Source of the DNA: an uncultured Thermoplasmatales archaeon
GTDB lineage: Archaea; Thermoplasmatota; E2; UBA202; DSCA01
Length of the DNA stretch: 53,407 bases
Assembly (NCBI GenBank): GCA_964514975.1
Contig: CAZESS010000017.1
Span: 1-53,407, forward strand
Direction of reading: 5' to 3'
A program made the position numbers and the translations under genes. This document shows positions 1 to 53,407 of the stretch, one piece after another (the stretch's first letter is position 1; the number at the start of each line of letters is the position of its first letter). A model generated the notes under the pieces. It ran no database searches. It saw nothing but the letters and a program-made list of their open reading frames with translations, and was not told the origin of the DNA.

Positions 1-96
1 ACATGAGTAAAAGAAACCGCGATGACCCGATGTTAAATAATTTCAGGACACTACAATATGGCATGCAGAGGATAAGTCTTTTATAACCGCCGGTTG

Positions 97-1113
97 ATGA
101 ATACGATAGTGGAGCACGAAGCACGATTCTGGGAAGCGAAAAACGGCAGGGTGCAGTGTCATCTCTGCCCCCATAACTGCGTCATCGCCAACGGCAAACG
201 GGGTATCTGCGGCGTCCGCGAAAACCGGGACGGCAGCCTCATATCGCTCATCTATGCCGCCTGCTCATCCGTCACCCCCGACCCCATCGAAAAAAAGCCG
301 CTCTACCATTTCCACCCCGGCACGCAAGCGCTCTCCCTCGGCACGGTCGGTTGCAACCTCCGCTGCCGGCACTGCCAGAACTTCACGATTTCGCAGGCGA
401 ACCCCGACGAGCACCGCATGATGGAGCTCACGCCCGAGCAGTCGGTGGAGACAGCGAGGCGGCACCGTTGCCAGGGTATCGCATACACCTACAACGAGCC
501 CTCAACCTGGTGGGAGTACACCCATGACAGCGCGAAGCTGGCGAAGGAGGCAGGTCTATATACTGCCTACGTCACCAACGGGTATACCAGCTCGGAGGCG
601 ATACGGCACATAGCGCCATATCTCGATGCGGCCAATGTCGACGTGAAAAGCATGAACGACGACTTCTACCGCGACGTCTGCAAGGCGAGGCTGCAGCCCG
701 TACTCGACGCCTGCACAATCTATCGTGACGAGGGTGTCCATCTCGAGCTTACCTACCTGGTTATCCCTGGCCACAACGACGGCACAGAGGACATCAAAAC
801 ATTTTCATCATATGTCCGCGATGAGCTCGGCGCCGACGTCCCGGTGCATTTCTCCGCGTTTTATCCCACCCACAAGATGACCGACGTGCCGCGCACCACC
901 AAGCAGCAGCTGCTCAAGGCATATGACATCGCCGCTGAAGCAGGGCTGCGCTACGTTTACCTGGGCAACGTTCCCCACGGCGACTACGAGAACACCTACT
1001 GCTCGAGCTGCAACGAGTTGCTCATCGAGCGCCATGGCTTCACCGCGCAGATACACGGGCTTGACGGGACGCGCTGCGGAAACTGCGGCGAAGAAATACC
1101 TGTGGTTCGGTAG
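97..1113 (+). CDS. amrS: AmmeMemoRadiSam system radical SAM enzyme
   Basis: N-terminal CHLCPHNC..GICGVR, DPIEKKPLYHF, CxxxCxxC (GCNLRCRHCQN), YTYNEP, C-terminal CxxC pairs; start could be 94, 97 or 109. Confidence 0.92.
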   Translation: MNTIVEHEARFWEAKNGRVQCHLCPHNCVIANGKRGICGVRENRDGSLISLIYAACSSVTPDPIEKKPLYHFHPGTQALSLGTVGCNLRCRHCQNFTISQANPDEHRMMELTPEQSVETARRHRCQGIAYTYNEPSTWWEYTHDSAKLAKEAGLYTAYVTNGYTSSEAIRHIAPYLDAANVDVKSMNDDFYRDVCKARLQPVLDACTIYRDEGVHLELTYLVIPGHNDGTEDIKTFSSYVRDELGADVPVHFSAFYPTHKMTDVPRTTKQQLLKAYDIAAEAGLRYVYLGNVPHGDYENTYCSSCNELLIERHGFTAQIHGLDGTRCGNCGEEIPVVR

Positions 1114-1187
1114 ATTACCCGGTCGTTAACCCGTATCGGCGGGACTGGAAGGAATGGAGGTCGCTGGTTGGTGGAGGAACCGGGTTC

Positions 1188-1349
1188 GTGGTCCTGGCAA
1201 TCTATATGGTTGCCCTGTCCACGCTGCCCGGCGCAAAAGGAGCGACGGGAGCAGGAGGCCTGGACATGATGCAGATCGGTATCCTGTTTGCCGCCGTCGG
1301 GATAGCCATGGTAATCTCGGGGTTGTACTCAGAAAGCCATGAAAAATAA
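1188..1349 (+). CDS. small two-TM membrane protein (53 aa, not in ORF track)
   Basis: GGAGG at 1173-1177, then GTG; MVLAIYMVALSTLPG...MMQIGILFAAVGIAMVISGLYSESHEK*; two hydrophobic stretches; start uncertain because the frame is open further upstream. Confidence 0.5.
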   Translation: MVLAIYMVALSTLPGAKGATGAGGLDMMQIGILFAAVGIAMVISGLYSESHEK

Positions 1350-1420
1350 GAGCAGAAGGATTAAGTGAATACGGTGACCCATCTGCTCTTTTCACAGTCC
1401 TCCCGTGCCTTCACCCGTAT

Positions 1421-2326
1421 CTACCTTTGCAGCTCGTCCTGCAGCTGGCATGCCCGGCAGACGGGCTGCGACGATGGCTCGTCGCACCGCTCACATGGCT
1501 GCAGTTCTGCCGGTGGGTATAGCTCGCTGAGGCACTCCTCGATGTCCAGGTAGCTGCTGAGGATGCTGTGACGGGTGCCCGGCCGCCGTGCTTCCATGTC
1601 CATGATGATGTCGCGGAACAGGCCGCGATGCGCCTCGACCGCATACGGGCATTCGTCCTCCAGCACATCGAGGCCGCGAAGCAACGCATAGAGCGTGCAT
1701 TCCTTCTCGGTTATCGAGCGCAATGGCACCAGCCGGGGTACCAGCCCGGGCTGTACCGTCTCGTGGGGCGCGAACCGTGCCATGCGGCGCATGTCTCCGT
1801 TGACAAAGTTCATGAGGATGCTCTGCGACACGTCGTCCAGGTTGTGGCCCATCACCAGTGCAGCAGCCCCGATGTTTTTGGCCTGCAGGTTGAGACACTG
1901 CCGGCGGAACACGCCGCAGTAGGCGCATGCTCCGAGCTCGCCTCCCCGGGCGGCGATGTCGTCCATCGTCATGCCTATGATGTCTTTAAACGAGATGACA
2001 TGATGGGGCATGTCAAGCTGTTCACAATGCCGGGCTGCGACCTCGAGCGATATCGGCCGGTAATCGGCGATGCCCTCGTCGACCGTGATGGCGTGGAGCT
2101 CCCGGCTGCGATGCGGCCCGACGATGTCGTGCAGGATGTGCAGCACGGTGAGGCTGTCCTTGCCTCCCGACAACGCGACGGCGATGACGCCCTCGGGCAA
2201 TCCCTGTTTCCGTATGTCGCGCATCACCCGCTGTTCCACGTAGTCAGCGAAGTGCTCCCGGCAGAGATGGGTGCCGTTGTATCGGATGTAGGTGATTGCT
2301 TCCCCGGGGCATTTGCTGCATCTCAT
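1421..2326 (-). CDS. tRNA 2-thiolation protein (NcsA/Ncs6/TtuA-like, TIGR00269 family)
   Basis: PP-loop [22 protein letters not shown]- and C-terminal zinc fingers. Confidence 0.9.
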
Positions 2327-3438
2327 GATTTACGTCCAAAAATCCGCTCGCTCCAGGACTGCGCCGTCTCGACGTCCATCTCGTCTGCCAGCTCCTGAAT
2401 GAGCTCTTTCTGCCGTGCCGTGAGACTGGTGGGCACATCCACCGCTATCCGTACGACGAGGTCTCCGTGGCCGCTGCCGCGCAGATGAGGCATCCCCTTC
2501 TTTTTGACGGTGAAGGTTTCGTCGTTTTGCGTTCCAGCCGGGATGTCCAGCGTGGAGCTTCCGTTCATCGTCGGAACCTCGACCTGGCCGCCCAGCGCCG
2601 CCATGGGAAACGAGATGCGTTTGGTGGTGAGCAGGGTGTCGCCCCGCCGCTGGAATGTATCATGTGGCCGGATGTGGACTTCGACGTACATGTCGCCAGA
2701 TGGTGCGTTCTTTTCGCCTGCTTCGCCCTCGCCGGCCAGCCGGAGGCGCATGCCGTTCTGTACCCCTGGAGGTATCTGGACGGTGATGCTGCGCTTCTGC
2801 CGGACGGTGCCGTCGCCGTCGCATCGCTTGCATGGCTCCTCGATTATGGTGCCGTCGCCGTCGCATCGCGGACAGACGGTTATTTGGGTGAAATGGCCGA
2901 AGGCGGTGTGGCTGCTCTGTTGCACCTGGCCGTCGCCGTTGCATTTCGGACATGTTGTAACGTCGCTGCCGGGCGCCGCGCCGCTGCCGTCGCATTTGGG
3001 GCAGCTTTCGCGGCGGTTCAGGGTGATCTCCTGCTCGTTGCCATGGTAGGCGTCCTCCAGCGATATCTCGAGCTTGTAGAGGATGTCCCTGCCTCGCCGT
3101 CGCCGTTGTTGTCCGCCGAAGCCGCCGAAGAACCGCTGGAACAGGTCGCCGAACCCCATGTCCCCGAAGATGTCGGAGAAGTCGGCGCCGCGGAAGATGT
3201 CCTCGTAGCTGTATTCCTGGTCGATGCCCGCGTGGCCGTAGCGGTCGTAGCGCTGCCGTTTTTCCGTGTCGGATAGCACCGCGTATGCCTCGGATATCTC
3301 CTTGAATTTTTCTTCCGCGTCGGGGTCGTCGGACTTGTCTGGATGGTATTTGAGCGCGAGCTTGCGGTAGGCTTTTTTTATCTCCTGCTGTGACGCGTTT
3401 TTGTCGACGCCGAGCACGTCATAGTAGTCTTTCGGCAT
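2323..3438 (-). CDS. dnaJ: chaperone DnaJ
   Basis: J domain with HPD, G/F region, four CxxCxGxG repeats. Confidence 0.98.
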
Positions 3439-3441
3439 GCT

Positions 3442-5266
<1,825 letters not shown>

Positions 5267-5289
<23 letters not shown>

Positions 5290-5782
5290 TTGTATCACCT
5301 TTTGAGACTACGACATATGCTGGTTTGAGGATGCTGTCGCCCAGCCGGTATCCTTTTCTGACTTCGTCGATGATGACGCCCTCGTCGTGCTCATTGCTGC
5401 ATTCGGTGGCGACGGCGTGGTGGCAGGTGTAATCGAAGGAGGCGCCGACGGTGTCGATTTCTTCGATGCCCTCGTCCTCCAGCATCCGCTGGAACTGTTC
5501 CGTGACCAATGTGAGCCCGTCGTCGTTGATGTCGTCGCTGGCAGCGGCGAGGTTCTCGTATATATCGATGAACCTGGTGAGCAGTCGTTTTCGCTCCGCC
5601 CTGACGGCTTCCTCCGTTCGCTGCCGCATTCGTTTTTTGTAGTTGTCGAAGTCGGCGAGGAGGCGAAGGTAGCGCTCCCGGGCGTCGTCGAGCTCGGCGT
5701 TGCATGCGGCCTGCTCCGCGTCGCTGCTTGATGCGACCTCTGATGCTGCGTCAGCGTTCGCTCTCTCTTCTGATGACTCCAT
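5267..5782 (-). CDS. grpE: nucleotide exchange factor GrpE
   Basis: [12 protein letters not shown], FDxxx[22 protein letters not shown]; overlaps dnaK start. Confidence 0.96.
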
Positions 5783-5846
5783 ATCGGAGAATTGTATAAA
5801 AATTGTTCTATATAAATGTTGTGCAGCCGTTGTTCTGTTGGAAAGG

Positions 5847-5900
5847 CTGATGGAGCAGGGAGGTGAGGAGGAAAAAAAAAAGCGGTCCCTACTCCAGCAG
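5847..5900 (-). ncRNA. candidate hairpin sRNA or leader with U10 tract and anti-SD loop
   Basis: 15-bp stem 5847-5861/5886-5900 (13 WC + 1 G.U on the minus strand); minus-strand TATA-like TTTAAATA at 5925-5932, about 25 nt upstream. Confidence 0.4.
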
Positions 5901-5999
5901 AACTGATGGAATAACGCCAGCCAGTATTTAAATTGTTTTATCAAGACAATTTTGTGCTGACAGCACAACGTATAAATGCGCCGGGGGTATTACAATGCG

Positions 6000-6128
6000 A
6001 TGGCAGACAAGGATGAGGGATGGACAGAAAGAGGCACCTATTCCGGCTACACCATCATGGGCAAGGGCGACAAGCGCCGGCTCGTCGATGAAGAAACCGG
6101 CAACGTCATCACCGAATACAGCCTATAA
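6000..6128 (+). CDS. small hypothetical protein (42 aa, not in ORF track)
   Basis: MADKDEGWTERGTYSGYTIMGKGDKRRLVDEETGNVITEYSL*; host-like codon usage; TATAAAT at 5971-5977 (leaderless spacing). Confidence 0.7.
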   Translation: MADKDEGWTERGTYSGYTIMGKGDKRRLVDEETGNVITEYSL

Positions 6129-6201
6129 CGCCCGGGCACCCCGCCGGGACCGGCATCACCGGCGCCGCACCGCACCAGCACCACACGCTGCGCAGAAACG
6201 C

Positions 6202-6792
6202 CTACCCGTCCTGCCCCACGGCACCGCCATGTAGGTTTTCCACCAGATACCGGATATGACAGATACTCTCCACCACCGTCACCCATCTATATGCCTCCTC
6301 CAGCGTTTCACCGCGCGCAAAGGTGCCATGCCCCCGCAAAAGAGCCGCGCTACTTCGCCGCAAAACAGGTGGCAGTCGACGTTCAACCTCCGCCGAGCCG
6401 ATCGAATCAGCCACGTCAAGCACCGGCACCCGCTCGACATAAAAGCGTCCCTCATCATCCATGGGTACAATCTCGTCGTGCAGCAGGGAAAGCGCAATGG
6501 CATACGGCGTATGCGCATGTACGACGGCGAGCGCCTCCGTTCCCTGATAGATGGCGCGGTGGACGCCCACCTCAGTCGAGGCATCACCGTCGCTGCCTTC
6601 AAATGCATTGACGCCGGTCTCCACGACGTCCCGCTCGCCGAGATATCCCACCATGGCGCCCCGCCGCTTGATAAACATCCGGTCGCCCCGGCGGACGCTC
6701 ATGTTGCCGCTGTGCGACGACAGGTTCAGCCCCCGCCGCTCGAGCATCGCGCCGTAGCGCTGCATCTCCTCAACGATATCGGGGTCCATCAT
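6202..6792 (-). CDS. class II aldolase/adducin family protein
   Basis: SGNMSVR, ASTEVGVHRAIY, VHAHTPY, LLRGHG. Confidence 0.92.
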   Translation of the reverse strand: MMDPDIVEEMQRYGAMLERRGLNLSSHSGNMSVRRGDRMFIKRRGAMVGYLGERDVVETGVNAFEGSDGDASTEVGVHRAIYQGTEALAVVHAHTPYAIALSLLHDEIVPMDDEGRFYVERVPVLDVADSIGSAEVERRLPPVLRRSSAALLRGHGTFARGETLEEAYRWVTVVESICHIRYLVENLHGGAVGQDG

Positions 6793-6827
6793 GATGCAAA
6801 GCCGCCGGCGCATATAAACATTTGTCG

Positions 6828-7592
6828 CTAGGCGCGCTCGAGATCCTCGCCGCCCATGAACACCTTTTGCACCGCCGCGTAGACATCCTCCATGCCCTCC
6901 AGCGTCTCGTTGGACACGGGGATGATGTCGGTGTGCGCCTCCATTTCTTTTATCACGGCCATCATGCCCTCGCTGAGCTGATAATAGAGCGATGGCGCGT
7001 CGACCATCACGGCGTCGTAAAGCTTCTCGGGTCGCTCGCCCCATTCCAGTATCATGTCCAGCGCCTCCTGTTCGACGATGTCCCGCTTGCTCAGCACGTT
7101 GATGAGCGGCACCGGGATGCGAAACTGGGTGATGGCCGAGAGCATGAGCTGCGACACGAAGCTCGTCGGCGTCGTCGCCAGCGAGGGGTCGATGACGAAC
7201 GACAGCATCGCTTTCTCCCGGCTCAACTGGTCTACGATGACCCGTCCGGTGCGACGGAACACGAACAGCTCCAGCTGCCCCGGCGTGTCAAGCAATACGT
7301 AGTCGCTCCGGAACTCGCTGATGCGCCGCTCAACCTCGCCCGCGTTGAGCGCGACCTCGTCAGCGCAGACCACCTGCGCGCCGTTGGGGCCGAGCCCGTA
7401 TTCCTGCATCACGTCCTGCAGCGAGATCCATTCCCGCACGTCCACATGCGGGGTGTAGGGCAGCTCGTCCACGCCCGGGTCAAGGTTCACGGTAATCGCG
7501 TCGAACTCCTGGCGGAGACACCAGTCATGGAACGCAGCCGTCATGCTGCTCTTCCCGGAGCCGGCGGTGCCGACAATGTATATAAAGATCAT
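6828..7592 (-). CDS. GPN-loop GTPase
   Basis: GTAGSGKS, NLDPG, LGPNG, DTPGQLE, SKRD. Confidence 0.95.
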   Translation of the reverse strand: MIFIYIVGTAGSGKSSMTAAFHDWCLRQEFDAITVNLDPGVDELPYTPHVDVREWISLQDVMQEYGLGPNGAQVVCADEVALNAGEVERRISEFRSDYVLLDTPGQLELFVFRRTGRVIVDQLSREKAMLSFVIDPSLATTPTSFVSQLMLSAITQFRIPVPLINVLSKRDIVEQEALDMILEWGERPEKLYDAVMVDAPSLYYQLSEGMMAVIKEMEAHTDIIPVSNETLEGMEDVYAAVQKVFMGGEDLERA

Positions 7593-7593
7593 G

Positions 7594-8919
7594 TTACCGC
7601 CTGAGCCGATGCATGTGCTCCAACCGCTTGTTCACCAGCGCCGCCGTCCCGATGTCATGGCGGATGAACAGATGGTCGCCCTGCACGTGGCCGAGGCAGC
7701 GCTCGCAGATTTTCTCCGCCGTGGATATTTCGTCGGCGACGCCGAGCACGGCCAGGGAGCGTGACGTCGTGGTATACACCTGGTCGTTGTGCTCGTCCAC
7801 CGACGCGTAAAACAGCATGCCGCCTTCCTCCGTGATTTTTTCCTCGTTGACGGCGACGCGGTGCCCATCGTTGGGCTCACGGCCGTAGCCCTCAGGCACG
7901 ACGTATTTGCAGACGGTGCTGGCCTGCCGCATGTCAAGCTGCGTGCCGCCGAGCGTTCCCTCCACCATCGCCATGTTGAGATCCACGAAATCACTCTCGA
8001 TGAGCGGGATGATGTTCATCGCCTCCGGGTCACCCCACCGCGCATTGATCTCGATGACCTTGGGGCCGTCGCTGGTCAGCATGAACTGGCCGTAGATGAC
8101 CCCCCGGTAGGGTTGCCCCTCCCGGCGCAATGCATCGACGATGTGCTGTAAAATGCCGACGGCTTCCTCGTAGTCGCTGCCGTTCATGAAGGGAAGCATG
8201 CCGCTCGTATGGCTGTATGAGCCCATGCCGCCCGTGTTTGGCCCCTCGTCGTTGGGCAGCAGCCGCTTGTGGTCCTGCACCGCCGGCGTCGGCAAAATGG
8301 TCGTGCCGTCGCAGAACGCCTGGACGGTGAACTCCTCGCCGACCGCCCGTTCCTCGATGAGCACCCGGGGGGCGCCGCCGATTTTTTTATCGATAACCCT
8401 CGATGCATAGTCCACTGCGTCATCGACGCTGTGCAGATGGTCCCCGGCGACCCTGACGCCCTTGCCGCCGGTCAGGCCAACTGGTTTGACGGCGACGGCG
8501 CCGCCGTGCCGCTCGATGAAATCCCTCGCTTCCTCGGCGTCGGAAAACGCCCTTGCTGCAAGTGAGCCGGGGATGTCATACCGGTCCATCAAGTCTCGCA
8601 TGTACTCCTTGTCCGTTTCTATCGCCGCTGCCTCTTTCGTCGGTGATGCCACGGCGATACCGGCATCCTTCAACGCGTTGGTGACGCCTGCCTCCTCCGG
8701 GGCCTCCGGGCCGACGATGGCCAGGTCGATGTCGTGCGCCGCCGCATATTCGACGACCGGTTCCACGTTGGTTTCGTCATGCAGGTAAAAGTCGTCTGCC
8801 AGCCGCTTGATGCCCGGGTTGGCGTTTTTCATCACCGCAAAAAGAGGATGCTCGGAGCGGACGACGCCTCTGGAGATGGCGTGCTCGCGGGCGCCGCCGC
8901 CGATGACAAGCACGTTCAT
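7594..8919 (-). CDS. purD: phosphoribosylamine-glycine ligase
   Basis: GGGAREHAI, VGPEAP, GGKGV, QDHKRL..GPNTGGMG, EINARWGDPE. Confidence 0.97.
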   Translation of the reverse strand: MNVLVIGGGAREHAISRGVVRSEHPLFAVMKNANPGIKRLADDFYLHDETNVEPVVEYAAAHDIDLAIVGPEAPEEAGVTNALKDAGIAVASPTKEAAAIETDKEYMRDLMDRYDIPGSLAARAFSDAEEARDFIERHGGAVAVKPVGLTGGKGVRVAGDHLHSVDDAVDYASRVIDKKIGGAPRVLIEERAVGEEFTVQAFCDGTTILPTPAVQDHKRLLPNDEGPNTGGMGSYSHTSGMLPFMNGSDYEEAVGILQHIVDALRREGQPYRGVIYGQFMLTSDGPKVIEINARWGDPEAMNIIPLIESDFVDLNMAMVEGTLGGTQLDMRQASTVCKYVVPEGYGREPNDGHRVAVNEEKITEEGGMLFYASVDEHNDQVYTTTSRSLAVLGVADEISTAEKICERCLGHVQGDHLFIRHDIGTAALVNKRLEHMHRLRR

Positions 8920-8977
8920 ACGCCAATATGTCCGATACGTACTTAAATGTTGACGCTTCCGGGAGGCAGCCACGTCG

Positions 8978-9190
8978 TTATTTTTTGCCGAGCACGCCGG
9001 TTGACAGCAGATGGCAGAGGAGCCGTTTGCCCGACCCGTGGAGCAGTCCATGGTGTTTCCAGTGGCATTTCCGGGTGAACAATCGCCTGGTGTAGTCCTC
9101 GCACAGCAGGCATGTCTTCATGTCCACGGATTCCCGGTGCTTCGGACACCAGACCTCCTGCAGCGTGCTTCCCATCCCAGTCATGAACAT
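8978..9190 (-). CDS. small Cys/His-rich putative metal-binding protein
   Basis: WCPKH...CLLC...CHWKHH; minus-strand TATA (CTTATAAA) at 9213-9220. Confidence 0.55.
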   Translation of the reverse strand: MFMTGMGSTLQEVWCPKHRESVDMKTCLLCEDYTRRLFTRKCHWKHHGLLHGSGKRLLCHLLSTGVLGKK

Positions 9191-9316
9191 ATATCGTCAA
9201 TAAGCCGCCATGTTTATAAGGGACCACAGGGGCGTCCCATCGCATATATAAAATTTGTGCTTTTTCACCTGCAGGGCGAGAAAGGTTTTATATCGATGGC
9301 GGTTTGCAAGCATATT

Positions 9317-10033
9317 ATGCCAGCGGTCATCGAGACCAGGGAGCTCACCAAACGATACGGCGACCTCACCGCCGTCGATGCCGTGACCCTGTCAATCGGC
9401 AAAGGCGAGCTCTACGGACTGCTCGGCCCCAACGGGTCCGGCAAAACAACCACCATAAAGATGCTTACCGGCCAGCTGCAGCCCAGCTCGGGGAGCGCAT
9501 CCGTCGCAGGCATCAACCCCGCCCGATATCCCCTCAAAGTCAGACGGGCGGTCGGAATCATTCCCGAGCAGGAAACCCCGCCCAGCTTTCTCACCGCTGA
9601 GGAATACCTGCAGTTCGCTGCAGCCATCCGTCACCTTGACAGCCCTGAAAAGCACATAGATACCTGGTTCAATCGGCTCGACTTCGCCGGGCAGCGCGAC
9701 ATGCTATGTAAGGATTTATCCAGAGGAACGCGCCAGAAGCTCATGTTCGCCCAGGCGTTCCTCCACGAGCCACCCATCGCCTTCGTCGACGAACCGCTCA
9801 TCAACCTCGACCCCGTCATCCAGCGGACCGTCAAGGACTACATGCTCGACTACGTCGCCCACGAAGGCACCATCTTCCTCTGCACCCATGTCCTCGACAT
9901 CGCGGAGGAAATCTGCAGCAGGGTCGGCATCATCCACCATGGCGCCATCCTCCGCGACCTGCCCATGCAGGAGGCAACCGCCAATGGACAGCGACTCGAA
10001 ACCGTGTTCCTCAAAGCGGTCGGCAGGGCATAG
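9317..10033 (+). CDS. ABC transporter ATP-binding protein
   Basis: GPNGSGKTT, LSRGTRQK signature, FVDEP, CTH. Confidence 0.95.
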   Translation: MPAVIETRELTKRYGDLTAVDAVTLSIGKGELYGLLGPNGSGKTTTIKMLTGQLQPSSGSASVAGINPARYPLKVRRAVGIIPEQETPPSFLTAEEYLQFAAAIRHLDSPEKHIDTWFNRLDFAGQRDMLCKDLSRGTRQKLMFAQAFLHEPPIAFVDEPLINLDPVIQRTVKDYMLDYVAHEGTIFLCTHVLDIAEEICSRVGIIHHGAILRDLPMQEATANGQRLETVFLKAVGRA

Positions 10034-10034
10034 C

Positions 10035-11432
10035 ATGGACATCTTTACCGGGATGATGAAAGAGGAATGGCGTATGCACGCCACCATGTACGGCGGCCGA
10101 TTGTTCGCGCTGTTCCCGCTCATGCTTGCTGGTCTCGCTGCCGTGGGCACAGCCTTCACCTCGGTCCTCGTCCAGGTCATCGACCCCGACACCGTCGCCT
10201 TCATCGCACATTACTCGCTCCTGCTATTCGGCGTCAGCGTCGGCGCGTTCGGGCTGCTCGGCCGCGAGATAATGAACCGGCGCTTCGGCCAGGCCAGCCT
10301 CATCGCCTACAGCGCCCGGAGCCTCCCCGTGTCGGAGCGGCATATCATGACAGCCTTCTACCTCAAGGACGTGCTCTATTACATGCTGCTCTGGGTTTTC
10401 CCCCTGCTGGCCGGCATAGCAGTTATCGCGCCGCTGCTGTCATATGGCAGCGTGGTGCCCCGGCTGCTCCTGTCGCTGCCGCTGGCCTTCCTGGCCGGCC
10501 TGGCCGTCGTGTTCCTCCTGTCCACCATCTACGTTCATTCAAAGCCGCTGCTCGCCGCATCGCTGCTCGCCGGCGCTGCCGCAGGATTTATAGTGGCGCA
10601 GCACTGGGCGCTGCAGCCGGCCATGCTGCTTCCCCCGTACCTGTTCTTCCAGCGGCCCACACCGATGTCGCTCATCATGTCCGGCCTCGTCATCGTGGCA
10701 TGCTCCGTCATCTCGCTTTTGTTCATCAGGGTGGAGTATCCGTCGCGAGAGCGCCGCTACGCCGCAACGCTGCCCTCGCTGGCCGGCCGGCTGCCCGTTC
10801 CGCATTCCTGGATGGTCGCCAAGGACCTGCTTGATTTCACGCGGAGCGAGGGAGGCGTCGGCAAGCTCGTGTTCGGCTTCGGGCTGCCGGCTGTCATGGT
10901 CTGGCTGCTGTTCTATGTTCTCGCGGAGTTCATCCCCATGCTCGATTTTCTACCGGTCTTCGCACTTTTCCTGGGCATCATCGCCTCCTCGCTGTACAAC
11001 TGGCTGACCGAGTTTGACACCCTGGCCGGCTACGCTTTTTTGCCAGTTTCCGTCGCCACCGTTATCCGGGGCAAGGTGATGACCTACCTGCTGCTCATCG
11101 CTGCTCCGCTGGCGGTGCTGCTCGGTGCCACAATGGTGTCCGGCCAGTTCGGGCTGCTCATTCCCGCCCTGTGCGCGTTTGTCGGCATGTCGCTGTATGC
11201 GCTCTCGGCCACCGTGTATCTCATGGGGCTGCATCCCACGGTGCTGATATACAACGCGAAGCTGTTTGGGCTGTACACGGTGATGACCGCGCCCGTCGCC
11301 GTCCTGTTGCTCTTCACGGCGGCGCTGCATCCCTGGCTGCTCTGCACCGCGCTGCTGCTCGTCCCGTTTGCCTGGTACATCCTCCGGCACGGGATGGAGC
11401 GATGGGAGAGATGGGAGTCCCCGGACATCTGA
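10035..11432 (+). CDS. multi-pass membrane protein, likely ABC exporter permease
   Basis: about 12 hydrophobic segments; starts 1 nt after the ATPase stop. Confidence 0.8.
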   Translation: MDIFTGMMKEEWRMHATMYGGRLFALFPLMLAGLAAVGTAFTSVLVQVIDPDTVAFIAHYSLLLFGVSVGAFGLLGREIMNRRFGQASLIAYSARSLPVSERHIMTAFYLKDVLYYMLLWVFPLLAGIAVIAPLLSYGSVVPRLLLSLPLAFLAGLAVVFLLSTIYVHSKPLLAASLLAGAAAGFIVAQHWALQPAMLLPPYLFFQRPTPMSLIMSGLVIVACSVISLLFIRVEYPSRERRYAATLPSLAGRLPVPHSWMVAKDLLDFTRSEGGVGKLVFGFGLPAVMVWLLFYVLAEFIPMLDFLPVFALFLGIIASSLYNWLTEFDTLAGYAFLPVSVATVIRGKVMTYLLLIAAPLAVLLGATMVSGQFGLLIPALCAFVGMSLYALSATVYLMGLHPTVLIYNAKLFGLYTVMTAPVAVLLLFTAALHPWLLCTALLLVPFAWYILRHGMERWERWESPDI

Positions 11433-11471
11433 TACCACAGCGTTCAAATAACCCGGCGGCAATGCAGATAT

Positions 11472-11741
11472 ATGAAGCGAGCGCATGTCTGGGTATCTGG
11501 CAAAGTGCAGGGCGTCTGGTACCGGGCGAACACGCAAAAACAGGCTGACCGGCGTGGCCTTGCCGGATGGGTGCGCAATCTCTCTGACGGACGCGTCGAA
11601 GCGGTCTTCGAGGGCTCCGAGCAAGCGGTGGAGGACATGATACAGTGGTGCCACACCGGCTCCCCGATGGCCCATGTCGACGACGTCGAGGTCGAATGGG
11701 AGAAGCCACGGAACATCGAGGGCTTCGAAATCAAACGCTGA
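11472..11741 (+). CDS. acyP: acylphosphatase
   Basis: VSGKVQGVWYR, GWVRNLSDGRVE. Confidence 0.96.
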   Translation: MKRAHVWVSGKVQGVWYRANTQKQADRRGLAGWVRNLSDGRVEAVFEGSEQAVEDMIQWCHTGSPMAHVDDVEVEWEKPRNIEGFEIKR

Positions 11742-12501
11742 CCACGTCCAGCCCATTGTTTTCAAGCACCGGCCGGAACCGCTCGCCTTTTCCCCCGTGC
11801 AAAAACGCCCTGCTCACGCCGGGTGTCGCATCAATGGCGGCCTGCACCATTCTATCATCGAGATGCGGGAGCTGGTAGTCCGGAATCATGTGACCAAACG
11901 CCACATTGTCATCCAGCGCGAGGTCGGTGAAACGGGGTGCATAATGTCCGCCGCCCAGGCCGACAGCCGTTGCAGCGGCATCGCCGTACAGGGACAGCAG
12001 CGCCGTGGCGACGGCCTCACATGCATCCATGTCCTCCCATTCCCGCTCGGTGCTGCCCGTCTCGATGAAAAACGTCGGCGTTGCCAGATATGGGCCGTGA
12101 TGTGTGACCTCGTAGCAGACGTCGTAATCGAGCATCGACGCATTGTCATACAGCCCCTGCAGCGCGCTGTACATCAGCCCCGGCGCGGACGGCACGAGCG
12201 TTTCGTCGCGGCCGCCGTAGTCGGCGCCGCGGTAGTTGCCGATGGGGTGCACCGACAGCGTTTTTCTCCCGGAGCGTGAGCGATGCCGCGAGGCGAACAC
12301 CACCGCGTCCAGGCAATCCGTATGGGCTGCCAGCTCATGCTCCACTCCGTCATGGTGCAGGTGCATGTCGTCGATGTGGTACAGGAGCAGATCGCCGCAG
12401 CGAAGCATGTCGCCGGTGCGCCGCCAGGAGCCCTGTTCCTCGAGCGCCCGGCCGATGTTCATGCTTGCCGTGTCCTCCCGGGATACCACGACGGCTATCA
12501 T
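11731..12501 (-). CDS. dtdA: archaeal D-aminoacyl-tRNA deacylase (DTD2)
   Basis: FASRHRS, SVHPIGN, EVTHHGP, FIETGS, GGGHYAP. Confidence 0.93.
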   Translation of the reverse strand: MIAVVVSREDTASMNIGRALEEQGSWRRTGDMLRCGDLLLYHIDDMHLHHDGVEHELAAHTDCLDAVVFASRHRSRSGRKTLSVHPIGNYRGADYGGRDETLVPSAPGLMYSALQGLYDNASMLDYDVCYEVTHHGPYLATPTFFIETGSTEREWEDMDACEAVATALLSLYGDAAATAVGLGGGHYAPRFTDLALDDNVAFGHMIPDYQLPHLDDRMVQAAIDATPGVSRAFLHGGKGERFRPVLENNGLDVVSV

Positions 12502-12536
12502 AAAAACCTTATGTAGCGCCCGGTATTTAGGTCTTG

Positions 12537-13322
12537 ATGCTGCACAACGGGAGTGACCGGGAGCTCGACCATTTCATCAAAAAACTCGAGCAGCAGGCCC
12601 TCGAAACCGCGGAGGAACGCCATCCCATCTACGTCAGGGCAGGCCTCAAGGATGCCTCGCTCATCCTCGATGTCGGCTGCGGCTCCGGCGCCGTCACCAA
12701 GGACCTCGCTGCGCATACCACGGGTACCGTCATCGCGCTCGACGACTCGCCTGACATGGTCGACACCGCCCGGGAGCTGCTCTCCGACGCCGAAAACGTG
12801 CAGATATGCGTGGGCGACGCCCATCGACTGCCCTTCGCCGACGGATGCTTTGATGTGGCGACGTGCAACATCGTGCTCATGTGGTCCGAGCATCCGCAGC
12901 AGGTCGTCGACGAGATGGCCCGTGTCGTCCGGCCGGGCGGACGCGTGGTCGCCTCGCTGGAGCCCGACTTCGGCGGCAAGATACACTGGCCCGAGCATGA
13001 CGTCGTCGACCCCATCTTCGCCGGCGGGTCAATCAGGCAGCGCGGCGGTGACCCCCACATCGGGCGGAAGCTCCGCATGTTTTTTGTCCGCGCCGGATTG
13101 GACACGGAGGTCGGGTTGGGCAACCAGCGCATCTGGACATGCGAGGAGGACCGCGCCTCGTATACCCGGGGCCGTGACTACTACTGGAACGTGCTCCGCA
13201 ACGCCGGCATGAGCGATACCGACATTGAAGCATGGGAAAAAGAATATCTGCGCTCCCTGGACGAGGGCATCCAGCTCAACTTTTTCCCCCAGTTCTATGC
13301 CATCGGTACCAAGGCTCAGTAA
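12537..13322 (+). CDS. class I SAM-dependent methyltransferase
   Basis: LDVGCGSG, GDAHRLPF, RVVRPGG. Confidence 0.9.
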   Translation: MLHNGSDRELDHFIKKLEQQALETAEERHPIYVRAGLKDASLILDVGCGSGAVTKDLAAHTTGTVIALDDSPDMVDTARELLSDAENVQICVGDAHRLPFADGCFDVATCNIVLMWSEHPQQVVDEMARVVRPGGRVVASLEPDFGGKIHWPEHDVVDPIFAGGSIRQRGGDPHIGRKLRMFFVRAGLDTEVGLGNQRIWTCEEDRASYTRGRDYYWNVLRNAGMSDTDIEAWEKEYLRSLDEGIQLNFFPQFYAIGTKAQ

Positions 13323-15109
13323 CCGCCCACGTGGAGGCTTGGGTCGCCCATGACCTGGAACTGCTCCACGGTCATCATGTAGAAGCGGTCGTTTGCCTCG
13401 CCGGCGGCCACGTCGTTGAGGTAGTCATGCTTTGCCTGCACCAGCATCTCAGCCACCGGCCGGCCGGGCTCGTAGGCCTGGAAAAAATGCAGGTCGAGGT
13501 AGCCGGCCTGGCCATGTGGCCCGTCCTCGTCCACGCTCGTTGTTGCAGTCTCGGTGGCGCCGATGGTCGCAATCGCGCCGCCATCCGGTTTTTTGACCAG
13601 GGCCCAGGCGAAGCAGGGCACGTCCTCCATGCCCAGCATGTAGTATTCCAGCTTGGCGGTCAGGCAGGCGTCGAAAAACACCACCGGGAGGCGCTCCTGG
13701 TTTTGCATATGGAGCAGATAGGGCGTGTAGTAGGCGATCATCCATCGGCTGTCATGGGGATACGTCCCGAAGCCGTATTCGAAGCCGTGGCCCGAGTAGC
13801 AGACCAGGCCGGCGCCCTCCGTCCATATCTGGTTGATGCGATGCGGCAGAAAGTTTCCCTCCGCCATCTGTATCTTAACGTGCTCGAACTGGGGCATGGC
13901 ATCGGCGACATGCTGGTTGACCAGCTCGCCCTCGTAGACACCCCAGCCGGGGAACGTGTCGCCGCCCATCAGGATGAGGCGGTTGAACCAGTCGCTGCCC
14001 CCAGCCGTGTTCTCGTAGGTCACGATCTTGTTGACCACCGTCTCGACCTCCTCGACATCCTTGCAGAGCAGCCGGCCCATGTAGACATCTGCATAGAGGT
14101 CGACCTCGTCGCTGCTCCCGTCCTCGGTTTCGCCGTAGCGGCCGTTGCCGTTTGAATCCCAGGAGCAAAAGCTCATGTTGTCGCCGTAAATGTCAGCGTA
14201 ATAATAATCCGCATACATTGTCCCGCCGCCCCAGAAGCTGTAGACCAGCCTGGAGGGCACCTTTTCTATGTCGCCCACCAGCATCAGATACCGGATCCCC
14301 CATTCCTCGATGGCGTCCCGGACAAAATATTTGATATGCGCCGGGTCGTCCTCCCCCTGCACCGTGAAATAGTCCCCGCTGTATATCTCGGCAGGGGTGA
14401 CGAGCTTGGTCGCCAGGCCGTGTTGTTCCTTGTGCTCAGCGAGCGGCTGCAGCGCCCCGGTAAACGCCTCGGGGGCGACAACGAGCAGGTCATACCTGTC
14501 TGCATGGGACAGCGGATGCTCCGGCACCCGATAGGTCACCTCCACCGTCATATTTTGGACGGAGCGGAGCTCACGGGACACCGGATGATACCGGGCGGGA
14601 AAGAGCTGCAGAGAGCAAAAGGTAACCCGTTCGCCGTCGTGCAGGCCAACACCGGTATGCCAGTCCATCCATCCAGATGGATACAGATCATCGCTCTCAT
14701 ACACCTGGCCCTCCCTCCGCTGCGGCGATGCACGGCTGTCGGCCGCTGCGGGCTCGAGCGCCGGGCGGACATGCGCCGGGAGCTGCTGCGTGTGCACCAT
14801 GCCATGGGTGATCGATACATCGGTGACGGTGGCGCCGGCAGGGAGGTATACCACCTCGGTGTGCTGCGGCACCATGGGCATCCCGCCGTTGCTAACGGTC
14901 GACGACGCATCCGGGACGGTGACGGTGCAGTAGCCATCTGTCTCGGATACCGCGGGCGGCGAAAACGTGCAGGATAAGGTACGCGATGCTATCATCTGTT
15001 GCACCTCCGCCATGTCGTCCTGGCCGCCGGGTGCGGGGATGGCGGTCAGCGCTGAACCGGCTACCAGCATGCCGAGCAAAAACAGGCCGATATATGCATT
15101 GAATTTCAT
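13316..15109 (-). CDS. secreted C25 (gingipain-like) cysteine peptidase with propeptide
   Basis: signal peptide; YLMLVGD, ADYYYAD, VYMGRL, catalytic SGHG and DACLT, GDP C-terminus. Confidence 0.9.
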   Translation of the reverse strand: MKFNAYIGLFLLGMLVAGSALTAIPAPGGQDDMAEVQQMIASRTLSCTFSPPAVSETDGYCTVTVPDASSTVSNGGMPMVPQHTEVVYLPAGATVTDVSITHGMVHTQQLPAHVRPALEPAAADSRASPQRREGQVYESDDLYPSGWMDWHTGVGLHDGERVTFCSLQLFPARYHPVSRELRSVQNMTVEVTYRVPEHPLSHADRYDLLVVAPEAFTGALQPLAEHKEQHGLATKLVTPAEIYSGDYFTVQGEDDPAHIKYFVRDAIEEWGIRYLMLVGDIEKVPSRLVYSFWGGGTMYADYYYADIYGDNMSFCSWDSNGNGRYGETEDGSSDEVDLYADVYMGRLLCKDVEEVETVVNKIVTYENTAGGSDWFNRLILMGGDTFPGWGVYEGELVNQHVADAMPQFEHVKIQMAEGNFLPHRINQIWTEGAGLVCYSGHGFEYGFGTYPHDSRWMIAYYTPYLLHMQNQERLPVVFFDACLTAKLEYYMLGMEDVPCFAWALVKKPDGGAIATIGATETATTSVDEDGPHGQAGYLDLHFFQAYEPGRPVAEMLVQAKHDYLNDVAAGEANDRFYMMTVEQFQVMGDPSLHVGGY

Positions 15110-15202
15110 GGTGCACCGCTAACTCTCCGGTTTCATAAAAACGTTGCGGTGAGCGCCATCTGTAGCTACATAGATATTTAAATAGCGGAGGTCATATGGG
15201 CC

Positions 15203-16171
15203 GTGGTGCATCTTCAACGTCTCCGACATCTCAAGCTGCTGCTCCCCGTCATCGGCATCGCCATTTTTATCTATCTCATCCACAGCATCGGCGTCGGCAG
15301 CATTACCGGTGTGCTCTCCACGCTGAACCCCGGGCTTTTTGCCCTGTCTCTGTCCATCTTTGTGCCGCGCATCGTCATCAGCACCCATCGCTGGCAGCTC
15401 GTCGCCCGGATGCAGGACATCGACGTCGACCTGGCCACGCTGATAAAAATAAACCTCATCGGCCTGTTCTATGGAACGGTCACGCCGCTCTGGGTCGGCG
15501 ACTGGATACGCATGCCCTACCTGCGGGAGGAAAGCAGCGCTCCCCTGGGCACCTGCGCCGCCAGCGTGGTCCTCGACCAGTTGATGGAGTTCGCGGCGTT
15601 GTTCGCGCTGTCGCTGGCCGGCTCCGTTGTGCTGCTTCCGCGGTATCCCCTGTTTTTTGGCGCCTTCGTGGTGCTGCTGGTTGCCGTGACGGCCGTGGTG
15701 GCGTATTTCCGTGAGAAACACCGGAGCATCCGGCTGCTCCGCCTGCTGCTGCGGGTGCTGGTGCCCGAGCGGTTTCGCGCCCCGGTGCTCAGGGAGTTCC
15801 ATGCCTTTTACGGACGGCTGCCCCGGCTGCCCTCGCTGGCCGTGCCGTTCACCCTCGGTTTTGTCAGCTACGTGCTCTATTTCGTGCAGATATATCTGGT
15901 GGCGCTTTCCTTCGACATCGCCGTGCCGCTCCTTGATTTCCTGCTGATCTATCCGGTGGCGGTGCTCATCGGGCTCATCCCTGTCACGGTCAGCGGCTTC
16001 GGGACCCGGGAGGGGGTGCTCATCACCCTGCTGGGCATCTACGGCGTCACCAGGGAGGTTGCCGTGGCCGTGTCGCTGAGCGGCTACGTTGTCACCCTGC
16101 TCATCCCCGCCGTCGTCGGCGGTGTGCTGTCTCTGACCCGGGAAACGAGCACAGGGATGACGAAGATTTAA
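15203..16171 (+). CDS. flippase-like membrane protein (lysylphosphatidylglycerol synthase TM / UPF0104)
   Basis: RWQL, VTPLWVGDWIR, IPVTVSGFGTREG. Confidence 0.88.
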   Translation: MVHLQRLRHLKLLLPVIGIAIFIYLIHSIGVGSITGVLSTLNPGLFALSLSIFVPRIVISTHRWQLVARMQDIDVDLATLIKINLIGLFYGTVTPLWVGDWIRMPYLREESSAPLGTCAASVVLDQLMEFAALFALSLAGSVVLLPRYPLFFGAFVVLLVAVTAVVAYFREKHRSIRLLRLLLRVLVPERFRAPVLREFHAFYGRLPRLPSLAVPFTLGFVSYVLYFVQIYLVALSFDIAVPLLDFLLIYPVAVLIGLIPVTVSGFGTREGVLITLLGIYGVTREVAVAVSLSGYVVTLLIPAVVGGVLSLTRETSTGMTKI

Positions 16172-16195
16172 TATGCCCGTCGGTTATCTGTGTAC

Positions 16196-16759
16196 ATGAT
16201 TTCCGTGGAGGTGCTCGTGGAGGGACATGCACGGCGCATCCCCGACGGATGGGACGCCCTGGCGACGACCACGCTCATCAGGACGGACGGGCACGTCGTC
16301 GTGGTCGACCCCGGCCCCGCCTACCAGCGTATCTGTCGGCTGCTGCGCGGCCGCGGCGTCGAACAGCATGAATGCTCGATATTTGTCACCCATTACCATT
16401 ATGACCACATGGCCGGCCTGGCGGCCGTGCCGCATCTCGCCGTCGTCGACGGCACCTACATCTACGCCGGCGCGGTCTCCCGCAGGCATGACGGTTCGCC
16501 ATTCGGCGACGCCATCGAGCTGCTGCCCACGCCGGGGCACACCGCCGAGCACACGTCGCTGCTCGTCCACGCCGACGATGCACGCTACGCCGTCGCCGGC
16601 GACGTCATCTGGCAGGCAGCCCCCTCACGGGATGCACTGCTGCAGGCGCCGGACCCATGCGCATGGGACATGGACATCCTGGTGGACAGCAGACGGCAGC
16701 TGCTGGCCAGTGCCGACATCGTCATCCCCGGCCATGGCCCGATGTTCCCCCTGCCATAG
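16196..16759 (+). CDS. MBL-fold metallo-hydrolase
   Basis: THYHYDH, TPGHT, AGD, IPGHG. Confidence 0.9.
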   Translation: MISVEVLVEGHARRIPDGWDALATTTLIRTDGHVVVVDPGPAYQRICRLLRGRGVEQHECSIFVTHYHYDHMAGLAAVPHLAVVDGTYIYAGAVSRRHDGSPFGDAIELLPTPGHTAEHTSLLVHADDARYAVAGDVIWQAAPSRDALLQAPDPCAWDMDILVDSRRQLLASADIVIPGHGPMFPLP

Positions 16760-16761
16760 CC

Positions 16762-17970
16762 TTACCGGCCCGTCCGGGCGATGCGGTCCACCACGGCGAG
16801 CATGCGCCTGGTGGCTGCGACGTCGTGCACCCGGACGATGTCCGCTCCCCCGGTGACTGCCATCGCGCCGCCGCCGAGGCTTCCCTCCAGCCGTTCGTCG
16901 GGCGGGCAGCCGCACAGGTTGCCGATAAACCGTTTCCGGGAGGCACCCACCATCACGGGATACCCGAGGCTTTTCAGCTCCCGCAGCCGGGCCAGTATCT
17001 CGCAGTTATCCTCGACGCCGGCGCCGGTGCGCTTCCCAAACCCGATGCCCGGGTCCAGGATAATGTTGTTCCGGCTGACACCTTGCTCGATGGCGTACCC
17101 CACACGCTCATCCAAAAAACGGCATATATCGCCCATGACATCCTGGTAGCTCGGCGATTCCTGCATGTTTTGGGGTGAGCCCAGCATGTGCATCAGGCAG
17201 ACCGGGACGTCATGCTTCGCAACAACCCCGGCCATTCCCTCGTCGCCACGGAGCGCCGTCACGTCGTTCACCATGGCGGCGCCTGCCGAGATGGCTTCTT
17301 CGGCAACTGCTGCCTTTGACGTGTCGACGGACACGGGCAGGTCGATGGCATCGCCGACCGCCTCAATGACGGGGATGACCCGGGCGAGCTCTGTATCCAC
17401 CTCGACTTGTGACGCCCCGGGACGGGTCGACTCGCCGCCCACGTCGATGATGTCCGCGCCGGCCTCGGCCATGTCCAGCGCCCGTTCGACTGCCTCCTCG
17501 TGCGTGGCGTGGCGGCCGCCGTCGTAGAACGAGTCAGGGGTCACGTTGAGAATGCCCATGACAAGGGTGCGTTTGCCGAGATCGATGCCGTCGCCCAGGC
17601 AGAGCACATGCGACGCCTCCATGTTTTCAAGGATGCGGGATATGGCGGCGCCGCAGTCGCACAGCCGGTCATACTGCCGGGTGAGCTTGTCGGCCAGCCG
17701 CTCGAGCTGCGGCAGGGTGCCCATCACCAGCACGTTGGAGCGCTCGCCGCAGGGGGGCAGCGCCCGCCGGGAGATGGCGACGTCGCCGCCCAGCGACAGC
17801 ATCTCCTGCTTCATGATGAGTGCGTCCTGCGCCGCCAGGTCATACAGCCGGATGCAGCGGTGCCCCGTCTTCGGCGTCATGATATCGACGCCCGCCGCCT
17901 CCACGTCGATGGCCTCAATGTCCTCCCGGGCCATGCCCCTATTCGGATACACGCGAAGATGTCCGAACAT
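16762..17970 (-). CDS. folP: dihydropteroate synthase with ~130-aa N-terminal extension
   Basis: MGILNVTPDSFYDGG, DVGGESTRPG, DPGIGFGK, SRKRF, RVHDV. Confidence 0.95.
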   Translation of the reverse strand: MFGHLRVYPNRGMAREDIEAIDVEAAGVDIMTPKTGHRCIRLYDLAAQDALIMKQEMLSLGGDVAISRRALPPCGERSNVLVMGTLPQLERLADKLTRQYDRLCDCGAAISRILENMEASHVLCLGDGIDLGKRTLVMGILNVTPDSFYDGGRHATHEEAVERALDMAEAGADIIDVGGESTRPGASQVEVDTELARVIPVIEAVGDAIDLPVSVDTSKAAVAEEAISAGAAMVNDVTALRGDEGMAGVVAKHDVPVCLMHMLGSPQNMQESPSYQDVMGDICRFLDERVGYAIEQGVSRNNIILDPGIGFGKRTGAGVEDNCEILARLRELKSLGYPVMVGASRKRFIGNLCGCPPDERLEGSLGGGAMAVTGGADIVRVHDVAATRRMLAVVDRIARTGR

Positions 17971-18001
17971 GCATCGCTAACCATGCCGGCTTGATAAATG
18001 T

Positions 18002-18997
18002 TCACATCGTTTTCGGGCGCAGCAGCGTCCCGTGCAGCGTCAGATTTGACAGCACGAAGGCCCCGAAGGGCACGAACACCAGCAATCCAACCCATGGATT
18101 CAGGATGGTGAGCATTATGGGCACCAGCGAAAAATTGATGAAATAATGCATGCCGATGTACTGCCGGGCCTGCTCCCGGTCGAACCGGTCCATGTCGAGC
18201 AGCCGCGTCGACACCACGAGCATCGCAATCGACAACGGCACCAGCACCGCAAGCTGGATGAGGCTGTCACGCCAGCCGAAGATAAACAGCAGCGGCGTGA
18301 ACACCAGCACCAGGTCGGCGGCCTGCAATCCATAGGCCAACACCTGATACGACAGCGGCACCGTCAGTTTTCCCTGTTCCACGCGGACGCCCATCGCAAC
18401 GGCGAGCGTGTTCGCCTGGCTGCGATAGTCATTCTCGACGTCCTTCAGCCCGCCGGCGATGAACTGCATGAACAACACCTGCAGGGTGCCAAGCCCGACG
18501 ACGATCCAGGCCAGGCGGGACAATGGACAGCCGACGCTCGCCGCCCCGTAGACAATGAGTAGCAGCACGCCGGCGCCCACGAAGACGTCCATCGCCGGGA
18601 GGCGCTTGCTTATCAGGTCATAGATCGTGATGGACAGCGCCGACAGTCCGAGCAACAAAATGGGCGGCCAGCTGTACCAGTGCCATGCCAGCACGCCGGC
18701 GATGGCGAAGGAGGCCAGCATGGACAGCACTGCCAGGCTCCATGCCTCCCGCACCGATACGGTTCCGGAGACCAGCGGCCGGTCGGATATCCCTGCCTCG
18801 TTTTTATCGATGCGGAGGTCGATGATGTCGTTGAGCACGAAACCATATACATGGCCGAAAAACCCGGCCAGGAAGAGCAGCACCAGGGGCAGCAGTGCTC
18901 CCTCCTTCATGGCGATGGCGCCCATCACCGGGGCGATAGCCGTCAGCCCTGCGTTGAACGAACGGGAGAGCTTGAGATATTCCCGGACCTTGCCCAT
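18002..18997 (-). CDS. UbiA family prenyltransferase
   Basis: NDIIDLRID..RPLVSG and KDVEND Asp-rich motifs; multiple TMs; start could be 19003 or 19039. Confidence 0.9.
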   Translation of the reverse strand: MGKVREYLKLSRSFNAGLTAIAPVMGAIAMKEGALLPLVLLFLAGFFGHVYGFVLNDIIDLRIDKNEAGISDRPLVSGTVSVREAWSLAVLSMLASFAIAGVLAWHWYSWPPILLLGLSALSITIYDLISKRLPAMDVFVGAGVLLLIVYGAASVGCPLSRLAWIVVGLGTLQVLFMQFIAGGLKDVENDYRSQANTLAVAMGVRVEQGKLTVPLSYQVLAYGLQAADLVLVFTPLLFIFGWRDSLIQLAVLVPLSIAMLVVSTRLLDMDRFDREQARQYIGMHYFINFSLVPIMLTILNPWVGLLVFVPFGAFVLSNLTLHGTLLRPKTM

Positions 18998-19053
18998 GCC
19001 CATCCATGCTCTCGGGTTATAAATATTTTTAATACCCATGCCGTTTTATCTCC

Positions 19054-19545
19054 ATGACGGTGGAAACCATCGGCCTCCTTTCGGATACGCATGACCATCT
19101 GCCCTCGATAAGGCGAGCCGTGCAATTGTTCAACGAGCAGGACGTCGACCTCGTCCTCCATGCGGGCGACATCGTGTCCCCGTTCACGGCTCGCGCGTTC
19201 AGCGGGCTCCATGCCCCGTTCGTCGGCATCTACGGCAACAACGACGGCGACCGCGTCCACCTGCAGGCGTTTTTCGCTGACATCGGGACGTTTCACGGCG
19301 ACCCCTACATGGCCGTCATCGACGGAGCCAGCGTCGCCCTGACCCATGTCCCCGAGCTGGTGCCCTCGCTCGCCGCAACCCATGACGTCGTGGTCTACGG
19401 TCACACCCATGAACGCGAGGTGCGACATGACGATGCCCTGGTCGTTAATCCGGGGGAATGCTGCGGGTATCTCACCGGCAGCCACACGGCGGCGTTGCTC
19501 TCGCTGCCCGACCGACGGGCTGACATCGTCGAGCTCGAGCTATAG
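19054..19545 (+). CDS. metallophosphoesterase (YfcE/MJ0936 family)
   Basis: SDTHD, HAGD, GNND, YGHTH, NPGE. Confidence 0.93.
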   Translation: MTVETIGLLSDTHDHLPSIRRAVQLFNEQDVDLVLHAGDIVSPFTARAFSGLHAPFVGIYGNNDGDRVHLQAFFADIGTFHGDPYMAVIDGASVALTHVPELVPSLAATHDVVVYGHTHEREVRHDDALVVNPGECCGYLTGSHTAALLSLPDRRADIVELEL

Positions 19546-19572
19546 TTATATACCTTGATTCTTTTACGGCGT

Positions 19573-21462
19573 GTGTTCGAGATACAGGAACGTGACGCCG
19601 GAGGCCGCATCTGCGCCCTGCACACCGGCCACGGCATCATCAGGACGCCATCGGTGCTGCCGGTCATCAACCCGGGTGACATGCGTATTGCTCCCCGTGA
19701 AATGCGGATGATGGGCGCCCAGGCTGTCATTACCAACGCCTACATCATCCACGGCAGCGATGATTTTCGTCGCAGCGCTCTCCAGGATGGCGTTCATTCC
19801 CTCATCGATTTCGACGGGCCGGTGATGACCGACTCGGGCTCGTTCCAGATGTACACCTACGGCGACGTTGACATCGACCCGCTCGACATCGTCAGGTTCC
19901 AGCGGGACATCGGCAGCGACATCGGCACCATCCTCGACCTCTTTTCCGCCGATGCATCCCCCGAAGTGGCGGAGCGACAGGTCATCGAGACGCTGCGGCG
20001 CGCCAGAGCCAGCATCTCCGTGAAGGATGACATGCTGCTGGCCTGCACCGTCCAGGGAGGCATCTATCCCGAGGTGCGGGAGCGGTGCGCCGCCGGGATG
20101 GCAGCGCTGGATGCAGACGTGCACCCCATCGGCGGCGTTGTCCCCCTGATGGAGCAGCAGCGCTACGCCGACCTCGCCCGTGTCATCCTGGCGTCCATGA
20201 GGGGGCTGCCCCCTGGTCGGCCCGTCCATCTGTTCGGCGCCGGGCATCCCATGATATTTGCGCTGGCCGTAGCACTGGGCTGCGACCTGTTCGATTCGGC
20301 GGCATATGTCAAGTTCGCGCAGGACAACCGGCTGCTCTATCCCGATGGCACCCGTCATCTGGAGGACATGGAGGAGCTGGCCTGCGGCTGCCCCGTCTGC
20401 TCCCGTCATACAGCCGAGGAGCTGCGGGGCATGGAACGAGGGCGGCGGGTGGAGCTGCTCGCCCGGCACAACCTCTGGCAGACCTTCACCGAGATGCGCC
20501 GCATCCGGGAGGCCATCCGGGGCGGCTGGCTGTGGGAACTGGTCGAGCGGCGCGCCACGGGGCATCCCGCGCTGCTGGAGGCCATGCAATGCATCGTTGG
20601 GCAGCAGAGGTGGCTGGAACAGCGGGAGCCCGTTTCGACGGCGCGGGCGTTCATGTACACCGGCCCGTTTTCGCTCAGGCGCCCCGTCATCGAGCGATTC
20701 CACCGCCGGCTGCTCGAACGCTTCCCATTCTTTTTTGCCGTATGCGTGGTCGTCGACGAACCCCGGAAGCCCTACACCGTTCACTCCCCGGAGCTGCAGC
20801 ACCTGGAGGCCAACGTGCTCGTCCGGACCTCGCTCGGCCTTGTGCCCCTTGAGCTGGAGGACATGTATCCCGTGGCGCAGTCGGTGTTCCCCCGCATGCT
20901 TGACGCAGACAGTCAATCGTTGCTCCAGGCGTTCAACGAGCGCATGCTCCAGCGGGTGCCGGAGGTCGTCGAGCCATCTGACGTGGCATGCGAGGCCGAT
21001 GACTTCAACGTCAGAAAGATCCGGGCGGTGGCGGACATGCAGTTCGGCCGGGGCGCCGCCGACGCGCTGTATGACGGCGACCTGGAGCTGGTGACCTCGA
21101 AGCGGACGGGCAAAGTCCGGAACGTGCTCTGCAATGGCGAGCACGTGGTATCATTGCGGGCCCGGGACGGCCTGTGTACGCTCAAAACAGCCGGGGCGGC
21201 TCTGCTGCACCGGCATTTCGACGGGATGGCTCTCCGCATCGTGATGGACGACGAGGCCGTTCCCTTTATCAGGGACGGCAAAAGCGTGTTCGCCAAGTTC
21301 GTTGTCGACGCCGACGCAGCGTTGCGACCGGGCGACGAGGCCGTCATCGTCGACGGCAGCGACACCCCCATCGGCGTCGGCCAGTGCCGGATGAACCGGG
21401 CGGAGATGCTGTCCTTCGGGCAGGGCGTGGCCGCAAAAACCCGTGAGGGCATCCCGGCATAG
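19573..21462 (+). CDS. tgtA: archaeosine tRNA-guanine(15) transglycosylase with PUA domain
   Basis: MTDSGSFQ, HLFGAGHP, DLFDSAAY, CxCxxC..H zinc site, C-terminal PUA; GTG start (alt. TTG 19555). Confidence 0.96.
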   Translation: MFEIQERDAGGRICALHTGHGIIRTPSVLPVINPGDMRIAPREMRMMGAQAVITNAYIIHGSDDFRRSALQDGVHSLIDFDGPVMTDSGSFQMYTYGDVDIDPLDIVRFQRDIGSDIGTILDLFSADASPEVAERQVIETLRRARASISVKDDMLLACTVQGGIYPEVRERCAAGMAALDADVHPIGGVVPLMEQQRYADLARVILASMRGLPPGRPVHLFGAGHPMIFALAVALGCDLFDSAAYVKFAQDNRLLYPDGTRHLEDMEELACGCPVCSRHTAEELRGMERGRRVELLARHNLWQTFTEMRRIREAIRGGWLWELVERRATGHPALLEAMQCIVGQQRWLEQREPVSTARAFMYTGPFSLRRPVIERFHRRLLERFPFFFAVCVVVDEPRKPYTVHSPELQHLEANVLVRTSLGLVPLELEDMYPVAQSVFPRMLDADSQSLLQAFNERMLQRVPEVVEPSDVACEADDFNVRKIRAVADMQFGRGAADALYDGDLELVTSKRTGKVRNVLCNGEHVVSLRARDGLCTLKTAGAALLHRHFDGMALRIVMDDEAVPFIRDGKSVFAKFVVDADAALRPGDEAVIVDGSDTPIGVGQCRMNRAEMLSFGQGVAAKTREGIPA

Positions 21463-21469
21463 CGTTGCT

Positions 21470-22576
21470 TCAGCGTTCCTCTGATTTCCGTATCTGTCGC
21501 TCGACGACCTCGAAGGCGTTTTTGATGGCGTGCATGGCGCCCCATCCCTCCTCGCCGGCGATGAACATGCCCCGCGGGGTTGACAGGCGCATCTTGCAGT
21601 AAATGGAGGAGATGCCCCGGAGAGTTTCCTTGTGCTCCTTGAGATGCACGTAGAGGTAGCCGTTGCCCAGATACTCCCGGTATGTCTGCACCGCCTCCTC
21701 CAGAAAGCTGCGGGCATCGCGCTTGTCGAACTCGTCGAGGCTGTCGAGCGGTCCGGCGAACTGGACGACGAAGGGCATGGTCTCCTCCCGTGCCAGCGCC
21801 GCAATGGGCTCCAGCAGGTCTTTTTTGGTGACGATGCCCTGCACCGTTGCATCCCGGCCGATCAGCATACCCCGGAGCCCGTGTTCATGCATGGCCTCGA
21901 CGACCTTGCCTATGGTGGCGCCGGGCGGCATGATGAGCAGTTTTTCCACCATGATGCCCTCCACCGGCATTTTCAGGTAGTGTTTTTTCTCGCCGATGTA
22001 TTCGCCGTGTGCCTCCAGCCCCTTGGCTTTTTCCTCTGGATGGATGACCCGGTTTACGATGTCGTCCATGGTGACGATGCCGACAGTTTCGCCGTCCTCC
22101 ATGACGGGCAGCCGGGAGATGTCTTTTTCCTTGAAATATTTGAGCGCCTTGCCGACGCTTTCCCCCGCCTCGATGGATATCACCGGGCTGCTCATGTAGC
22201 TTTTCACCGGCTCGTCGCCATAGGCGGTGCCGGCCGCCACGTCGAGTATCGCATCTGCGGTGACCACGCCCTGCAGCCCGTTGTTGTCGAGCACGGGCAG
22301 CATGTAGACGCCGCTTTCGACCATCAGCCGGGCGGTTTCCTCTGCGGTCTCGTCGGGTGAGAGCTTGGGGACGTGTGTGAGATACGTTTCCGCCTTGCTG
22401 TTCAGCGGTATCTTCGCCCGCATGACGTCGCGTTCCCGGAGCATTCCCCGGTAGCCGTCCTCGCCGGTGACTATGAGGCTGTCGACCTCGCTGAACAGGT
22501 GGATGGCCTTCGATATCGGCGTGTTGGCATCGATGCGTGGAAAATCTGTTTCGAGTAAATCATTTGCAGAAACCAT
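21470..22576 (-). CDS. 4xCBS domain protein with C-terminal HPF/RaiA-like domain
   Basis: two CBS pairs (LPV..GVVT, RLPVM..GIVT); C-terminal ~100 aa ending 'AIKNAFEVVERQIRK'. Confidence 0.8.
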   Translation of the reverse strand: MVSANDLLETDFPRIDANTPISKAIHLFSEVDSLIVTGEDGYRGMLRERDVMRAKIPLNSKAETYLTHVPKLSPDETAEETARLMVESGVYMLPVLDNNGLQGVVTADAILDVAAGTAYGDEPVKSYMSSPVISIEAGESVGKALKYFKEKDISRLPVMEDGETVGIVTMDDIVNRVIHPEEKAKGLEAHGEYIGEKKHYLKMPVEGIMVEKLLIMPPGATIGKVVEAMHEHGLRGMLIGRDATVQGIVTKKDLLEPIAALAREETMPFVVQFAGPLDSLDEFDKRDARSFLEEAVQTYREYLGNGYLYVHLKEHKETLRGISSIYCKMRLSTPRGMFIAGEEGWGAMHAIKNAFEVVERQIRKSEER

Positions 22577-22638
22577 GTTTTTTCCTCTGGGTATTATGGC
22601 CATCCTTCTTTATAAATATTGGTGAAGGGGAAACGGGG

Positions 22639-25284
22639 CTACCGCTGCCTGATGGCGGCCTGCGCCGCCGCCAGACGCGCGATGGGCACCCGGTAGGGGG
22701 AGCAGCTCACGTAGTCGAGCCCCACCTCGGTGACGAACCAGATGGAGGCGGGGTCGCCGCCGTGTTCGCCGCAGATACCCAGCGATATGTCCTCCTTTGT
22801 TTCCCGTGCCCTGTCTACGGCCATCCTGATCAGGGCGCCGACACCGTCCCGGTCGAGCGTCTGGAAGGGGTTTTTCCGCATCACGCCCTCTTTTTTGTAG
22901 CCGTCGAAAAACTTGCCCTCGCTGTCGTCGCGGGAGAAGCCGAACGTGGTCTGCGTCAGGTCGTTGGTGCCGAAGGAAAAGAAATCGGCTATCGCTGCGA
23001 TTTTATCGGCGATGAGACAGGCGCGTGGCAGCTCGATCATCGTCCCGACCTTGTAGTCGAGGTCGATATCCGCCGCCGTGATTTCTTCCTCAGCGACGGA
23101 GCGGACCATGTCCTCCACGTGCTCCAGCTCCTCCCCCAGGCTGACCAGCGGTATCATGATGTGTGGTTTCACGTCGGTGTCCGTTTCCCGTTTCACATCA
23201 GCGGCAGCACGGATGATGGCGCGGACCTGCATCGCAAATATCTCGGGATGGATGATGCCCAGCCGGCAGCCGCGGAACCCGAGCATCGGATTCGCCTCCT
23301 CCAGGTTTTTGACCTTTTTCAGCATCCTGCCCAGCCTCGTCAGGTCCTTGCCTTGGAGGGAGCGCTCCACAACCTCGCCGAGGAGCTCCTCCCGGGCGGG
23401 CAGAAACTCATGTAACGGCGGGTCGAGCAGCCGGATGATGACCGGGTAGCCCTCCATGACCTTGAAGATGCCGGCGAAGTCCTTCTGCTGCACGGGCAGG
23501 AGCTTGTCGAGCGCCTCCTGCCGTTCTTCGATTGATTCGGCGGTTATCATGTCCTGCATGATGGGCATGCGGTCCTCGGCCATGAACATGTGCTCGGTCC
23601 GGGCGAGGCCGATGCCCTCGGCGCCGAACGACCGGGCTCTGGCGGCATCCTCGGGCGTGTCGGCGTTTGTGCGAACGCCGATGGTCCGGAATTCCTCGGC
23701 CCATCCCAGCAATGTTTCGAACTCGCCGGAGAGCTGCGGGTCCTTCATCGCCACCTCGCCGTCCATAATCTCGCCGGAGCCGCCGTCGATGGTGATAGGG
23801 TCGCCCCTGCCGTACTCGCGGTCTTTGAACCTGACCGTCTGGTTGCTGAGGTCGATGGCCGCGTTCTTGCAGCCCGTGATACAGGGCTTGCCCATGCCCC
23901 GCGCGACGACCGCCGCATGCGATGTCATGCCGCCGCGCGACGTCACGATTCCCTCCGCCGACACGAGGCCGTGGATGTCCTCCGGCGAGGTTTCCGGCCT
24001 GACCAGGATAACCTTTTCATCCTGCTCCTTGACCAGCCGCTCCGCCTCGTCGGGGTCGAACACGATGTGGCCGGATGCGGCGCCGGGCGACGCGTTGAGG
24101 CCGGTTGCGATAACCGTTCGCTCTGCCTCGGGGTCGATGCGCTTGTGCAGCAGTTGGCTCAGGCTCTCCGGGTCGATGCGCATCACCGCCGTCTCCCGGT
24201 CGATGACGCCTTCCTCGGCCATGTCAACCGCTATCTTGACGGCTGCATCGGCAGTTCGTTTGCCCGTCCGGGTCTGCAGCATCCAGAGCGTGCCCTCGTG
24301 GATGGTGAACTCGAAGTCCTGCATGTCCCGGTATTCCTCCTCCAGGATGTCGCTTATCTGCTGCAGCCGCTCATAGGCATCGGGTATCTGGTCTGCGAGG
24401 TCCTCGAGGGGATGCGGGGTCCGGATGCCCGCGACGACATCTTCGCCCTGTGCGTCCAGCAGGTATTCTCCGTAGAGCCGGTTTTCTCCCGTTGCCGGGT
24501 TGCGGGTGAAGCCCACGCCCGTCCCCGAGTTTTTGCCGGTGTTGCCGAACACCATGGCCTGCACGTTGACCGCGGTGCCCATGTCGTCCGGGATGTCGTT
24601 GGCCTCCCGGTAGCGGATGGCGCGCTCATTGTTCCAGGATTCGAAGACGGCGTCGATGGCCATCTTGAGCTGCCGCCACGGGTCCTGGGGAAAGGTTTTA
24701 TCATGGCGTTCGATGATGTTTTTGAAGCGGATGACCAGGTCTTTCAGGTCGCCGGTTTTCAGGTCGGTGTCGTTTTTCGCGCCCGCTGCTTCCTTGATGT
24801 CGGTGATCGCCTGCTCGAAGGCCGCATGCTCTATCCCGAGCACCACGTCCCCGAACATCTGGATGAGCCGGCGGTAGGAATCCCAGGCGAAGCGCTCGTT
24901 TTCGGTCTGTCGTGCAAGGCCTTCCACCGAGTCGTCGTTGAGCCCGATGTTGAGCACGGTGTCCATCATGCCGGGCATGGAGATGGCGGCGCCGGAGCGG
25001 ACGGAGACGAGCAGGGGGGTGTCGGTGCTGCCGAACGTTTTGCCGAGTTCTTCCTCCACCTTGTCCATGTTTGCCTCCACCGCGTCCATGAAGCCCTCGG
25101 GGTAGTCGCCGTGCTCGGTGTAATAGTTGCATACCTCGGTGGTGATGGTGAAGCCGGGTGGTACGGGCAGCCCGATGCTCCGCATGCGCCCCAGGTTGGC
25201 GCCCTTGCCGCCCAGCAGTTCCTTGTCGACCGGTCCTTCGCCGAAGTAGTACATCATGTCATGCTCAATAACGTGTTCGTTCAT
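22639..25284 (-). CDS. ppdK: pyruvate, phosphate dikinase
   Basis: LGGKGANL, SVRSGA..SMPGMMDT, GGMTSHAAVVAR, FSFGTNDLTQ, GICGEHGG. Confidence 0.98.
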   Translation of the reverse strand: MNEHVIEHDMMYYFGEGPVDKELLGGKGANLGRMRSIGLPVPPGFTITTEVCNYYTEHGDYPEGFMDAVEANMDKVEEELGKTFGSTDTPLLVSVRSGAAISMPGMMDTVLNIGLNDDSVEGLARQTENERFAWDSYRRLIQMFGDVVLGIEHAAFEQAITDIKEAAGAKNDTDLKTGDLKDLVIRFKNIIERHDKTFPQDPWRQLKMAIDAVFESWNNERAIRYREANDIPDDMGTAVNVQAMVFGNTGKNSGTGVGFTRNPATGENRLYGEYLLDAQGEDVVAGIRTPHPLEDLADQIPDAYERLQQISDILEEEYRDMQDFEFTIHEGTLWMLQTRTGKRTADAAVKIAVDMAEEGVIDRETAVMRIDPESLSQLLHKRIDPEAERTVIATGLNASPGAASGHIVFDPDEAERLVKEQDEKVILVRPETSPEDIHGLVSAEGIVTSRGGMTSHAAVVARGMGKPCITGCKNAAIDLSNQTVRFKDREYGRGDPITIDGGSGEIMDGEVAMKDPQLSGEFETLLGWAEEFRTIGVRTNADTPEDAARARSFGAEGIGLARTEHMFMAEDRMPIMQDMITAESIEERQEALDKLLPVQQKDFAGIFKVMEGYPVIIRLLDPPLHEFLPAREELLGEVVERSLQGKDLTRLGRMLKKVKNLEEANPMLGFRGCRLGIIHPEIFAMQVRAIIRAAADVKRETDTDVKPHIMIPLVSLGEELEHVEDMVRSVAEEEITAADIDLDYKVGTMIELPRACLIADKIAAIADFFSFGTNDLTQTTFGFSRDDSEGKFFDGYKKEGVMRKNPFQTLDRDGVGALIRMAVDRARETKEDISLGICGEHGGDPASIWFVTEVGLDYVSCSPYRVPIARLAAAQAAIRQR

Positions 25285-25354
25285 ATTGTCACCTCTTGCA
25301 GCATTGATATAATCCCGGCGGTAATGAACCCTTTCCTTTTTATATTTTTCCCAC

Positions 25355-25362
25355 CATATATC
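25355..25362. repeat. left copy of 8-bp target site duplication CATATATC
   Basis: identical to 28304-28311; abuts the left IR. Confidence 0.92.
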
Positions 25363-25447
25363 GGTTCTGTTAACTCGGCGGGTGATTTTTCCGCCTGTTA
25401 AGTTAGCGGGTGACGAATGTTTTTATAACTCGTCTCCTTTTGGTTTT

Positions 25448-25519
25448 GTCCCGCCCGAGCGTGTTGGTCACCGCCCACGTCATAGGGATTGTGATTATCT
25501 TTCCCTTCTCGGGCGGGAC
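25448..25519 (+). ncRNA. candidate IS-encoded sRNA antisense to the transposase translation-initiation region
   Basis: TTTTATAA at 25421-25428; perfect 12-bp closing stem GTCCCGCCCGAG/CTCGGGCGGGAC; 25460-25473 pairs with 27070-27083 and 25499-25507 pairs with 27085-27093. Confidence 0.7.
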
Positions 25520-25614
25520 GCCTATTCAAAATGGGATATGAACTATTCTGTGAGCCAACCACAACCGCATACAATCTTTTACCAAGTGAGTAATACTCTG
25601 CAACTGCGGAAAGA

Positions 25615-25635
25615 ACCCGAAATCCTAACAGAACC
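25615..25635 (+). repeat. internal copy of the right IR
   Basis: ACCCGAAATCCTAACAGAACC identical to 28283-28303. Confidence 0.9.
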
Positions 25636-25779
25636 GAGGTGGCGAAGGTGAGGTGGTTGTGGCCTTTTCCGTTGATTTTCGCTTTGTTGTGTGAGCTATA
25701 TTACATGCCTTATAATGAGGGGGAATGGTTCTTTGTTGGTATTATTGTGATATATTGCTTAATTTTATCTCATCGGCTT

Positions 25780-26391
25780 TTAAATTCCCAGAAGGAATTT
25801 AGCAATTGGTTTTACAACAAGAATATACCCGACCATGATGACGACAATGAAAATAAAATAATATGATAAATAGTGTCCATAAATTTTCCGTTGTTCATTC
25901 GCTCTTCGTGAAGGATCTTGGATACTTTGAAAAATTATTGAGAATGAAACGCCAGCGAAAAGACCAATCATTAAATAAAACAATGCACGAAATTCCTCCT
26001 CTTTGTCCATTAAAGAGACGGTGTCTTGAAATAAAGGAGATACCAATAATAAAAAGCTTAATGAAAAAATTGCTAATACAAAACCCACGAAATATATTAT
26101 TTTTAAAATGCCTTCCCCTATGGGCATCCATCGTCCTTCAAAATCTTGATAACGGTATTCTCTTGGTATATCTTCCACGGCCTTTGTTTCTTTTGCAAAT
26201 TTTGTATAATAATATATCTCATAAATGGTGGCCACAAAGGGGAGCGACCACATCATTGCAACGATTATTACAAAGTAAATCTCAATGTTTTCTAAATAAC
26301 CAAGTTCCCTTATCCCAAGAACAGCAATCATCGGTATTGCTGATAAATAGAAAAGATAAAGCGATATTTTTCTTATCTTCTTTCTATCCAT
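25780..26391 (-). CDS. hypothetical multi-pass membrane protein (IS passenger)
   Basis: 203 aa, about 5 TM segments, AT-rich codons, AGGTG upstream. Confidence 0.75.
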   Translation of the reverse strand: MDRKKIRKISLYLFYLSAIPMIAVLGIRELGYLENIEIYFVIIVAMMWSLPFVATIYEIYYYTKFAKETKAVEDIPREYRYQDFEGRWMPIGEGILKIIYFVGFVLAIFSLSFLLLVSPLFQDTVSLMDKEEEFRALFYLMIGLFAGVSFSIIFQSIQDPSRRANEQRKIYGHYLSYYFIFIVVIMVGYILVVKPIAKFLLGI

Positions 26392-26419
26392 CTCCGATGC
26401 ACCTTTTTAACAATCAATT

Positions 26420-26710
26420 TTATTCAAGTAATCCATACAGAATACCAATAGATATACAAAGAAATGAAGAGGCAATCAATACTGCTGATAATAAATTCAT
26501 ATCAATATTGTGCCATGCTACACCAACGGATAAAATAATTAATATAAAACCACCTATACCAACGAAGCCATGGGATAGCCTGTCAAATATAAATCCTACT
26601 CTCTTATTTGAAAATTCTCCACTAAAAAACGGAAGTATATCCTTGATAGAATTATTAGGGGTTTCATCAATTGGGAAGCAAAGATATATTCCTTTTTTTC
26701 CATCTCTCAT
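26420..26710 (-). CDS. hypothetical small 2-TM protein (IS passenger)
   Basis: GAGGTG SD before ATG; two C-terminal hydrophobic helices. Confidence 0.6.
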   Translation of the reverse strand: MRDGKKGIYLCFPIDETPNNSIKDILPFFSGEFSNKRVGFIFDRLSHGFVGIGGFILIILSVGVAWHNIDMNLLSAVLIASSFLCISIGILYGLLE

Positions 26711-26757
26711 AACTATGCACCTCATCTATGTATCTGGTAATGACTTAAAATCGTTAT

Positions 26758-26819
26758 GGGAATGCCCATCTGTGCATTTTGAGCAAAGCTCCTATGCACC
26801 TCAACAGGTGGGCATTCCC
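26758..26819. repeat. 16-bp inverted repeat enclosing a structured loop
   Basis: GGGAATGCCCATCTGT / ACAGGTGGGCATTCCC (15 WC + 1 G.U on the + strand). Confidence 0.75.
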
Positions 26820-26821
26820 TC

Positions 26822-26986
26822 CTATTCCTTTGGTTTCAGGATATACATATCGTCGGCAACGATGCCCTTTAGTTCTTGGTTGTCACTCCATTTTAGCCGT
26901 CTAAAGTCATCCTTGGGGATGGTCACGGTGTATTTGACGTATGTTTTCCCCTTGTACTGTCGGCTCTCACTCTTTTGCAGTTTCAT
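26822..26986 (-). CDS. AbrB/MazE/SpoVT-like small DNA-binding protein (54 aa, not in ORF track)
   Basis: MKLQKSESRQYKGKTYVKYTVTIPKDDFRRLKWSDNQELKGIVADDMYILKPKE*; 'VTIPK...L.W....L' swapped-hairpin pattern; divergent from the transposase. Confidence 0.75.
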   Translation of the reverse strand: MKLQKSESRQYKGKTYVKYTVTIPKDDFRRLKWSDNQELKGIVADDMYILKPKE

Positions 26987-27002
26987 AGTACCTAAATATA
27001 AG

Positions 27003-27020
27003 AAAGGTATATATACCTTT
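27003..27020. promoter_or_regulatory. perfect 18-bp palindrome in the divergent abrB/tnp promoter region
   Basis: AAAGGTATATATACCTTT. Confidence 0.6.
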
Positions 27021-27080
27021 AGGGTGCTAAAATACCGTAAGGTTTATATAGACTTTCCCGTTATGTATATGGTGACCAAC

Positions 27081-28220
27081 ATGAAAGGGAAAGTAAGCCG
27101 AGCCAAGCTCGAAAAACTGAGAAAAATGAGGGCGTATGCCATCATAGCGAAGGGCGATATGCCCCAAAAGAAGGATAAGGATATTTTCATGGTGCCCTCG
27201 CAGAGTGAGCCGCAAAAGACCTACACGGTAACACACAATGGCGGATGGGAATGCTCCTGCTCCGACCACCAAGAGACGGGATTGATGTGCAAGCACATAC
27301 AGTCGGTGCAGATGTGGGAAACCTTTGACGAGCATCAGGATGACGATGTCCTTGAATTAAAGGCAGAGATTGACCATCCACAATGCGACGAATGCGGTTC
27401 ATACGCTGTCGTTAAGAACGGGAAACGGCAGACCGAACAGGGAGAAAAACAACGGTATATGTGCAAGGACTGTGGCCATCGGTTTGTGCAGGAGCAGATA
27501 AAATACCGGAAGGCAAACACGAAACTCATCGCTCTCTGCCTCGACCTCTATTACAAAGGATTGTCGCTCCGTAAGATAGCGGATACGCTGGAGCAGTTTT
27601 ATGACCTCGACGTAAGCCACGTTGCGGTTAAGGACTGGATTGACACCTTCATGGACAAGATAACCGAATATGTGAACAAATACAATCCTGACCTTGGCGG
27701 TGAATGGAACATCGATGAGCAAAAAGTCAAATCGGATGGGAAATGGGTGTATGCATGGAATGTCATGGACAAAAAGACACGCTTCCTTGTCGCTAACAAA
27801 ATCACGGAACAGCGGAGCATCCTTGAAACCAAAATGGTCATGGGGAAGGCGACGGGACAGACCGAGACACGCCCAGAGCGTGTCGTTACCGACGGTATGA
27901 CGGCATATCCAGCAGCCGTAAAGGGTATGTTCCCCACAGCAGAACATATCCACAATGCAGGGATACGGGACGCTGTGAACAATAACACCCTCGAAAGGTA
28001 TCATGGGACATTCAGAGAGCGAGACAAGGTGATGCGGGGGTTAAAGAGCGATGAGACCGCAGACAGCATGATAGACCACTATCGGACATATTACAATTTC
28101 ATATGGGGGCACACATCACTCAACGGGCAGACACCCGCAGAAATGGCAGGGATAAAACTCGCCGATGGAAAGAATAAGTGGCTGTCGCTGCTGGAAAAAA
28201 GCACGGAGGGGATACAATAA
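27081..28220 (+). CDS. IS6-family DDE transposase with N-terminal SWIM zinc finger and zinc ribbon
   Basis: GGTGA SD; CSC..CKH (SWIM), CDECG..CKDCG, HTH (GLSLRKIA), WNIDE / VVTDG / NNTLERYH. Confidence 0.92.
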   Translation: MKGKVSRAKLEKLRKMRAYAIIAKGDMPQKKDKDIFMVPSQSEPQKTYTVTHNGGWECSCSDHQETGLMCKHIQSVQMWETFDEHQDDDVLELKAEIDHPQCDECGSYAVVKNGKRQTEQGEKQRYMCKDCGHRFVQEQIKYRKANTKLIALCLDLYYKGLSLRKIADTLEQFYDLDVSHVAVKDWIDTFMDKITEYVNKYNPDLGGEWNIDEQKVKSDGKWVYAWNVMDKKTRFLVANKITEQRSILETKMVMGKATGQTETRPERVVTDGMTAYPAAVKGMFPTAEHIHNAGIRDAVNNNTLERYHGTFRERDKVMRGLKSDETADSMIDHYRTYYNFIWGHTSLNGQTPAEMAGIKLADGKNKWLSLLEKSTEGIQ

Positions 28221-28303
28221 AACCCTTTTCTTTTTCCCAAAAATCACCCGCATCTAACAGTCGGTTAAAAACCGTCAATATCACCCGAAATCCTAACAGA
28301 ACC

Positions 28304-28311
28304 CATATATC
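28304..28311. repeat. right copy of target site duplication CATATATC
   Basis: identical to 25355-25362. Confidence 0.92.
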
Positions 28312-28383
28312 TATAGGTCTCTATAGACATGGCGGGGTCGGCTTCAAGGACGTAAAAAAAAAGATATCTTGTCCGGGACAGGC

Positions 28384-29670
28384 CTACGGCATGCATCCCT
28401 CGGGCAGATAGTCCTCCGGGTCGATGTCCAGGGGCAATGGTTCTTTCACGAAATGTTTTTTGTCCCGGCCCGCCGGAATCGTCAGGTCGAACCCGAGCTT
28501 GGTGGTCTCCCTTGTATCGAGGTCCGAGGACGGGTCAAGCGACGAGCCCTTCTCATGCCTGGTTACGATATCGCGGTCGCCCTGGAAGCGGGTGGCCATC
28601 GCCCATTCTATCTGGTCGGGGTCATGAATGTCGATGTCGTCGTCGACGACGAACACGTGCTTCATCGACGAGTGGCCGCGGAAGGCGGCCTCGATGGCCT
28701 TCCTGCCGTCGTCCTCGTGCTGCTTGTTGATGCTGACGGCGCCGTGCAGCCATGAGCAGCCGCCCGGCGTGATGTAGACATCCCGGATGTCGCAGACCGT
28801 GCCAACCTCCCGATAAATCGTTGGCTCACGGGGCATCCCCATCAGGGTTTTGTGTTCAAGCCCGCCGGGCAGCAGGCCATGGAAAAAGCCGGCGGGGCGG
28901 GCATAGACATGTTTCACCCGCGCGACGGGCTGCTGGCGGACGATATCAGGTGTTTCCGTCAGGTCGAGGAATGGCCCTTCGTCGTGCATCTCGCCGGTCA
29001 TCTCAGCGATCATGACGACCTCAGCTGGGGGAACCATGTGGCCGTCGACGTCAACCAGAGACGTTTTTTGCAGCGCGTTGGCGATGGCAAGTTCGCTCAC
29101 CTCCGTTCCGGCGGAAATCGCGGCGGCGACCAGCACCGGCATCGGATTGCCGATGCAGATGGCGAACTCGTCGAGCCCACGCTCCAGATAGGCGTGGAAG
29201 TCACGGGGCAGGATGCGCAATACCAGCCGGTCGCTGCTGATTTTCATCATCCGGTGATAGGAGGCGTTGCGGCCGTATTCGGGGTCATCGGCAACGACGA
29301 CGGCTGAGGCGATGTAGGGGCCTCCATCGGAGCGGTAGTAGGTGAGGATGGGCAGGTCATCGAGGCTGTCCAGCTCCCTGTAGGCAACGCGGGTGCTGCC
29401 CTCCGGCTTCACAGGTGTGTCGATAGCGTCGCCGATGGCGTGAATGATGTCCCCGGGTTCTATCTCCAGGCCGGCGGCGACGAGCTCCCTGGTCGAGGAG
29501 ATGTTGGCGACCACGGGCATCTCATGGCCCTGCACGTTGCTGAACAGCAGCGGGGTGCCGTCGAGCTGTTTCATCAGCGTCGCTATCTCATACTCGGGTG
29601 ACACCTCCCGCGATATCTTGACGAGTTGTCCGTTCTGTCGTAAAAACGAGACCAGCTCTCTGAAATCCAT
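28384..29670 (-). CDS. UbiD family decarboxylase (possibly anhydromevalonate phosphate decarboxylase)
   Basis: DGGPYI, NASYHRM, EGPF, VVDDDIDIHD..EWAMATRFQ, GSSLDPS. Confidence 0.9.
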   Translation of the reverse strand: MDFRELVSFLRQNGQLVKISREVSPEYEIATLMKQLDGTPLLFSNVQGHEMPVVANISSTRELVAAGLEIEPGDIIHAIGDAIDTPVKPEGSTRVAYRELDSLDDLPILTYYRSDGGPYIASAVVVADDPEYGRNASYHRMMKISSDRLVLRILPRDFHAYLERGLDEFAICIGNPMPVLVAAAISAGTEVSELAIANALQKTSLVDVDGHMVPPAEVVMIAEMTGEMHDEGPFLDLTETPDIVRQQPVARVKHVYARPAGFFHGLLPGGLEHKTLMGMPREPTIYREVGTVCDIRDVYITPGGCSWLHGAVSINKQHEDDGRKAIEAAFRGHSSMKHVFVVDDDIDIHDPDQIEWAMATRFQGDRDIVTRHEKGSSLDPSSDLDTRETTKLGFDLTIPAGRDKKHFVKEPLPLDIDPEDYLPEGCMP

Positions 29671-29785
29671 CGCCGGCATATCGCCAAAAAATTTAAAAGC
29701 ATTGGGGTGTGGATGTGAGGATTCCCCACGATAACAAAACATTTAACTACCGTCGTATTTAATCCAGATAGATTGGTGAACGACA

Positions 29786-31201
29786 ATGACAGAAGAAGAC
29801 GACCAGGTTTTAGTGAACGTTAAACGGCGTGTCGGCAAAACACCGCTCGTCCGGGCGCGAAACCTGGAAAAAGAGCTCGGCATCCAGCAGATATATCTCA
29901 AGCTCGAGGGCAACAATCCCTCCGGGGAGCGCAGCGACAGACTGGCCTACCTCATCATAAAGGATGCACTTTCCAGGGGCAAGGATACCATCTGCCTGGG
30001 TACCTATGGCACGATGGGCGCCTCGCTGGCGTTTCTCTCACAAAACTTTGACATCAACCTCGTTTTGTATGTGCCCGACAAGAGCACGCTGCTCCGCGCC
30101 GACCTGCTCGAGGAGGCACCGAACATCCGTATCATCGAGCACGGCACGACCTATGAGGACACGGTGGAGAAAAGCCGCGCCGAGGCCGAGGCACATGGCT
30201 GGTACAACGCAAACCCGGGATTGCAGAACAACTTTTTGGACCTCTTCGCATTTTCATATATCGCCCGGGAAATCTGCGAGTATCTCAGCGACACCTGCCC
30301 GGACACGGTGTTCTGCCAGATGGGCAACGGCGCCTCCGTTTCGGGACTGCACCTGGGCTTCAAGCAGATGTGGATGGAGGACAAGGTCCGGCGGCTGCCC
30401 CATCTCTACGGTGTCAGCACCTCTGAGGGCAACGCCATCGTCGAGTCGTTCAAGCAGCGGAACGACGAGATGATGGAGCTCGACGCGGAGGAAATCGCAT
30501 CGAACCGGACCGAGTACAACGCCGACCTTATCAACGCGCGGTGCTACAACGGGCAGGATGCGCTGAACAGCCTCTACGCCACCGATGGCATGGCCATGGG
30601 CATATCCGACGGGGAGCTGCTGGAGAGCGCCGAACGCCTCAAGGCGCTCGAGGACATCGATTTCAAGGTTGCGAACTCGTATCCGCTGGCCGCCTTTTTC
30701 AGGGAGGCCGATGCCGGCCATCTGTCCGATGGAACCCATGTGTTGGTGCTCAACGACGGCAAGGTGGACCTGGACATCCGGGTGCTCGAAAAGGATGACC
30801 TGACCATTTCGTTCCGGCGGTTTTTGATGAAGCTGGATGACTGGTTGATCGAGTTTTCCGACCCGCTCGACGAGATAGAGGAGGCCGTGGACAACGCATT
30901 CAACCATGGCTATGTGCTCGGCGCCTTCTATCAGGGTATGCTCGCCGGTATCGCCATCGTGTCCCGCTCACGCTTCGACACGTTTTTTCCCCGCTATCAT
31001 CTCTCATATATCGCTACCAGGCAGGACACCAAGGGACGGGGTATCGCCACCGAGCTATTACAGCAGGTCATCGATCTCACCAGGGGTGACCTGTCGTTGC
31101 ACGTGGAGACGGACAACGAGCGGGCCATCAAGCTCTACGAAAAAATGGGCCTCCGGAAAAAATATTACCGGATGATGTACCAGGGCGAGGTCATCACGTA
31201 G
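29786..31201 (+). CDS. threonine-synthase-like fold-type II PLP domain fused to a C-terminal GNAT domain
   Basis: GKTPLVRA, YLKLEGNNPSG, MGNGAS; GNAT motif KGRGIATELL, LHV..N..AIKLYEKMG. Confidence 0.85.
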   Translation: MTEEDDQVLVNVKRRVGKTPLVRARNLEKELGIQQIYLKLEGNNPSGERSDRLAYLIIKDALSRGKDTICLGTYGTMGASLAFLSQNFDINLVLYVPDKSTLLRADLLEEAPNIRIIEHGTTYEDTVEKSRAEAEAHGWYNANPGLQNNFLDLFAFSYIAREICEYLSDTCPDTVFCQMGNGASVSGLHLGFKQMWMEDKVRRLPHLYGVSTSEGNAIVESFKQRNDEMMELDAEEIASNRTEYNADLINARCYNGQDALNSLYATDGMAMGISDGELLESAERLKALEDIDFKVANSYPLAAFFREADAGHLSDGTHVLVLNDGKVDLDIRVLEKDDLTISFRRFLMKLDDWLIEFSDPLDEIEEAVDNAFNHGYVLGAFYQGMLAGIAIVSRSRFDTFFPRYHLSYIATRQDTKGRGIATELLQQVIDLTRGDLSLHVETDNERAIKLYEKMGLRKKYYRMMYQGEVIT

Positions 31202-31214
31202 CCATGGTGCGTGC

Positions 31215-32015
31215 ATGATACCATCCGTTCTGGTCGCCGGGCTGCGCGAGGACGCCGGCAAAACCAGCGTGGCCTGCGCCATCCTGATGTTTCTCCAGAG
31301 GCAGGGCATTGGGGCATGTGGCTTCAAGCCGATGGCCGGTAACTCGTTCTGGTACGATCACGGGCTGGTCAGGGAGACGCTGGAGGCGGGACGGCTCTAT
31401 GGCCATGACGCGATGATGCTCCGCCGTTTTTCGTCGGGGTCGTTGCCGGAGGAGGCCATCAACCCGGTGCACCGGCTCTGGCCCGAGCGGGCACGCATAT
31501 CCCGGTCGGGGGGTGTGCCATCGTTCATCGCCGACCGTGTGACGCTGCCCGAGGGGGAGATGCTGGTGATAAATGGCACGCTGTCCGGCGTCGACGACGC
31601 CGTTGGCATGGTTTGCCAGAGCAGCCGGGCATCCATCCGGCGGAAGATAATGTCGCTTGAGGACTACAACCGGCTTATGCAACAGGAATATGGCATCGCG
31701 GTCGCCGCCGCAACCGAACGGGTCGGTCAGGCAGCCGGGTACATGGTCTGTGAGAGCTATGCAACGGTCGCGCTGCCATGGCAGCATCTGGAGCCCGACG
31801 TGGCTCTCGTGGTCGAGCCCGGCCGGGTGTCCGCATATGCCGGCGATGCCTTTCTGGATGCCGCGTCGCTCATCCAGTTCCGGGAGGCGCCGACGGAGCG
31901 GGTCGTCGAGTTCCTGCAGCCCCTTGGCAGGGCAGCGCTGCCGCCGGCTGCTGGCGACGTCGTGGAGACGCTGGCCGGGCTGTCCTGCTGGCATGGAATG
32001 CTTCCCGGGCTATAA
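31215..32015 (+). CDS. archaeal P-loop NTPase (dethiobiotin-synthase-like, COG4028-like)
   Basis: LVAGLREDAGKT, GFKPMAGNSFW, GRLYGHDA, INPVHRL. Confidence 0.75.
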   Translation: MIPSVLVAGLREDAGKTSVACAILMFLQRQGIGACGFKPMAGNSFWYDHGLVRETLEAGRLYGHDAMMLRRFSSGSLPEEAINPVHRLWPERARISRSGGVPSFIADRVTLPEGEMLVINGTLSGVDDAVGMVCQSSRASIRRKIMSLEDYNRLMQQEYGIAVAAATERVGQAAGYMVCESYATVALPWQHLEPDVALVVEPGRVSAYAGDAFLDAASLIQFREAPTERVVEFLQPLGRAALPPAAGDVVETLAGLSCWHGMLPGL

Positions 32016-32052
32016 TCGCATTGCTTATATAGCCCGTCCTGTATCGAACGTG

Positions 32053-32364
32053 ATGGGACCGCGCAGACACCGACGGGGTCGGCGGCGCTGCCGCCGGCGG
32101 GTAACCGGGTCGCCCTCCGCATCGCTTTTCGTGCCCCGCGGCGGTGCCGCTGACGAGCCCGTGCACCTGTATATCGAGGAGTTCGAGGCGCTCCGCCTCG
32201 TCGACCTGGAGGGGCTGACGCAGACCGATGCAGCGACGGAGATGGGTATCTCGCAGAAGACGCTGTGGAAGGACCTCCGGGATGCCCGGGTCAAGATCGC
32301 GGAGGCGATTGTCAACGGACGGCCCATCGAGATCGAGCAGGGTTACGAGGAAAACGGCGATTAG
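32053..32364 (+). CDS. DUF134 (UPF0251) HTH protein
   Basis: EEFEALRLVDLEGLTQTDAATEMGISQKT...ARVKIAEAIVNG. Confidence 0.9.
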   Translation: MGPRRHRRGRRRCRRRVTGSPSASLFVPRGGAADEPVHLYIEEFEALRLVDLEGLTQTDAATEMGISQKTLWKDLRDARVKIAEAIVNGRPIEIEQGYEENGD

Positions 32365-32550
32365 TGCGGGATATACGGCGCAGGTATGTGTTTCAGGTTG
32401 CTGCAGTGCAGAACGTTCTTGCTTGGCGGTGTGGCCCGTGCGGAGATGCTGGATGCCGGACGACCGGCGATAGATAGTTTTATAGGGCAGGTGTCGTTCT
32501 ATGATTTTAATGCAACGTTTTGATGATGCCCCATCCAGGATGAGGCAGCA

Positions 32551-32948
32551 ATGATGTGTATCGCCTGCATTGGCATGCTTCTCGGCACCTCGATGGCATC
32601 GGTCGCCGGGGTCTCGGTGACGCTGCTGCCCCGGCCAGACAGGATTGTTGTAGGTTGCAGCCGCGGACGTATCACGACGCCACACTGTGCATGCTCTCAA
32701 ACATATACTACGTGAAAGACGTTGACGATGATGCGATACATCTAAGCTATCAGCTGCCGTTTCTTCCCGGGATTTTTTATGTGGAGGACGAGCACGGGAT
32801 GCAGGAGTTTACGCTGTATGGCGGATGGGGCGGCACGCGGGTTGAGATACACGGCTTCGAGGGATGCTTCGACGGCGAGGGACTGTACACGGTGCTGATG
32901 GGCACCTGCACCACGATTTCTATCATACCGGTTAGACATAGTGCATGA
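32551..32948 (+). pseudogene. probable frameshifted secreted hypothetical protein
   Basis: signal-peptide-like N-terminus (MMCIACIGMLLGTSMASVAG) in one frame; protein-like C-terminal half in another; switch near 32650-32660. Confidence 0.5.
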
Positions 32949-33078
32949 ATACCTCGTTACATCCGGTATACGTCTCCAGAACCAGCACAATGGCAATTTT
33001 TATATAGAACCTTAAATATATGACACCGTGGCAGCAATAGGTTAATATAACTGCCAATCTTAATGGGAAAGAATCACA

Positions 33079-35283
33079 ATGGCACAGGAAGTCATGTTAC
33101 GCGTATCGGAAGCGCTCTCGCAGGATGTCGGCTCCGGCCGCGCTCGCCTCGACGGCAAAACCCGTATCTCGCTGGATGTTACCCCCGGCGACATCGTCGA
33201 GATAAAGGGAAACAGCACGACGGCCGCCGTGGTATGGCGCGCCCGTCCCATCGACGAGGGTAAGAGCCTCATCCGCATCGACAATCTTACACGGAAAAAC
33301 GCCGACGTCGGCATGGGCGACAAGGTCGTCGTCCGCAAGATAGAGCCGACGACCGCCGACAAGGTGGTCATGGCCCCGGCGATATCCAAGGGGCAAAAGA
33401 TACAGTTCGGCCAGGGCATCGAGCACCTGGTGAAGCGCGGCCTGCTCAAGCGGCCGGTGAGCCAGGGCGACACCGTCGTCATCCCGGGCATCGCGCTGTT
33501 CGGCAACTCGCTGCCGTTCGGCGTCATCAAGACGTCGCCCAAGGACGTCGTGGCCATCGGCGAGAAAACCGAGGTCGAGGTCCGCGAGGAGCCCATCAAG
33601 GAGGGCATGCTCGAGGCACCCGAGGTCAGCTATGAGGACATCGGCGGGCTCGAAAACGAGATCATGAAGATCCGGGAGATGATAGAGCTCCCTCTCAAGC
33701 ATCCCGAGCTGTTCAAGCGGCTGGGTATCGATCCGCCGAAGGGCGTCCTGCTGCACGGTCCGCCTGGAACGGGCAAAACGCTGATCGCCAAGGCGGTCGC
33801 CAACGAGTCGGGCGCCAACTTTTTCACCATCAACGGCCCCGAGATCATGTCAAAGTTTTACGGCCAGAGCGAGGAAAACCTCCGCAAGACGTTCGAGGAG
33901 GCCGAGAAAAACGCGCCGGCTATCGTGTTCATCGACGAAATCGACGCCATCGCCTCCAAGCGGGAGGAGGTCCACGGGGAGGTGGAACGCCGCGTTGTCT
34001 CCCAGATGCTTACGCTGATGGACGGACTGAAGGGGCGCGGCAACATCATCGTCATCGGTGCCACAAACCGTGTTGACTCGCTCGACCCTGCCATCCGCCG
34101 CCCCGGCCGCTTCGACCGCGAAATCGTCATCGACGTGCCCGACCGGCAGGGACGTGAGGAGATACTTGAGATACACACGCGGGGGATGCCCAAGGCTGAC
34201 GATGTCGACCTGGACCAGCTGGCCGACAACACCTACGGATTCGTCGGCGCTGACATGGCGTCGCTGGCCAGGGAGGCCGCCATGAACGCGCTCCGCCGTT
34301 ATCTGCCGGAAATCGACCTCGACGAGCCCATCCAGACGGAGGTGCTCGAGAAGATGCAGGTGATGATGAAGGACTTCCGGGAGGCGCATCGCTCCATCGA
34401 GCCGTCGGCGCTCCGTGAGGTCATGATCGAGATACCCAAGGTCGGCTGGGTCGACGTCGGCGGTCTCGACGAGGTCAAGGAACGGTTGAAGGAGGCCGTT
34501 GAATGGCCGCTGTCCAACCCCGAGCGGTTCAGCCGGCTGGGTATCAATGCGCCGCGCGGCATCCTGCTCTATGGCCCGCCGGGTACGGGGAAGACGTTGC
34601 TGGCGAAGGCGGTCGCCAACGAGTCCAATGCCAACTTTTTGTCCATCAAGGGGCCCGAGGTCTTTTCGAAATGGGTCGGTGAAAGCGAGAAAGCCGTCCG
34701 TGAGCTGTTCAAAAAGGCGAAGCAGTCAGCACCGTCGATTATCTTTCTCGACGAGATCGATGCGCTGGCACCGCGCCGCGGCTCCCATGAAGGCTCACGG
34801 GTGACCGACACCGTGGTCAACCAGTTGCTCACCTCGATGGACGGCGTTGAAAGCATGGACGACGTCGTGGTCATCGGCGCCACGAATAGGCCCGACATCG
34901 TCGACCCCTCGTTTTTGCGTCCGGGCCGCTTCGATGAGCTCATCCATGTCCAGCAGCCCGACCAGAAGGCCCGGGAGGAAATCTTCCACATCCACACGCG
35001 GGACATGCCGCTCGATGACGACGTCAACATTGTCGCCCTGGCGGAGATGAGCGAGGGCTTCGCCGGCGCCGACGTCCAGTCGGTCTGCCGCGAGGCAGCC
35101 ATGGTCGCGCTGCGCGAGGATAGCGAGGCAACCCAGGTCGCCAACAAGCATTTCATGGAGGCCTTCGAGCACGTCCGCCCGTCGCTTGACGAGGAAATGA
35201 TCCAGTACTACAAGCAGATATCCGACAAGCTCGGCAAGGGCGTCGCCAAGCAGGAGATGGCCAAGGGCATGGAAGTCATGTAA
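33079..35283 (+). CDS. cdc48: CDC48/VAT family AAA+ ATPase
   Basis: N-domain, two AAA modules ([20 protein letters not shown]). Confidence 0.98.
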
Positions 35284-35376
35284 CCCCCGGGCAATGGCTC
35301 GGACAGCGACAACAAGATGGCAGCTCGACGGAGTTCCACCGGCATGTTTTTTATACCGGGCCCGGATAGCACGGAC

Positions 35377-35490
35377 ATGCCCGTGTGCGATTACTGCGAC
35401 CAGGAGATAACAGGGGATGCGGTGCAGCGTGGTGGCAAACACTGGCACCGTGACTGTTTCCGGAAAATGGTCCGCGAGGAGGGCTGCTGA
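35377..35490 (+). CDS. 37-aa LIM-like zinc-finger microprotein (not in ORF track)
   Basis: MPVCDYCDQEITGDAVQRGGKHWHRDCFRKMVREEGC*; TTTTTTATA at 35347-35355. Confidence 0.75.
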   Translation: MPVCDYCDQEITGDAVQRGGKHWHRDCFRKMVREEGC

Positions 35491-35529
35491 CCGGCAGAAG
35501 CTATTTGTAGCCCGACATCTGTTCCATCC

Positions 35530-36033
35530 ATGATATCTGACATGCCCGACCGGGCGGCCGAGCTGGCCAGGGAATACGAACATGAAATCGGCAGCTGCCC
35601 CCAGTGCGTCCTGGCCGCTCTGCATGAAACCCTCGGTGTTGCCAGCCCCGGGGTCATCCAGGCAAGCGACGGGCTCGCCGGCGGAGGGGCGCTTTCCACG
35701 GCTGGCACCTGCGGCGCGCTCGTCGGCGGACTGCTCGCCATCGGCAGCGTCCTCGGCAGAAGCTATGAGGACTTCAAAGCTGGCAAGGGGGAGCGGCGGG
35801 TGTTCGTCCACGGGCAGCGACTCCACCGCCGCTTCACAAAAAAATATGGGTCATCGGTCTGCTGCAGCGTGCAGGAGCAGGTGTTCGGGCGGACATATGA
35901 CCTGCTCGACGCGGAGGAGGCTGCCGCCTTCGCCGAGGACGCCACCCGGGATACCTGTCCGGGGGTCGCGGCCGACGTCGCCCGGTGGACCGCGGACATC
36001 ATCCTTGGGTTGCGCGACAGGAAAAAAGCCTAG
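35530..36033 (+). CDS. C-GCAxxG-C-C family putative redox protein
   Basis: CPQCV, GTCGALVGG, GSSVC, C-terminal Cys. Confidence 0.9.
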   Translation: MISDMPDRAAELAREYEHEIGSCPQCVLAALHETLGVASPGVIQASDGLAGGGALSTAGTCGALVGGLLAIGSVLGRSYEDFKAGKGERRVFVHGQRLHRRFTKKYGSSVCCSVQEQVFGRTYDLLDAEEAAAFAEDATRDTCPGVAADVARWTADIILGLRDRKKA

Positions 36034-36416
36034 CGGATGTCGGCGAGCAGCCGCTTGACGTGCCGCTGGATGTCATCTCTGACCCTGCGGTATACCTCGA
36101 CTGGTTTATCCCGCGGGTCGGTGATGTCCCAGGCAAGGGTTTTCTCCCGCGGTGTTACAGGGCAGCCGTCGGTGCAGCCCATGGTTACGATGACATCATA
36201 CCCGTCGTTCATCTCCATCGTCAATGGTTTTGGATGCTGCCCTGAAATGTCAACACCGACCTCGGCCATGACCCGCACCGCCATCTCATCCACAGCCTCG
36301 GCCGGCCGCGTTCCCGCGCTTTCCGCTTTTATATGGGATGCCAGCGCGGCGCAGAAGCCCTGTGCCATCTGGCTCCGGCAGGCGTTTTCCACGCAGACGA
36401 ACAATATCTTTTTCAT
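36030..36416 (-). CDS. arsC: arsenate reductase (thioredoxin-dependent, LMW-PTP fold)
   Basis: CVENACRSQMA, SAGT, MGCTDGCP, WDITDP. Confidence 0.93.
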   Translation of the reverse strand: MKKILFVCVENACRSQMAQGFCAALASHIKAESAGTRPAEAVDEMAVRVMAEVGVDISGQHPKPLTMEMNDGYDVIVTMGCTDGCPVTPREKTLAWDITDPRDKPVEVYRRVRDDIQRHVKRLLADIR

Positions 36417-37456
36417 GTATACCCTCCAAAATTGTCCCGGGTTCGATTGGCCAGAGCGACCAGGCTCAGCATGACGGGAACCTCAACGAGCACGCCGACG
36501 ACGGTTGCCAGTGCCGCTCCGGAGCCCAGCCCGTACACCGAGATGGCGACCGCGACGGCCAGCTCGAAAAAGTTGCTGGCGCCAATCATGCCCGCCGGGG
36601 CGGCAATGCTGTGGGGCAGTTTCCAGAGATACCCCCATCCGTAGGCAATGGCAAAGATGAGGTAGGTCTGGATGACCAGAGGAACGGCAATCAGGGCGAT
36701 GTGCAGCGGGTTGTCAAGGATTTTGTTGCCCTGGAATGAGAACAGGATGACCAGGGTGAGCAGCAGCCCGATGATGGTGACCGTGTGCATCCGGCGGAGA
36801 AACACGCGGTTCAGCCATGCCTTTCCTTTGCGTTTCAATGCCCACCGCCTGGTCAGATAGCCAAACATGAGCGGGATGACCACGAACAATACCACGGACA
36901 GCACCAGCGTGTCATAGGGCACCGTCAGCCCGCTGATACCCAGCAGAAACGACACGATGGGAACGTATGCGACAAGGACTATGAGATCGTTGCTGGCAAC
37001 CTGCACCAGCGTGTAGCCCGCATCACCGTGGCTCAGGTAGCTCCACACGAACACCATCGCCGTGCAGGGAGCAGCTCCCAAGAATACAGCTCCGGCGATG
37101 TACTGGTCCTGCAGCGCCGGGCTGATATAGTCGGCGAACACATACGTGAAAAACAGCACTGCGAAGAGATACATGGTAAACGGCTTTATCAGCCAGTTGG
37201 CGACCCAGGTGACCAGCAGCCCCCGCGGCTTCCTCGTGACATCCACGACGCTCGAAAAATCAACCCGGACCATCATCGGATAAATCATGAGCCAGATGAG
37301 CACGGCGACGGGCAGCGACACCCGTGCATACTGCAGGCTGTCCAGCATGTCGGGAAACCAGGGAAACATCGTCCCGACGGCGACACCGACAACGATGCAG
37401 ACCGCGACCCACAGGCTCAGATACCGCTCGAAAAACCCGAGTTTTCCTTCCGGCAT
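36413..37456 (-). CDS. acr3: ACR3 family arsenite efflux transporter
   Basis: FFERYLSLWV, MIYPMM, NWLIKPF, APCTAMVFVW, SNFFELAVAVA, VEVPVML. Confidence 0.96.
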   Translation of the reverse strand: MPEGKLGFFERYLSLWVAVCIVVGVAVGTMFPWFPDMLDSLQYARVSLPVAVLIWLMIYPMMVRVDFSSVVDVTRKPRGLLVTWVANWLIKPFTMYLFAVLFFTYVFADYISPALQDQYIAGAVFLGAAPCTAMVFVWSYLSHGDAGYTLVQVASNDLIVLVAYVPIVSFLLGISGLTVPYDTLVLSVVLFVVIPLMFGYLTRRWALKRKGKAWLNRVFLRRMHTVTIIGLLLTLVILFSFQGNKILDNPLHIALIAVPLVIQTYLIFAIAYGWGYLWKLPHSIAAPAGMIGASNFFELAVAVAISVYGLGSGAALATVVGVLVEVPVMLSLVALANRTRDNFGGYT

Positions 37457-37474
37457 ATCCTCAGCTCTCCTTGC

Positions 37475-38803
37475 TTACCATAATAATATCCCAAAGTAGC
37501 GGAGCATTAACACCACGGCGATGACCAGGATGGCGACGGCGAATATCTTCTGGATGTAGCGGCCGGCGGTGACGTAGGCATTCCCGACTTTGGCGCGCAT
37601 TCCCCGGGTGAGCGTGGTGAGCGGGATAACGGGTACGCCGTGTCCGAGGCCGAACACGAAGAGCAGGAGGCCGCCCATCAGCAGCGACGTCTTCTGGGCG
37701 AGCACCAGGATGAACACGGGCATGACCAGGGAGATAGCGCAGGGGGCCCAGCCAACGGCGAACAGGATACCCAGGAAGAAGGCGCCGAGCAGCAGCGATT
37801 TTTTGCTTATGGATTCAAAGAGCTTTCCTCCTTTCTCCATCAGGTTTCCTCCGCCGCTGCTTTTTTTCATGAGCGGCGCCACCAGTTCCTTCAGCGGAAA
37901 CACAATGTTGACACCAAGAACGAAAAGTATGGCCCCGGCTATGAGGTAGAACAGGGAGGACATCTCCACGAAAAACCCGGCATACGAAATCAGCAGCCCG
38001 ATGAAAAAGAACACGGTGGCCATTCCCAGCGTAAAGACAACGCCCATGCCGAATCCCCGGATGCTCTCCTTTCTGGTGCCCGTGCCGCCCGCGGTGGCTC
38101 CCACGTAGGATATCATAGAGATGAGCAAAGCAATAGAGCACGGAGAAAGCGCGGTGAGAATGCCCAGCCCGAACATGCCGAGGAAGGTAATGTCGCGGCT
38201 GCTCGTCTCCCCCTTGAACGCCGTCCAGTTTCCCTGCAGTATCTGCTCAGCATCATCAGCCAGCGACGCCGCCGACTGTACGCCGTCAAGTTTTCCCGCA
38301 CCCATCCGGTAGACATGGTAGACGCCCATGACGTCCAGCGAGGGACCTATCAAAACAAGGGTGGGATTGGCGAAGGCTCCGTCCACGGTCCAGTATTCCC
38401 GGTAGTCGTCGGCCACCTGATAGGGGGCTTCCTCCTCTATCCAGTACCAGCTCACGTTTACGTTGTACCAGCGCTCAGCCAGCGTCTTGCCGTCGTCGGA
38501 GGAGGGGTTTTTGCGGAGGTTGAGCGTCACAATGGAGAGATTCCTGTGGTTCATTGCTGTCAGGTCGGCGAGCGCCTCTATCTGCCCGCGGAGCTCTTTT
38601 TCGCATTCGATACAGATGGGGCTCTCAAAGTTCTGGATGTGCAGGATGGTCACGTTGCCCCGGCTTTCGTTCAGCGAGAACGTCCGTCCGTCCACGGTCT
38701 CGGCGGTGAAGTCAGGAGCCGGGGAGAACTCTGCTCCGTGGGAAAGCCCGGGCAGGGCCACGAGAGCGAATATGGCGACCAGAAAAAGCATCTTTGTGTT
38801 CAT
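37475..38803 (-). CDS. extracytoplasmic redoxin domain fused to CcdA/DsbD transmembrane domain
   Basis: signal peptide, APDFT, CIEC; TM domain with SPC and WAPC. Confidence 0.88.
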   Translation of the reverse strand: MNTKMLFLVAIFALVALPGLSHGAEFSPAPDFTAETVDGRTFSLNESRGNVTILHIQNFESPICIECEKELRGQIEALADLTAMNHRNLSIVTLNLRKNPSSDDGKTLAERWYNVNVSWYWIEEEAPYQVADDYREYWTVDGAFANPTLVLIGPSLDVMGVYHVYRMGAGKLDGVQSAASLADDAEQILQGNWTAFKGETSSRDITFLGMFGLGILTALSPCSIALLISMISYVGATAGGTGTRKESIRGFGMGVVFTLGMATVFFFIGLLISYAGFFVEMSSLFYLIAGAILFVLGVNIVFPLKELVAPLMKKSSGGGNLMEKGGKLFESISKKSLLLGAFFLGILFAVGWAPCAISLVMPVFILVLAQKTSLLMGGLLLFVFGLGHGVPVIPLTTLTRGMRAKVGNAYVTAGRYIQKIFAVAILVIAVVLMLRYFGILLW

Positions 38804-38807
38804 GTCG

Positions 38808-39353
38808 TTATCCCTCGTAGTATGCTATCGCATCCTCGATGTAGGTGCGAAGCCAGTCTTTGCCGGTGGTGCTTACCTTGCTGTGCCATATAGTCCTGGT
38901 TTCCCCCTGGACTGTTGTCTGGGAGATGAGGACGGTGAGCGGGATGTACCACTGTCCGCCCCGGGGATAGTAGACGTTGTAGACGTCCATTGCCCGGGGG
39001 TCGCTGCCGTCGGTCAGAAGATCCACGTATTCTATCTGGTTCTGGTAGTCGGGGAGCACCGCCTCTAGGTCCGACTGCTGCACGATGCAGGGCTGGCAGT
39101 CGGTGCTATGCGCCAGGATGAGCAGGGGTCCATCCTCCAGCTTGTTGCGTACCCACTGGGGATGAGACACGTTCTGCCCGCTTTTGGGATGCTCTGCAGG
39201 ATAGACCGTCCAGAACTCGTCGCTGCCGCTGCCGATGGAATGCGTTATCGTGTAATCGGACGAGCCGGACCCGTTGTCCTCCAGGCATCCGCCCAGCAGC
39301 GAGGTCATGAAAACTATCGCCATGAGGATGGCCGTCCGGTGCTTCAGTTTCAT
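38808..39353 (-). CDS. thioredoxin-like lipoprotein
   Basis: lipobox LGGC, CQPC, YIP cis-Pro loop. Confidence 0.8.
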   Translation of the reverse strand: MKLKHRTAILMAIVFMTSLLGGCLEDNGSGSSDYTITHSIGSGSDEFWTVYPAEHPKSGQNVSHPQWVRNKLEDGPLLILAHSTDCQPCIVQQSDLEAVLPDYQNQIEYVDLLTDGSDPRAMDVYNVYYPRGGQWYIPLTVLISQTTVQGETRTIWHSKVSTTGKDWLRTYIEDAIAYYEG

Positions 39354-39757
39354 ATTCTCTCCTCCATCTTTTTTGCATGCCCGTCCAATGTGGTGAAGAC
39401 CGCCTCCCGGAGGATCTCCTCGGGGATCTCCTCGTAGGTCTTTCCGTCACGGTGTATCGTTCTGCAGCAGGCCTCCCGGCCGGTCAGGCAGGAGCACGAC
39501 GAGCAATAGTTTTCACCGGCTTCGGCACCGGCAAGGATATCCTCCAGCGGCCGGCCATTTATGAGAACCAGGTTGGACTGCGGGAGCTTTTCCTCCGGCA
39601 GCGTCGTCTCGGTGAACGACAGCTCGACATCCCGGGATTCCAGCTCCTCTTTAAGCTTCCCGATGACCTGCCACAGGCTTTTGCCCGTCCGGGAGCACCG
39701 GAGGCAGGTGCCGCCATCCATTTCGAGGTGCCGCCATTCTATCTCCAGCGTCTTCAT
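39350..39757 (-). CDS. DUF2703 domain protein
   Basis: LEIEWRHL..GGTCLRC..TG, SN..LINGRPLE, CSSC, CCRT, YEEIP. Confidence 0.85.
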   Translation of the reverse strand: MKTLEIEWRHLEMDGGTCLRCSRTGKSLWQVIGKLKEELESRDVELSFTETTLPEEKLPQSNLVLINGRPLEDILAGAEAGENYCSSCSCLTGREACCRTIHRDGKTYEEIPEEILREAVFTTLDGHAKKMEERI

Positions 39758-40138
39758 GTTTTCTCTACTCCGGGCAGCATCGGACATTGTTTTTCATCAA
39801 ACCGTATATTTCTATCCCTTTCGCTAATATTACTGGTCATAGTTTTCCTTCTGCGCATGATGTATCCTTTTCCTTGCTTCATTGCATTTGTTACTATTGT
39901 AGGTAGCAGAAAATTCTTCAGAGCGCTCGTAACCGGTGTTGTGTTAGGCGGTCCCATGGTGGCACCTATTTTAATATTATTTGGAATGAATAGAGTTGTG
40001 GTATTTAACAATTGTTGTATGCATGCTAGCGTTGAACAAGGTTGCTTTGGCCAGACTGCGAAACAGAGCGCCTTCTCTTGCCGGGATTTTTACAACCCAA
40101 TTATGCGAGACAACCAGACGTACCACGCGCCTGCGGTT

Positions 40139-40468
40139 TCACTCCCAGGCGGCACGCCCCCTCGAAAGCTCTCTCAAGAGTATGTTACGGACTTCGTCGA
40201 GAGCAAACACTTCCTGGGAGGCCACCTTTTTCCCATTGACATACGCAGAAGGAACCTTTCTTCTTTTGCCATCCGGGTCCCGCTGATACCCCCGGGTAGG
40301 GACTTTGGAGGGCGTCTCTCCCGCATAATAAACATCTAATCTGACAGCATCTGGATGTTCTTCAACCAGCGTTTTCATCAGTTCCACAAGCGCCCGGCAT
40401 TTACTGGTAGGAGGATATGCAACGAGTACCTCCAGCCGCAGCTTTTTATCCATAACGTCATTTTTCAT
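40139..40468 (-). CDS. thioredoxin-fold hypothetical protein (single Cys)
   Basis: YPPTSKC, KVPSAYVNG; GAGGTG SD. Confidence 0.7.
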   Translation of the reverse strand: MKNDVMDKKLRLEVLVAYPPTSKCRALVELMKTLVEEHPDAVRLDVYYAGETPSKVPTRGYQRDPDGKRRKVPSAYVNGKKVASQEVFALDEVRNILLRELSRGRAAWE

Positions 40469-41502
40469 GACGGGCCACCTCGACGGTTTGTAAGAGAGTG
40501 GTGATTGCATTCCGTATCTCCAAAGGCAGAGACGATTTCTCAGCTACCCGTATTGCTTCAGGCAGGGTCTGGTTATGGAGCTGCTCCACTACTAGTTGCA
40601 GTTTCTGCGGGTCGGGGGAGCAAAAAATCTCCTGTCACCGATACGGCTTCGAGAACCTCTCCCGTCAGATTAGCGGAGAGGGTCATAACCCCGCTAGGAA
40701 TTTTAGTGGACACTATCGTGGTGTAATGTCCCCGCCGCCGAAACGTCCACTCATCGAGGGCGTATTTTTCTTCGTACAGCCGCCGGGACTCCCGCTGCTC
40801 TCCCGGGGTAAGCTCGCCTGGTCTCACCGTAACGCCAAGTTCCCCGACAATGTTTTCCGCCAGGCATTCCATTACCTCTTCCACGTCAAGATGCCGTCCC
40901 GCCGCCTCACTCAGATTGATTACCCGGTCCCTGACACTGGTGAATCCTTTGTCCGCAAACTTCAAACGCGAAGGACGCAGGACGTGCTGCATCGTTTCAA
41001 CGTCAGCATCCACCAGAAAGGTGCCGCTATGAGCTATCCCGGAGTACCATTCCAGTTGAGCCGACCCATACACTTTGCGGCCATTGATGGTGACATCGTT
41101 CACCGGGGAAATATCGGCGCCAACACCGTAATGAGCACAGGTTTCTAGAACTGCCCGGCCAAATACCTGGAACAGATGTTCCAACGATGCAATACCCAGC
41201 CTGGCCAGGAACTCCTTTCGAAAAAAGGCGGAGTAGCAAAAGCTGCCACGGTCTTGATAGACGGCACCCCCAGGATTTGGCCGGCGAACGATGAGTATGT
41301 CGTGACGGCGACAGTAATCAACGTCAACCTCCTCGTCAGCATCCTGGGTGACGCCAATGAACACGGAGGGTTCCACCCGGCGTAACCGCAGCGTATACGG
41401 GCTGGCCTCCCTAGATACCTCCCGGAGTATGGCCTCCTCAACGGCGAAATGCAGAAAAGGATCGGCAATGCCGTCCCTGAGCAGCCTCCACTCATCCCTC
41501 AT
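40458..41502 (-). CDS. lplA: lipoate-protein ligase A family protein with a C-terminal frameshift
   Basis: VRRPNPGGAVYQD, NDVTINGRKVYGSAQ, HSGT; as written stops at 40573, but removing one base near 40614-40627 extends it to 40458. Confidence 0.85.
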
Positions 41503-42199
41503 AATAGGGACACCTCTCCTGCTTGCAGTCATCGACATCCCGGGAAAACAAACAGCGGATAGCATCTCTTTTCCATAACGACAAGCCCAGGGTAGCCTCC
41601 ATCATATGCATGGCGGCCTCCAGCGCCGCGTAGACGCTCTGTTTGCAGCATCGTGCACCACCCATGTCGGCCAGTCGTTGCAGCGCGGAGGACGTAGCGG
41701 TTAAGGTTAGAGCCCGTTCTCTATCAGACCGAAACGTGGCTTTTGATAGCAGCGATATGGCCACGCCTGCCGACACGCAGGCGCCACATGCGCCCAGGCT
41801 CCCGCAGGCGCCGTAGGGGATACCCTGTGTACGTTTCATAGCCCGCCGAACCATGGCCTGGTCAACCCGGGCCAGACCCCGGTTTTCTAGGGAGGCGAGC
41901 ACTGCCGGTGCCACCAGTTCATGATGCTCACATCCATGATCGTTGAAGGAGGGATGACGCATGACCAGATTCACGATTTCAACGGGGTCCGATGACCGGG
42001 TATGGCGGCATACACGCTCTATGATTTCTGATGGGCCGGCCAGGCGGCATTGTTCACACTGGTAATGACCATGGGGGCAGACCAGGTCGGCTTTTTCCGC
42101 TTTTTCGCAGAACGAACACGCTGCAACCCCCGTGTGTTCCTGCAGCCGCTCTCCGCAGACAGGGCACACAAAATCCCTTTGTAAGAGGTCATCACTCAT
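41492..42199 (-). CDS. DUF5714 domain Cys-rich protein
   Basis: three N-terminal Cys clusters, HGCEHH, CGSLGACGA, RCCK, CKQERCPY. Confidence 0.8.
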   Translation of the reverse strand: MSDDLLQRDFVCPVCGERLQEHTGVAACSFCEKAEKADLVCPHGHYQCEQCRLAGPSEIIERVCRHTRSSDPVEIVNLVMRHPSFNDHGCEHHELVAPAVLASLENRGLARVDQAMVRRAMKRTQGIPYGACGSLGACGACVSAGVAISLLSKATFRSDRERALTLTATSSALQRLADMGGARCCKQSVYAALEAAMHMMEATLGLSLWKRDAIRCLFSRDVDDCKQERCPYYEG

Positions 42200-42626
42200 G
42201 GTCCCGTTTTTCCCCGGTCAGTATTTCTTTGATAACGTCCTGGATTTCATTTTTTGCTTTTATGACGTCTTCCGATGCATACTCTGCCGTGGTGAAAGGC
42301 CCCTTTTTCCTGATTTGCAGGTCATGCTCAAGATTCACATATGCTTCATATTCTATACCCATATTTTCTGCTATCTTTCGAGCGCAGGCATTTTTGCACC
42401 CATCAACCACCATGACATGCGACACCTTTTTTGCCAATGTTATCTGTCTTTCGACAGCGTTGACCAGCGCGAGCAATGACAAAATGCCGGCATCCTCGCG
42501 CTCTTTTATTGTTTCTAATGCTGCCTGTGCCGTTACACCGCCCGTATTCGAAGCGTTGCTCCCGCAGACAAGCAACCCTATCTGTGGTACCATTTTTAAC
42601 CGTCCGCCGCCGGACAGATCCTCCAT
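42192..42626 (-). CDS. DGC-domain putative zinc-binding protein
   Basis: CGSNASNTG, VVDGCKNACARK. Confidence 0.8.
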   Translation of the reverse strand: MEDLSGGGRLKMVPQIGLLVCGSNASNTGGVTAQAALETIKEREDAGILSLLALVNAVERQITLAKKVSHVMVVDGCKNACARKIAENMGIEYEAYVNLEHDLQIRKKGPFTTAEYASEDVIKAKNEIQDVIKEILTGEKRDHE

Positions 42627-42700
42627 CTCATCAACCTCTCCTGCATGTTTTTGACCGGCATGGAAAGGCACCCCGTACGCATTTCAACATATGGTCAGCG

Positions 42701-43438
42701 TCACTCTGTGTCTTCTCCCTTCTTCGCATATATGTTATAGATTCCCTTGGTTCGCACCTTGTCAATCGTTCCCTTTTCGTTCATCGCTTGTATCGCCTCC
42801 ACTATGCTGCTCCATTTTTCGTAGGGAACGCCGATCATTGCCTCATCTTCCTTCAAGTCGGAGGCTTCTCTGCACCCGTAGCACCCGAAAGAGGCATTTG
42901 TGGCACCCGTTGAATAGACGTATGAGGTCACGTCGATACAGCATGCCTGGATGACCGATGTCGAGAGAGTATGTCTTCCCCCCTCCCGGTGGATGTCGGC
43001 CAGCAGCAGCCACATTATTACCTCCGGTGTATCCTCGACGACCACCACATGTGGCTCAAAATCTGCTTTTTCCAGCGGAGACGCCACCACTGCCTGAAGC
43101 GCCTCTTCCAGATGGGGGATAGCTGCCATGGTATGCTGGCCTGCCTCGTTGCTGCCGAAAATGCCAAAAGAGGACAGCATCTTTCCGGAGGAAATCTTCT
43201 CCGGAAGCGGAGCGAAGCCGAAGGCCGTTCGGGCCGCAGGGCAGGCAGTGTTGTCGGCAGTGAGCACGACACGGTTGCCGTGTTTCGCCTCCATCAGCAT
43301 CTGGCAGGCCCGCATCGGCCGCACATCATACTCCCGTGCCCACATGGGCATCTCTTGGGCATCCTTGATGAACCGCGCACCCACCGGGCTGTAGCGCATA
43401 TCCAGGATGCCTTTCAACTCCTCTACGGTTCCGTTCAT
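42701..43438 (-). CDS. DUF169 domain protein
   Basis: SPVG, CQML..A, CPAA..FG, QACC, SFGCYGCR. Confidence 0.88.
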   Translation of the reverse strand: MNGTVEELKGILDMRYSPVGARFIKDAQEMPMWAREYDVRPMRACQMLMEAKHGNRVVLTADNTACPAARTAFGFAPLPEKISSGKMLSSFGIFGSNEAGQHTMAAIPHLEEALQAVVASPLEKADFEPHVVVVEDTPEVIMWLLLADIHREGGRHTLSTSVIQACCIDVTSYVYSTGATNASFGCYGCREASDLKEDEAMIGVPYEKWSSIVEAIQAMNEKGTIDKVRTKGIYNIYAKKGEDTE

Positions 43439-43674
43439 GTGTCTTTGAGAAGCTCCCGTATTTCCTCATTGCTGGCCACGTGCCCCGATACTTTCATCTC
43501 GCCGTCGATGGCCAAAGCCGGCGTCATCATGACGCCCCGGTCCATGATTTCCTCAACGCTTTCCACCTTCACCACCTCGATATCCCCTCTGCCCAGTTCT
43601 TCGATTACTTCTTCCACTCTTTTTTCCAGCAGTTTGCATTTCGTGCAACCCGTTCCCAATATTTCTACCTTCAT
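43435..43674 (-). CDS. small redox-active disulfide protein (MTH895-like thioredoxin)
   Basis: ILGTGCTKC, GVMMTPALAIDG. Confidence 0.92.
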   Translation of the reverse strand: MKVEILGTGCTKCKLLEKRVEEVIEELGRGDIEVVKVESVEEIMDRGVMMTPALAIDGEMKVSGHVASNEEIRELLKDT

Positions 43675-43690
43675 TTTTTCCTCCTTGTGT

Positions 43691-44059
43691 TTAGCTATCT
43701 TTTTGCATTTCATCAACCATTCGCTTTACCTCGGCTATGATGTCCTCCACTTTTTCTTCGCTGTTTAGATTCTTGTTCTTTTTTATGCCATATCGTTCGG
43801 TGATGACTATTTCTTTGTCGACCGGTATGTCTGCGCTTTCCAGTGCTTTGCTCGCGCATTTGACCGGGCAGCCGTTGAGTGCGATGTAGCCGTCGCTGCT
43901 CTTTCCCTGCTGTATGATTCCCTCGATGCCCAGGGGGAGTCCCAGGGCGCAGACGAAATCGGTGTTCTCTCGTTCATCAAGCGTTTGTATGACTGCTCTT
44001 GTAGACAGCATTCCCACGTTGCAGGCCCCCGAGCAGGGCAGTATCCCTATCTTTTTCAT
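43691..44059 (-). CDS. DGC-domain putative zinc-binding protein
   Basis: PCSGACNVG, VCAL, NGCPVKCA. Confidence 0.85.
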   Translation of the reverse strand: MKKIGILPCSGACNVGMLSTRAVIQTLDERENTDFVCALGLPLGIEGIIQQGKSSDGYIALNGCPVKCASKALESADIPVDKEIVITERYGIKKNKNLNSEEKVEDIIAEVKRMVDEMQKDS

Positions 44060-44061
44060 AT

Positions 44062-44277
44062 TTACTCATCTCCTGTTTTCAATCGCTCCGATGCAAAGCC
44101 GTACATTTTCTCGTCGCCCGCTGCACTAATATCTCTGGCAAACATAACTACTTCCCTGATGTCATCCATCGGCACCCCTACCTCTTGTGCTTTCGTGAAA
44201 TGGTGCCGGAAACACGGGCGGCAGTGCCCAGCCACCGAGGCGGCTATGCCAGCTAGTTCTTTGGTTTTTTCATCCAT
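44062..44277 (-). CDS. carboxymuconolactone decarboxylase/AhpD-like protein
   Basis: KTKELAGIAASVAGHCRPCFRHH. Confidence 0.85.
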   Translation of the reverse strand: MDEKTKELAGIAASVAGHCRPCFRHHFTKAQEVGVPMDDIREVVMFARDISAAGDEKMYGFASERLKTGDE

Positions 44278-44659
44278 GTTTTACCTCCTGTATCTTTTTC
44301 AACTGTGTGAGTATCTCTCTGCCATACGGCGTGAGCGAGTAGATGAGATAATTGCCGAGATGCTCCGCCTCTGTCAGCCCGGCATCTTTGAGCTTTGTGA
44401 TGTGATAGGAGCACTTCGAGTAGGCGCAGCCGGTCAGCTCCGCCAGCATGCAGACGCACATCCGCTGCCGGGCGAGCGCCAGGAGCATCATCAGCCGTTT
44501 TTCGTCTCCCAGCACCTTTGCCAGGGTGGCCATCGCGGCCGTGTCATGTCCGGCCAGCTCCCGGCATATCTCCTCGAAGCCGCCCTGCTCTTCCACCTCT
44601 CGTTCGATTATGTCGGGGATATCTACATCTATGTTTTCCAGCGAACAACATTGTTTCAT
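44270..44659 (-). CDS. arsR: ArsR/SmtB family transcriptional repressor
   Basis: KVLGDEKRL, MCVCML, SYHITKLKDAGL, N-terminal CC. Confidence 0.88.
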   Translation of the reverse strand: MKQCCSLENIDVDIPDIIEREVEEQGGFEEICRELAGHDTAAMATLAKVLGDEKRLMMLLALARQRMCVCMLAELTGCAYSKCSYHITKLKDAGLTEAEHLGNYLIYSLTPYGREILTQLKKIQEVKHG

Positions 44660-45738
44660 GCTATTCCTCCATACAGGAATCCAACGATGGTTGATATAAG
44701 CACCACCAGGAGGATGTACACGCTTGCTTTTTTGAGGCCCATCACCCGGACGATGACCACCATGTTGGGCAGGCTCAGCGAGGGGCCCGCCAGGAGCAAT
44801 GCCAGCGCCGGCCCGGCGCCCATGATGCCTGAGCCGAAGCCGAACAGGTCGTTGACGATGGGGACCTCCAGCAGCGTCGGCATGTACAGCACGGCGCCGA
44901 TGATGGAGGCGGTGAAGCAGGAGGTGAGGCTGTTGCCGCCGATGTAGTCCTTGACCAGCACGCCGACCGCCTCCCCCGGCGGTGCATCGACGAACTGGGC
45001 GGCGACGCCGCCGATGATGCCGACCAGGAAGACGCCGGCCAGCAATACGGGAGCTATGCGCTTGGTCAGGAACCAGGTCTGGTTGCCCCATTCTTTCACC
45101 TCTGCCCGGCTGTAGTAGAATATGAGCAGGACGGCGATGAGGATGGTGAGCGCGTATACGATGGGGAACTTGGTCATCCAGGAGATGCCGGTGGTGGCGA
45201 CGACCAGGATGGCGACCAGGGCGATGAACACGGCGAGGGAGGCCCATCTTTTTTCGTTGTCATCGCTTTCCTGGTACTGGAAGTCCGGGTTGGATTGTGT
45301 ATCCCGGTCGTGCTGTCGGAACACGGTTGCCATGACGAGGCCGATGACGATGGCCATGGTCACCGCTGCGGCGGCGCGCGCGATGCCCATCTGCCATCCG
45401 AGTATCCGGGCGGTGAGCACGATGGCGAGGACGTTGACCGCCGGGCCCGAGTAGAGAAATGCGGTGGCGGGCCCGATGCCTGCCCCTCGTTTGTAGATGC
45501 CTGCGAACAAAGGAAGGACGGTGCAGCTGCAGACCGCCAGAATGGCGCCTGAGACGGAAGCGACGGAGTAGGAGACGTATTTTTTGGCCTGCGCTCCGAA
45601 GTATCGGAGGATGCTCTGCTTGGAGACGAAGGCGGCGATGGCCCCGGCGATGAAAAAGGCGGGGATGAGGCAGGTGAGCACGTGCTCGGATAGATAGTTT
45701 GCCAGCATGTCGATGCCGGCTTGGACGATTTCTATCAT
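44656..45738 (-). CDS. DUF318/ArsP-family permease
   Basis: HVLTCLIPAFFIAGAI, AVCSCTVLPLF, FLYSGPA, GPALALLLAGPSLSLPNM. Confidence 0.92.
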   Translation of the reverse strand: MIEIVQAGIDMLANYLSEHVLTCLIPAFFIAGAIAAFVSKQSILRYFGAQAKKYVSYSVASVSGAILAVCSCTVLPLFAGIYKRGAGIGPATAFLYSGPAVNVLAIVLTARILGWQMGIARAAAAVTMAIVIGLVMATVFRQHDRDTQSNPDFQYQESDDNEKRWASLAVFIALVAILVVATTGISWMTKFPIVYALTILIAVLLIFYYSRAEVKEWGNQTWFLTKRIAPVLLAGVFLVGIIGGVAAQFVDAPPGEAVGVLVKDYIGGNSLTSCFTASIIGAVLYMPTLLEVPIVNDLFGFGSGIMGAGPALALLLAGPSLSLPNMVVIVRVMGLKKASVYILLVVLISTIVGFLYGGIA

Positions 45739-45748
45739 GGCATCACTG

Positions 45749-45817
45749 TTTCAATATATTTTGAAATGGTATATCGGGCAGATATAAAAATGTTTCCATT
45801 TCAACTTATTTTGAAAT
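45749..45817 (-). promoter_or_regulatory. twin palindromic operators flanking the operon TATA box
   Basis: TTTCAA-N6-TTGAAA at 45749-45766 and 45799-45816 (50 bp apart); minus-strand TTTTTATAT at 45782-45790. Confidence 0.8.
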
Positions 45818-45884
45818 AAAAATGATATCTTCGTATCTGGTGGCCGTCAGCCATCCTGGAGAACCGGCGTCCACACTTGCGTTG

Positions 45885-46763
45885 CTACAGCCCCAGCAAC
45901 GTCGATATCTTCTCCAGCACCTCGTCATCAACGGACAGCTTCCAGTCATCTTCAAGCATCTCGCGCAGTAATTGCTTTCCATCTTCTGTATGCGGAAGCA
46001 TACCGATAAACCGGCGGTAGATATCCGGCGTCACCTGGTACATGTGCACGAGACCTTCAATCGAGATGTCGATGTCCGCTATGTCACGCGGCGTCGCCAT
46101 GCATTTTTGCGGCATCAGCGGGCAGGTAATCGTATCCCGCTGGATAGAAAACTCGAAAAATTTCTGGCACATCGGACAGAAATACCGTCCCATCGGGCTG
46201 TCGCCCAGGATGGCTACGTCATCAAATCGTATACGTCGGGGTATCCCGAGATGTTCAGCCAGGCGTGGCACCGCATGCTCCAGGATTCTGAACAGCACAT
46301 CCCGGTCCCAGACCTTATCCACGTCCATGACCACGAAGAGGACCTCGTTGGCACCGACGCGCTGTGCGGTTTCGCATCCGCTGGCTACGATAATGAAGCT
46401 CTTCAGCGTCTGCAGGGGCTGCTGCCGGTATCTGGCATGCCAGCCCTCGAGAAATTCCAGGTAGCTGTCGGCCCATCCCTCGGCGATTTCTTCCACGTCG
46501 TCCGGCATCAGTCTCGCGGCCAGCCGCTGCGGTATCTTCGGGTAGAACAGCCCGAATCGTTCCAGCCCCTCTGTGGACTCCGGCTGCAGGTTTTCAACGG
46601 CGATGGGCGTGTTAAGGCACATATTCGGCATGTACGGGCATCGCGTCTCGTCGAGCTCGAACAGCTTTTTACAGGTCACACACCAGTATCGTCCCGAGGG
46701 CGACGGCTCCCCGGATGGCAGCGCTTTTACCTTCTCCATGACCTTTTCTTTGCTGCCGAACAT
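45885..46763 (-). CDS. hypothetical protein with two repeated Cys4 modules
   Basis: GRYWCVTCKKLFE..CPYMPNMC and GRYFCPMCQKFFE..CPLMPQKC. Confidence 0.8.
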   Translation of the reverse strand: MFGSKEKVMEKVKALPSGEPSPSGRYWCVTCKKLFELDETRCPYMPNMCLNTPIAVENLQPESTEGLERFGLFYPKIPQRLAARLMPDDVEEIAEGWADSYLEFLEGWHARYRQQPLQTLKSFIIVASGCETAQRVGANEVLFVVMDVDKVWDRDVLFRILEHAVPRLAEHLGIPRRIRFDDVAILGDSPMGRYFCPMCQKFFEFSIQRDTITCPLMPQKCMATPRDIADIDISIEGLVHMYQVTPDIYRRFIGMLPHTEDGKQLLREMLEDDWKLSVDDEVLEKISTLLGL

Positions 46764-46765
46764 CG

Positions 46766-46963
46766 TTAGTCCTCTCCTGCGAACCGTTTCGATGCAGGCA
46801 TCCCTCCGATGCCCCAGTGCGTCTTCGGTACCTCGGTGACCACGACCTCGACGGCTTCACGGGGAATGCCCCGACGTTCAAACATCGCCGTTGCCTCCTC
46901 GATGACCTGCCGTGCGTTGTCCGCTCCAAATCCTTTCCATACTTTTATCTCGACGATTGGCAT
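46766..46963 (-). CDS. 4-oxalocrotonate tautomerase family protein
   Basis: catalytic Pro after Met (MPIVEI), EVPKTHWGIGG. Confidence 0.9.
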   Translation of the reverse strand: MPIVEIKVWKGFGADNARQVIEEATAMFERRGIPREAVEVVVTEVPKTHWGIGGMPASKRFAGED

Positions 46964-47025
46964 GCATATACCTCCTCCCGAGTATATCCTCCGCCGTATT
47001 ATAAACCATCCGACTTGCCGGGTGG

Positions 47026-47496
47026 TTACTGCTCTGTTATCGGCACCAGGATACGAGCGGAAAGAATCGTCTTGCCCTTCTTTATCTTCGGCCTGCTCCG
47101 ATATATCTCCATCGACGGCCCCGCCGCCTCGCATCCGTGTTCCGCCGTCCATGTCATGATGTCCCGGTAGGCATCGCCGATTGTCGTGGAAGGACCCTTG
47201 AACGTGAGCTCGGCGACCTGCATCGCCGGTAGCTCCTTAACCTTCACGCCGCCATCCGACGAGGCATCGCCATGGATGGGAATGGCGACCTCGCTGCGGC
47301 ATGCCTCCGGCTGCACGTCCTCGGGATTGTCATGGTAGATGCCGATGGCGCTGAAACCGGGGCGCACCTTGTGCTCCTCCGCCCACTCGTAGAGCCGTTC
47401 CATGTACTCCTCCCAGGGAACCTCGTTGTAGGAGCCGATATGCTCAATGTACGCTACCGTCATGGGTTTCGTAGTCTTTACCTTGATTTTTGCCAT
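47026..47496 (-). CDS. GyrI-like small-molecule-binding protein
   Basis: VAYIEHIGSY, GIYHDNP, FKGP, GPSMEIY. Confidence 0.88.
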   Translation of the reverse strand: MAKIKVKTTKPMTVAYIEHIGSYNEVPWEEYMERLYEWAEEHKVRPGFSAIGIYHDNPEDVQPEACRSEVAIPIHGDASSDGGVKVKELPAMQVAELTFKGPSTTIGDAYRDIMTWTAEHGCEAAGPSMEIYRSRPKIKKGKTILSARILVPITEQ

Positions 47497-47627
47497 ATTG
47501 CAACCTCCACAATGTAATCCGGGATGACCACATAAACTTTCCTGCCCCTCATCCATGTGACAGCCCCGCCCTCGCTCCCGGCAGGCATCCAAACAATTTA
47601 TATAACCCAATGCTTTTCAGGGTTAAA

Positions 47628-48209
47628 ATGGCCAAAGGACTCTCTCACTATTTACGAGACGCATGGAAACAGCCCGAGACCGGCCACCAATCGCCGCAGT
47701 GGAACCGTCTCATCCAGTGGCGCAAACAGGACAGCGTCGTCCGCGTCGACCATCCAACGAGGCCGGACAGGGCACGCAGTCTCGGCTACAAGGCAAAACA
47801 GGGATACATCATAGCCCGCTCCAGAGTCCGCAAGGGCAGCCGGAGAAAAGAACGACCTCGCGCGGGGCGACGACCCGCCCGTATGGGCGTCAAAAAAATC
47901 ACCGGGGCGAAATCGATACAGCGGATGGCCGAGGAACGCGCAGCGAAGCATCATCCCAACATGGAGGTGCTCAATTCATACAAGGTCGGCGCCGACGGAC
48001 GACACCATTATTACGAGGTCATCCTCGTCGACCCAAGCCATCCCGCCATCGTCAACGACGACGCCATCAACTGGATAACCCGGGAGCACAGCCGCGTGCA
48101 CAAGGGCAAAACCTCGGCGGGCAAAAAAGGACGCGGCCTCCGCACCAAGGGCAAAGGCGCCGAGCATATACGCCCCAGCGTCAACGCCAACGACGGCAGA
48201 GGCAAATAG
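47628..48209 (+). CDS. rpl15e: 50S ribosomal protein L15e
   Basis: RPDRARSLGYKAKQG, EVLNSYKV, YYEVILVDP, TSAGKKGRGL. Confidence 0.97.
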   Translation: MAKGLSHYLRDAWKQPETGHQSPQWNRLIQWRKQDSVVRVDHPTRPDRARSLGYKAKQGYIIARSRVRKGSRRKERPRAGRRPARMGVKKITGAKSIQRMAEERAAKHHPNMEVLNSYKVGADGRHHYYEVILVDPSHPAIVNDDAINWITREHSRVHKGKTSAGKKGRGLRTKGKGAEHIRPSVNANDGRGK

Positions 48210-48212
48210 GAC

Positions 48213-48647
48213 ATGGAGCCCCCGTTCCACTACGTCTGCATCACCGCTTTTTGTTACGGCACCGAGCGCCAGGACATGGTCCGCAGAGCGCTCTCATACA
48301 TCGCATACGGCGATCCCGACGGCGATGACGTTGACATGGACACCATCGAGGGACAGTTCGGCGACACCATTACCATCATGCACGTCAGGATGGAACGCTC
48401 CTGCGACATCCGGATGCTCAGCAGGAGGGTGCTCCCCCTGCTGTCGGCTGACGACGTCGAGGAACGGGTCGACAACAAATGGTTTTTACATCTCCGGTTC
48501 GACAAGGAGGCAGCCCTCGATGGCGACCTCGTCCTGTCAGCGGGCACGAACGTTGTCACCCTGAAAGGCAAGGTCCAGGTGTACCCGGCCAGCCGAGAGC
48601 GAGCCATCGCCCGCCTCAAGGACTACGTCGAGTCCAATAACCATTAA
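48213..48647 (+). CDS. archaeal RNA-binding protein (COG1325-like)
   Basis: YGTE..V..AL, EGQFG..I, LHLRFDKEAA. Confidence 0.75.
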   Translation: MEPPFHYVCITAFCYGTERQDMVRRALSYIAYGDPDGDDVDMDTIEGQFGDTITIMHVRMERSCDIRMLSRRVLPLLSADDVEERVDNKWFLHLRFDKEAALDGDLVLSAGTNVVTLKGKVQVYPASRERAIARLKDYVESNNH

Positions 48648-48667
48648 TACCGGAAACGCATATTACG

Positions 48668-49075
48668 ATGATGGCACAGACCGTTGTGACCTGTCCCAAC
48701 TGCGAGACCTCCTTCCCGGTAGACATCAACGCCACCCGCGGAAAATGTCCATCCTGCAACATCGCGCTCATCTTCGAGGACGTCTCCGCCACAAAGTCAC
48801 CGGAGACCCCTCGGCAGGAGCCTGAACCAGCGCCAAAGCAGCAGGAGAGCATGCAGGAGACAGCGCCGGAACAGCCTGACAGGCCATCCCCTGAAACGGT
48901 GACGGAAACAGTCGACATCGACCGTGTCGAGGCAGCCGTTGACGCCATCGTCGACCGGAGCACCAGGGGCAGACAGGCCCGCGCCGCAGACCTCGCAGCC
49001 GTGGAATCCATCGAGCCGGAACGGGACTACTCCGACATCGAAAACAAAGTCGAAAAACTGCTGGCTAAAGGGTAA
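48668..49075 (+). CDS. zinc-ribbon hypothetical protein
   Basis: CPNC..CPSC, Pro/Glu-rich linker. Confidence 0.75.
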   Translation: MMAQTVVTCPNCETSFPVDINATRGKCPSCNIALIFEDVSATKSPETPRQEPEPAPKQQESMQETAPEQPDRPSPETVTETVDIDRVEAAVDAIVDRSTRGRQARAADLAAVESIEPERDYSDIENKVEKLLAKG

Positions 49076-49706
49076 ACACCCATATCTCGGGCTCGTCCGG
49101 CAGATCGCTTTTATCCACTTCTATCTCGTTGGCGACATGCCGTATCATATAGTCCGGGCGGGCGGCGTCGAGAAATGGGTCGATGCGCTCAACCGGCAGC
49201 GACAGCCCGCCGACCTTGTAGTGCATGGGAATGACTACCCTGGGCTTGATTGTCCGGCAGACATTCAGGGCTTCCTCGCCGTCGATGGTGAACACGCCGC
49301 CGACCGGGATGAACAACACGTCTACATCCCCGATCTGCTCAGCGAGCTCGTCGTCGATGGGATGGCCGAGGTCGCCGAGATGGCAAAAGGTCAGCCCGTC
49401 TATGACGAACCGGAAAATCGTGATGACTCCCCGCTTGGCGCCCTCCTCCCGGTCATGATGGGCCTGCCATGACAAAATCTGGATGTCCTCCACGGTTTTG
49501 CCGCCCTCTCTGACCACCGTCGTGGTATCCTTTTTGACCGCTTTGACCTTGTTGTGGTCGTAATGGTCATGGGACACCAGCACGACGTCGGCCCGCACGC
49601 TTGGCGGCTGGATGCCGATTGAGCTGCCGTCATGGGGATCGGTGACCAGAGTGACGTCGTCTGTCAGCTCGAAGCAGGCATGACCGTGCCATCGGACCTT
49701 TATCAT
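49065..49706 (-). CDS. MBL-fold metallo-hydrolase
   Basis: WHGHACF, SHDHYDH, HLGDLG, IPMHY. Confidence 0.92.
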   Translation of the reverse strand: MIKVRWHGHACFELTDDVTLVTDPHDGSSIGIQPPSVRADVVLVSHDHYDHNKVKAVKKDTTTVVREGGKTVEDIQILSWQAHHDREEGAKRGVITIFRFVIDGLTFCHLGDLGHPIDDELAEQIGDVDVLFIPVGGVFTIDGEEALNVCRTIKPRVVIPMHYKVGGLSLPVERIDPFLDAARPDYMIRHVANEIEVDKSDLPDEPEIWVFTL

Positions 49707-50344
49707 TATATCCCCAGCATACGCTTGATTCTGTCCATGAGACCCTCTTTTTTCACGGGAACATTGCTGTGCCATGTCTCGTTGAACCAGAGATGCGCGG
49801 TGCCGGTGCTGTCCATGTGCACCGCCATCTTTTGGTCCTGCGCGATGGCCTCCATGCCGTCGCCGCGGAACACCGGCACCCGTTCATGGGTCATGCCCTT
49901 GATGGTCACGGATGCCTCGTCGCCCCTGACATGGATGGATGCATTGTCGGGGCCGATGGGCTCGGCGACCCGGGCTTTTTTGGCCGCTGGCTGCTCCGTT
50001 CCGGTCATATCCCGCGCCGCTTTCACCCATTTTTTGAACCGTTTTCGTGACACGTCGACGTCGTCGGCCATGCAGAGGTCGGCGGCGGCCAGCTCCACGG
50101 GCGTCGTGACGCCCTGCTCGTGGAGCCGCTGGCTGTAGGCCGGGCCGATGCCCTGTATGTCGGTGAGCAGCTGTATATCCCGGGCGCGCTGCCGCCATTC
50201 CTCGAGGCGCTGCGCTGATATCCCGGTCCTGTCGGCGATGCGTTCGATGTCCATCTCCCGCAGCGTTTGGATGTCCGTGATACCTGCCTTGTTCAGTTTC
50301 TTTCCATACTGTCGGCCGATTCCTTTGATCGATGTAACGTCCAT
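49706..50344 (-). CDS. tandem helix-hairpin-helix (DUF4332-like) protein
   Basis: IKGIGRQYGKKL..AGIT and IQGIGPAYSQRL..QGVT repeats. Confidence 0.82.
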   Translation of the reverse strand: MDVTSIKGIGRQYGKKLNKAGITDIQTLREMDIERIADRTGISAQRLEEWRQRARDIQLLTDIQGIGPAYSQRLHEQGVTTPVELAAADLCMADDVDVSRKRFKKWVKAARDMTGTEQPAAKKARVAEPIGPDNASIHVRGDEASVTIKGMTHERVPVFRGDGMEAIAQDQKMAVHMDSTGTAHLWFNETWHSNVPVKKEGLMDRIKRMLGI

Positions 50345-50621
50345 GTTCCCCACAAACTGTATGCGCATTTCGATATAAATAAGTTCGTGGATGCCGGATG
50401 ATGCGGTGGTGTGCGAGGGCTCTAGTATGGGCAGATGACCCTAGGATATGCGAGGCATCCAGGCAGCGTACATGCCGCAGCTCTTGTGCCCTTCGGATGA
50501 ATGCCTGCGGAAAAAGCGATGGGTAAGAAAAAATGGTGTCGTAAAAAGCATGGTTCGCGGGATGCATCGGCGTCGATAGCTGTTTCAACAACTATTTAAA
50601 ATATCAGCCCATACTCTCTCC

Positions 50622-50837
50622 ATGGTACTGCCAACCGACCTGCTGGAAAGCTCGCTCAACAAGGACATCTCGCTCCTGCTCAAGGACGGCCGCGTGCTCG
50701 AGGGGCGCCTGTCCGGCTACGACCAGTACATGAACCTGGTCATCGAGGACACCCGCGAGGCGAAGGGAGACGCGGAGCGACGCCTGGGCAAGGTCGTGCT
50801 GCGCGGCAACAACATCGTCAGCATTTCTGTCCAATAG
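50622..50837 (+). CDS. Sm/Lsm-like RNA-binding protein (SmAP)
   Basis: GRLSGYDQYMNLV, VVLRGNNIVSIS. Confidence 0.95.
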   Translation: MVLPTDLLESSLNKDISLLLKDGRVLEGRLSGYDQYMNLVIEDTREAKGDAERRLGKVVLRGNNIVSISVQ

Positions 50838-50880
50838 GGATGCCAAAAGTATATAAAACGCCGGCATCTTTCCCATTCAA

Positions 50881-51321
50881 ATGAATATATCGAACATGAA
50901 ACTGTCCTCCATCGAAGCGCGCCGCTATTCCGAGCCGCAGCAGCGTCCGCAGAACGTGCGCATCGACCATAACAGCACCGTCACGCTTTTCTCCGCCAGT
51001 GGTGACACCGATGCATCGGTCGAGTTTCAGTATACGGCCAGCTACGGCCCGCTCGGTCTCATCAAGCTCTCCGGCGATTTTCACCTCAGTGCCGACAATG
51101 CCCGGGAGATCGCGGAGCAGTGGAGCCAGGACAAAAACATGCCTGAGGAGGTGGCCTCCCGCATCCATACCGCCATCATGCATTTTTGTCTCCCCGAGGC
51201 GGTCATGGTTTCCCGGGACCTCCGGCTGCCGCCGCCGATTCCGATGCCGCAGGTCAAGTTCGACAAGGACCAGGGCGCACAGCAGCAGGGCAAGGGCGGG
51301 TTCAGCCCCGAGGTTGCCTAA
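50881..51321 (+). CDS. conserved archaeal hypothetical protein
   Basis: host-like ORF with own TATA; LRLPPPIPMP C-terminal motif. Confidence 0.75.
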   Translation: MNISNMKLSSIEARRYSEPQQRPQNVRIDHNSTVTLFSASGDTDASVEFQYTASYGPLGLIKLSGDFHLSADNAREIAEQWSQDKNMPEEVASRIHTAIMHFCLPEAVMVSRDLRLPPPIPMPQVKFDKDQGAQQQGKGGFSPEVA

Positions 51322-51380
51322 ACCTCTATGCTTTACAGCCTGAACAAAAGTAATAAATCCCGTTCCGCATTTCTCTATAC

Positions 51381-51824
51381 ATGGCATTCCAACTCCAGGT
51401 AACGAAAAACACGCCGCTGACCGGTGAGGACGACTACGAGACGGTGGCGCTGCAGTTCCTGAAACAGATCGGCTATCTGTCCACGGGCAGCGACACCTCG
51501 TCGATTCCCTACCGGCTCTTCGAATGCTTCCTGCTCCATCCTGCAAAGGAATGGCAGGTCGATGAGATGGCCGTCGAGCTCGACGCGACCAAGGCAACGG
51601 TCTACCGGCATCTCAACAAGCTCAAGGGACTCGACATCCTCGAGGAGGGCAAGACCGGCGAGGGAACCAGGCAGCGGAAAACATACCGGCTGCGCTACGG
51701 CAACCTCGACAAGGCATGGAACTTCGTCGAGGCGCATGTCAAGGTCGCCATGGACAACTACGGGGAAACGGTCACGCATTTACACCGGCTGGTTGAACGG
51801 AGGGTGCTCGATGGACGAGATTGA
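51381..51824 (+). CDS. winged-HTH transcriptional regulator
   Basis: VDEMAVELDATKATVYRHLNKLKGLDIL. Confidence 0.85.
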   Translation: MAFQLQVTKNTPLTGEDDYETVALQFLKQIGYLSTGSDTSSIPYRLFECFLLHPAKEWQVDEMAVELDATKATVYRHLNKLKGLDILEEGKTGEGTRQRKTYRLRYGNLDKAWNFVEAHVKVAMDNYGETVTHLHRLVERRVLDGRD

Positions 51825-52077
51825 GCTCACCGACGGCTCAGCCTGCATCGTTCGCTCCCAGGACGGCAGCGAGGAACCGCTCGAATCGATTGGTGTGCTC
51901 GAGGGCTTCACCTACATCGGCAAGGAGGAGGCGCTGTGCATCCGGCTGGGCGAGGAACACGAGGACATGGCGGACAAGCTCCGGGTGATACCGGTCGGCA
52001 ACATCATCTGCATCGACCTGCTCGACCACGAGGAGAAGCACAGCAGCACCGGCAAGCCGGACCACTATTTCGGGTGA
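51811..52077 (+). CDS. hypothetical protein, possible Sm-like fold
   Basis: GGAGG upstream; G.LEGF, LRVIPVGNIICIDL. Confidence 0.7.
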   Translation: MDEIELTDGSACIVRSQDGSEEPLESIGVLEGFTYIGKEEALCIRLGEEHEDMADKLRVIPVGNIICIDLLDHEEKHSSTGKPDHYFG

Positions 52078-52081
52078 CAGC

Positions 52082-53269
52082 ATGAGCATGCAAATCGGTA
52101 TCGTGGGGAAGCCAAACGTCGGCAAGACCACGTTTTTCAATGCCGCCACCAACGCCGGCGGCGAAATGGCCTCCTATCCGTTTACAACCATCGACGCCAA
52201 CCGTGGTGTCATGTACGCCCGGACGCGGTGCCCCTGCCAGGATTTCGAGGTATCCTGCAACCCGCACAACGCCATCTGCACGGACGGCATCCGCTACGTG
52301 CCCATCGAGGCCATCGATGTCGCCGGGCTCGTCCCAAAGGCACATGAGGGACGGGGGCTGGGCAACAAGTTCCTGGACGACCTCCGACAGGCCTCCTGCC
52401 TCATCCACATCATCGACGCATCCGGCTCGACCAACGCCGAGGGAGAGATGTGCGAGCCCGGCCAGCACGACCCCCGGCAGGACATCGCGTTCCTCGAGAA
52501 AGAGCTCGACCACTGGATCCACGGCATCATCACCCGGGACTGGGACCGCGTCAGCCGGAAATGCGCCCTCGAGGACAAAAAAGCGAGCGCCGCCCTGGCC
52601 GACCGGCTCACCGGGCTGGGTGTCAGCGAAGCTGACATCACCCTGGCGATGCGGAAAACCGGGCTTGAGGGCAATCCCACCTCGTGGAGCCAGGACGACC
52701 TGTTCCGGCTCGCCACAGCGATACGGCAGGCGGGCAAGCCCATCCTGCTGTCGCTCAACAAGGTCGACAAGGCGGATGACGCACTCGTCGAGGAGATGTC
52801 CGGCGACACATCGATACCAACGGCGGCCGAGGCGGAGCTCGCGCTCACCCATGCAACAGAGCACGACATGATCGCCTACAACCCCGGGGACGGCTCCTTC
52901 GAGATATGTAGCGAGGACATGAGCGAACGGCAGCGTAAGGGGCTGGAGTACATCCGGATGCATGTGCTCGACAAGTATGGCGGCACCGGCGTCCAGCGGT
53001 GTATCAACCAGGCGGTGTTCAGCCTGCTCGACCTCATCGCGGTCTACCCCGTCGAGGACGAGACGCATCTGACGGACAAAAAGGGCAACGTGCTCCCCGA
53101 CGTGTTCCTGGTGCCCCGGGGCTCGACGGTCATCGACCTCGCCTACAAGGTCCATACCGACCTCGGCGAGGGGTTCATCCGCGCCATCGACGCCCGGACG
53201 CAGCGTGTCGTCGGCCACGACCATGAACTGCAACATGGTGACATCATCCGCATCGTCGCGAAGAAATAG
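52082..53269 (+). CDS. ychF: YchF/Obg-like translation-associated NTPase
   Basis: GKPNVGKT, YPFTTID, DVAGLV, GLGNKFL, NKVD, C-terminal TGS. Confidence 0.95.
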   Translation: MSMQIGIVGKPNVGKTTFFNAATNAGGEMASYPFTTIDANRGVMYARTRCPCQDFEVSCNPHNAICTDGIRYVPIEAIDVAGLVPKAHEGRGLGNKFLDDLRQASCLIHIIDASGSTNAEGEMCEPGQHDPRQDIAFLEKELDHWIHGIITRDWDRVSRKCALEDKKASAALADRLTGLGVSEADITLAMRKTGLEGNPTSWSQDDLFRLATAIRQAGKPILLSLNKVDKADDALVEEMSGDTSIPTAAEAELALTHATEHDMIAYNPGDGSFEICSEDMSERQRKGLEYIRMHVLDKYGGTGVQRCINQAVFSLLDLIAVYPVEDETHLTDKKGNVLPDVFLVPRGSTVIDLAYKVHTDLGEGFIRAIDARTQRVVGHDHELQHGDIIRIVAKK

Positions 53270-53371
53270 CTAGGCCAATTATGGCGGCTTTATACAATTG
53301 GATCGATAAACAGGCGAATTAGGAGATAAACCCCTATTTCACCATTCTCAATTCTTATCCTCAATCTAGCG

Positions 53372-53403
53372 AGAAAACCCTTGCCTTTAGGCAAGGGATG
53401 AAT
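53372..53403. repeat. hairpin resembling an IS200/IS605-type subterminal palindrome
   Basis: AGAAAA-CCCTTGCCT-TT-AGGCAAGGG-ATGAAT at the window end. Confidence 0.45.
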
Positions 53404-53407
53404 CGCT

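Follow-up and report, generated by a model that had tools for sequence, protein, structure and literature searches.

The window, that is, the whole stretch of DNA analysed here, comprised 53,407 nt of contig CAZESS010000017.1 (GCA_964514975.1) from an uncultured Thermoplasmatales archaeon. It contained a 2,941-bp element of the IS6 family (25363-28303) with an 8-bp target duplication and cargo genes (Table 1). Duplications of 8 bp are typical of the IS6 family. The corresponding empty site was represented by a related contig in run X2, in which the left flank is joined directly to sequence resembling the right flank. The transposase matched PF13610 (E 7.7e-21) and scored 128.8 bits against the curated IS6 model NF033587, for which the cut-off is 125. 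According to the sections of the IS6 review used here (PMC7986276), the terminal inverted repeats of this family are short and have characteristic tip and internal motifs, and both motifs were present at the tips at 25363 and 28303. The left-end tip was the same in relatives, and within the left end of the window element subterminal repeats were located at 25367-25385 and 25395-25413.

The usual IS6 form is compact, with a single reading frame and free of passenger genes. The present element, which has two cargo ORFs, a 54-aa gene and a predicted RNA gene, departs from it and is an IS6-family transposon with additional genes rather than a plain insertion sequence. Neither cargo ORF (203 aa and 101 aa) matched a Pfam family significantly, and cargo content varied among related elements. 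Homologues of the 54-aa gene adjoin the transposase gene in many relatives; five of the 11 homologues searched matched PF04014, with a best E value of 0.00025. The comparison shows an IS6 clade of cargo-carrying transposons with an accessory AbrB-like gene; a passenger gene is known in a single IS6 member in the part of the review consulted (PMC7986276). The loop of a second hairpin, located between the cargo and the accessory gene, copies + strand sequence from the start regions of both cargo ORFs. No copy of the element other than the window's own was found in the same genome, and no relative of the transposase was found in the viral contigs searched. Four public sequencing runs were listed, all of DNA and none recorded as RNA.

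Table 1. Features of the IS6-family element and its flanks in the window
Feature	Position	Strand	Remarks
Target-site duplication, left copy	25355-25362		Identical 8 bases at 28304-28311, just outside the terminal repeats
Left terminal inverted repeat	25363-25413	+	Inverted pairs I1 and I9 with right end; direct repeat D3
TATA-like box, predicted promoter of hairpin RNA	25421-25428	+	27 nt ahead of first stem base
Predicted hairpin RNA, 72 nt	25448-25519	+	12-bp closing stem around two inner hairpins
Guide segment 1	25460-25473	+	Pairs with 27070-27083
Guide segment 2	25499-25507	+	Pairs with 27085-27093; -12.5 kcal/mol, rank 1 of 15 targets
Internal exact copy of outer 21 nt of right terminal repeat	25615-25635		D1, I16
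Cargo, two ORFs, A+T-rich	25780-26725	-	203 aa, 25780-26391; 101 aa, 26420-26725
Second hairpin	26758-26819	+	I6, D16, D17; homologues in L033 and L034
Accessory gene, 54 aa, AbrB/MazE-like	26822-26986	-	Divergent from transposase gene
Transposase TATA box	27043-27050	+	Fixed distance from first base of target, 16/16 elements
Target	27070-27093	+	Predicted message 5' end, hexamer resembling a Shine-Dalgarno sequence, and first five codons including the start
IS6-family transposase gene, 379 aa	27081-28220	+	N-terminal zinc-binding parts; PF13610, NF033587
Right terminal inverted repeat with two subterminal repeats	28239-28303		Inverted pairs I1 and I9
Target-site duplication, right copy	28304-28311		Equals 25355-25362

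The predicted RNA gene is located in a 273-bp unit bounded by the left end and the internal copy of the terminal repeat, and its hairpin sits 85 nt inside the left end of the element. The arms of the perfect closing stem (25448-25459 with 25508-25519, pair I17) are separated by 48 nt. The 72-nt unit folded with -36.3 kcal/mol (z -4.58), and none of 200 shuffled sequences was as stable. The A/T box, the 12-bp stem and the 72-nt unit were all located where the initial annotation had placed them. The distance from the TATA-like box to the stem base equals that from the transposase TATA box (27043) to 27070. Since the opposite strand folded about equally well (z -5.24) and the hairpin is a perfect palindrome, the window alone is silent on the strand of the RNA. 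A search of 25300-27200 against Rfam release 15 gave nothing better than an E value of about 1, and nothing on the + strand of the hairpin. When 16 related loci were searched at the Rfam gathering scores, only a tRNA was found, and no family, including c4, matched the hairpins.

The two segments lying just inside the stem arms had been claimed to pair with the start region of the transposase message, and this complementarity was recovered. Guide segment 1 forms 12 Watson-Crick and two G.U pairs with its target, including a perfect 11-nt core (pair I21), and the six bases opposite the first hexamer of the target fall mostly in a predicted loop. Guide segment 2 is a perfect complement, and a single unpaired base, 27084, lies between the two targets. 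Guide and target are separated by 1,621 nt on the same strand. RNAcofold, which joins RNA and message into one strand, cannot represent loop pairing while the closing stem stays intact, since that would be a pseudoknot. The energy it returned for the window was just -7.2 kcal/mol, a value that 0 of 200 shuffled targets reached, and duplex energy combined with opening costs was used in its place. By itself, the 14-nt match in the window is no better than chance controls: its run score of 25.0 stood against 23.0 at the runner-up site and a maximum of 24.0 on the reverse-complement control of the same 4.4 kb. Its significance comes from its place against the stem arms and from comparison with related elements.

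Thermoplasmatota MAGs and metagenomes yielded 19 distinct related elements with the same module, their transposases being 39-100% identical; microbial mats or salt lakes are the habitats of these elements. In each module a TATA-like box precedes, by about 27 nt, a hairpin with a closing stem of 11-17 bp, and a segment of the hairpin loop is complementary to the opening 14-20 nt of the element's own transposase message. In related copies, to which the initial annotation had referred the question, the stem was kept and the guides co-varied with the 5' ends of their own transposase genes. Guide and target were always on the same strand, 301-4,007 nt apart in the relatives, and in the most compact of them (L105 and L037-) the RNA gene is located about 300 nt upstream of the transposase start; the 1.6-kb separation in the window results from inserted cargo. 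In the upstream DNA, the guide was the top-scoring complement of the start region on the + strand, and it scored above the reverse-complement control in 16/16 elements.

The module was present in 16 of the 55 transposase copies compared. No guide was found upstream of five elements with the conserved start hexamer, for which 512, 903, 1563, 1665 and 4235 nt were covered; the last of these, L104, is a real exception and counts against an antisense RNA. Complementarity of 15-16 nt was seen in L104, L111 and L102, but no hairpin accompanied it, and these matches were attributed to chance. In other clades of the transposase, no comparable module was detected in G009B, G009D, G002 and copies with other start-region motifs. 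In G002, an 11-nt sense copy of its own start region was observed beside a left-end hairpin.

Nine hairpins representing both architectures gave a structurally poor alignment with MAFFT (A2), and an alignment of ten hairpins of the type with a single inner hairpin (A3) was used instead. The resulting covariance model leaves out the type with two inner hairpins (window, L033, L034, L052 and L055), whose members were unmatched at E values up to 1. New hairpin copies were found with this model in 10 of 151 genomes. Six of the new matches had downstream DNA, and in four of them, representing three distinct elements, a transposase gene was located 2.0-4.0 kb downstream, with its start region being the best complement of the loop within up to 5.5 kb. 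The remaining two had 3659 and 1832 nt of downstream sequence, in which a transposase gene was absent.

The 15-nt target stretches of all 18 elements compared differ, and each guide tracks its own target. Mean duplex energies were -28.9 kcal/mol for own pairs and -13.5 kcal/mol for foreign pairs, the own target being the best in 14/16 rows. With opening costs included, own pairs had a mean of -17.0 (range -12.9 to -21.6) and foreign pairs a mean of -0.6 (sd 5.5); the own target was then the best in 14/15 rows and 15/15 columns. Such short, imperfect complementarity to a start region, kept by compensating changes, is that of a trans-encoded small RNA. The closing stem also co-varied: nine of its 13 pairs were changed on both sides and 94.5% of the cells were paired, which was equalled by none of 500 shuffles. 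That the pairing is kept across transposases with as little as 39% identity is strong natural evidence of selection on the pairing.

Over 18 elements and 15 target positions, 251 Watson-Crick pairs, 16 G.U, one A.C and two other combinations were counted, and the closing stems contained 20 G.U among 127 cells. The claim that the deviations keep pairing for a + strand RNA, made from the window, extends across elements (16 G.U vs one A.C). This asymmetry and the G.U pairs of the stems fit a + strand RNA that would fold and pair with the + strand message. The initial annotation had further proposed a trans-acting repressor with a split guide. A separate element-encoded RNA complementary to the start region is supported by all the sequence evidence, including the co-variation in 19 elements, the G.U asymmetry and the promoter-like box, but the bipartite guide did not hold as a family feature: the second segment was strong in only 3/15 elements (window, L033 and L055). 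In L033, the homologue of the second guide of the window keeps its pairing through a change on both sides.

Promoter-like geometry was found at both sites. An A/T octamer occurred 19-23 nt ahead of the hairpin stem in 15/15 elements, with the A/T peak at -27 to -22, and the transposase TATA box has the same position relative to the first base of the target in 16/16. Complementarity begins in all elements at the same conserved triplet, the predicted transcript start, which is message position 1 in 15/15. Opening the 5' ends of the messages costs only 0.4-4.5 kcal/mol. The six seed bases of the guide were unpaired with a mean probability of 0.86, compared with 0.31 for the rest of the guide, and the seed value was higher in 14/15. 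Judged by eye, 8/15 hairpins were followed, within about 25 nt, by at least four consecutive T; the hairpin of the window was not one of them.

The anatomy, co-variation, strand asymmetry and promoter-like geometry of these elements point to a self-made RNA brake on transposition, in which a non-overlapping antisense RNA of the element probably blocks translation of its own transposase. We infer from sequence that the hairpin is transcribed, where its RNA ends, that it pairs with the message in the cell and that it represses. A small RNA of approximately 70-90 nt, with a promoter of its own and the same orientation as the transposase gene, would be transcribed and would fold into a long-stem hairpin, whose inner hairpin loop would show six bases complementary to the first six of the message. 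The 5' strand of the inner stem would extend the complementarity over the spacer and the start codon, and in the window element the second segment beside the 3' arm would add 9 bp. The loop would contact the unstructured 5' end of the short-leadered message, the inner stem would then open and the pairing spread, until the ribosome-binding region and the start codon were covered by duplex. Transposase output would fall, and the brake would grow with the copies of the element and its RNA, each guide-target pair being private to its element lineage. The conserved hexamer of one clade resembles a Shine-Dalgarno sequence less well, and because of this poorer fit a block of the ribosome-binding site is perhaps not the whole story.

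The hairpin might instead act only in cis: transcripts reading through from outside or from the left-end promoter would fold the guide onto the start and could not be translated, unlike messages initiated at the transposase's own promoter, and the element would be guarded against outside activation. Such an arrangement would suit the location of guide and target on the same strand in all elements and their separation of about 300 nt in L105 and L037-; the absence of a T-run after some hairpins would suit it too. A cis mechanism of this kind could also operate alongside action in trans. We regard cis action alone as unlikely, since a TATA-like box stands at promoter distance from the hairpin base in 15/15 elements, T-runs do follow 8/15 hairpins, the separation reaches 1.6-4 kb and the cargo genes of the window are on the opposite strand. 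More improbable still is an RNA that pairs with DNA, invading the non-template strand where the promoter or the start of the transposase gene lies and blocking transcription or marking its own DNA, perhaps helped by the zinc-binding parts of the transposase or the AbrB-like protein. The message and the coding-strand DNA have the same letters and G.T wobble is tolerated in hybrids, so that sequence does not distinguish between them, and in IS110 and IS1111 a non-coding end specifies a structured guide RNA. However, the complementarity has its upstream limit at the predicted transcript start and in no case reaches into the promoter, the start codon is covered in all elements, and the loop of the window has no match to the insertion site.

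If no RNA were involved, the complementarity would be a DNA-level inverted repeat kept by gene conversion, or would represent recombination or protein-binding sites. Part of the match is indeed an ordinary DNA inverted repeat (I21), but the mismatches are strand-asymmetric, the window, L033 and L055 have their two segments in an order permuted from that of a simple inverted repeat, and the match in L043 has a one-base bulge. Furthermore, the repeat has a sharp boundary where the transcript is predicted to start, the variable spacer changes although the DNA-binding parts of the transposase are conserved, and in several elements the target hexamer is not the same as the subterminal repeats; we give this explanation very little credence. 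A chance match or a rearrangement scar of this copy alone would agree with the chance-level score of the window, but it is refuted by co-varying partners in 19 distinct elements and by the out-of-sample prediction that was passed, which leaves it a negligible probability.

Beyond translational control by a non-overlapping antisense RNA, the reading that we prefer, lies a wider possibility, which is speculative and on balance doubtful: the hairpin RNAs could be lock-and-key regulators that define compatibility groups of archaeal transposons, with RNA control of translation extending across the element. Co-resident relatives, two in G009 and two in G047, have guide-target pairs without cross-reaction, and each lineage may count only its own copies. 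The second conserved hairpin, with a loop antisense to the cargo start regions, may extend the same control logic. The 273-bp left-end unit may also be able to spread by itself, as a miniature element by which the parent is silenced. If the lock-and-key reading were true, it would provide element-wide RNA control in archaea, and nature would have supplied a library of orthogonal RNA repressors.

In bacterial IS10 and IS200, it is textbook knowledge that an antisense RNA, which overlaps its target, controls translation of the transposase. The regulator proposed here would be a separate structured RNA gene, with specificity maintained by co-evolution among transposases down to 39% identity. A full-text literature search returned no report of such a regulatory RNA for IS6, and the words 'antisense' and 'small RNA' were absent from the sections of the IS6 review used here (PMC7986276). 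If true, no earlier dedicated regulatory RNA would have been described in the IS6 family, and the few sequence-defined small RNA-target pairs of archaea would gain one from lineages for which metagenomes are the sole source. Mutually non-reacting guide-target pairs are numerous in nature and could possibly serve as orthogonal translational switches.

The bridge RNA of IS110 and the seekRNA of IS1111 guide a DEDD-type recombinase to target and donor DNA. The putative hairpin RNA resembles them in being structured, in having guide segments within internal loops and in being encoded by a non-coding end of the insertion sequence, but the enzyme here is a DDE transposase of the IS6 family and the guide fits the element's own start region. 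A target guide of the bridge-RNA type was considered for the window only and rejected: against the 80-nt reconstructed empty site, the longest identical match of the loop was 6 nt and the longest complementary match 5 nt, values equalled by 266 and 440 of 500 shuffled loops, respectively. In Pyrococcus furiosus, antisense RNA over the transposase start of insertion sequences, mostly IS6, has been proposed to silence them (PMC6640164). Those transcripts start on the opposite strand inside the element and overlap their target, and a separate structured RNA gene is not described in the sections of that report used here (PMC6640164).

In IS200, the element-encoded small RNA art200 pairs with the transposase message and suppresses it; art200 and the stem-loop of the tnpA 5' UTR are the subject of PMC4513863. 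Unlike the RNA proposed here, art200 is encoded opposite the 5' UTR, overlaps its target in cis, and belongs to a bacterial element with a different transposase family. Among relatives of the phage antisense RNA c4, matched changes give each element its own specificity. The c4 RNA itself reportedly pairs through short separate segments with a downstream control site, a result ascribed to Citron and Schuster in 1990. Like the hairpin RNA, it is a mobile element's own upstream, same-strand RNA that does not overlap its target, as described for phages P1 and P7 in the passages of PMC8198154 used here. In contrast to the hairpin RNA, c4 belongs to the same operon transcript as its target, and it controls an antirepressor, not a transposase.

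RNA-OUT of IS10/Tn10 is a hairpin antisense RNA whose loop meets the 5' end of RNA-IN and which covers the ribosome-binding site and the start codon. The putative archaeal RNA is alike in being a hairpin made by the element with a loop directed against the 5' end of the transposase message, and copy-number-dependent inhibition would be expected of both; the relation of Hfq to IS10 is the subject of PMC5006887. The bacterial RNA-OUT is encoded on the opposite strand across its target, so that its complementarity is perfect and co-variation is not needed. The predicted archaeal IS6 RNA gene lies on the same strand as its target without overlap, in contrast to the opposite-strand, overlapping position of a cis-encoded antisense RNA. 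It is a separate locus, 0.3-4 kb from the target, with a closed hairpin, and its 14-20 nt of complementarity are kept by compensating changes.

The transposase of the IS6-family element in the window scored 128.8 bits against the curated IS6 model (cut-off 125) and also matched PF13610. It carried zinc-binding parts at its N-terminus, and a C-x-C...C-x-H pattern, as in SWIM fingers, was seen in its translation; no SWIM domain was found in it by Pfam at E up to 0.01. The window's genome contained a single copy of the element. A contig from a salt-lake metagenome run (X2) joined the left flank (window 25300-25353) to right-flank-like sequence, that is, an empty site. Also in this run were short contigs that matched parts of the cargo almost exactly (25538-25837 and 26573-26844), together with transposase pieces that differed at many positions (24 to 28 in about 200 to 265 nt). 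The A/T box, the 12-bp stem and the two pairings around one unpaired base, all described in the initial annotation, were confirmed.

Features of the transposon and homologues of its second hairpin (I and D, inverted and direct repeat pairs within the window; L033 and L034, loci with related transposases)
Feature	Position	Remarks
8-bp flanking duplication	25355-25362 = 28304-28311	identical bases outside both ends
Terminal inverted repeats	left end from 25363, right end to 28303	pairs I1, I9
Subterminal repeats		two at each terminus; direct repeat D3
A/T box	25421-25428	5' of hairpin
Perfect 12-bp stem	25448-25459 with 25508-25519	48 nt enclosed; inverted pair I17
Guide segment 1 and target	25460-25473 with 27070-27083	12 Watson-Crick and 2 G.U pairs
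Guide segment 2 and target	25499-25507 with 27085-27093	perfect complementarity; 27084 unpaired
Internal exact copy of the right end's outer 21 nt	25615-25635	direct repeat D1
A+T-rich stretch with two opposite-strand ORFs		between the 25615-25635 copy and the second hairpin
Second hairpin	26758-26819	between cargo ORFs and 54-aa gene
54-aa gene	26822-26986	minus strand, divergent from transposase gene
Transposase gene	27081-28220	curated IS6 model and PF13610
Second hairpin homologue, L034	about 3703-3762	minus strand
Second hairpin homologue, L033	6988-7045	minus strand

Relatives of the transposase were sought in 61 related genomes (31 with a match), in 401 genomes of the phylum (21 with a match at E up to 1e-60), in a species-genome collection (10 loci) and in metagenome contigs (27 loci); none were found in the viral contigs searched. 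The related records were labelled as Thermoplasmatota or Thermoplasmata MAGs; one contig was binned as a Kosmotogaceae bacterium, and three more distant contigs were binned as other archaea. The comparison covered 55 transposase copies once near-duplicates had been removed. In 16, the start region had as its best plus-strand upstream complement a run of 14-20 nt (the guide) within a window-like hairpin, 301-3506 nt upstream. The guide run exceeded the best reverse-complement control run in all 16 elements; in L070 it was tied by an unrelated local repeat, and in L043 the pairing contained a one-base bulge. Five copies with the same conserved start hexamer had no guide within 512, 903, 1563, 1665 and 4235 nt upstream, and four more had less than 450 nt upstream, too little to judge. 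The module of TATA-like box, hairpin and matching guide was not seen in copies with other start-region motifs.

The 15-nt target differed from element to element in all 18, and each guide tracked its own. Duplex energies averaged -28.9 kcal/mol for own pairs and -13.5 kcal/mol for foreign pairs; own targets ranked top in 14 of the 16 rows and own guides in 13 of the 16 columns, and the rows and columns that departed from this belonged to close relatives with nearly the same target. When the opening costs of both RNAs were included, leaving out L081, whose hairpin is cut by the contig end, the own mean was -17.0 (range -12.9 to -21.6) against -0.6 (sd 5.5) for foreign pairs, and the own target was top in 14 of the 15 rows and in every one of the 15 columns. 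By duplex energy, no cross-reaction was found between co-resident elements (two each in genomes G009 and G047).

In ten hairpins of the type with a single inner hairpin, RNAalifold gave a closing stem of 13 bp, in which 94.5% of 127 cells were paired (20 of them G.U) and 9 of the 13 pairs had changes on both sides. These values were reached by none of 500 shuffles, and slid controls fell to 42-62% paired. Run over 151 genomes of the class, a covariance model of the ten hairpins matched 14 places in 10 genomes, six of them new and with downstream DNA. At four of the six, a transposase gene lay 1,952-4,007 nt downstream and its start region was the single best complement of the loop; two were identical copies in G206, so the four (the others in G321 and G442) represent three distinct elements. 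At the remaining two, no transposase gene was found in the 3,659 and 1,832 nt up to the contig ends. Including these finds, 19 distinct elements carried the module. On contig C1 of G206, the identical hairpin and transposase modules (5493-5559, minus; 13892-13958, plus) point outward about 8.4 kb apart, as a possible composite transposon.

In 15 of 15 elements, 19-23 nt separated an A/T octamer from the first stem base, with the A/T fraction peaking at 0.8-1.0 at -27 to -22. The transposase TATA box lay at -28 to -21 from the first target base (16 of 16). Archaeal TATA boxes are usually centred about 26 nt upstream of the transcript start; on that spacing the small RNA is expected to begin at the stem base and the transposase message at one of the first three target bases, giving a predicted leader of about ten bases. 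In all 15 elements examined, complementarity began at message position 1; it never extended further upstream, a boundary in agreement with the predicted message start. The leader would contain a Shine-Dalgarno-like hexamer in the window's clade; in the more distant clade, a variant of the hexamer would take its place. The six guide bases facing this hexamer (the seed) had a mean unpaired probability of 0.86, compared with 0.31 for the remaining guide bases in the inner stem, and the seed was the more unpaired in 14 of 15 elements. The message 5' ends were nearly unstructured (opening cost 0.4-4.5 kcal/mol).

The split guide of the initial annotation proved real but not general. The segment by the 3' arm paired strongly with codons past the start in 3 of 15 elements, namely the window (-12.5 kcal/mol), L033 (-13.1) and L055 (-10.7), each ranking its own target first of 15; the other 12 had only a U-rich tract there. 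The window and L033 shared a geometry with one unpaired base between the two targets, and between them one pair of the second guide was changed on both sides.

The 54-aa gene was kept next to the transposase gene in many relatives, upstream and divergent, and was AbrB/MazE-like (5 of 11 homologues matched PF04014, best E 0.00025). In many elements a short palindromic motif, a possible operator for this protein, lies directly 5' of the transposase TATA box. G.U pairs in the second hairpin favoured the plus strand. The window loop (26789-26803) has the plus-strand sequence of 26392-26404 and 26713-26724 (D16, D17) and is thus antisense to the start regions of the two opposite-strand cargo ORFs; the L034 loop is antisense, over 12 nt, to the adjacent cargo ORF around its start codon, and in L033 no such loop repeat was found. 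This hairpin may be another regulatory RNA built along the same lines as the first. The cargo between RNA gene and 54-aa gene (window 25636-26757) differed between elements, being 0.3 to 4 kb long in either orientation. The two window ORFs matched no significant Pfam family; the 203-aa translation of one of them looked membrane-protein-like by eye. In the closest relative (G001), the cargo includes a tRNA gene (L032 4696-4770, minus strand of the locus, in transposase direction; 57.4 bits to the Rfam tRNA model). Window 25363-25635, a 273-bp unit of left end and internal right-end copy, encloses only the predicted promoter and the hairpin. It is laid out like a miniature element able to mobilise just the RNA gene; the window's genome has no other copy of it. 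Nested in the G009 element is another left end (L034 4460-4606, minus), which carries a hairpin RNA of its own; as its guide does not match that element's transposase start, it seems to be an orphan or solo end. At L005 (about 150-260, G002), the left-end hairpin follows an 11-nt copy of the transposase start region that is in sense, not antisense, orientation.

Within the 4.4 kb upstream of the window transposase, the 14-nt match alone was not above chance (run score 25.0; next site 23.0; reverse-complement control 24.0); with guides following their targets from element to element, a chance match is scarcely credible. A role for the opposite strands or for duplex DNA would predict A.C and G.U in equal numbers. 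Guide-target cells (18 elements by 15 positions, without L043 and three hairpin-less candidates) comprised 251 Watson-Crick, 16 G.U, 1 A.C and 2 others, and a DNA-level repeat appears very improbable. Pairing of the RNA with DNA is improbable too, to a slightly lesser degree. Folding of the window's hairpin favoured neither strand (-36.3 kcal/mol, z -4.58; opposite strand z -5.24) because the stem is a perfect palindrome, and the covariance model's preference for the plus strand (e.g. 60.4 vs 18.7 bits) is expected, having been built from that strand. Action only in cis, on read-through transcripts, is unlikely, and is itself compatible with trans action. The best reading of these sequences is that an element-encoded small RNA probably blocks translation initiation of the transposase: the hairpin loop would meet the 5' end of the message, and pairing would then spread across the ribosome-binding region and start codon.

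By term counts, an IS6 review contains neither 'antisense' nor 'small RNA'; it names one family member with a passenger gene. A P. furiosus study reports that antisense transcripts over its IS elements (IS6 in 17 of 24 cases) mostly overlap the starts of transposase reading frames. Full-text searches listed no report of a non-overlapping RNA of such kind in an insertion sequence. The hairpins matched no Rfam family. IS10 RNA-OUT acts on RNA-IN through a loop that meets the 5' end, with pairing that covers the ribosome-binding region and start codon. The proposed mode is like that of RNA-OUT, except that this RNA gene occupies a locus of its own, so specificity must be kept by compensating changes.
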